DNA of 64,000 nt. Source: Isurus oxyrinchus (Eukaryota). Positions 1-64,000 of the stretch are shown here, one piece after another. The notes under the pieces were generated by a model. That model saw only the letters and a program-made list of their open reading frames with translations, searched no databases and was not told the DNA's origin. The DNA lies in NCBI GenBank assembly GCA_026770705.1, contig JANJGN010000026.1, forward strand, positions 35,216,001 to 35,280,000, in the 5' to 3' direction. Made by a program: the position numbers and the translations under genes. How positions within the stretch are numbered: the first letter of the stretch is position 1; each line of letters starts with the position of its first letter.

Positions 1-55
1 CTCAAGTCGTACCGTCATCCCGTTACATTCTGATTGGTGTTCGGTAGGTACGGCC

Positions 56-489
56 ATGCCTGGTATCTGTTTACACTTATGTGGTGTTATTAGACATTCT
101 AACACAGTTAAAGTTATAGTTAGCCCTCGGTTCATTTTTATTTCAGAGGAGATTCGGGCAGATGCGGGATCACAAGCTCAGACTGCACTCTACGTGTCTG
201 AAGGAGATGGTGTGATTATAGACTGTAGATTATAGACACAACAAACCTCGGTGACCCCAATCTGTGTTAATACAGACAGCATACAACGGCTCCCAGTTTT
301 ATTTTGCATCGCGAAAACGACAGAAAAATGGACACCGATATTGTCAACGGAAGATCGAAGCCAAGCAGACTAATTCAGAAAAGAAGTTTTCTTCATCGAC
401 CGCTCGAGCGGAAATAGAAGGCACAGCTCTATCTTTCTGCTGGTTGCGGTCAGAATTATTTCAAACTCATCTGCCGCTGTACAAAAACC
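56..489 (+). pseudogene. TCR alpha/delta-type V segment pseudogene with degenerate 23-RSS
   Basis: Acceptor ttcatttttatttcag ends at 146, then EIRADAGSQAQTALYVSEGDGVIIDC(RL*), YRQHTTAPSFIL and EGTALSFCWLR across frameshifts. Heptamer cagaatt (451-457), 23-bp spacer, perfect nonamer acaaaaacc (481-489). Confidence 0.75.
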
Positions 490-562
490 ACACTGATATA
501 GAACTGGCACAGGCGTTCTCTCCAGGTCAAAGGAACATGCCCTGCTTTGTCAGTGCTATCCG

Positions 563-900
563 CTGCTCAGTGGGCCTGACTGCTGCATCTGAATTATAAG
601 GGTATGAATTCATTTTTCACTCCAGAGAGTTCAGTCCATCATCCAGGCTGATTCTCGGGTTAAACCGACGGTCCCACGACTTTCTTAGATAAAAAAATCC
701 CAGACCTCTATTTTGGAAAATGATGGCAGATTTCTCCCAAGTTTCCTGGACCTATTCTAATGTTTCAACCGACATCACTAAAACAGCTTATCAGGTTGTT
801 TTTTTGTGGGAGCTTATGGTGTATATATTAGCTACCGCGTTTCTATATTTCAACAACGACTGCCCTGCGAATTAATCCATTAACTCTTTAAGGTGTGTCG
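563..900 (+). mobile_element. Degraded shark tRNA/Deu-domain-type SINE
   Basis: gctcagtggg...cactccagag...ccaggctga...taaaccg...tgtgggagctt...gcgttttctatatttcaacaac matches the other copies of this family at 5285, 32010, 33985 and 49690. Confidence 0.55.
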
Positions 901-957
901 GGCAGACTGGATTTTTTCGCTGCCATTGTTGGTATATGTAACATATTGAACATTGTA

Positions 958-1310
958 ATAGGGAGCAACTGTTCCCCTTAGTTGAAGGGTCAGTCACGAG
1001 GGGACATAAGTTCAAGGTGAGGGGCAGGAGGTTTAGGGGGGATGTGAGGAAAAACTCTTTTACTCACAGGGTGGTGACGGTCTGGAATGCGTTGCCTGAG
1101 AAGGTGGTGGAGGCGAGTTGTCTCACATCTTTTAAAAAGTACCTGGGTGAGCATTTGGCACGTCATAACATTCAAGCTTATGGGCCACGTGCTGGTAAAT
1201 GGGATTAGGTAGATAGGTCAGGTGTTTCTCACGTGTCGGTGCAGACTCGATGGGCCGAAGGGCCTCTTCTGTACTCTGTGATTCTGTGAGTCTGTGATTC
1301 TCTGAGTCTG
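958..1310 (+). mobile_element. CR1 LINE 3' end
   Basis: ORF2 C-terminus (RGRRFRGDVRKNSFTHRVVTVWNALP) and 3' tail with (ctgtgatt)n; same family as 54047-55600. Confidence 0.9.
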
Positions 1311-1794
1311 TGTGTGAATTCCTGAAACTATCTGAACTTCTAGAATCACTTTGATGATGTTAATTATTTGACTGGATCTCATGCCTGGACAATGGCGCGC
1401 TGTGCCTGCAAAGCAGCTGATAGGATTTGCAACAATCCGCAAAAAGCATTTGAGCAGAGACCCGAAACAACTATTTTTCCCTGAGCGAGCAACGGAAGAG
1501 GGAGCACAGAGCAGCTTGCCCCTAAGTTCAACGAGGTTCATTAACTTACACTCGACTTTCTCCTCCATGTTTTGTTTACACATATCCTCTAAATCATGAT
1601 GTTTGACGACCCAGTGTTCTCTGGGAAAATAAAACGGAAAACTCAGAATAGCAGCTATTTTCAGTAAAACGTAAAACAAAACAATTCACCATGTTAGTCG
1701 GAATGCTATTTTCTTGCTCTATGTGACCCAAAACAACGGTTTACTTCCAATGCTTGTTAAGTCAAAGGGGGATATGATCGTGTTAGCTTGAGTT

Positions 1795-2880
1795 ATCAGG
1801 CTGGCTGGCGGACAGCAGAAAGTGTGCATAAATGGCTCTTTTTCGGATTGCCAGGATGTGACGAGAAGAGTCCCACAGGGTTCTGTATGGAGCCTTATTT
1901 TTATACGATTTACATCAATGACTTAGACGATGTGCTTGAAGACATGCTAGCTAAATTTGCAGGTGACATAAAGATAGGTAGGAAAGTATGTTGCGATGTG
2001 GACATGAGGAGGTTGCAGATGGATATAGATAGATTGAGTGAGTGGGAAAAGACCTGGCAAATTGAATTTAATGTGAGAAAACGTGAAGTTGTTTACTTTG
2101 GCAGGGAGAACAAAAAAAACAGAGTATTACTTAAATGGAGAATGACTGCATAATCCTGATGGGTGGAGGGATCTAGGTGTTCGAGTACACGAGTCACAAA
2201 AAGTTAATTTGCAGGTAGAGCAAGTACTAAAGAAGGCTAATGGAATGTTATTCTTTATTACGAGAGGGATTCAACATAAAAGTAAGGAAGTTATGTTTCA
2301 GTTATACAGGGCATTGGTGAGGCCGCACCTCGAATACTGTGTGCTGTTTTAGTCTCCTTATTTAAGGGAGGATGTAAATGCATATGAGAGGCGGTTGAAA
2401 GGAGATTTTCTAGATTGATACCTGGAATGAGTGGGTTGGCTTATGAGGAAAGGTTGGACAAACTGGACTTATTGCCACAGGAGTTTAGAAGAGTGAGGGG
2501 TGACTTGATTAAAGTATTCAAGATCCTGAACAGCCTTGACAATGTAGACATCGAAAAAACGTTTCCTCTTGTGGATGAGTCCAGAACTAGCGGGCACTAC
2601 TTCAAAATTAGTGTTCGCCCTTTTAGGACAGAGATGAGGAGAATTTTCTTCTCTCAGAGGGTTGTACGACCTTGGAACTCTGCATTGGAAGGCAGTGGAG
2701 GCGGGGTAGCCGAATATTTTTTAAGCAGAGGCAGATAGATTTTTGTCAGGCAAGGGGATCAACGGTTACGGGGGTAAGATGGGAATGTGGAAATCAAAAC
2801 ACAAGAAGATCAGCCATGATCTTATTGAATATCGGAGCAGGTTCGAGGGGCCGAATGGTCTACTGCTGTTCCTGTTTCTT
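1795..2880 (+). mobile_element. CR1 LINE RT/3' fragment
   Basis: IYINDLDD...KFAGDIKIG, LQMDIDRLSEW, YEERLDKL, RRVRGDLIKVFKIL, FFSQRVV, followed by the CR1 3' UTR. Confidence 0.9.
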
Positions 2881-3268
2881 ATTTAATTAATTCTTATTTC
2901 TTATTTAATCAATTCTTATTCCTTTGAAATCCTATTTTGTGATGGCTGTGTGTGAGAGTGGGAGAAGAGGTGTTGTTAAACGTTAACAGTGATTTCGACC
3001 ATTTCAGCTGTATATCTCTTAAAATATTTAGGGAACGTTAAAGCATTTAAAAACGTAAAAAATACACGAACTAACCTGACACAGAAAAGCACGATATAAT
3101 GGGACACGTGGCAACGATTGGAAGAACCCGTGAGTCAATCTGTTTGTTCACTGATCTGTGACTGAGGTGTAGATTGTTCTTAACTGTCCCTCTGGAGACT
3201 CTCATTTAGAATAAAGGAGGGATGATTTTTTGCACAGCTGCGGTAATTCCTTGAGTTTCTGAGAGACG

Positions 3269-3338
3269 ATGCACGGCCCAGCGAAAGGCCTCTTCTTCGC
3301 TATTTTCTATCTGATTCTCGCTCTTATTGGTGCTCCTG
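3269..3338 (+). CDS. GPR139/GPR142-like GPCR, exon 1 (MHGPAKGLFFAIFYLILALIGAP)
   Basis: ATG at 3269, hydrophobic first half of TM1, phase-1 donor G|gtaag at 3338/3339; splices in frame to 4228 giving ...IGAPANFLGIVILSR. Confidence 0.85.
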
Positions 3339-4081
3339 GTAAGCGATGGATCCCGAAAAAATGTTTGTCTCGATGTAAATCTCCAGAAGTTTGGTCTCTT
3401 AACTTTCAGGGTCTGAATGATAGGATCTGAAACCGAGCTCCAACGTATATAGGTGCTCTGGATGATATTATACAGTGTTATGGTTGATTATGCTGCGCTA
3501 TTTGTGCTAGCATTGTGGGGCATTACAAAATATTATTCAATTTATTATGCAGCACATTTAGAGAAATGCCTTTTATTAGAATGCTGAGATATGAGTTGCA
3601 GAGCTTGGCTTTGCCTGGACATTAACCTGTTATATAGTTGAACATTGGGTTATATTCCAATCCAGTCAAATGCAATCCAGCGTTTTGAGTGTTGTGCGGG
3701 ACCATCGAGTATCTGAATGTACTGACCTGCATTCCTGCATTCTCTGATTTTATCAATATATCAGAAAGTGAATAATTACAGTGTTATCATATATATTAGA
3801 TAAATTGTATTATAAAATACTTTTAATGATAACACAAATATACAATGCGAACTCTAGAATAATGTAATAGTTACGGAATAATGAGTTCCCACTGGACCGT
3901 TCTTATTAGGAATTAAGGTCTTAGGAATTAATTATGGAAATGTTTGAAAAAGGTGAGTGGAGATTCAAGATTTTTAATTTGTTATGGATATTTTAGGCCT
4001 TGTGAATTTTGGTTAATTATATTTTTAATCATTAGCGGGATGCAGGTGTCCATGACAAGGTCAACATTTTTTGCTCATTCA

Positions 4082-4200
4082 GATAAAAGCAAAACACTGT
4101 GGATGGTGGAAATCTGAAATTAAATCAGGAGACTCTGGAAAACTCAGCAGGTCTAGCAGCATCTGTAGAGAGATTAATAGAATCAAGGTTTCCAGTCCGT
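4082..4200 (-). mobile_element. Penelope-associated terminal fragment in the GPCR intron
   Basis: aaatctgaaa...aaaactcagcaggtctagcagcatctgtagagag is shared with 23510-23590, 59170-59230 and 61036-61146. Confidence 0.55.
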
Positions 4201-4227
4201 TTGACCCCTCTTTTTTATCACTCACAG

Positions 4228-5147
4228 CGAACTTTTTGGGGATTGTAATCCTATCCCGAGGGCAATGCGGACTGTCCTGTTGCATCACCTACTACCTGGT
4301 GGCGATAGCAGTGAGCGATTTCCTGGTCATCATCACCGCCGTCATCCTCAATCGGATCGGCCGGATCTACTTTCAGGACAGTGTCCTGTCCACCACTCCC
4401 GCATGCGCATTTAGTGCCGTGCTGGTCTTTGCCACCCGGGATGGCTCAGTCTGGCTGACAGTCGCCTTCACCATCGACCGTTTCGTGGCCATCTGCTGTC
4501 AGAGTCTGAAGACCAGATACTGCACTGAGAAAACTGCGTTGCTGGTTATAGGGTTGGTCAGTGCCCTAAGCTGCTTGAGGAACATCCCTCATTACTTCAC
4601 CTACCAGCCTTTGTACATCCAGGATGGGGTGCCCTGGTTCTGTGCAGTTAAGCCTACCTATTACACTTTGCCCGCCTGGCAGGTCTACGACTGGCTGGAC
4701 CACATCTTAACTCCTTTCCTCCCGTTCGTCCTCATTCTGCTGCTCAATGCCCTGACCATAAGGCACATCCTAGCGGCCAGCAGAGCCCGCAGGAGGCTCC
4801 GGGGCGCCGAAGGTGACGGAGACCAGGAGATGGCTAACCGCAAGCGGTCCATTGTCCTGCTTTTCGCCATCTCCCTCAGCTTCCTCCTCCTGTGGGTCAC
4901 CTTTGTTGGACATTTCCTCTACATCTGGATTACAGGCGAGGGCTACCTGACCAGCCTGAATTTCAATGACCCGCGATACATCCTCCAGGAGACAGCCAAC
5001 ATGCTCCAGTTAGTCAGTTCCTGCAACAACGTCTTCATCTATGCAGTGGCCCAGAAAAGGTTCCGGGAGGAGCTGAAGAAGCTGCTGATGTGCCCCTTCA
5101 CCACCGTCACTGGTTGTTTTAAACATGGTATAACGTTCTCTCGTTAA
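4228..5147 (+). CDS. GPR139/GPR142-like class A GPCR, exon 2 (spliced protein 329 aa)
   Basis: Acceptor ttttttatcactcacag at 4227. Open frame with YLVAIAVSD (TM2), WLTVAFTIDRFVAIC (TM3), PFLPF (TM5) and NNVFIY (TM7); stop at 5145-5147. Confidence 0.9.
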
Positions 5148-5284
5148 TTCTCTTTCATCATCGCGGTTCACTATGTAGCAGCTCTCTCTCTCTCTCTCTC
5201 TCTCCTTCGCTCTCTCTCTCTCTCTCTCTCTTTCTCCAGAACCAGAAAGACCTGGGCTGTAGCGCTTGAGAGATGTTACCCTCA

Positions 5285-5612
5285 TACTACAGTGCTGACA
5301 GTGTCCCTTTGGCCCTGAATGAACACTGAACTATCGCAGTTGCTGCCTGCCTGTTTGAGACACTAAACCACTGTGAGTATCTGCCCTCTCATGTGGAATG
5401 TGAATATCCCATGGTCGCAATTTCAAAAAGGAGCAGGAAGAGCTTTCCCCAGGTTCCTACAATAATTGTCCCTCATTTAACAGCATTGAAAACAGCGATC
5501 TGATTATTTCTCCAAGTATATTTGTGGAATCTTGCATTTGCTGACGTGTTTCCCACATGACACGGGGGGAAACACTTGATTGGCAGGAAAGCACCAGGAA
5601 ATCCTGAGGTCG
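5285..5612 (+). mobile_element. Degraded Deu-domain-type SINE
   Basis: tgagacactaaacc...ctgccctctcatgtgga...tcccatgg...gagcagg...tttgtggaatcttgc core. Confidence 0.55.
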
Positions 5613-6849
5613 TTTTTTTTTTCCATTTTTCTTTATCTATCNNNNNNNNNNNNNNNNNNNNNNNNNNNNNNNNNNNNNNNNNNNNNNNNNNNNNNNNNNN
5701 NNNNNNNNNNNNNNNNNNNNNNNNNNNNNNNNNNNNNNNNNNNNNNNNNNNNNNNNNNNNNNNNNNNNNNNNNNNNNNNNNNNNNNNNNNNNNNNNNNNN
5801 NNNNNNNNNNNNNNNNNNNNNNNNNNNNNNNNNNNNNNNNNNNNNNNNNNNNNNNNNNNNNNNNNNNNNNNNNNNNNNNNNNNNNNNNNNNNNNNNNNNN
5901 NNNNNNNNNNNNNNNNNNNNNNNNNNNNNNNNNNNNNNNNNNNNNNNNNNNNNNNNNNNNNNNNNNNNNNNNNNNNNNNNNNNNNNNNNNNNNNNNNNNN
6001 NNNNNNNNNNNNNNNNNNNNNNNNNNNNNNNNNNNNNNNNNNNNNNNNNNNNNNNNNNNNNNNNNNNNNNNNNNNNNNNNNNNNNNNNNNNNNNNNNNNN
6101 NNNNNNNNNNNNNNNNNNNNNNNNNNNNNNNNNNNNNNNNNNNNNNNNNNNNNNNNNNNNNNNNNNNNNNNNNNNNNNNNNNNNNNNNNNNNNNNNNNNN
6201 NNNNNNNNNNNNNCTTCACAGACACAAGTTCCACTAACGTTATTCTTAACACTTAAAACAAAGTATTTGATGGGATGGGAAGTGGGATTTTTGAGCATTG
6301 AATTGTGATCCGGCTTCTGCTTCATGAAAAGGAGCTGGACGCACATTCAATAACAAGTTTCAAAAGTTAATTTAGTAAATTCTGGGGTGACATTTGATTA
6401 AGAACAAGTAACAATAACTAACTGGCTTGCTCTTTCATAGACCGGCAACTGATCTGCTCCTTTGCTTTATGGTTGCAAACAGCAATATTCACGACCTCCG
6501 GCCATACGAACCATCTCTCTCGCTGAATAAAGTGCTTTTCAAGAAACACTAAATCAAACTTGTGCAGCTGGAGGTCCCTAATATCATGCTTATCAATGAA
6601 AACCATCGATCAGTTCATCGTTGTTTGGGACGAGGAGCTTGTCTTATGAAGAAATCTTGAATAATTTGGATCAATAGCCAGTGGAATTTAGAATAATAAA
6701 AGATGAACTTAGCGAAATATGTAGGAGCCTGAGGTGGGTGGGAGGTGGGTGGTGGGGGGGGGGGGGGGGGGGGGGGGGGGTGGGGGGGGGGGGGGCGGGG
6801 GCGGTGGGGAGAGAGAGAGAGAGGTAGGGGGGATAATACGGGTAGGCTG

Positions 6850-7210
6850 GTGCTGTGTCTTGACAAGGTAGATACCGGGAGCATGTTTCCACTTCCGGGA
6901 GTGACCAGAACTAGGGGACAGAGTTTAGGATTAAGGGACCTACCTTTAAGGGGCAGATGAGGAGATTTATTCTTCTCTCAAAGGGTTGTTTGTATGTGGA
7001 ATTCTCTTTCTTAGAAAGCAGTGGAGGCTGGTCATTAAATATATTCAAGGGTGAGTTATGTTGTGCTAATACCATAAATTAGGCAGATTTTTGATAGGCA
7101 AGGGAGTTAGGGGCCAGACGGGAATATGGAATAGGACCACAAACAGATCAGCCATGAATGTATGGAATGGTGGATCAGGTTCTGTGGGCTGAACGGCCCA
7201 CTCATGCTTA
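6850..7210 (+). mobile_element. CR1 3' fragment preceded by a poly-G tract (6745-6810)
   Basis: LDKVDTGSMFPLPGVTRTRGQSL...FFSQRVV-like sequence and gatcagccatga tail. Confidence 0.8.
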
Positions 7211-7701
7211 AAGTCCCATAGTCATATATTGATTTGTTTGGCGACAGAGTGTTGATGGGTGCGGGTGGTCTGAAACACAGAATGACAATGACATGGCCCA
7301 GTATATCATAAACAGCGACATGGGACAGCCTAATCTGATAAGAGTTAAACAATTGTCAAATGTAACATGAACAGAGCCAAAATGTGCCCTCACCTAATCA
7401 CAGAATAAGATCTAATCTCATAAAAAGTGATCTGGTTTAATCTAATAGGCCCAAGATCTATTAATTCAATAACAGAGATAGAAACTAAGCTAATGTAAAA
7501 GTGGACATTCTCTACTTCACTGAAAACTGATGCAGGGACTTGCATAACGTAAACAGAGACAAGCTCAATTACAATAATAAATGAAAACAGGTCTTGTGTG
7601 ACGTAAGCAATGGTATTTCCTTGCAATCTATGAAATAAGGCAGGATCTAATGCGATATTACCAGCAACATGCATTTGTAAACATTCAGAATGATGTGTTT
7701 T

Positions 7702-8696
7702 GTGCTTTCTACACACTTCTACTCTACATACGAATTATGCAAACATGCATAATGCAACACATGTGTACATGGTTTACTTTTACACACGCACATACACACA
7801 AATACAGACACACACACAGACACACACACAGAATTGGTAGGCCAGAACACCAACATGAATTAGTAGACTTTTGCACACCACATTTGTCTCTAATAGTGCA
7901 ACTTACGGCGCTCACAATAAGGGACTAATCCCGCTTCCTTCTCGGAGATTGTTAAAAGATTCACCCAGCTTCTCCACCACTTATTACATCCTGAGGATCT
8001 CAGAAAGCGGCAAGTTCATACTTGTTTTCAAATATAGTCGATATTATAGGGTAGAAATATTATTTACACAGGGAGAGGTGGGAATGTACAATTATTTGTC
8101 AGGAAGTTTTGCCAATCTGAGCCTATCGGGAATAAAGATATTGCGGAATCCAGATAGTTTCTGGAAAATTTCAATTTGTGGCCAATAGCAAAAATTCCAT
8201 TCTGTCACAAAATGATCATCATATCTCAACATCTGTTTATGAATTATTTGAGGAACCAATCTGGATGAAGGAATTGCTGGTCTTTTTCGTCGGACTACCA
8301 GGTGCCATTGGACCATGAAATGCAATGATTCCCAGAGCTCATTGTCTAACCCTCCTTTGTTACGTGCTTTCTACACACTTCTACTCTACATACGAATTAT
8401 GCAAACATGCATAATGCAACACATGCGTANNNNNNNNNNNNNNNNNNNNNNNNNNNNNNNNNNNNNNNNNNNNNNNNNNNNNNNNNNNNNNNNNNNNNNN
8501 NNNNNNNNNNNNNNNNNNNNNNNNNNNNNNNNNNNNNNNNNNNNNNNNNNNNNNNNNNNNNNNNNNNNNNNNNNNNNCCAGCGTGAATTAGTAGACTTTC
8601 ACACCACCACATTTGTCTCTAAATAGTGCAACGTTCGGCGCTCACAATAAGGGACTAATCCCGCTTCCTTCTCGGAGATTGTTAAAAGATTCACCC
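7702..8696. repeat. Near-identical direct duplication (7702-7966 and 8364-8696); the second copy spans an N gap
   Basis: gtgctttctacacacttctactctacatacgaattatgc and gggactaatcccgcttccttctcggagattgttaaaagattcaccc each occur twice. Confidence 0.85.
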
Positions 8697-9315
8697 CAAC
8701 TGCAAATTATGTACGAGCTCTTGGCCTGAATATACCATTGTATGAAGTGAAGTGTCACGGAACAATGATGTTTCCTGTTATCTCCCTGGCACCAGTAAAC
8801 GGGTGCTTCAGCACGTTTTCACCAAAGGTGAAATGCTGGAGCGCCAACCTGCGGAAAACAATGACTCTGAATTTCGACACGAATATTGCTGCATGAATTT
8901 GCTGAACTGTTATTACGTGAGACTGTAATGAATGTTATTACTTTGATTATACTGTTATTATAACTTCTCTACGTATTCTTTTCTATTCGCTGCCGTTGCT
9001 CGTTTACATCAGTTGTGAGATTATTTGTCTCAGTTCTCTTATGTGCCCAATTAATTAAGACAATATATGCTCATTTGCATTCTCCTTAATGTTTCCACCA
9101 TTATAAGGTTAGGTTGCAATTTGGTTAAAAAAAATCAGCCTGACCAATTCATTAAGCATCAAAGGTGGACACAAAGTTGAATAGGTCCATCAATTACGGG
9201 AGATGGGTATTTGTTATTTCTCTGTTTGTGTGTGTATGTGTGTGTATGCGTGTGTACGTGCTGTTCACCAGCCAAGCATGTCACTCAGGGTCATCATTAG
9301 TTACTCACCGAGAAA

Positions 9316-9545
9316 TTCTCCCTCCACACTACCCTATAAAACACTGACAGGACAGGTGCTCCACGGTTATGATACAAAATAAATCTCATTCTGCACTGCT
9401 CAAACACTCTTATCCAGAGTCAGTACCGCATGGGTTAAATACAGAATAAAATCTACCTCTGCACTGTCCTAAAAACAATTACAGGACAGATAGAACAGGG
9501 ATGAGCTGCAGGGTGAATCTCCCTCTACACTCTACCATCAAAGAC
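9316..9545. repeat. Degenerate ~68-bp shark satellite-like repeat
   Basis: About 3 units of ctccctctacac...aaacact..caggacagg...gggtta.atacagaataaa. Confidence 0.65.
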
Positions 9546-9839
9546 ACCTAGTCCACTCACCACGAATGAATGTGGAGATATTCTGGTTTGATGAGCACGG
9601 ATTACGCGCGAAGTTGTGAAATTAATTAACTTGTATCTTCTAAATCATCTGAAATAATATGTTATTCTATTGAATTACTGAGATGGTGTACTTTACACAT
9701 CGAAATTACATTTCTAAAGGCTTGTGTGTCTCTCACACCTGAAGCCCGTGACTTGTTGTCTCCTCAGTCCCCATGCCCAGTAAGTTCTCATATATGCTCC
9801 TTGTTCATATATGCTCATAAATGCTCTTCGTTTCACGGT

Positions 9840-10080
9840 ATCTCACTTCACTGTAACATAACATAGAGTCTTGGCAGTTGAGTCGTGTTAACAGTGAAAG
9901 TGGTGGAGGCTACCTCACGGTTCACAGATACTGTGAATCTTCTGCCAATTCATCTCTGTATGTGAAGACAAGATACCCGGGAGCTTAATTGGAGAATTGC
10001 CAGCACCAGAATACGAGTTCTGGCCCGATACGTCGATATCTGAAATGTCTCCTTGTGACAAGAGCAGCTGCCAAAACAAG
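9840..10080 (-). pseudogene. Highly degenerate TCR V segment
   Basis: Reverse strand reads WCWQFSN*APGYL...GRRFTVSVNREVASTTFTVNTTQL..DS; paralogous with its 3' flank to 29750-30125. Confidence 0.6.
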
Positions 10081-10152
10081 AGTAACATTAAATTAATGAT
10101 ATATGCAAGCAGAAGTAAATAAAGTGTTTGCGGATTTCAGCAACATAAGCGG

Positions 10153-10154
<2 letters not shown>

Positions 10155-10184
<30 letters not shown>

Positions 10185-10330
10185 ATCTATCTATCTATCT
10201 ATTTTTAATCTATCTAACCACGTAACTATTCATCCTTCGATCTATTCGCCTGCCTTACTTTCTGTGTGCCTGCCTGTCTGCCTGTATATCTATCGACTTA
10301 TCCAACTGTCTGTCTATATATTTATTTTGT
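10155..10330. repeat. (CTAT)n / (CTGT)n microsatellite
   Basis: Direct reading. Confidence 0.9.
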
Positions 10331-10633
10331 GTGTTTCTAACTTTCTCCCGCATCTCTATCGATCTAAGTATCTGAGGGCAAGAGTTATTTTTCTGTCTGT
10401 CTTATCATTTTCTAAGTTGAACAACCACACATAGAATGTTTACTTAATATGTTTCGATAATCTGTAGCTGTAACACCAGCTATAGGATGTTGTAACTTTA
10501 ATTTTAAACATGGGAACGTAACATTCCTGAATATCACCAGCATTTCTAAAAGTCCTGGGTTCGGGAAAGGTTAACGGTGCAGCGGACACACGGCAGTGAA
10601 AAAGTCATTGGAAAGCAGAATCTGACTTTGTCT

Positions 10634-10903
10634 CACTGTGTCCCCATTGCACAGTAACAAGCTCTGACGCCCTGGGCCGCAGTGTTAACTATAGACATGG
10701 TATTGAACGTCTTAACTCGGTCAAAGGACAGTGTGTAGCGTCCTTTGGACATATTCCCCTGGTAAATCGAGGCGATAAATTTCGCAGCCTCTGTCGGTAT
10801 TTGTCTGTACCAGGCAACCGAGAGCCGATAATCCAGTTCAATCCGTTCCCCTTCTCGAGATAACACCTGCTCAGGGTAGGAGCTCTGATCCTCACACTGA
10901 ACA
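10634..10903 (-). pseudogene. TCR V segment pseudogene
   Basis: VQCEDQ...EGERIELDY-RLSVAWYRQIP..KFIASIY..GRYTLSFD...CYCAMG. First Cys and CDR1 are deleted and the acceptor is out of phase. Perfect heptamer CACAGTG at 10640-10634, weak nonamer. Confidence 0.8.
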
Positions 10904-13535
10904 CTGTGAACAAAAGAAAAGTCACTCACAAACTTAACGGTATTAAGACATTATAAAAAAAATCGTGAAATAAAGAAACTGACACAATATCAACTGCAAC
11001 CGGGCTTCAACTGAAAACAGGCCTTTGAGGGAATTTCTGTTCGTGACGATGAGGATGGGCAAAAGGCGGAACAATCAGGGTCTGATTTGCAGAGTGATGC
11101 TGGCTGCCGAGCCCAGGACCCTCAGTGGTGGGGAGGGGAGGACGAGGAGACGGGAGAGCTTTACATTCTCCTCGTACCGCGGGAGACTGATGGGCGACAT
11201 TCGCACCGATTGGACTGTTATGGGATGTTATCTGACGGAACTCACGGTGCCACTGAGCGATTGGTAGTTTCTCAAACCAGAGACCACTTGAACTGTCACA
11301 ACTCACGAATTTCTCTGCTTCCGGTGTATCAACGGGTTAAATCGTTTCATAAGATTTGTTCTCTGTTGTCTTTCTAACTGAAAAGACCCATTCGCCATTA
11401 TAGAATCATAGAGTCTTCCAGCAAAAAGAAGGGCAATTCGGCTCACCATCCATGTGCTGAATCTCTGGAAGAGTTATCCATTTACTCTTAATTATCTGCC
11501 AGTGGTCTGCAAGTTTTGTCTTCTTAAATTCCCTTTTACTGGACAAATATTTATCCATTTCCTCTTTAAATAATACTTAAAAATTCTGCCTCCATCACTG
11601 TTTCTCATGGACAATCATATCTTCTAACAGTGCACTGCTCAAACTACATAAATAATCGACACTCGATAACCTGAAATGACGGCATCCAGTTACCCACTGA
11701 GCGAAAAGCCGGATTAACGCTGTTCTTTTCTGACCTTTTAAAACCTTCCTGCATTGGACATAAGTCTGTCAGACCAGTTCTTAACATTCCCTCTCATGGT
11801 GAAAAGATCGCCAGTAGCTCAAGTATTTGTATTAGCATCCCTCGCCTTGCTTTATCTTTCTCACTCAGTCCTACACTCTGATTTTCAGGTTAACACCAAG
11901 CGAAAGAGGAGATCTGAAACTGGCCCAAGTGTTTGAACTGCGTTCTCAGCAATGATAAGTGCAGCTTTATCCTTGTCTTTTTGTGTTCTACATTCCACAT
12001 CCCTGTTTACAACCTCGGATTATTTAGCTCTTTAAAGCAATCAGCAGCTTGTTCCCCACGTTCAGCATTTGAATCCTGAATTATTTCTCGTCCTCTACTG
12101 GTTTAGATTAATATCTATTTCTTAGTTCCTCTCGCATTTCATTTACTTTACATTTTGTGTTTTTTTTTAGACAGACAGAAATGTTTGGTTGCACTTTGGA
12201 CCATTTTCTCATTTATTCTTCTGGCGTTCACTAATTGTCCTTTCTTTCCTCTATTTGCAGGAAGAGACCGAATGGGCAGACGCGCCACCTACTGGTTTTT
12301 CGAGTAAGTTTGGTAAGTCGAATCTGTCAAACTCGATATCAGATCCTGAAATGTCCTATTTTAAAAATTTACTTTACTGTGGAGGGATTAGCTGCTACGT
12401 GAGGCACTTAGCTGAAGTGGTAAATATGGTTAAATATTGTAGATATTGCCTTTTTATCTATTTCATTTGAAGAGAGAGTAAATGATAAAAATTATGTTTA
12501 ACTAACAATAAAAACATGCATCCTCGGTATATTCGGGCGTTGATGGTAATTCTGGTCCTTATTGTCCATCTGCAAGTGAACGCTCCAATGTCTGGACATC
12601 ACTACGTGACACTTCAAAAATGTCGCCCGCCTTGTTTGGTGTATCTCACTGAACACATGCCCCATGTGGGCAGAGAATTCAGTAGGGAAGTGAGCAATAC
12701 CAATGGGATGTTTAACATCCAGCCAACAAGGACACAAGTCAAAGGAAGCCCTGAATGAAAAGTAGCAAGGCGTAGTCGGACCATACTCCATGAACACCGT
12801 TTTTAGTTACCTCTGCCAAGTACGAATGAGGTTATTGAAGCTTGGCGGTAGTGCAGGGGTGATGCAGGAGGCTGATTCTTCAGTTTGAAGAGTTTGTGTT
12901 GAGAGGGAAAAAAAAACAGTTTTGTTAGCACTATTACCAACTGATTGTTGGTCGCACAGAGACTGAAAGCCGGATGAAAAAGCCTTCGCTTTAAATTACA
13001 GAGTCCAAAACCAGAGAATTTCTTTAGTAATAACTGGGGGGGAATTGTAGGGGTTCTGGGTTGCCTGGAAGAACAAATTAAGATGGGTTAAACGGCTGTT
13101 TCGTCCGCCAGTACCTTATGACATTGAAATTGATATGCGGCAGTGTTAACGCCAAAATCACGAATGAGCCTCTTGTGATGATGTGAGGCAAATTACCCTT
13201 CCACGGTTTATGCACTTTGCCAATTAAAGCAGCAGCAACCTCTTGTGTGGTGATCGACTGTGTCTATCTCTCTGTACGCGCTTTTGTGTAAATGTATATT
13301 TATCCGTCTGCATCTGTGCGGGTTTCCAACTTTCTCGGTGAGGCTTGTGCTGTCCGGCGGAGGGCGCTCTCTCATCACTTGATAATGATCAAGATCCCCA
13401 GCTACAGGAAGTGGCTGTTCAGCGAGATGCAAATGGAAAAAAATTCCCACTTATCTGCTCAGATCTCGGCGACGTTACAGTTTTATTTTCCCCCAGGTGA
13501 TTAAAGTTTCAGATTCTGGAGCTCAGGCTGGCACC

Positions 13536-13750
13536 ACGGAAGCGAAGTTCTGCCTATTTTTGGTTATTGCTCTGACCATTGGTCTGTGATATTGGGACTT
13601 CTCTACAATATTTCCCCATAACTGCATAATTTCCCAACTTCACCCCAAGGTGATTGCTTCGTTAAACCCGTTGTTTGTCCTCTGTTTATTATCAGAGATG
13701 GGTAACGGGGATTCAGTGTCCCATCCAAAGCCAGAAGTCGCGTCAGAATG
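13536..13750 (+). pseudogene. Truncated TCR V: leader plus FR1 stub
   Basis: (ACG)EAKFCLFLVIALTI G|gt at 13536-13581; acceptor at 13695; EMGNGDSVSHPKPEVASE*. The start codon is ACG rather than ATG. Confidence 0.6.
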
Positions 13751-14639
13751 ATACCTGGGAATTTACATAGAAAATACAGGAGAAAATACGTCCTGATCCT
13801 ATCGGGATTCTCTGGCTAATATCATTATTTTCAGAATAAGGAAAAGTGTAATTTCTCAATCATTTTAAATTACGGTCAAGTTCGCATATTTCAAACCGTA
13901 GTGTTAGCAGAGACCTGTAGATTTCGGAATGAATAACAGAATCAGTTGCTGCACGAGTCAGTTTTTGGGTGTGCTGCAAAGACTTCAGGTGATATTTTAA
14001 AAGATACCTCACCAGCCACAGTCATGCTCACTTAACCGTGCCCCTCAATCTCCTCCCGCTTTGATTGGTAATGGAGCTCATCAGCTGTGGCAGTTCTGAC
14101 AGGGAATCCGAACGATTGTCATTATTTTCCGCTTCAAATGTCAGCGAATAGAGAGCGCGGGGGATTGGATGAGGGGATAGAGAGAGAGGGGAAGAAAGAA
14201 AAACTACGTGTTAAACAGACAGAATAAGACCGAGATAAAGGGAGAAGCACTGAAAGAAGTCTGCTGAGAGAAAGATTCAAGAGAAACCCAAATGGTTAAG
14301 CAAAATGAGTGAAAGCACGACAGATAGAAAGATGGGGAGTGAGGGAGAAGAGAGAAAGAGAGAAAGAGAGAGCGATGGGGAGGAAGTGAAGGGGAGGAGG
14401 AGAGAGAGCTGCAAGCATAAAGTCAAAGGAAGATAGAGGAAGTGTTAACGAGATGGATTGACACCGAAGATTGGACAGACACAGTGAGTGAGAGACAAAC
14501 AGATAGACAGAGTCTCACTCATGCAGCTAGGCAAGGGGAAGTTTGGGCAAGAGACATCAATAATTGGCCCACAACTAGCACTGTTTGGCGTATATTTGTA
14601 GGCGGTTCTGGGAGACCAGCCAACCTTGACAAAGAGAAA

Positions 14640-15292
14640 AGCCCCAGAAACTGAACTGGACTAGCCATATAAATACAATGGCTACAAGGGGAGGTCAGAG
14701 GCTGGAATTGTGCGGCGAGTAATCCACCTCCTGGCTCCCCAAAGCCTGTACACCATTTATAGGTCACAAGTCAAAAGTGAGATGGAATACTCCCCACTTG
14801 CCTAGATAAGGGCTGCTCCCACAACACTCAAGACACTTGACACTGTCCAGGACAAAGTAGCCCGCTTTATTGGTACCACATGCACAAACATTCACTACCT
14901 CCACTACCAGCGCACAGTGTCAGCAGTGTGCATCATCTACAAGATGCGTTGCAGAAATTCCCCAAGGCTCATTCGACAGCCCATTCCAAATCCACGACCA
15001 CTGCCACCTAGAAGGACAAGGGCAGCATATTGAAGGGAACGCCACTAATTGGAAATATTCCTCCAAGTCACTCACCATCCTGACTTCGAAATATATCGCC
15101 GTTCCTTCATTGTCGCTGGGTACAAACGCTGGAATTCCCTCCCTAACAGCACTGTGGGTGTACCTACACCACATGGACTGCAGCGGTTCAAGAAGACAGC
15201 TCATCATCACCTTCTCAAGGACAAGTAGGGATGTGCAATAAAGGCGGACCCAGCCAGCGACACCCACATCCCATGAAAGGATAGAAAAAAGT
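14640..15292 (+). mobile_element. L2/CR1-group LINE 3' portion (second family)
   Basis: RT C-terminal region (IYKxQVxSxMEYSPLA-like) ending gccagcgacacccacatcccatgaaaggatagaaaaaa; further copies at 18745-19075 and 32215-32570. Confidence 0.8.
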
Positions 15293-15404
15293 TCTCACAA
15301 TAAGCATATACCCCTTTCTCTGAATGTACTTGTTAATGTCAGAGCGGAAGAGTCATCCGATTTAATAAATCTATTATTCTCTAGCATTGTATACACGAGG
15401 CATC

Positions 15405-15867
15405 ATGTGCTCCCCATATTTGTTATTGACAAGAATAGCCGTTCTACCTGTTGTTAAATGACGAGTTTCTGTTCTATTAGTTATACTTACTCGCAGAATT
15501 CTGAAATTTTTTGTGTTTTTGTTACAGGAACGAGTGGCAAAAATTTAGTGGCTCAGGAACCGCCAAAATTAACGGTTCAAGAAGGACAGACCCTGATATT
15601 AACTGCAGATGTTCCACGTTCTGTCGTAATTCCTATCTCTACTGATATGTCCAGTATCCCGGGGCAGTTCCTCGGTATTTAATGAAGAGCTTCGGGAAGG
15701 GACGGAGAGATAATTCTCGAGATTACCTCGACCTGTTCTCTGCTGTTTTAGGCAGACAAAAAAACTGATGCTGAACAGTTCCCAGTTCTCTAGTTTCTGT
15801 CTCTACCGTCTATCTCTGTGCGCTGAGCCTCTGTGTTAGCGAGACGCTGTCAGACCGCACAAGAAGC
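15405..15867 (+). pseudogene. TCR V pseudogene with degenerate 23-RSS
   Basis: Leader MCSPYLLLTRIAVLP; acceptor at 15527; GTSGKNLVAQEPPKLTVQEGQTLI-fs-NC...LY*YVQYPGQ..RYLM...VYLCALS. RSS ctctgtg (15829-35), 23-bp spacer, acaagaagc (15859-67). Confidence 0.8.
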
Positions 15868-16224
15868 CACAGAAAACTCTCACTTTTTTTTCATTGAATC
15901 AGTTTTGACCCTGAACTGTTAACGGAACAGAAACCAAAGTAAAGACTAGTTATGTGAAATTGCACATTTCTGTGTTGCAGACGCCATTATTGTCCATCTG
16001 TTTAATATTCCAATTAATATCAGCTGTGCGAATTTCCCATGGTCAGTGAGCAGTTCTTTTAATGCGAGTCTCCGGCATTGTGGACAACATTAAAGAGAAC
16101 ATTAACTATTCCCCCTCACTGCCACCACTTCACACTGACTCTGCGAGTGAACCAGAATTCAGTTCAATCCTCGGCTCAGTCCCCTTGGGGGGGACGAAGA
16201 CTTCGCTGATTTGCTGCACCACGC

Positions 16225-16295
16225 TCTGACGCAAACAACGTGTGTGCAGCTGATTGGACACCACTTCTTGAGACTTTCAGAAATTAACCAATGGC
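16225..16295 (+). promoter_or_regulatory. Candidate V promoter: CRE half-site plus two CCAAT boxes
   Basis: tgacgca...gctgattgg...aaccaat; the same layout is kept upstream of the inverted paralog (26030-26120). Confidence 0.5.
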
Positions 16296-16395
16296 TGAAG
16301 AGACCGAGTACAAATGAAAATCATCCCAACCCTTCACTGAAACATTTACAGATTCAACCTGTCCTGTTTCAATCCGCCATTAGCTCGCTGTAAAT

Positions 16396-16911
16396 ATGTT
16401 GGGTTTTATTTTTTATTCATTTCTCACAGTTGCAGCTCTCTTACCCGGTAAGTCTACTAGTTATAGGATTTCCTCTTGCAGGTAACATTAATATTTTTTT
16501 AAAATTCAGTCTTATTCCTATTTAGAATGTGTTCCCTCACTTAACCTAATAAACTGGGATAACGTAATAAAATCTTAAAGTTCCTTAATTTTTAATTTCT
16601 GCAGGAGTAAGTGGTGCAGACTCGGTCTCACGTGGGTCAGATGCAGAGATGCAGTTTGAAGGAAACTCGCTGACCATTCATTACAGCTATTCCACCATTG
16701 CTACTAGATATTCCTTACAGTTATACTGTCAGCACTGGGGTAAAGCCCCCACATTCTTAATCTACATCCCGAATTATGCAAATGTTTTCAGGGCAAGGGA
16801 CGTGGGGACTCGATTTTCTGGATCTCTCGACACTTCGAAAAGTGAGGGGAATTTCACCATCAGTGACCTGCGGCTGTCTGACAGCCCGGTGTATTACTGC
16901 GGACTGAGAGA
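16396..16911 (+). CDS. Intact TCR alpha/delta-type V segment (leader 16396-16447, V exon 16605-16911), non-canonical: Cys23 to Tyr, Trp41 to Leu
   Basis: MLGFIFYSFLTVAALLP G|gtaag...ag|GVSGADSVSRGSDAEMQFEGNSLTIHYSYSTIATRYSLQLYCQHWGKAPTFLIYIP...RFSGSLDTSKSEGNFTISDLRLSDSPVYYCGLRD, with no stops. Confidence 0.85.
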
Positions 16912-16950
16912 CACAGTGACAGGGACCAGAAGGGGCGCCGTACAAAAACA
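16912..16950 (+). other. 23-RSS (CACAGTG-23-ACAAAAACA)
   Basis: Heptamer 16912-16918, spacer 16919-16941, nonamer 16942-16950. Confidence 0.95.
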
Positions 16951-17712
16951 GTGCTGCAATATTTCAAAGTGAATTGAGCAGCGGACTGTGTAGCGATATA
17001 CAGGGAATGCACGTTCTTCTCCAAGTAAAGCCACCAGGCAATCTGTTCACAAGGCAACTCCCATCAACTCTGAGTAGGTCAGTTCAAATGCAGAATTCAT
17101 CCACTCGAAAATTCAGCAGGAGAATCTCTGTGCAGATCTTTTTGGTAACCCGACCTGTTAATGTCTGATACATAGGAAATTTCTCTTGTTTATTGCCCGT
17201 GTATTTTCACGCTCTATTTAGTGTGCCACTAACACAAGAATTACAAGTTACGATCTACTCGTTGTGTGAACGCAGTAGAATGCTGATTAAACCCGACTTC
17301 ATCACAGTCAACGAACTCAGTCTAATTTGTGATTATGAGTGAAATAACTAAAAATCTCCATCTACATTCACATTGGTTTAGTTTGTATATCATTTTCTGT
17401 AGCATTGTTTGCGAAATTTCACCGTTAGTTCAGTTCAGTTGAACTTTTAATCTCTAATTTCTGTTTTCTTTAACCGTGCGTTCCAGATCTGAGCGATGCA
17501 GATTCTATTATTCAGCAGGAATCCTCAATCTGCAGTTTGTTCTCTCGGTCGCTGCTGGAAACTGTTGGCTGACTGTCTGATTCGAGGTGAACGTGGTTTC
17601 CTCTCGGTTTGTGCTTGAGCGGTTGATAGCACAGCTGAACATTGTGGTTGCATCTGCCCGGGATTCTACAAATAAACACAAATGGACAGGAGGTCCGAGT
17701 CACAGTTCAAAG

Positions 17713-18196
17713 AGAGTTTGTTCGCAGGTGTGAGACTGTTTTCCATCGTTAACAGAGAAGCAGTACACGACAGCATCAGTCAACTGCAGATCTGAATTGG
17801 ATAAAATAGTGAATTTCGCGAAGGTCTGGAGCTTGACTGAGAAACGGATTTGGGCAAAACCTGTTTTATCTTCATAATCGCTCGTAGATTTCAGCAATAT
17901 AAACTGGAGCTGGGCGCCTAGATGTTGCCTGTACCAGTATAGCCAATAGCTGCTTTGTGTCAGATATTAACTGCAGCTTAAAGTCACTGCTTCCTCTTTT
18001 GCCTTTGCATCTGAGGACAGCGGTTCTTACAGAATTTCCATGAATTAGATGTGAACAACATGCTGAAACAGAAAAAAAAAAATCAGAACATTTAAAAGCT
18101 GTGTGGGAAATGAGAAAAATAAAGATGAAATGTGCGTTGTCCAAAATTACCTGTCAGAAATGGTCCCCACACAAGCCAGATGTTGAGTAGTTGCAT
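17713..18196 (-). pseudogene. TCR V pseudogene
   Basis: Leader MQLLNIWLVWGPFLT G|gtaatt (18196-18151); EEAVTLSCS*..YWLYWYRQHLG..QFILLKS...GFAQIRFSVKLQT...LQLTDAVVYCFSV with frameshifts; degenerate RSS ending acaaactct. Confidence 0.85.
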
Positions 18197-18744
18197 TGTC
18201 GCTGTCCGCTCTGTAAAAGGGGAGTTGGATATTTAAAGACACTCGTTTTAATCCCCCAATCTCAATAATCTGCTTTCGTGTCTCCGGATGTTCTCACCTC
18301 ACTTCCTTCAGTCTCCAGTGGTGCTGTGAGAGGTAGGTGGTGAGCTAGCCCTCAGTGAATGTAAACACCCAGAACTGGACTATGGTCAGTGTTTTTACAG
18401 GGGGAATGGCTCATCTTTAGAGACCGAGGGTGGTGTTCTGGCTGTCAGTGAATTTAATCACCCAGGGCGATATTTAGTGCCCCTAATGGGGGAATGGTTC
18501 TGCTTTAGGGACCAGCGTAACAGTGGCTGATTATTTAACCAGGAAACACAAGGTTGACCTGTCCGGGACGAGCGTCAGAACAGTGACCCACTGACATTTC
18601 CCTCAAGCATCGGTTAACTATTGAGCTAAGGACGATTCTGTGTTTTGTCTCAGTGATTTTGAGAACCGTGTTATTATAAAGGTGATAGCTATTATTAGTG
18701 AACAGGTAATTGAACAAACCTAGAGAAACAATCCGAGAGGAATT

Positions 18745-19075
18745 CACCAAGGCTTCTTCGACAGCAATTTCCAAACCCATGACCACTACCATCTGGAAGG
18801 ACAAGGGCAGTAGATAGATGGGAATATCACCACCTAGAGATCCCCCTCCGAGTCATTGATCATTCTGACTTGGAAATATGGCACTGTTCTTTCACTGTCG
18901 CTGGATCAAAATCCTGGAACTCTCTCCCTAACAACACAGTGGGTGTGTCTACACCATGCGGTCAGCAGCGGTTAAAGAAGGCAGCTCACCACCGAATTCT
19001 CAAGGGCAATTAGGGAAGGGCAATAAATGCTGGTCCAGCCAGTGAAGTCCACATCCCGTGAATGAATAAAAAAAC
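18745..19075 (+). mobile_element. LINE 3' end (same family as 14640-15292)
   Basis: Near-collinear with 14960-15290; ends cacatcccgtgaatgaataaaaaaa. Confidence 0.8.
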
Positions 19076-21331
19076 AGCTATCCCTATATTTTAAACAATA
19101 TTTCGAGCACTGATCCCTGCTGTTGTTTATGTAAACTTTTGTGTAAACCTCAGTCGTGAATTCTGTCCAGCTTTGTGCAAGTAAGGATATATTTAAACAG
19201 CCATAACTTTCAGACTTCGGGCTTGCAAATAGGGAGAAAAGAGATTATGTCACATCGACTGTCTGCAGCCAGTTACAGAAGGCAGAATGCTCCGGGCGGG
19301 TCAAAGCTCCCAGGGGGAGGTGCAGGGTGCATACTCATTAAAAAGTACTTGAAACCCACTGTGCATAACATTCCGTACTTACAACTGTCAATCAGATTAG
19401 AAAAGGAGTTGGGCAGAGAGAAACAAAATAAAACGGTTTTGAATTGTCCTTCACTCCTTTAACATCGATCCCCACCCTCGGTACAGTGAATGGCTTCAGA
19501 AATCACATCTCATCACATATTTCCTTCATATTTTAATATCCCTTTCCCCTTCTTCAGAAATATCACCTCAGGGTGTAATATTCCATTCCTCCTCTTCAGA
19601 AATCCCAATTCAGGTGTATCTTTCCTTCATATTTTAATATCCCTTTCCCTATCCTCCATACTTTTCACTCACTTGCTTTGCTCAGTGATTAACTTCAGAT
19701 TTTAATCCGTCGTTATGACTTCCTGAGGATCATTAAGGAAGAGCTGCTATTGAGGTAGAAGCAGAGATAGATTGCTGACTGTGATTGATGTACTTTGAAA
19801 ATACATTGAGAATTAAACTTGGGGTATCCGGCCCTCACCATGGACCTGTCTTAATGCAAGACAAACATGCAAAAGTTTCAATAGCTTCATTTTCCAACCT
19901 AGCCTTCTTACACCAGAATAGTCACATGAAGATAAAAAGGTGAATGTCCCAATTGGATACGTCATATTTCAAGACAGTGGTTAGAATCATAAAATGATGG
20001 AGCGGTGACAGCACAGAGGAAGACCATTCATCCCATTTTATCCGTGCCGAACTTCTGTGAGAGCAGCTAAGCCAGAATACCTGCCTTCCACCCACAATCC
20101 TGCAAATCGTTTCAGAAATTCCAGCAAGATCAGTTCTCTGGAAAATCTTTTCTTATTGTTGATCGATTCGCTTTTTGATCTTTTAATTTTCCAGAGTACG
20201 GCTAACGCGACTGCCTCCTATCTGTTTGTTCTCCGGCATCTAACCAGGTGGCCGACGTGTTCCTCAACAACACATCCGATAATCGGGCTGGTTGCAGTTT
20301 GCAAAGGTCAAAAGCGATTGGTGACAAATCACTTTGGTGGCGCAGTCAGGTCCTCGCGATCTGGCCTGAAATCAAACTTCACCCACTGCTGCTCTGTGTG
20401 GAAATCTGCCCAGACAAAGTGGTTCCAGACCTACCTTTCTCGAGGAAGGTGACTGGACTGAGCAATGAGTCAGAAAGTTCACCTTTTAAGGCACTCGGGA
20501 CTAGTGAATTCAAGGGAGACGTCAGCGTTATTGCTGCCGGTGAATGGATCCACCCAGCCGAGGGGGGCGTGGGGTTGTGGGGGGGTGGGGCTGTAATACA
20601 AACAATTAATGCAGCTGAAACAAAATGTAAAATTGCCTTAATTATTGAAAAGTAAGAAGGTAGAGTAGAGAACATATAGACCTGCTGGTGTTACTATAAT
20701 AACTGCAGATGAATGTGAAAGAGATCAGAGGGTCGAGCGGGTTCCGATTTGCAGGGCATGCAGTCAAGAATACCTTGCATACTGACAGTAGGAGATATCT
20801 TTTCACCATACCTTGACATTGGCAGCGTTAAAAGGATATCATATCTGTGGTCGCTGTTCAACTGCAGCATTTACCTAGACAGCGCATGGACAAAACAAGT
20901 GTGAGAAAGTTGCTTCAACAATAATATGCTCATTGAAAATGATATAACTCCACCTCTCCATGAGAACCATGTTAGTTCCAGGTTCACGAAATGAATTCCA
21001 ATGTTGTTATATAGTTGCAAATCCCTTCACCATTGAGCTCGGGTTGAAGTATGCGGGTGAAAGCAGATCTTGGATGACCAGAAAAATCCCAACCCAATCC
21101 GAATTATAATCCATTGTCATAGCAAATGTACTTAATTCAAAACTGTCAACTTGAGGTAACTACCTTATTTGTATTAAAGTAAGGTATGAAATTTTTAGCA
21201 TGATCAAAGATAGAATATTATGAATTCAAACCGAAGGACTGAAAATATTTTATTTTGTGAATTTAGATGGAAGCAAATGCCAGTCCGCATTCTTTGGGAC
21301 AACATGACCTGTGGTAGACACAGCGACCCGG

Positions 21332-21349
21332 CACCGCCACCTGGTGGTC
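21332..21349 (-). promoter_or_regulatory. Candidate CTCF site
   Basis: Reverse complement GACCACCAGGTGGCGGTG matches the CCASYAGRKGGCRS core. Confidence 0.5.
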
Positions 21350-21794
21350 TGGTTTAAATGGTCACCTTTGAGAGGATCACAGAGACCATTGCTCACGATT
21401 TGTGTTCTTTCTGTTTCCATTATTCGGTCTGATTCAGGATAATGAAACGGACGCTCCTCCCACCTTCCAACAAAGCTGAGCGAGAAATACTTCACTCTGT
21501 GAAGTGAAGCCCCAGAAGCCTGTTCCTAGCGGGTACAGTGTTCTTGTGTTCGTTAAGATTGATGCACAACAGCACTAACTTCTCCAGAAGCAGTTACCCT
21601 GACCTGGATCTGCCGACAATTAATTTACCGAAGTTGATAGGACACGACATGAAGCTTAGCTTCATTTTATTGGTGGCCTCTCTGGATTTCTCACTCTATC
21701 CTCCACGTGATTGCGGCACACAACATTAGATACAATATAACTATAATATCGTATATAGTGCAATATATATTGCCACAACATAATATATATTATT

Positions 21795-22060
21795 CGTTTA
21801 TGGGGTGTGGGCGTCGCTGGCCGGGCCACCATTTATTACCCATCCCTCCCTAGTTGACCTTGTTCAGAGTGTATTTAAGCGTTAACCACGTTGCTGTGGG
21901 ACTGGAGTCACATGTTGGCCAGACCAAATAAGGATGGCAGATTTCCTCCCCTAAAGAGTATAAATGAACCAGATGGGTTTTTACGACAACCGACAGTGGT
22001 TTCATGGTCATATTCCCAGATTTGTATTGAATTCAAATTTCAGGATTTGTCGGGGTTCGA
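21795..22060 (-). mobile_element. tRNA-derived SINE with LINE-derived 3' tail
   Basis: Reverse complement matches 60395-60730; tail gccagcgacgcccacac is shared with the LINE at 15250-15290. Confidence 0.8.
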
Positions 22061-22239
22061 ATTATATATATGTATATATATGTAGATATATATAAAAATA
22101 TAATTATGCTATATTCTGTTGGATTGCATTTTCCTGTATTCTATCAACATGTATTTTGTTATTTTGTATTTTATTGTTGTATGTTATAAGGAATTGCGTT
22201 ATATTTTACTAATTATGTGCCATTATATCTAATGTAACT

Positions 22240-22495
22240 GGCAGTGATGGAACATGACAGTAAGCGGTTGTTGCAGAAGGGGACATTGTAACATTGACGT
22301 GTTTTATCACAGTAGCAGGGCGGATCCTACAATGGTACAGACAATATCCGGACTAAACAGTGCAGCACCTGGCGAGAAGTACCAGCGATCGGAAAAGGAT
22401 CAAAGTTTGGCCCAATTTAGCATAGTGAAGTGCTCTGAATGTTAGCAACACTTCAGTGACAGACGGTGCCACCTATTTCTGTTCGTTTGAGACAG
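22240..22495 (+). pseudogene. TCR V pseudogene (no leader seen)
   Basis: AVVAEGDIVTLTCFITVAGRILQWYRQYPD*TVQHLA...**SALNVSNTSVTDGATYFCSFET; C23, W41 and C104 retained, several stops. Confidence 0.8.
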
Positions 22496-22734
22496 AAGGT
22501 GTTACCTCGCAATAAGGATCATAGAAAGGCCTTCTGAGGGAGAGGGTGACAATTTGTAGCCTCTGCCCTCATTAAAGAACTGGGAATTTGATAACAATCT
22601 GACTGGAAAAGGGCCCTCAGTCCCCTAATAAGTGAATACTGCCCAGATCAGAATTCACACTATAAGATCAGACCAGAAGGTTCAACATCCGTTTAATATT
22701 CATTTATGTCCTGTCAAAATGGAAATAAGACACC

Positions 22735-23270
22735 ATGTGCCTCCCATGTTCCTTCTGAAAATGTGTTCAGTGGGCCAGTGTTGAAATAATCATTGGGTAT
22801 TTCATGTTTAAGTCTAGTCCTAAACTTTGGCGCATTCTGTGCTTTGTTACAGGCAAGAGGGAGAGAGAGAGTGAGAGTTCCTGCATCCCTCTGGGTTAAC
22901 GGTCTGGAAGAAAAGATAATGATGTTAGGCTGCAGTTACTGCATACCTGATAACTTTCTCTAGCTCTGCTGACACATTAATATTCCGGGTGAGATTCGAG
23001 GTATTTACTGAGGAGGTGTAGCTCGAAACATTGAGTTAGATCTCAATATTTCCATCCAAGCTCCCTGTTGACGTAGGAAAGGACCAAGAGAGTAATACAA
23101 CAATTTGAGAAATAAACCTACCAATCTTTCTCCATGGGCTTCCTCGGGATCAAATTCCCCACCGGTAAAAGCGCAAAAGAACACTTGACAGTGTTGTGAG
23201 TAGTCGCTCAGGATTTTATACGGCGACTTGGCTGTTATCTGACGCTGTGTTTCACTGCGCCATAATAGAC
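22735..23270 (+). pseudogene. Degenerate TCR V (family of 15405)
   Basis: Leader atgtgcctcccatg..., acceptor ttgttacag at 22851, MMLGCSY...RYLLRR, and after an insertion SDAVFHCA. Confidence 0.5.
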
Positions 23271-23499
23271 CGCGCTGGCCTTCATACTCAGACCGCTTTT
23301 TTTGAGGTAACCAGACTTTGTAGACCTGTCAGCAGCCACCAGATATTGTCCTGAGATTTTTGCCTTCTTTCAGCACCACTGTTCTGCTGATTATCCAGCC
23401 TGGAGGATGTGTTGGTTTCTGCTGTTACCATTGCCTGTAGTAAATATCCATGGTTTTTTATTCACAATATAACTACACCGAACCTCCATCTAATATGAC

Positions 23500-24165
23500 A
23501 ATAAAAATACCTGGTAAAAATCAGCAGGTCTGACAGCATCTGCGGAGAGGAACCCAGTTAACATTTTGAGTCTGTATGACTCTTCAACAGAACTAAGGAA
23601 AAATAAAAGAGAGGTGAAATATAAGCTCGTTTAATGGGGGGCGGGGGGGTGTGGTGGTGGGGGGTGCGGTGGTGGAGACAAGTAGAGCTGGATAGAGGGC
23701 CAGTGATAGGTGGAGATTTCCAGAATATGTCATAGACAGAAGGCCACAGAGATGTTGACGGTGGTGATATTAGATAAGAAATGTGCTAATAGGTGACATT
23801 AAGGGTAGAAAGCAGGACGAGCAAGGTACAGATAGCCCTTGTGGGGTTGGGGTGGGGGGAACGGATCGAAATAGAGATAAAACTATGGATGGAAATACAT
23901 TCAAAAGTAATGGAAATAAGCGGGAAAAGAAAAATCTATATAAATTATTGGAAAAAAGGGGGGTCGGAAAGGGGGTGGGGATGGAGAAGACTGTTCATGA
24001 TCTAAAATTGTTGAACTCAATATTCAGTCCGGAAGGCTGTAAAGTGCCTAGTCAGAAGATGAGGTGCTGTTCCTCCAGTTTGCGTTGAGCGTCACTGGAA
24101 CATTGCAGCAGGCCAAGGATGGACATGTGGGCATGAGAGGTTGGACATGCATTTCAACACTCCAC
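23500..24165 (-). mobile_element. Penelope-like element fragment
   Basis: Reverse complement of the GIY-YIG 3' region (gaggaacagcacctcatcttc) and terminal sequence, also seen at 58400-59250. Confidence 0.75.
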
Positions 24166-24169
24166 CCTG

Positions 24170-24380
24170 TACCGACGATGCTGATTCCTTATGCTGGTAC
24201 CGGCAGTACCCAGGCAGACAGCCCGAATTTGCAGTCCGGAGGCTCACGGGTGGCGGTTCAGTATTTAAGGCGGATTTCGCTCAGAGCCGGTTTTCTAATA
24301 TAGTCCAGCAGTCGTATCGATTGACGATCTTGGAGTTGTGGCTGTCTGACACCGCGGTCTATTGCTGTGCACTGAGTCTC
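24170..24380 (+). pseudogene. 3' half of a TCR V, 5'-truncated by the Penelope insertion
   Basis: LCWYRQYPGRQPEFAVRR...KADFAQSRFSNIVQQSYRLTILELWLSDTAVYCCALS; no recognisable RSS. Confidence 0.85.
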
Positions 24381-25427
24381 AATTTCTGGAGCACAGCTGC
24401 TGTCTGTTGAGGGCTGTTTATAACAGCGGGTCAGACACTGACACGTCAATCCATTCTGTTCGAGCACAATCCATGGAATCACCATCTAAATCGCTCGCAT
24501 TGAATACTGATTCAGTCTGATTACTGTATTAAATGTGGGGGGCAGAATCCTATTGCTTATTTGGGAATGTCTGAGAGCTCGCCATATCCATTGAGAATAC
24601 AAACACATGAAAGTGGCCTGCGCCGATTTATATCAGTGCACTGCTGTTCATGAAACAACTGATGGCAAAGGAACAAATGTTTCTTTTGTGTTGAAATAGC
24701 CAGTAGTGAGACATAAGGCCACTAGGTGAGGAGAATCCGAATAAATATAATGACCTGATTAAATATCTCTCGATATTAGTTGTTTCCATATATTGAAATT
24801 AAGAACCTATAAAATAAACAGGCACAAAGAGGTTATTTTCAAGACATGATTAGAAGCTGATGAACAATGATTACTAGATTGTATAATCCACAAGGACAGG
24901 CTGCTGTGTTCTAGGCACCGGAACAGATGACCAGGTAACCGACTGAATACTAAAGTTTTTTTTAAGTATCAGAAAGTTTGAGCACTGAAAGCGCTTTGGG
25001 AAATCTGAACACACCAGGTAAGGCTTTATGAAAATGCAAAGCCTTTGTCCTTTTTTGCTGCGCGTCCCTTCAGTGATATATAACTGATGCAGCATTTGTG
25101 TTGTGTGTACCCTCTGTAACGGCTGGAACATAAGCTCAACTATTTTGCTCAGCATTTCTGCCGTTTATTCTTTAATTTACAAAAATAGGATGACTTTTCT
25201 GAACACATTTTACATTATGCTCAGGATGTATTCGATCTAAATGGAAAAATTCAAAATGCTGCACCTGTTGCTATCGGCTTGTTACTTATTTGGATTTACT
25301 TTAAATGAGCACATTCCGGTTATATGCTTTGAAAGTCTTTGTTCCTCCCCACTCTACCCGCCATTCCGTTCAACGGGTCACGTTTCTGCAGTGTTCCTCT
25401 ACGAGGAAGGCTCCCTCTGGTTCCTGT

Positions 25428-25934
25428 CACTGTGTCTCTCAGCCCGCAGTAATACACCGCGCTGTCAGGCAGCCGCAGGTCACGGATGGCGAAATTCTCC
25501 TCACTTCTGGAAGTGTCGAGAGATGCGGATAATCGAGCCCTCGCGCCCTCTGCAGTGAAAACAACCCCAGCGGAAGGGTTACAGGTCAATATTGTGGGGG
25601 CTTTTTCGCCTTCCTGATGGCACAGTTGCAAGAAGCAGAAACCAATCGTGCTCGAATAGCTGAAATTAATGGTCAGCGATTCTCCTTCAAACTGTGCCCC
25701 TGCAACCGGCTCCTGTAACACCGAGTCTGCAGAAAATTCAAAGTACAGAACTTCAACTTCTTATTATCACTGTTACGATCAGGGTTATCATGTTAACGGA
25801 GCCCTTTACAAATAAAGGGAAACATAGTTAAAAGGAAGATCACTGTGCCAGTATAACCTGCAAAATGAAAATTGCGTAACTTTGCAATTTACCAGTTAAG
25901 AGAATGGCAGCTGTGAAGAATGAACAGACAACAT
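25428..25934 (-). pseudogene. TCR V pseudogene, inverted paralog of 16396
   Basis: Leader is frameshifted (atg...taa). The V exon DSVLQEP..QFEGESLTINFSY..LQLCHQ..KAPTIL...IRDLRLPDSAVYYCGLRD is open. Heptamer CACAGTG at 25434-25428, nonamer lost. Confidence 0.85.
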
Positions 25935-27089
25935 GTTTGCAGAGCCGATGGCGGATTTGAATAGATTGATTCCAACCAGAATTGTTTTAGTGAAGAGTTA
26001 AGAAGATGTTGAGTAATATCCGGCCCCACGCCCGATTGGTTTATTCCTGACTGAGCTCACAGCTCTTTGTCCTTCAATTCACCCAATCAGCTCACAGTTC
26101 CTTCAATTCGTGACGCCAGAGAGTTCCAAATAAGCAGAGAGAGCATCAGAACATATGAAACAGGAGCTGGAGTCGGGCACTCGGTCTCTCGACCCTGCAG
26201 CACCAGCTATCTCTAATCTACCTATCTAACTCTCATCTACGTTCTTGCACTGTCCCCAGATCCCTTGTTTCCCTTCATACCCATAGATCTAGCAACCTCA
26301 GTCTAACATCAACTCAGCGACTACGCTCTGGAGTAGAGAATAATGAAAACTGCATTGAAGCCGATTTAGTTTCTTTAAGTGGGTCAATCTTTGATGCGGA
26401 ACGATGATGGGTAATATTTAAAGTTGTTCTCTGACCAGTGTTCGAGTCTCCCGTTAAAAAAGCTTCTCGATGACCATGAAAAATACTCAGCCGATAGAAA
26501 GAGGGATCTTACATAGAATTCCGCACATTCTGCACCCCGCCAACACCACCCCATATCCCGCCCCCCCAATACCACCTTTTTCTCCCTCTCTCTTCCTCTT
26601 TCTCCTCTAGCTTTGTCTACTTGTTTCCCTCTTTTTCTCTCGATATCACTTTCTGCCTATTTTACTCTCTCTTTTCTCTCTGTGGGACTATTCGCTCCTG
26701 TTTTTCATTAAGTTGAAAAGTGAAGTAATTCTTGGAGGTAATGTGGCCCATTAATCACATATCCAGAATTAGCACAAAAGTAAGAAAGTTACTGACCTAA
26801 TTCAACTGTATTTGGGTTGAAAATTCTTCATCAAATGTCCCAGTAGAGCCCTGCTGTGTCCAGGCGAAGCCTCGCACACGGCATTGGAAAACGTATGGTG
26901 GCACAGACCCACACAGTGGACACGCGCAGAGATTAGCACACAGAGAAATACATAAAAGCACTTGCAGGTGCACACACAGACATGTAAAATCAAACACGTA
27001 CTCTGAAGTGCATCAACTCAAGCACGCACGCACAGGCACACGAGGACAAGGAGAAGCATACATACACAGAGAGATATATGTCTATAGAG

Positions 27090-27315
27090 AGATCAATTAA
27101 AAATCAAACTGTCTCTCAGATGAATTAGAGAGAAAACTGTCTCCCATGATAGATTAAAGATTAAACTGTCTCTCAGATCCATTAAAGATTAAACTCTTTT
27201 CCGCCTTTTTGTGCTAATTCTAGACATATGATTAATGTGCCACATCACCTCCAGGAAGTACTTCACTTTTCAACTTAAGTCTCTCAGATCGATTAAAGAT
27301 CAAACTGTCTCTGAC
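27090..27315. repeat. ~28-bp tandem repeat interrupted by an ~80-bp insert
   Basis: Units gatc.attaaagat.aaactgtctctca; the insert at 27197-27277 is an inverted copy of 26710-26790. Confidence 0.7.
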
Positions 27316-28420
27316 AAATTCCGGCCTGAGAAGAGGAACAAACGGAAGCTATGGCCGAGGATACAGGAGATTGAAGACTGATCAAAGTGCGCGGCGATGA
27401 ACAGCTGCAGCCGGAAGTGTTGGAGCGGAAATAGCGACGGTTGAAGCTCCAGGAGACCGTGAGCATCCTGCACCTGTTCACTCATCAAGTGACTGAGAAT
27501 AAATAGTGCGCGATGGGCAGGAAGGGAGCAGAAGCATTGTAAGTTAGGGGATGGAATGAGGACCGTATTTGTGTCTATTTGAAAGACCGATCCCAATCGC
27601 CTTTCAGAGCCTGCATTTTCCACGTTGTTTTCCTTTTCCAAATTATGACAATTCCGCATTGAAATTTATGATTGAAACCCCTTTCTCCAACATTTCAAGC
27701 ATCGTATTCAAGATGGTAACATATACAATGTAATAAATAAAACAAATCTTTCCCTCAAATCTTTTCATGAAATCGAGGTGATTTGGTTATTGAATCTTCT
27801 GACAATGGAAGAAATTGAGTTCTACTCTGAATAAAGGACAATTTTTGGCACATCAATTGAATCTCTCTTCTACCTTCTTTGTTGCGAGGATAAGAATCCA
27901 GGTTTGCCTAGTCTGTTCGCATAAACGTCCACATATCTGGGGCCATTCTGATGTGAAGCGTCCGCACTTTCTCCAAAATCTTGACATTCCTTCTACTTCG
28001 TAGTGCTCAGGCTTTGGACAGAGAACTCCAGCAATCATTTCTACAGATTTAACATCACGCCCGACCTAAACATCAGCAGCCGCAATGACTGTCTGAACAG
28101 CTCCAATTCAGATTCCTGGGGAGCATTCGTTTCTTGATATGTATTTCAATAAACCCTGAGTCCATTCAACGGCCGCATCCGAACACTGATTTAACCGAAA
28201 TCACCAGCGGAGGGTGCCAAATTCAAGCATGGGTGTCACTAAGTCACGTGGTGGAAACGGCAAAACCAATAGGGATGGTTTCCTGAGTGAGGTCACAATG
28301 GGCCTTGCCCCCCCGCAGTGTGCGGGAGGAACAATGAGCTGGGCAGAGCCCGGGTTCCCTCTCTCCTTCTCCGTCTCTCGCTCATTCCATTCACATTCGC
28401 TGAGAGAGATTCAGTCTGAC

Positions 28421-28956
28421 ATGTTGCTGATAATACTGACGGCGCTGTTCGACAGTAAGTACTGGATTAAGTTGATCAAGGCAGATCGGTAGATTAGTGT
28501 ACAGAGATTGCGATAGTTTTTAGTAGAATTCACGATCAGAAATATCCATAGTATGGATAACTAGGTAGATAGGAGGTTCTGCAAACCCAAACAGCTACAA
28601 ACAAATTGAGATCAACACTGTTTAACCGCTTGATATTTCATTCCTCTACCTCACAGGCGGACGATGCGCACATCCAGTAACTCAGTCCCCGGTCGCACTA
28701 ACGGTGTCGGAAGGGGGTTTGGTGCAATTAGATTGTGAATATACAGATCGGAATCTAAACTACATGCAATGGTATCGGCAGCAGACGGCACAGCCACCAA
28801 GATGGATTATTACCAATGTCTTAGCACTGAAGAAAAATTAAATTTCAGGACGGTATCTGGCGGCTGCTGACATGTCTCAAAAGAACGGTTACCTCAACAT
28901 AAGCGAACTGAGTGTGGAGGACGGGGCGGTGTATTACTCTGCAATGAGGCACAGCG
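28421..28956 (+). pseudogene. TCR V pseudogene (leader 28421-28454, V exon from 28657)
   Basis: MLLIILTALFD|gtaagt; HPVTQSPVALTVSEGGLVQLDCEY..MQWYRQQ..PPRWII...KN*ISGRY...LSVEDGAVYYSAMR. One stop, C104 to S; heptamer cacagcg at 28950-56, no good nonamer. Confidence 0.9.
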
Positions 28957-29154
28957 TTAGATCACAGCTAGAACCCCATACCTCAGCGAGAACTTACAGC
29001 TTCGATAAGCTTTCTTATGTGCTTTTGTGAATGGGAAGGGTTTCATCCTGGGTTCCTGAAAAGCAAAACAGACAGGTCTATTTACCGCAGTTTTATTGCT
29101 CTTTTTGTCCTTGTCTAAATCCACAGAGAGACAGTTTTGGGGGGAAAAATGTTT

Positions 29155-29480
29155 GTTCTTTCATGGGATATGGCCGTTACTGGCTAGGCCAGCATTTGTT
29201 GCCCATCCCCAAATTGCCCTTGTTCAGTGGATATTTTAGAGTTAACCACATTGCTGTGGGCCTGGAGCCACATGTAGGCCAGGCCAGGTAAGGAAGACAG
29301 ATTTCCCTCCCTAAAGTACAACAGTGAACCAAATGGGTTTTTATAACAACCGTTTTATGGTCATCATTATACTTTTAAATTGAATTTAAATTCCACTAAA
29401 GCGGGATTCGAACCGGAGCCCCCAAAGCGTTAGCCCGGATTCTTAAAGCACTATTGTAAGGATAATACCAGTACACCATC
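29155..29480 (-). mobile_element. tRNA-derived SINE with LINE-derived tail
   Basis: Matches 21795-22060; B-box-like gggattcgaacc near 29403. Confidence 0.75.
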
Positions 29481-29749
29481 GTGTCCAAGCAAGCCAAGCT
29501 ATTTCCATGCAGCTATTTGTAGCGTAACCAGTTCCGAACTTACTCGGAATATCGATTTGCCAACAGAGGTAATGAAATCTCTCAGAAGTGGAGTTCCTAT
29601 AGCTGATAATTATGGGCTATTCTTACAGAACCGTTAACTCAGGTGGACCCAGGGTGGATAGGTGGTTGGGTGGACTGATCAGTTTATTCTACCTTTTTCC
29701 ACAAGCACTACATTTAGTTTTCCTTGTATATATCATTATATTAGTTTCA

Positions 29750-30050
29750 TTCTTGTTTTGGAAGCTACTCCTTGTCACTGGGAAACAAATGCTGGTATTG
29801 GTTTATCGGAACGCAAGGACATTCATTTTGCTTCACCATAACTCTACTTTCGCTGCAAATGAACTTACATTCTTGCACCGCCAATTCTCTAATTGCGCCC
29901 CCAGAGCATCTCTTCTCCATATTCAGTGATGAAAGAGTTGAATGAAGATTTAAAGTATCTGTGGACCATGTGAAAGGCTCTACCACTCTTACCGTTCACT
30001 CGGTTAAGTTCTCAGTTGCTACGGTGTAGAACAGTGCAGTGAAACACTTG
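29750..30050 (+). pseudogene. Highly degenerate TCR V, paralog of 9840-10080
   Basis: LHRQFSNCAP..LFSIF..RFKVSVDHVKGSTTLTVHSV; shares the acceptor region cttgttttgg.ag and the 3' flank catggggactg.ggagacaa. Confidence 0.55.
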
Positions 30051-30249
30051 GAGGTACGGAGGGGAGGAGACTGTGCTAGAACTCATTCGACATGGGGACT
30101 GGGGAGACAATCGGGACATGGGCTTAAGAAGCGGGAGTGATTCTGCAAAAAAAAAACTGTTCATCATCCGAGTAACTGAATAAAAATATTTTTTTTATTA
30201 TTTCATAATAATACAGCATACAGATTAACGACCTCTATAAAAATAAATC

Positions 30250-30545
30250 ACGCATGGAAAGGATCTTTCCTCTTGTGGGAAAAGCTAGAACTAGGGGTCA
30301 CTGTTTAAAAATAAGGGGTCTCCTATTTAAATCAGAGATGAGAGGAAAATTTTCTCTCAGAAAGAGTAAGTGTTTGGAACCCCCTTCCTCAAAGGGCAGG
30401 GGAAACAGGGTCTTTGAATCTTTTCAAGGAGAGGGTGATCAATTTTTGATAAACAATGGAGTGGAAGGTAACCGGGGTTAGGTGAGAGTTTACAATCAAA
30501 TCAGACATGACCTTATTGGACGGCGGGGTATTTGTATGCTCATAT
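30250..30545 (+). mobile_element. CR1 3' fragment
   Basis: MERIFPLVGKARTRGHCLKIRG..FKSEMR. Confidence 0.8.
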
Positions 30546-32009
30546 ATATCTGGCATCCTGAAATTTGATTGACATCGTTCTTTGATGATTATGGTGTTTG
30601 CAAGCATTACATTCTTCTGAAATGATCGATCACAACCTCATCAGTTACGGATTTATGAATTTATGAACAAGATGCCCCCCTATCTATGCAAATGAACAGG
30701 TACTGTCCGAATGACGTGGGCACGTCAGAAAATTGAGTCAAATAGTCTAGGAATGAATATTAATTAGTAACGGTAGTATACGCAAAACATCGAAAAGATA
30801 GCACTTCCAGTAATAGTAAAACTAAAGCTACAAGAACCATAATCACGTGGCAGAATAGTGATCCAGCAATATCATTCAGCAATATTCGAGAATAAATTGA
30901 GAGTCGTTGTTTTACAGGCAGGATCCCACTACATGGCGCTCCAGGACCTTATCTTTGCAGAAAACGTAGCAAGCCGTCAGTTCACGGCTCTGACACGTGA
31001 CAGTTGGGGAATACTGGAAATATTTTGGCGTTGTGAGATGTTACTGTAAACAATAGTGTATATAGGTTAAGAATCGATAGGTGAATTACAGAAGATACTT
31101 AGAGGTTGAGGCCTATAAATCATTATATTTTTTGGTCCAATATAACTGCATAGTCCGAAGTAAAAGGTTATCGCATTGAGAGAGAGAAAGAGATAGTGAG
31201 AAAAAGAGAGAGATAGAGGGAGCCAGAGAGATAGAGGGCGGGACAGAGAGACAGAGACAAAGAGACAGAGAGAGAGAGATATAGGGAGGGAGAGACCAGT
31301 TCATCTTTTCGTGACCGAATATTTTGGTCACTATTGGTCACAACTTCAAAATATCAGGAAAATACCGGAACACTCAAATCCCTTCACTCCACTATAAGAG
31401 TCAGAGAGACAACCCTTTCTGGCAGAGAATCAAAGATTCCCACTGCCCACTGTGTAAATAATATTACTAACATCAGAACAGCGGCTACACTGGAAAGGTA
31501 CTTCGTCCGGTTGGGAAGTGCTTACTGACATCCTGCATCTGTAAGAGGCTATTTCTCTTTTCGTGTGATATTTGATTCCAGGGTTAAAATGTAATGGCTC
31601 CCTGCTTCCAGGGGGCCAGTAAAGTTTATTTCTTTAAATTTCCTTCTCTTCATTTCAATCCTTTTTTATGGGTTATGCTGTTGAGGGGTCCCCACGTCCT
31701 GGGATTACCAGGATTCTGTCTCCAGTCTGTTCAGAGATTCTGTCCGCTCACGGGGCATGCGTAATCTGTCGGAAACAACAATCCGAGAATTTACTGAGGA
31801 GACCCTGACGGAAACTGACTTCCCGTGCAGGAGGGCCTGTGATCGAGTCGCCGAGAGGTCACTGCACCCCATATGTTAGTCATCAGCCTGATCACCACTA
31901 TAAACGATTTGTATTCATTTCCTTGAAAGTGTGTATATAAACTATATACATTTGCAGAAAGGTGCACATGCATAACAATACAAAGGCCCTTCCGCCAACA
32001 CTACTTGTC

Positions 32010-32800
32010 AGCCGAGGCTCAGTTACCCACCCTACCGCTTCTGGACAAGAAGCTTCAGGAGACATGTCCCCCAGAATCTATAACGACTCATCACTTCAGT
32101 CCTCAGGGAAATATGCACAGTCAGAGGCGCCGGCTTTCGGATGAGTAGCCCACTATTTTGAAGCAGAGAAGGGAAATTGGCCTGGACAATATTTCTCCAC
32201 CAATCACTGTCACTGAAATGGTCGTTGTTGTTGAAGGTCAGTCATCTCAGTTCAAGGACATCACTGCAAGAGTTCCTGTGTAGTGTCCTAGGCCCAACCA
32301 CCTTCAGCTGTTTCATCAGTGACCTTCCTTCCATCATAAAGCCAGAAGTGGGGATATTTTGCGGATAATTGCACAACGTTCAGCACCATTCGCGACTCCT
32401 CAGATACTGAAGCAGCCCATGTCCAAATGCAGCAAGATCTAAAACTTGGGATGAGAAGGGGCAGATAACATTCAAGCAACACAAGTGCCAGGCAATGAAA
32501 ATATTCAACAAGAGAGAATCTAACCATGGCCGTTTGACATTCAGTTGCACTACCATCACTAAATCCCCTGATATTCTTTGACTCCTTTGTCAGTCAATAT
32601 CTATTTAACACAGCTTTACTAATATTCAATAACCCTGCCTCCACCACTCTCTGGGGCAGAGGCTACCCAGACCCTTGAACTGCTGAGCGACAAAAATTCT
32701 CCTCAACTTAAATTGGAGATCCCTTATTTTTAAACTCTGTCCCCTAGTTCTAGTCTCCCTCAAAAGGGGGAACATATTTTCCACATCCACCCTGTGGATA
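32010..32800. mobile_element. Nested repeat fragments: SINE (32010-32215 +), LINE RT (32215-32570 +), CR1 3' (32575-32800 -)
   Basis: SVLGPTTFSCFISDLPSII RT motif; VDVENMFPL..TRTRGQSLKIR on the minus strand. Confidence 0.7.
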
Positions 32801-33984
32801 TAAGACATAGCGTGCTCGTCTGTGCGAAGCACATCATTATTCATGTTTACTAATGCATGCCCCTGGTTATATTGAACTAAACGCTGTCTCATTTATTACT
32901 ACAAACGGATATGCCTTTGTTTAATTTACACACGATCATGCTTCCATTGTTATTGTCCTTGAGCACGGTTTTATTTACATAACGGAAGTCCCGGCCTCAA
33001 TTATCAATGCAATGCACCGTGCCTTTGTTCATATTATATTACTTGCTGGCCCTAGTATTAATCAACTACACATTGCCTCCATCGCATTAAAGCACATCTC
33101 CTATTGTCAAATTAAATACTACCCCAGTGATTACGTCATGACACCTTTTATCTTTATTCATATTACATTTGAAACCGTTTTTCATTCTATCATACCAGAC
33201 CTTCCCTGTCGCTGCTCATATTACACTGGACCATGTTAACATACGCACTAGAAGCAGGAATAGGCCACTCGGCCCCTCGAGTTCGTTCCACCATTCAATA
33301 AGGTCATGACTGATTTTACTGTAACCTCGGCCTGAGTTTCCTGCCAATCCCCGATAACCTCTCGCCCCCAGAGCCACCGTGAAGTACTTTTCGGTTGGCC
33401 TGACGTCGCGAAAAGCGCAGTTTACACCCACACAGCATCGGGTGAAGCCAATCGACAACTGCGTTTTGCCGGGTTTCTGAAAGAACTATTCAGTTAGCAG
33501 GAGAGGCGCCTCCAGTCGGCGAACTAGGTGATGGCCTCGGACTACAATGTCTGGAGGGACGAGTGGTAGGGAATAGGAGTGCGGGGGCAAAAAAAAACTG
33601 CCAATTAAAAAATGAGCTGAAAGCCGGCCGTGATTGTATTGATGAGTAAATTGCAAATTTGTTTCGACTTTCCAACAGATGACGTTATGAAAGGAATGGA
33701 TTGAATCCATAACTCTAGCTGTATTTTCCTTTAGAATTAGTAGATAACTAGCAGTTCCTTACACTCCTCTGCTTTTTTCACCAAGTCCCCCTTTTCCAGC
33801 ATTTATCCAATTCCCATTTGGAATTTATTGTTTAGTCTGGGTCCAGCTTCCTTTCGGACAGCACATTCGGGATCAAAACTCAAAAATGACTTCTCATGTT
33901 ATCAAATACTTTATTTTAAGTATCAGGGCTAAACTTAGAGATCGAGTCTCTGCAGTGTGGAGTTGGTGCTGAGAAAGAATGAAT

Positions 33985-34430
33985 GAAAGAAGGAAAAACA
34001 ATCAGGTATTTACAGAGCGTCCTTTCCGGCCTCCGGGAGCCCAAATGGCTTTACAGCCAATTAGAAATTTCCTGTTGCTTTGCAGGAAACGTGGCAGCAA
34101 AAGGTAGGCAGAGCAAGATTCCACAAAACGTAATGAGAAAAAACGAGCACAAAACTGTCTTCAGTGGTGTTAAATGAAGGATAAATAATGGCCAAGGTCA
34201 CTGGGGAGAATTCTTTGCTGTTTTCTTAAATCTTTGAATAGAGACATTTCGCAATCCACCTGAGAGCGTAGCCAGAGTCCATCGTTCAGCGTCTCATCCA
34301 GAAAGTCAGCATGTACAATCGCTCAGGATTCCTTCAGTGTAGATAACAGCAGACTGTTGGCGCTGCACTATGAGTTTTATATGCCTCCAATGTGGGAGCT
34401 TGAGCGGACAATTTATGGGTAAGGTGACAG
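33985..34430 (-). mobile_element. Deu-domain-type SINE
   Basis: Reverse complement has ggatgagacg, tgtggaatcttgc and ttggctgtaaagc, with a (tctt)n tail. Confidence 0.6.
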
Positions 34431-35949
34431 AAAGTTCTATGCACTGAGACACTCTGGTGGAAGAGAAACACCATGAAGGGGTTTTATTTTTTTTTTCACC
34501 AGTTAAGGATGAGAACTTACCTGTCTGTCCGGGGTATTTTCCGGGCAGAGGCGGAGGAAAACAAGCACAGAATTCCCTGGGGGTTTCAGCGGGACCTTTG
34601 AATGTGACAGTCTGCGCATACTCAGCCCAGTGATCGGCAGTTGGGAGCATTGCAGTCATCACCAAGGCGCCTGCGTGCTGGTGGTGGCTCACGAACACGA
34701 CTACGGGACCCCGGCATGGGTATAGGTGGTGGGGAAAAAAAGCCTGGTGGATATTAGCAAAAAATGGTAAAAAACGGGCACTATGATGAGAGTCACGTAT
34801 TTGGGTGAATATTAGGACATTGCGGATACCCTGTTGTGCTGGAATGTCAATAAGAATATCGAATATGTTTCTGTGAAATGCAGTCGACTAGTTCTGTGTG
34901 ACTTCCCGTCGGCCTTGCTTGTGTGCCGCACAGTCATCCATTTTTGTGCGGCCAGACGCTATCGGGAATTTCCCGTTTCTTCCGTTATTGACATTTCGAG
35001 GTCTGCCTGCAATATTGCACAGTCCCTTTCCCATCAACTCTGTCATGTCCTGGAGTCTTTACTCGCAGACTCTGTCACTGTTAATGATAATTCTGAATAT
35101 TACAGAACTGGAAACCAATCCTCACTGAATGGAAACATCATTTTAAATGCAAAACAGAGAAGGGAAGCATTTGTTTAAAAGAGAGAGGGGGGTTGTTTTT
35201 CGCGTATGTTGTATATATCTGCCTGGATGTTGTCAATGGGCTGTATCATATTGCAAGCTGATCCTCAGAGGCTGGACTGAGGGAAGCAGCGGCGCCTCAG
35301 GCTCTCTCCTTCAGATCAGGTACTCAACCCAGATCCCGTCAACCCCTTCAGGGTGTTAATGAATTCCCGGCAGTATTGCAATGAGTGGAAGTAAGACCAC
35401 ACAGTAAATACACATGGAACCACCTCCCAGCTCCTTACTACAGCGTGAAGGAGGGCAGCAGCACCTACTGACAGAATCATGCCCATCTCACACCGCCCTG
35501 TTCAACAGAGAAATGTGGAAGGGGATTTAACATCCAGCTCCAATGAAGCGAAAGATAGTCATAGGGTTCCCTCATTCAGCCTGAGAGTTATTCACGCAAC
35601 ACACAACCAGAGACCGTGGATCCTTGCGGCCCACCACTGATCTCGCGGATACTGCCCTCTGCAAATCAGCATTACCCCACATTAAGCAGGGCATCCCAAA
35701 CTGTGTGTCACGCGACACCCAGTGGGGTTACGAGGCCGAATTTGGGGATCGTGAGTTCCGAAGCAGCAACAGACTGAGTGCAACAGCTCCGCCCCTTTGA
35801 ACTCTCGTTTTATTTAAACGGCAGGCGTGGCCTAATTTTCGTGCCTAGAATCTTTCAGTCCAGCTCTGAGGTCCGGCCTCCCAGTGCAGTCCAGGGCTGC
35901 AGTCTCCAACTCCCCGTCATATAAACCCCCAGCTCCAGGCAGCAGAACG

Positions 35950-36453
35950 ATGGGAATCCACTTTGTTTTCACCCTGTGTGTCTGTTTACCCCGTGAGTAC
36001 CGATCACACAAACAGACATTATGTGGATTTCATATAAGGCTGCCCGAGTCCATCCCAATTACAGACAGGGGGTTTAACCCGGTTCTGTGATTCGGCTCTG
36101 ATGGTCCATGAAACTATCTCTGTTTAATTTCCAGGAGTTTTCAGTCAGCAGTGACACAAACCCCGGCAGCGGTGACCAGGAAGTAATGTCAGTCTCTCAC
36201 CATTACCTGTGTTTTCCACGCTGGTTATTGGGATATTGTCCAAACGGTGCTTTTCATCAGACAAACCCAGACCGGAGCAGAGCGGGAGCGGATCTCCAGC
36301 GGGGGGACATTGTTTGTGTCAATGGATAAAACAGAAAAGACATTTTCGTTGGAAATTTGGGATGTGAGAGTTGAAGGCACTGCCACTTATTACTGTAAAG
36401 CTCAGTACTACGTTACACAGCGACTGGCCTCGGCTTCCCGGGATACAAACATT
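35950..36453 (+). pseudogene. NAR-TCR (IgNAR-like) V segment pseudogene
   Basis: TATA near 35918; leader MGIHFVFTLCVCLP C|gtgagt (35950-35992); acceptor at 36134; frameshift, then VTQTPAAVTRK*CQSLTITCVF...FIRQTQTGAERERISSGG.LFVSMDKTEKTFSLEIWDVRVEGTATYYCKAQYY. It has the NAR-type short FR2-CDR2, YYCKA and an extra FR1 Cys. RSS cacagcg (36416), 22-bp spacer, acaaacatt. Confidence 0.85.
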
Positions 36454-36656
36454 CTCATGCAGATTATCACAAAAACAAGTAAAAAAGCGGAGTTAATTCT
36501 GCCGTTAAACGCCCAGAGTTCAGCCTCATACCGTCTGTCCCCCAGTCTAGTTTGTAGTGAGATTGGATTATTACCGTTAACAACTTGAGTTTTAAAACTA
36601 CGAAGCGTGTGTGGATGGTGAAGGCTTCCCCGGGGTTGGTGTCGGTGAAACAGTGG

Positions 36657-38760
36657 AACATAGAAACATAGAAATAGGAGCTGGAGTAGGCCGTTCGGCC
36701 CTTCGATCTTGTTCCGCCGTTCAATATTATCATGGTTGATCCTGGATCTAAACACCATATTCCCGCTTTCTGTCCATACCACTTAATGCCACTAATATCC
36801 AGAAATATGTCGATTTTTTTCTTGAATATACTCAGTGACTCCATAGACTTCTTTGGTCGAGAATTCTACAGGTTGACCACCCTCAGAGTGAAGGAATCTT
36901 CCTCATTTCGGTCGCAAATGGCCTTCCCCGTATTCTGCTGTGGCCCCTGGTTCTAGACTCCCCAACCAAGGGAAACATCCTTCCTGCATCTAGTCTGTCT
37001 AGCGCTGTTAGAATTATATGTGTTTCAATCAGAACCCCTCTCATTCTTCTAAACTCTAGTGAATGCAGGCCCAGTTGAACCAATCTCTCCTCATACAACT
37101 GTCCTGCCATCCCCAGTATCAACCTCGTGAACATTCGCTCCACTCCCTCTACGGCAAATATATCTTTTCTTGCGTAGAGAGACCAAATCTGCACGCAATG
37201 CTCCTGGTGTGTTCTCACCAAGGCCCTTTGCAACTGCAGTAAAACATCCCTACTTCTGAAATCAAATCCACTTTAAATGAAGGCCAACATATCATTTGCC
37301 TTCCCAATTGCTGCACCTGTCTGTTTAGTTTCATTGGCTGGTGTACAACGATACCCAGACTCCTTCGTACACCCATATTTCCCAATTTATCACCATTTAT
37401 ATAATGCTCTGACTTTCTGTTTTCACACCGAAGCGTATAACTTTATATTTATCCACGTTATACTGCACTTGCCATGTGATTGCCGACACAGAAAACTTGT
37501 CTAAATTGCCCTGAATCCCTCTTGCATGCTCCTCACATCTCACAGCCTCGTGCAGTTTTGTGTCGTCAGCAAACTTGGAAATATTGCATTTGGTTTCCTC
37601 ATCCAAATTATCTATATATGTTGTGAATAACTGGGGCTCAAGCACTGATCGATGCGGTACACCACTCGTCAAGGCCTGCCACCGGGATAAAGACCCATTA
37701 TTCCCACTGTCAGTTTCTGGTCTGTCAACCAATTCTCAGTCCAAGCCAGTATATTACCTCCAATCTCATGTGCTTTGCTTTTGTCCACTAGCCTCTTAGG
37801 TGGGACCTTATTAAAATCTTCTTGAAATCCAAATACACCAGATCTAGTGGTTCTCCGTTATCTATCCTACTAAAAAACTCGAGTAGATTAGTTAAGCATG
37901 ATTTCCCTTTCATAAACCGATGCCGACTTTGTCTAATCTCATTGATGCTTTCCAAGTGTTCAGTTATTTTATAACAGACTCTAGCATTTTGCCCACAACT
38001 GATGTTAGGCTAACTGCTCTGTAATTATCTGTTTTTGCTCTCCTTCCTTTTTTTTAAAATAATGGGGTTACATTTGCCACCCCCAATATGTAGGAACTGT
38101 TCCAGAGTCTATAGATTTTTGGAAGGTGACCACCTATGCATCCAATATTTCCAGCGCCACCTCCTTTAGACATCTGGGATGTGGATTATCAGGCCCTGGG
38201 GATTTTCCAGATTTTAACCCCATTAATTTCTCCACCACAATGTTTTTCACTAATGCTGGTTTCCTTCAATTCCTCGCTCTCACTGGGCCCGTGGTTCCCT
38301 AACATTTCTGGGAAATTATTTGTGTTGCCTTTTCTGAAGGCAGAACCAAAATATCTCTTCAATTTTTTTGCCATTTCTTTGTTCCCAATTATCGTTTCTC
38401 CCGTTTGTGAGTGTTTGTTTACTAATCATTTTCTCTTCTGCATATTTATGGAGGCTTTTACAATCAATTTTTATGTTCCCTGCAAGTTTACTCTCGTACT
38501 ACATTTTCCCCTTCTTGATCAGTCTTTTTTCCAGTTTTGCTGAATTCTAAACTACTTCCAACCCTCAGGATTGAAGCTTTTTCTGGAGATTTTTTATGTC
38601 TACTCGTTAGATCTAATACTATCCCTAATTTCTTTTGTAATCCATGGTTGAACCATATTATTTTTGCGCCAGACGGGAATGAATAATTTTTGTAATTCAT
38701 GCATACGCTCCTTAAATATTAACCATTGCCGATCCACTTTAATTTTAATTTCCACCATTC
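36657..38760 (-). mobile_element. CR1 LINE (5'-truncated, decayed) inserted between the NAR V and NAR J
   Basis: (aacatag)n tail at 36657; RT motifs SGVPHRSVLEPQLFTTYI..KFADDTKL, LVRTHQEHCVQIWS. Confidence 0.9.
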
Positions 38761-38994
38761 AGTTATCTTTCTTTGATATTTTTCTCTGTTTATATGAAGC
38801 GAATATCTCATGCCCAGGACCATTTACGCAGAGCTCAGGGCCTCAGAAAGAATAGTTTGAACAGATAGAGACTTTGAAACATTGAATATTGATTATTCAT
38901 TTAAACCTGCTGTATAATTGTCTACTGCCTGATGATGATTTCCCGGCAGTTGAGTTGTCAATGGTTCTTGAACTGGGAGAGTGAGAGTGGTGTG

Positions 38995-39039
38995 CGAATT
39001 ATGTAGATGGATCCAGGATGGTGGTGACTGTCACAGCCG
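38995..39039 (+). pseudogene. NAR-type J segment pseudogene
   Basis: ANYVDGSRMVVTVTA resembles NAR J YxxGxGTxVTV. The phase-1 donor is mutated to g|ataagtg; degenerate upstream RSS ggttcttga...tggtgtg. Confidence 0.55.
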
Positions 39040-39589
39040 ATAAGTGACTCTGAAGCCCGCATGTTGCAGACTGTGCTGGATATTGTTCACAGTCAGCTTC
39101 TTGTGATCAACATCGTTTCAATCACATCGAAACTAAAAAAAACGATTTCTAAGGGACCTTTTCCATTGCAGGCTTCGATTTAGGAATAGGGTATGATCGG
39201 ACAGTCGGGTCATTTACCCGCCATTTGTTTCAATTGTCTTCATATACCCAATCATTTCCTCCTTTTCCATCCTCAGATCGAAATGTGAAAGTTTGGAACT
39301 GCAGACATTTCTCTTTATTGAATGTCGATGTTTGAGAGATGGGATTGCTGTAATTTCTCTGTATCCCTGATTACTGTGAATTAAAAACGCAAAGTGCAGT
39401 GAGAGAGTGAGGATGATGCATTAATCTTATAAAGGAGAACAGGGACATAAGGAAAAAATTATAAACTGAGAGACTGTTCATTTAGAACCAGCAAGAAATA
39501 ATTCATCGAATGGGAGAGAAGGATTGGATGATCTCTGGGCTGTTCAAAGTACAATCCGAGCAAAGGGTGGTGGGCAATGTTTATGGAGA

Positions 39590-39890
39590 GAAGGACTCCA
39601 GTATGGAATGCTGTGTAAAGTCAGGTATCTAACTTAGGGAAGGTTGTACATGCTTTGGAACAAATTTTCATCAGACTGATTCCTGAAGTAAAGGGATTGT
39701 CCTATGGGAAGGGATTGAGTAGACTGGACCTGTGTTCCCTGGAGTTTACAGTAATGAGGGCGATCTCATGAGAACACATGATACCTTTAAGAAGCTTGCG
39801 AGGGAAGGTTCTAGGTGGGAGTTTCCTCAGGTTGGAAAGTCTATAACTGGGAGCCATAGTTTCAGCATAAGAGGTCGGCCATTAGAATGG
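39590..39890 (+). mobile_element. Old CR1 fragment
   Basis: agactgattcctg..gggattgtcctatgggaagggattgag..ctggagtttacag, SHSFSIRGRP. Confidence 0.6.
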
Positions 39891-40437
39891 GGAACAGAGA
39901 AGTTTCAATCAATGCTGATTAATCACAATCACTTTCATTTCGATCATGCTTTGCACAGTGATGCTGATGCTGATTGTCCCATACAATCATTTTTTGGAAA
40001 CTGATTGCCATACTGATAATAAATGTTCCATCGGGGTGTCACTCACCAAGGAAAATAGAAGCAGAAATGTAATATACAACATAGAACCATGCCAAGAGGT
40101 AGAATGACATTCGGCCCATCGTGGAGGTGCTATCACTTTCAAAGTGCAATCCAATTTTTACCATTTTTCCTGTTGTAGTATAGGTACATCAGCCATTTGA
40201 AAGTTCCCACTGAGTCTGTTCGCACCACCCATTCTGACCGCGCAGTGCAGATTGGAAAAATTCTCGATGCAAAAGAAAATTATCATCTCTGCACTTAATC
40301 ACATCTCAATGATGGTGAATACGGTTGTAACAGGCTTGCTTCAAGTTTAGAAAAACGAACGTTTCATGTCATTGACAAATTCTCCCAGGTAAACCATGGC
40401 TAAACAAACAATTAATGTTCGTTTTTTTATTCTCCAG

Positions 40438-40529
40438 ATTCCAGTTCCCTGGTGTCTTAGTGCCCGCCTCTACAAACATCTGCTGTCGGTGACACCATTA
40501 CTTGAAGCTGTGAATGTTCAGGGTTAGAT
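40438..40529 (+). pseudogene. Leaderless supporting V-delta stub of the NAR-TCR cassette
   Basis: Acceptor gtttttttattctccag at 40437 in phase 1, matching the J donor; DSSSLVS*CPPLQTSAVGDTIT*SCECSGL is FR1 up to Cys23; the remainder is deleted. Confidence 0.6.
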
Positions 40530-40774
40530 CACGGAGAGAGCTGTTCAGAAACCTGAACATGGTGGGATTACAGACACATAGTGATACAGAGCACGGAGAG
40601 AACTGTACAAAAACCTGAACATGGTGGGATTACAGACACACAGTGATACAGAGCACGGAGAGAGCTGTACAAAAACCTGAACATGGTGGGATTACAGACA
40701 CATAGAGATACAAAGCGCGGAAAGAGCTCTATGAAAACGTGAACAAAGTGGGGATTCCAGATACAGTGATACAG
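40530..40774 (+). repeat. Tandem array of 62-bp units, each containing a 23-RSS; continues into an N gap
   Basis: Unit tgaacatggtgggattacagaca-CACAGTG-atacagagcacggagagagctgt-ACAAAAACC. Perfect RSS at 40639-40677, CATAGTG variant at 40577-40615, degenerate copies at 40701 and 40762. Confidence 0.9.
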
Positions 40775-41751
40775 NNNNNNNNNNNNNNNNNNNNNNNNNN
40801 NNNNNNNNNNNNNNNNNNNNNNNNNNNNNNNNNNNNNNNNNNNNNNNNNNNNNNNNNNNNNNNNNNNNNNNNNNNNNNNNNNNNNNNNNNNNNNNNNNNN
40901 NNNNNNNNNNNNNNNNNNNNNNNNNNNNNNNNNNNNNNNNNNNNNNNNNNNNNNNNNNNNNNNNNNNNNNNNNNNNNNNNNNNNNNNNNNNNNNNNNNNN
41001 NNNNNNNNNNNNNNNNNNNNNNNNNNNNNNNNNNNNNNNNNNNNNNNNNNNNNNNNNNNNNNNNNNNNNNNNNNNNNNNNNNNNNNNNNNNNNNNNNTGT
41101 GATAAAATAGATAGAAAACGTTTTTGCCATTTAAGGACTCTTCGTTCCGGAGACAAAGGAGCAGGAAAAACAGATTGATAGATTTTATATGATGATTGAC
41201 ATAGCTTCAGATATAAATGTACATGCTGACACTGACTGGGATAAAAAGCTTGTCAGAGAAGCAATTAGAATTATAGATTGATGAATAAAAGAGAGTCGTA
41301 TCAATGTTGGAATGGGCAAACAGAGCGAAAATTAAAAATGAATGAAACAATCAAATAACAATGTTGGTTGACAGCCAAAAGTGAAAACTCCATCGATATA
41401 TTGGCCACATTATTTGCGCTCTGGGACCCTGCGCTTTATTTGGAGCCTCCTGTCAGTCGAGGCTTTCGGAATCAAGGTGGGGGGCAGGGGTGGGAGAGGA
41501 GGGAGGAGAAGTTTGAGTGGTCTTCGCCAGCATATCGGCCCCCATTGCTTCCTGCATCTATCCAAAAGCCTATGATCATTGCCGCAGTTTGTGACAATCA
41601 GCACTGCCTGCGGTCCCGCAAGCAGTCTCCCTGAACTCTTCTGTTGTGCCCCTGATACCTGGACTTGAGAACGTGTGAGGGTTCTGTGTATTCTTGCCGG
41701 TCACTGTCTATTTCTCTCTCCACCCCCCCCCCCCCCACCTCTCTCTCTCGT

Positions 41752-41801
<50 letters not shown>

Positions 41802-41870
41802 AATCTATTGGACATATTCCCAAATGCGTTTGCTCGCAAAAAATAAATATTTCGTGTTTAGAAAATATAA

Positions 41871-44450
41871 AAACATAGAAACATAGAAAGTAGGAGCAGG
41901 GCTATGCCATAGGCCCTTCGAGCCAGCTCCGCCATTCATCATGATTGTGGCTGATCATCCAACTCAATAGCCTGCTCCCGCTTTCTGCCCTTACCCTTTG
42001 ATCCCTTTCGCCCCAAGAGCTATATCTAACTATTTCTTGAAAGCATGCGTTATTTTGGCATCAAATACTTTCGGTGGTAGCGAATTCCATAGGCTCACCA
42101 CTCTCTGGGTGAAGACATTTCTTCTCATCTCAATTCTAAATGGTCTACCCCGTATCCACAGACTGTGACCTCTGGTTCTGGACTCCCCCGCCATCGGGAC
42201 CATCCTTCCTGCATCTACACTGTCTGGCCCTGTTAGAATTTTATAGTCTTCTATGAGATTCTGCTCTCATTCTTCTGAACCCAAGCGAATATAATCGTAA
42301 CCAAATCAATCATTCCTCAGATGTCTGTCCTGCCATCCCAGGAATCAGTTGGATAAACGTTCGCTGCACCCCCTCTATAGCAAGAACATTCTTCCTCAGA
42401 TAAGGAGCCCAAACCTGCCCATAATATTCCAGGTGTGGTCTCACCAAGGCCCTGTACAATTGCAGCAATACATCCTGCTCCTGTACTGGAATCCTCTGCT
42501 ATGAAGGTCAACGTACCATTTGCCCTCTTTTGCATCTGCTGCATCTGCATGCTTACCTTCTGCGATTGGTGTACGATGACACCCAGCTCTCGTAGCACAT
42601 TCCCCTCTCTGAATTTATAGCCATTCAGATAATAATCTCCCTTCCTGTTATTGCATCCAAAGTGGATAACCTCAAATTTATCCACATTATGCTTCACCTG
42701 CCATGCATTTTTCCACTCACTCAGCCTGTCCAAGTCACACTGAAGCAGCTCTGCATCCTCCTCACAGCTCACCCTCCCACCCAGCTTTGTGTCATCTGCA
42801 AATTTAGAGGTATTACATTTAGTTCCCTAATTTAAATCATTAATATCTATTGTTAATAGCTGGGGACGCAGCACCGATCCCTAAGGTACCCCACTTGTCA
42901 CTGCCTGCCATTCGGAAAATGTCCCGTGTATTCCTCCTCTTTGTTTCATGTCTGCCAACCAGTTTTCTATCCATCTCAACACACTTTCCCCAATCCCATA
43001 CGCTTTAATTTTACATGCTAATCTCTTCTGTCGGACTTTGTCGACAGCCTTCTGAAAGTCCAACTAAAACGCATCCACTGGCTCCCCCTCATCAACTCCA
43101 CTAGTGACATCCTCGAAAAATTCCAATAAATTTGTCGTAAATGCATGCTGACTGTCCGATTCTGCCAATATTTTCCAAGTGCTCAGCTATTAAATCTTTT
43201 ATAATGGCCTCTAGAATTTTCCCCACTAGCGACATCAGGCTGACTGGCCTTTTATTTCCTGTTTTCTCTGTACCTCTCTTTTTAAATAGTGGGGTTACAT
43301 TAGCAACCCTCCAATCTGCAGGAACTGTACCAGAGTCTATAGGATCTAGGAAGATGATCACCAATGCATCCATTATTTCTAGTGTCATTTCCTTAAGTGC
43401 TCTGGGATGTAGATTATCAGGCCCTGGGGATTTTTCGGCCTTCAATCCCATCAATTTCCCCAACACCATTTCCCTACTAATACAAATTTCTTTCAGTTCC
43501 TCCCTCTCTCTAAACCCTGAGTTTCCCAACATTTCTGGTATGTTATTTGTGACCTCTTTGTGAAGACTGAACCAAAGTATGTATTTACTTGGTCAGCCAT
43601 TTCTTTGCTCCCCATTATAAATTCCCCTGTTTCTGACTGTAAGGGACCTACATTTGTCTTCACCAACCTTTTTCTCTTCACATACCTATAGAATCTTTTA
43701 CAGTCAGGTTTTATGTTCCCTGCAAGCTTATTCTGGTACTCTATTTTCCCCTTCTTTATCAATACCTTGGTCCTCCTTTGTTGGATTCTAATCTGCTTCC
43801 AATGCTCAGGTCTTTTTTTTCCTGGCCAATTTGTATGCCTCTTCCTTGCATCTAATACTATCTCTAATTTCTCTCGTAAACCATGGTTTGGCCACGTTTG
43901 TTGTTTCACTTTTGCGCCAGGCAGGAATAACAATTGTTTCAGTTCACCCATGTGCTCTTTGAATGTTTGCCAATGCCTGTCCACCGTCATCCCTTTAAGT
44001 AACGTTTCCCAATCCATCATAGCCAACTCACGCCTCACACCATCGTAGTTTCCTTTATTAAGGTTCAAGGCCCCAGTTTCAGAATCAACTATGTCACTCT
44101 CCATATTGATGAAGAATTCTATCATTTTATGGCCGCTCATCCCCAAGGGGCCTGGCACATCTAGATTGCCAATTATTGCTTTCTCATTACACAATACCCA
44201 GTCAAGAATGGCCTGTTCTCTAGTTCGTTTCTCAACGCATTGGTCCAGAAAGCCATCCCGTATACACTCCAGGAATTCTTCCTCTACAGTATTTGATTTG
44301 GCCAAACTATATGCAGATGAAAGTCACCCATAATTACAGATGTTTCTTTATTGGATACTTCTCTAATTTCCTGCTTAATTCCAGTCCCAGCTTCACCACA
44401 GCAGTTTTGGGTCTATATACAACCTCCACTAACATTTTATGCTCCTTATA
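41871..44450 (-). mobile_element. Long decayed CR1 LINE (endonuclease to RT to 3' tail)
   Basis: EFLECIRDGFLDQ..TREQAILD, KSPGPDNLHPRALKE, DWRVANVTPLFKK, DFQKAVDKV, W..VTSGVP; (aacatag)n tail. Confidence 0.95.
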
Positions 44451-44554
44451 CTCATCGATAAGCAGAAATCAATTTCTGGGTGTGCTTGTTAAAATGTTCT
44501 ATTTTAAATGTTCCATTCAAATGTTCCATTTTAAACATTTTCAAATGGAACACA

Positions 44555-45765
44555 AATGGAATATAATTAATGCTAGGAGCGTGAGGAGCTGTGGACCCAG
44601 ATATGCACGAAGGGCATGATATCATAGCTATGACCAAGGCTTGGCTAAAGGATGGCCAGGATTGGCAGCTCAACCTTCCTGCTTATAGTGTGTTTGAACG
44701 AGGTGGTGAGAGGGATAGAAGAGTTGGTTTGGGGGGGGGGGGGGGCGGGGAGGGGGGGGCGGTGGGCGGGATGGGGGAGGGGTTGCAACATAGATCAAGG
44801 AATCTTGGGGAATGATCATATTTTAGAAGGGTCATCAAATGAAACCCCGTAGGTACAAGTAAGAAACGCCAAAAGAGCAAACACGAGATTGGGTATGTAC
44901 TATAGGCCCCCAAAAAGGCAGGTAGTGATAGAGGGCCAAAAGTGTCATCACAGGTTGTTTTCCTTGGAGCAATGAAGGCTGAAAGGGACCTGAGAGATAT
45001 GTATATGATTATGAGTGGCACAGGTAGGGTGGATTGGAAGGCAATTTTTCCATTATTAGAGGAGTCAATAACCAGGGGGCAGAGATTTAAGCTAAGAGGC
45101 AGAAGACAGATTTATGTGTGAATGCGATGCGCACGGCCGCCTCCCCCATTGTTCCGTATGTTGCTGCTGTTCCCGTTTTGATGTTGGTTGGATCAGCAGT
45201 GGAGTGGGATGGGGTTTACATTTCTGCCCTGACAGAGGAATTGGGGTTTGTAGAAAAACAGGCCAGTTAGCTTAACATCTGTCATTGGGAAAATGTTGGA
45301 GTCTTTTATAAATGATGCAATAGCAAAGCCTTTAGAAGTACATAGTCTAATGAAGCAGAATCAGCATGGCTTCAAGAAGGAGAAAACGGACCTGACAAAT
45401 TAATCTTAATTCTTTGGTGAGGTAACAAGTAAGATTGAAAAAGGAGAACCAGTAGATGTAATGTATTTCAATTTCCAAAATGCGTTCGGTAAGGTACTTC
45501 ACACAAGGCTACTTAATAAGGTAACACCCCACGTTTTTGGGGGTAATATCTCAGCATGGATAAAGGATTGGCTAACTAATAGAAGACAGAGAGATGGGTT
45601 AAGGGGGCATTTTCAGGATGGCAATCTGTAACTAGCGGGGAGCCACAGGGATCAGTGTTGGGGCCTCAATTATTTATACCATATATTAATGACTTAGATG
45701 ATGGAAGTGAATGTACAATCGTCAAATTTGCAGATGACACAAAATAGGTGAGAAGATAAGTGGCT
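44555..45765 (+). mobile_element. CR1 fragments (APE endonuclease N-terminus 44555-44940; RT 45255-45765)
   Basis: NARSV..DIIAMTKAWLKDGQDWQLNLPAY; [27 protein letters not shown]. Confidence 0.75.
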
Positions 45766-45829
45766 TGAGATCAGTGCCTGATTATAAACCATTATTCGAG
45801 AATTAAGCAATACTCATTTATTAGTGCAC

Positions 45830-46750
45830 TGGACTGTCACACTAAATGATATCCTAGCTATTTCTGCATTAGATTGCCTCCACTTATGTTCCACCAGGCA
45901 CAATTTTTGTTATTACTAACTACAACATCTTAATGCTAACGTCTATATTACACCAGACACTGCCCCAGTCGAATTACACGAGACCACACCCACTTTATGT
46001 TGCATTCGTCCTTTTTTCTAGTTATTTGCAAGAGGATGCATATCCTTCTGTGTTTCCCTAGGTCACATCTCAGTTATTATTGTAATAGATAATCTCCGTT
46101 AGTGTTCAGCAACATCCTGTCTCAGTGTTCCACCAGACAATATCACTCTTAATATTACAATAACCTGTGTCTCTGTTTAAGGTACATGAGACACAATCTC
46201 ATTTGTTGCGGCATTTGACATGTCTCTGCTTGTATGACACTAGGCCCTGCCTGATTTACTACTGAATGATACTCTGTCTCAGTTTATATTACAGTGGCCA
46301 TTTTCTATGCTCTACTGCACTAGGACATGATTGAATTTACATTGCTCTAGGCCACGTCCCTGCTGATATTGCACTACGACAGTACTCACATTATAAAATA
46401 ATAGCCTTTGGCCTTCTGTAGATTACATTAGACCATGTCTTTGTTCATGTTAGCTGGAGACCTGTCTGATCTATTATCTCATTACCCTTGATCTGCTTAT
46501 ATTTCGGTAGGCCCTAACTTTGTTATTCCCGCTCGAAACCAAACTCCTGTTTACATTACACGAGACCCAATTTCTAGTTGCCTTGCTCCAGGCCTTGCTT
46601 CAGTTAATACTGAAATGGATCCTGCCTCTATTCATGTTACGCCAGGCCGTGCCTTTGTTACTACTATTCTTGACCAAATCCCTGTTTTTGTTAGCTAAGT
46701 TTATGTGCACGACACATTTATATGTGACTCTTAACAGTGATTTACACTAA
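45830..46750. repeat. Old degenerate ~28-30-bp minisatellite
   Basis: Recurring tattacac.agacc.tgtctctgtt-like motifs. Confidence 0.5.
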
Positions 46751-46852
46751 TTATTATTCTCAAAGCAGCATTTTTATCACGTTAAGAAAGCTGACAGAAG
46801 TCGGCCGGACGAGCAGAAAAAAAGTGTAACTTTACATATTGCATCTCAAGTC

Positions 46853-47078
46853 ATCGGCCATGTTTGTGTGACGTACAGTAGATCATCTTTGCGTGACGAA
46901 ACTGTCGATCATGTTTTTGTGACGTACGGTCGGCCATGTTTGTGTGACGTATTGTCGGCCATGTTTGCGTGACGAAACTGTCGGCCAGGTTTGTGTGATG
47001 TACTGTCGGCCATGTTTGTGTGACGTAATGTTGATCGCGTTTTTGTGACGAATTCGGCCGTGTTTGTGTGACGTGCTG
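46853..47078. repeat. ~25-bp CpG-rich minisatellite, about 9 copies, nearly all with TGACG(T)
   Basis: Consensus gtcggccatgtttgtgtgacgtact. Confidence 0.9.
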
Positions 47079-47946
47079 CGGTTCTTAATTTTCGTTTCGC
47101 CTTCTAATTGCATTTCCGTACCTGCCCGCAATGTTGAGCAGCTTTTTCCCGAACTCCGCTGTCAGCTTCGTGAAGCCTCTGACTTCGGCCTTGTCACGGG
47201 GTTTATTTGATTGAGTATTGCTGTTGCTGGTTGAGAGATAATCGTACACCATAAACAGTTTTCAGAACAGAATGTAGTGACTGTCATCTTTAAAGAGAGC
47301 ACCCAAGCGCATAGCCCCCCAAGGTCTGTTGTACCCCCGAGCGCCGTTTCATTCTCAGTTACTGCAAACAGAAATTCTGAATATTCCCAATCTGGAAGTC
47401 AAATATGGCTCAAATTAAACGCCATTTTAAATGTAATCCATCGCAGAGCTGGTGCAGGAAGCATTTGGCTAAATGACTGGGAGAATCTCCGGAATATTGG
47501 AGTAAGAGTGGATTGGGGGCTTTCTCCCGGTGTCCTGGGCCCACATTCCACCTTTAACAAACACCACCCAATACAAACACATGCACCGACCTCCCAGTTC
47601 ACCACTGTGGGGAAAGGAAGGCGGCAGCACAACTGGCAGAAAGTAAAGCTCCCCTCCCCCACCCCTGTACACCAGAGTATTGTGGGAGGGGTTTTCACAT
47701 CCGGATAACTATCCAAATGAAGGGTCAGAAAGTTGCAGTTTCCTTTAATAAACCTGTCTCTTATTTCCACAACACTTAGCCAGCGACCCGGGAACCATGC
47801 GGCAATAATCTCAGCGAAACTGCCCTGTGCAAATTTACTCGATCCCCCTAAAGTATTTCAATCCAGCTCTGAGATCCGGTCTCCCAGTGCAGTCCAAAGT
47901 TGCAGTCTTCCAGCTCCCTGGAATATAAACCCTCAGCTCCAGGCAG

Positions 47947-48200
47947 ATGGGAATCCTCCTTCTTTTCCCTGTGTGTGTCTGTTTACCCCGTGAGTACCGA
48001 TCAAACAAACCGATATTGTTTGGATTTAATATAAAGCTGCCCGTATCCATCTCTATTACAGACACTGTCCTGGGTTTTAAATCCGTTCTGTGGTTCGGTT
48101 CTGATGCTCCATTAAAATCTCTCTGTTAAATTTTCAGGCTCTTTCACTCAGTCGGGCCTGTGACCCAGATCAGGCCAACAGTTGTCCCGTTCCGCGCAAA
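47947..48200 (+). pseudogene. Second NAR-TCR V: promoter, leader and FR1 stub only
   Basis: 47860-48170 is collinear with 35855-36160. Leader MGILLLFPVCVCLP C|gtgagt, acceptor at 48137, VTQ, then unrelated GC-rich sequence. Confidence 0.8.
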
Positions 48201-49029
48201 CGCAGAATCGCTAGCTTCGTAGTGGGGGGGTTTGAGGCCGCCACCAGATGTTTATGAATCCTCCCCGCCCACTCCGCTGGCTCTAATCCTCTCCACACAC
48301 CCAGCGGCTCCATTACTCAACCGCACTCGATTGTTTTTCCTTTCTCCGCCGAACTCCTGCCACAACTCGCACTGCGCATGTACCAGTCAGGGATCGCGTT
48401 GCGCATGCTCAGCTTCCAGCTAGGTAGTACGCCTGCGCAGCAATCTCCCTGTCGTCTTGGTAGGACGCATTCTTCCCCGCGGAGAATGCTGGTTACCATC
48501 CAGCCATTGAGAGTCGAAATTGTTGAATCGAAACACTAAGCAGATCTGTTGTGTTTGTGGAAAGGGAGACATAGTTTCAGGTCGATGTCTTTTCATTAGA
48601 ATGGCACTGGATCATTACACGGACATTGAGCCTGTTTCTTATTCTCTAGATACTGATATGCTGAGTATTTCCAGCATTTTCTGTCTTTATCTCTGGTTAA
48701 AGAAGTTTCTCTTGAACTGCACATTAGATTCATTACTAAGTTATATTTATTTTCGCCGTTGCACAAGTGGAAAAATCTTCCACCCGTCTAACGTGTAGAA
48801 ACACTTAAGCGATTTAACTTCCCTGATCAAGTCACCGCTCACTCAGATTTCCACATTAAACGTCTCCAGCCTGTTCAATATTTCTTGATAGGTATCACCT
48901 GTCAGTTGTAGCATTAGCGCAATAAATCTTTCATGCATCACCTCCATCGCTCGCTTCTTGCATTGCTTCTAAATACATGTTATAGTATGGAGACCTGAGC
49001 TAACCTGAGCAGCGAACTCACCACTGTCC

Positions 49030-62007: not shown

Positions 62008-62569
62008 CTACGGGGATATAACCGAGGAGATATAACTAGATTGATTATTAATCTAGGATATCATTTTTAAACATTTCCTTTACTCTTTCCTAAGTTATTA
62101 ATGTATTCCATGTTCAATGTATATCTCCTATTAAGTTCGTGACACTCGGTAACCCATCTCTGTAACTATCTCCACAGCCGTTCTCCCTTTACAATCTTTG
62201 TACAGCCCGTGTCGGAAAATATGGCAACTTTTCTCCAGTATCAGTTTATTTTCGAACAATTTCGTATGATCTATTATTGGAGAATATTATGATGGGTATC
62301 AGGAGAGATTCACTGAGCTACTTATTTGGAAACTGTGAATGTTGCTTTTTAAAAGCTCGGATGTGAGTTCCCATCTTGTTTATCTATTTGTGATGGGAAT
62401 ATTTGGTGCATCATTAACTTAAATCAGTTTCTCAGTAAGAGCATTTTTTCAGTGTGTTTATCGGGTTATTATGTAAAAGAGACAATTGCCGGAGGATATG
62501 CCATTAAAAAAGTCCATTTGAATTATACTTTCTTCAATAGTCTGGCGTTTGCGTTGTGCTTTAGCTTTT

Positions 62570-63680
62570 GTATGTGTGTGCATCAGTATCTCGCGCTTTG
62601 CATTACTGTTTGTTTGTGTGTCCATAGGTGTGCATGTGTGTTAATGTGTGTGTTCATGTGCCAATGAGTGCTGATTTGTGTATTTTTGTGTCTGCATCTT
62701 TACGTATATTTTGTTTTTCTGCTAATGTGGGTGTATGCGTGTGTTATTGTGTGTGTTTATGTCTTGATTTCCAAATTTACTTATTACTATCTGTGTAAAT
62801 GTGTATTTACCTGTTTAATGTGTGCCTGCTAATATGAGTGTTAATGTTTCTTTTTGTGTTCCACTTGTATGTCAGCATATTAATGTCTGGGTCACAGCGT
62901 CTGTGTGTGTGTGTGTGTATGCGCGTGTGTGTGTGACACAGCGAGAGAGAGAGTTTTTAATATGTGCATTTGTGTGTTGATCGATATTTAGAACTATGTA
63001 TCAATGTGTTTTTATGTTTTCATATGTACTAACGTGTGTTTTTGTTTTCTAGTGTGTATGAGTATATTCATATTTGTGTCTACATGTGTGTTTGTGAATG
63101 TGTTAGTCTGTTCTTCTGTGTTTTTGTGTCTGGGTGTCATCTGCTCATATGTGTGCATGTGTTAATGTGTGTCCATGCATTTGTTTTAATTTGTACGATA
63201 TGTGTGTCTTTATGTCTGGATTTATGTCATTGTGAACGTGTAATACTGCATATGCTAAAACTTACATTTGTTCTTTGTGTCCTTGTATGAGTCTGCCTGT
63301 GTGGTTTTATCTGTTTGTGTGTGTGTGATTGTGTATATGTGTGTGAGTGAGTGGGTCTGTGTGTGTATTTCTGCATGTGTGTGATTGTATGCGTGTGTAT
63401 TTCTGCATGTGTGTGATTGTGTGTACGTGTGTGTCTGTGTATGTTTGTGTGTCTGCACCCATGTGTTTGTGATTGTGCGCATATGTGTGCGCATGTGTAT
63501 GCACGTGTGTCTGTATTTGTCTATGTGTGTCTGCCTGTGTCTGCCTGTGTTTGTGTGGCTGCGCATGTGTGGGTGTAAATGTGTCTGCCTGTACCTGTGT
63601 GTGTTTGTCTGTGTGACTGTGCCTATGTGTGTGTGTACGCATGTTTGTGTCTGTCCATTTTTGTCAGCTGTGTGTGTTTT
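62570..63680. repeat. Degenerate (TG)n-rich tract, in the IgH intron upstream of TM1
   Basis: Direct reading; the ORFs here are low-complexity artefacts. Confidence 0.9.
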
Positions 63681-64000
63681 TACTATTTTCCCGAATTTTA
63701 CCAGTACCAATGATCGAGTCTGACCTTGATGTTGAAAATTTTGGTGAATATTTTCAATGTTCTGTGCATAAACATGTTTTCTGTGAGATGCAAGGTGATA
63801 TCAGGTGAACGAATGCAAACAATCAATCATGTGCCTCATAAGATTCAGGGACAGAACCTTGAACAACCCAGGGAGGATTCAATCACCAGTATAGATTCGG
63901 ATTATGGGAAATTAAGCTTAGCATAAGCTTAACAGGAACAAGAGTATTAAAACATCTTCAAATTATGTTGCATAAATATATGTTTTGCAACATCCTAAGC

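What the first reader, a model, noticed from the sequence alone, without database searches (positions are those of the whole stretch)
40530..40774. Tandem array of RAG recombination signals (62-bp units, each a 23-RSS)
Seen: at least 4 head-to-tail units run into a 323-N gap. One carries a consensus CACAGTG-23-ACAAAAACC, another differs by 1 nt in the heptamer. The array replaces the body of the supporting V-delta. Known: RSSs normally occur once per segment, and coding-less RSSs such as delta-Rec and the kappa-deleting element serve as locus-deletion substrates. Inference: this could be a multimerised RAG substrate (deleting element, decoy or breakage hotspot), or a neutral slippage amplification of a V 3' end. 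The inter-RSS linker ggtgggattac is G-rich like a TCR-delta D but has no 5' 12-RSS.
Basis: partly seen in the sequence, partly recalled or inferred. Interest (0 to 1): 0.85.

Follow-up and report, generated by a model that had tools for sequence, protein, structure and literature searches.

The report
Decaying RSS minisatellite behind dead V
A shark T-cell-receptor gene piece that is already dead still carries its "cut here" recombination signal repeated at least four times in a row; this looks like a slowly decaying leftover of a trait shared by its whole gene family, not a working device.

Summary
A 62-bp head-to-tail repeat (40526-40774, 4.0 copies, 87% match) runs into the 323-N gap. Each unit is a 23-RSS (7+23+9) plus a 23-bp linker. 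Only unit 2 (40639-40677) is a perfect CACAGTG-23-ACAAAAACC. The other three visible heptamers are CATAGTG, CATAGAG and TACAGTG, and two of the three other visible nonamers are damaged.

The array follows the stub of a leaderless V: splice acceptor, FR1 with two in-frame stops, and the CDR1 cysteine typical of NAR-TCR-associated V-delta. This stub lies downstream of a dead NAR-TCR V and a LINE insertion.

Reads and contigs from other samples show three things:
- The array is not an assembly stutter.
- The same RSS follows a normal V coding end (..VYYCELS..) in many paralogues.
- Tandem units are multi-copy in this species and in a relative.

Heptamer and nonamer positions differ more between units (9/48) than spacer and linker positions (11/140), so the signals show no sign of selection.

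Best reading: an inherited family minisatellite, orphaned by a deletion of the V body and now decaying. At most it holds one cryptic RAG target.

The scan has already found 4-7-unit arrays behind other supporting V-delta segments of this genome, on other DNA. I found no publication describing such arrays. The gap was not filled.

The parts
35950..36420 (+). Dead NAR-TCR V (leader, intron, V exon). In-frame TAA at 36184-36186.
   Evidence: The 73-aa stop-free piece 36187-36405 is 53-68% identical to shark NAR-type V proteins and matches Pfam V-set at E=1e-4, 22.9 bits, below the 26-bit cut-off.
36660..38700 (-). LINE-like retroelement fragment inserted between the NAR V/J relic and the V stub.
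   Evidence: ORF 37397-37732(-) has a weak RVT_1 match, E=0.0024, below the cut-off. A second copy of the same family lies at 42160-43940, 72-85% identical. Read depth is high in the one bin laid there.
40430..40437 (+). Splice acceptor (ttctccag) in place of a leader exon.
   Evidence: Sequence. No leader-like exon directly upstream in any frame. Inference, not tested with RNA.
40438..40525 (+). Stub of the leaderless (supporting-type) TCR-delta V: FR1 and the start of CDR1. Stops at 40458-40460 (TAG) and 40503-40505 (TGA). Cys23 at 40509-40511, extra CDR1 Cys at 40515-40517.
   Evidence: Translation. [quoted passage not shown] Paralogous reads and contigs cover it.
40526..40576 (+). Unit 0 (partial): last ~19 nt of a spacer, nonamer TCAGAAACC (40545-40553), linker. 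The deletion junction with the V stub is at about 40524-40527.
40577..40638 (+). Unit 1: CATAGTG (40577-40583), 23-nt spacer, ACAAAAACC (40607-40615), 23-nt linker. Heptamer position 3 is mutated.
40639..40700 (+). Unit 2: the only perfect 23-RSS. CACAGTG (40639-40645), spacer, ACAAAAACC (40669-40677), linker.
   Evidence: 0 mismatches. V-family reads join a V coding end to this heptamer (loose ends before 40639).
40701..40761 (+). Unit 3: decayed. CATAGAG, 4 spacer changes, ATGAAAACG, linker with a 1-nt insertion and a 2-nt deletion.
40762..40774 (+). Unit 4 (start only): TACAGTG plus 6 nt of spacer, then the gap.
40775..41097 (.). 323-N gap. The array goes on into it and ends inside it, since the sequence from 41098 is not repeat. 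The gap was left unfilled on purpose.
   Evidence: One contig of another sample continues from unit 3/4 into further unit-like sequence (joint 40764 to 40580). No letters were taken from it.

Best explanation
This is a genuine minisatellite. Its 62-bp unit is a true V-type 23-RSS (39 bp) plus a 23-bp linker. It sits behind the dead stub of a leaderless, NAR-TCR-associated (supporting) TCR-delta V.

The array was not made for or at this locus. Tandem RSS units are a multi-copy trait of this V family, probably produced by replication slippage or unequal exchange of the V 3' end with its RSS, and carried along as the cassettes multiplied.

In this copy the cassette died:
- The NAR V carries a stop.
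- A LINE was inserted.
- FR1 carries two stops.
- A deletion of roughly 0.25 kb, running from CDR1 into the spacer of the first RSS, removed the V body.

Since then the units have drifted. Units 0-2 are 95-97% alike, which points to recent duplication or homogenisation. Unit 3 is about 80% like them and is old.

By sequence only unit 2 can still be bound and cut by RAG. If the chromatin opens in thymocytes, unit 2 could pair with a 12-RSS and give a sterile deletion, like any orphan RSS. Nothing suggests that this is selected.

Shown: the array, its anatomy, the dead stub, multi-copy status, V-family origin of the RSS, and the lack of motif conservation.

Inferred: the slippage mechanism, the deletion history, and the lack of function.
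For: Array and unit anatomy.

It is a true V RSS:
- 18 raw reads of another individual (X21), and contigs of a related species (X8), carry a V coding end (..TGTATTACTGTGAACTGAGTCGGCGCACAG, i.e. VYYCELS..) directly before the heptamer laid at 40639.
- The end of the spacer plus the nonamer (GCTGT-ACAAAAACC) recurs in the V RSSs at 451-489 and 16912-16950 of this window.

It is a multi-copy family trait:
- Read depth on units 1-2 is 50-60, against 6-18 on the stub and its upstream flank, and equals the depth on transposon bins. Contig k-mer depth shows the same in X1 and in species B.
- Contigs of species B, 111-156 nt long, lie wholly inside the array across linkers at about 91% identity.
- At 40602 most laid reads carry the consensus G, not this locus's A.
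- Scan notes report 4-7-unit arrays behind other supporting V-delta of this genome. These are leads, only partly tested here.

It is not a stutter: the units differ by 2 to about 14 changes, and an independent sample (X5) has a contig matching the distinctive unit 3 with 0 mismatches.

There is no selection on the signals: heptamer plus nonamer differ from unit 2 at 9/48 positions, spacer plus linker at 11/140, Fisher p=0.054 in the direction opposite to constraint.

The cassette is dead.
Against: One unit is a flawless consensus RSS, and units 0-2 are nearly identical. Selection or gene conversion could also produce that.

A possibly RNA-derived run (X5) holds the array, so the region may be transcribed and accessible. 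The run type is only a guess.

That arrays sit behind intact V segments therefore rests on read pile-ups and on unchecked scan notes.

Homology of the linker to the V coding end is not significant (376 of 5000 shuffles score as well), so the exact duplicated segment is not settled.

Four and a bit units give little statistical power. The hidden part of the array may hold more intact RSSs.
Confidence: 0.7

Rival explanations
1. Local origin. The amplification happened at this locus only, after or during the death of the V. The read pile-up would then come mostly from a much longer array hidden in the gap plus single-RSS paralogues, and not from arrays at other V segments.
For: Units 0-2 are 95-97% identical, which suggests recent local duplication. 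A contig continues the array beyond the last called base. No paralogous locus was seen directly.
Against: Species B has tandem units of its own at about 91% identity and high depth, while the immediate upstream flank (40240-40449) has no B contigs. One X1 contig shows a unit junction with a shorter linker (joint 40688 to 40580 with 3 letters between). Another aligns over 2.7 units at only 87% identity (record 8). Scan notes list arrays on other scaffolds.
Confidence: 0.12
2. Working RAG substrate. The array is a selected V-less multimer of 23-RSSs. It would act as a deleting element (as delta-Rec or the kappa-deleting element do), as a decoy that soaks up RAG, or as a programmed breakage site.
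For: It has a perfect consensus 23-RSS at 40639-40677 inside an antigen-receptor V region. The 62-bp spacing keeps the RSSs nearly in helical phase (62/10.5 is about 5.9 turns). It may be transcribed (X5).
Against: Three of four visible heptamers have lost position 1, 3 or 6. By established RSS mutagenesis, the CAC triplet is needed for cleavage. Two of the three other visible nonamers are damaged. Motif positions change at least as fast as neutral positions. No 12-RSS partner lies within the window. The surrounding cassette is a fossil. No joints were seen, although the data could hardly show them.
Confidence: 0.1
3. Generic repeat. The 62-bp unit belongs to a genome-wide satellite or a transposon-borne minisatellite that only resembles an RSS.
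For: Depth on the unit equals that of transposon families in two species. The stub and array are bracketed by two LINE fragments.
Against: A perfect heptamer-23-nonamer match by chance is about 3e-5 per window. The same 39 bp follows a bona fide V coding end in 18 reads. The spacer end is shared with other V RSSs in the window. No other copy of the unit lies in the 64 kb.
Confidence: 0.05
4. Assembly artefact: stutter or mis-join next to a gap.
For: The array abuts an N gap.
Against: The units are not identical. Raw reads of another individual and contigs of two other samples cover unit-unit junctions. One contig matches decayed unit 3 exactly.
Confidence: 0.03

Closest known systems
Tandem 23-RSS arrays behind intact NAR-TCR supporting V-delta segments of the same genome (scan notes s1-300784, s1-868558, s1-870782, s1-870771; dead-V case s1-868583)
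   Same: Same genome and same kind of V. Head-to-tail 23-RSS units, 4-7 copies. Earlier follow-ups also judged the extra copies to be tolerated, decaying passengers.
   Different: Here the V body is gone and the cassette is dead, so this copy shows what happens to the array once the V no longer matters. Those notes are unchecked AI notes. I could test them only indirectly, through read depth and contigs.
Orphan deleting RSSs: delta-Rec (human TRD), kappa-deleting element / mouse RS
   Same: An RSS without a usable coding segment inside an antigen-receptor locus. If cut, it would give a non-coding deletion.
   Different: Those are single, conserved RSSs with documented, developmentally regulated rearrangements (established knowledge). 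This one is a multimer, decaying, with no evidence of use or conservation.
V pseudogene relics that keep their RSS
   Same: A dead V with stops and truncation, still followed by a recognisable 23-RSS. Two more such relics lie in this window (about 130-489, and 23211-23300 on the minus strand).
   Different: Ordinary relics carry one RSS. This one carries at least four.
Minisatellites (10-100-bp units expanded by slippage or unequal exchange)
   Same: 62-bp unit, head-to-tail. Younger near-identical units stand beside an older diverged one. Unit variants with a different linker length appear in paralogous contigs.
   Different: The unit is a functional-type recombination signal. I found no report of such a minisatellite in the searchable literature.

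Membership tests
Canonical 23-RSS | Heptamer CACAGTG with an intact CAC | tested here: met
   Met for unit 2 only (40639-40645). Not met for units 1 (CATAGTG), 3 (CATAGAG) and 4 (TACAGTG). Absent in unit 0.
Canonical 23-RSS | Spacer of 23 +/- 1 nt and an A-rich nonamer ACAAAAACC | tested here: met
   The spacer is 23 nt in units 1-3. The nonamer is perfect in units 1 and 2, TCAGAAACC in unit 0, and ATGAAAACG in unit 3.
Canonical 23-RSS | Directly flanks a coding segment | tested here: not met
   Each heptamer is preceded by a 23-nt linker, not by a V coding end. The V body is missing. In paralogues the same RSS does follow a V coding end.
Canonical 23-RSS | Bound and cleaved by RAG1/RAG2, obeying the 12/23 rule | not testable with these tools
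   Needs LM-PCR on thymocyte DNA or a recombination substrate assay.
NAR-TcRV-associated (supporting) TcR-delta V | No leader peptide; the exon is entered through a splice acceptor | tested here: met
   The acceptor ttctccag at 40430-40437 directly precedes FR1. No leader-like exon appears upstream in any frame. The feature is as published in PMC1845163. Splicing itself was not tested.
NAR-TcRV-associated (supporting) TcR-delta V | Conserved extra cysteine in CDR1 | tested here: met
   C-E-C at 40509-40517: Cys23 followed two residues later by a second Cys (feature from PMC1845163).
NAR-TcRV-associated (supporting) TcR-delta V | Lies downstream of a NAR-TcR V(D)J unit on the same strand | tested here: met
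   NAR-type V at 35950-36420 (+), 53-68% identical to shark NAR-type V proteins.
NAR-TcRV-associated (supporting) TcR-delta V | Complete, open V exon (FR1 to FR3) | tested here: not met
   Two in-frame stops. FR2-FR3 are absent. It is a pseudogene stub.
Deleting element (delta-Rec / KDE type) | Isolated RSS conserved between species and used in programmed locus deletion | tested here: inconclusive
   Within the array the motifs are not conserved. The contigs of species B are probably paralogues, so orthologous conservation could not be judged. Usage is not testable here.
Minisatellite | Head-to-tail units of 10-100 bp with divergence between units | tested here: met
   Period 62, 4.0 copies visible, 87% matches. 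Unit-length variants appear in paralogous contigs.

The most novel reading that the evidence does not exclude
RSS ladders behind supporting V-delta segments are a selected way of handling RAG in the doubly rearranging NAR-TCR. For example, they could act as a phased landing pad that raises synapsis with D-delta, or give a mis-cut allele a second try. This orphaned ladder, which still holds a perfect 23-RSS, would then act as a V-less deleting element, a shark counterpart of delta-Rec, that removes or silences DNA downstream of a dead cassette in thymocytes.
Probability: 0.07. Interest if true: 0.8.

Novelty: new variant of a known kind. Interest (0 to 1): 0.3.

Why it matters
Recombination signals are expected once per gene segment, and stray consensus RSSs are a hazard because RAG can cut them. 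A family of V segments that tolerates ladders of RSSs, and a dead member whose ladder is simply rotting, give a natural experiment. They let one ask how much surplus RAG substrate an antigen-receptor locus can bear, and how fast an RSS decays once its V is gone.

This particular copy mainly supplies the neutral baseline: the motifs decay at least as fast as the spacer. The more interesting objects are the arrays behind intact V segments, which this scan has already reported elsewhere in this genome.

Tried and rejected
- Paralogous loci.
- Linker origin. The local alignment of the 23-nt linker to the V-family coding end (TGAAC..TG.GT.GG..CAG) is collinear but not significant: 376 of 5000 shuffles score as well. 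I do not claim it.
- FR2 origin. I considered that the unit is a piece of V framework 2, because ..VQKPEHG.. can be read across the nonamer. I rejected this because the same 39 bp follows a V coding end in paralogous reads and shares its spacer end with other V RSSs.
- D-segment reading of the linker. Rejected: there is no 12-RSS.
- RAG-made deletion of the V body. There is no heptamer-like sequence at the junction at about 40524-40527, so this has no support.
- Literature. Searches for tandem or duplicated RSSs and for NAR-TCR RSSs found nothing on such arrays. One search was an unproductive search. The original NAR-TcR paper (PMC1458790) is not held.
- Scan index.
- Copy numbers. I give only relative depths, because the genome size and so the coverage of X21 are unknown to me.
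- The gap. I did not fill the N gap or report any letters for it. I laid reads only up to the last called base.

Full report
**What is there.** Positions 40526-40774 hold a head-to-tail repeat of period 62, with 4.0 copies, 87% matches and score 356. The repeat finder shows the same 62-nt spacing. The repeat stops only because the sequence turns into 323 N at 40775-41097.

In register, each unit is a heptamer (7), a spacer (23), a nonamer (9) and a linker (23):

| Unit | Start | Heptamer | Nonamer | Note |
|---|---|---|---|---|
| 0 | 40526 | none (partial unit) | TCAGAAACC | begins inside a spacer |
| 1 | 40577 | CATAGTG | ACAAAAACC | |
| 2 | 40639 | CACAGTG | ACAAAAACC | perfect 23-RSS |
| 3 | 40701 | CATAGAG | ATGAAAACG | four spacer changes, small linker indels |
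| 4 | 40762 | TACAGTG | hidden in gap | only 13 nt visible |

The pattern search confirms the perfect RSS and the one-mismatch RSS. No shuffle of the window gives as many RSS-like hits. The refinement is that only one of four visible heptamers is intact.

**Surroundings.**
- Directly upstream, behind the acceptor ttctccag (40430-40437), frame 1 reads DSSSLVS*CPPLQTSAVGDTIT*SCECSG. This is V framework 1 with two stops, Cys23, and a second cysteine two residues later.
- A missing leader and a CDR1 cysteine are the published marks of the TcR-delta V that supports NAR-TcR V (PMC1845163).
- The stub ends at about 40525 and runs straight into the middle of an RSS spacer. FR2, FR3 and the first heptamer are gone.
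- Four kilobases upstream lies a NAR-type V with an in-frame TAA. Its open piece is 53-68% identical to shark NAR-type V proteins and matches Pfam V-set below the cut-off.
- Between the two lies a minus-strand LINE-like fragment. A second copy of that family follows the gap.
- The window also holds an intact V with a 23-RSS (16396-16950) and two more V relics (about 130-489, and 23211-23300 on the minus strand).

The locus is a V region of the shark TCR-delta/NAR-TCR type, and this cassette is a fossil.

**Is the unit a real RSS, or a look-alike?** I laid reads and contigs of four runs on 38700-40774 at 85% likeness or better. Eighteen raw reads of another individual (X21), and contigs of a related species (X8), align from the heptamer at 40639 onwards. 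Before it they carry ..TGTATTACTGTGAACTGAGTCGGCGCACAG, a normal V 3' end (VYYCELS..). The same 39 bp therefore serves as the RSS of many V segments.

The end of the spacer plus the nonamer (GCTGT-ACAAAAACC) also recurs in other V RSSs of this window. This excludes a chance look-alike. It also excludes my passing idea that the unit was a piece of framework 2.

**Is the array private to this locus?** Probably not.
- In raw reads, depth on units 1-2 is 50-60, against 6-18 on the stub and its upstream flank. That is as high as on the transposon bins. Contig k-mer depth behaves the same way in X1 and in species B.
- Contigs of species B, 111-156 nt long, lie wholly within the array and cross linkers at about 91% identity. 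Species B has no contigs on the immediate upstream flank.
- One X1 contig shows a unit junction with a shorter linker. Another aligns over 2.7 units at only 87% identity.
- At 40602 most laid reads carry the consensus G, not this locus's A.

Tandem units therefore exist in many copies, in two species. The scan's own index lists 4-7-unit arrays behind other supporting V-delta segments of this genome, plus a dead-V case. These notes are leads that agree with my read evidence.

**Not an artefact.** The units differ from one another. A contig of an independent sample (X5) matches the distinctive decayed unit 3 without a mismatch and continues into further unit-like sequence. I took no letters from it, and the gap was left as it is.

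**Selection.** Taking unit 2 as the reference, heptamer and nonamer positions differ at 9 of 48 compared sites. Spacer and linker positions differ at 11 of 140 (Fisher p=0.054). If anything, the signals decay faster than the filler.

Heptamer positions 1-3 are the ones RAG cleavage depends on. This is established knowledge from RSS mutagenesis, not tested here. Units 1, 3 and 4 have each lost one of them. By sequence only unit 2 remains competent. No 12-RSS partner lies in the window.

**Mechanism.** The most likely history has four steps:
1. A slippage or unequal-exchange duplication of the V 3' end with its RSS arose in an ancestor of this V family.
2. It spread with the cassettes.
3. In this copy the cassette died, and a deletion of roughly 0.25 kb from CDR1 into the first spacer orphaned the array.
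4. The units have since drifted, with some recent local duplication: units 0-2 are 95-97% alike, and unit 3 is about 80% like them.

Whether the linker descends from the V coding end is suggestive but not significant. If thymocyte chromatin is open here, unit 2 could still be cut and give a sterile deletion. That would be a by-product, not a function. I put 0.7 on this reading. The rivals are local origin at 0.12, a working RAG substrate at 0.10, a generic repeat at 0.05 and an artefact at 0.03.

**Comparison and novelty.** It resembles delta-Rec or the kappa-deleting element only in being an RSS without a usable coding segment. It fails the conservation test that defines those elements, and its use is untested. 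It is a V pseudogene relic and a minisatellite at the same time.

I found no paper describing tandem RSS arrays. The original NAR-TcR paper is not held. The phenomenon may therefore be unpublished. This scan has already met it on other DNA, in better-preserved form. This copy adds the neutral baseline.

Noticed in passing
window 130-489 (+): Another V relic. Its 23-RSS has a dead heptamer (CAGAATT) but a perfect nonamer, and it shares 14/14 nt (GCTGTACAAAAACC) with the array units.
   Followed up: partly
window 23211-23300 (-): V relic ending ..AVYYGAVK, followed by the decayed 23-RSS CACAGCG-23-ATAAAATCC.
   Followed up: no
window 35950-36660 (+): NAR-TCR-type V pseudogene with an in-frame TAA at 36184-36186. 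A J-like relic (..LVSVKQ) abuts the start of a LINE-like insertion at about 36660, where the splice donor would be.
   Followed up: partly
window 36900-38700 and 42160-43940: Two minus-strand fragments of one LINE-like family, 72-85% identical and about 5.23 kb apart, bracket the V stub and the array.
   Followed up: partly
window 38868-39376 and 40580-40764: A small run of another sample (X5, guessed to be RNA) holds near-perfect contigs of these two stretches. This may be sterile transcription through the dead cassette, but the run type is not on record.
   Followed up: no
window 16396-16950 (+): The only intact V of the window (V-set, E=1e-7), with a 23-RSS one mismatch from consensus.
   Followed up: partly
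window 40100-40450: At 85% likeness nearly all raw reads here differ from the window at several positions. The stretch upstream of the stub therefore has roughly ten or more diverged paralogues, in keeping with a large NAR-TCR cassette family.
   Followed up: no
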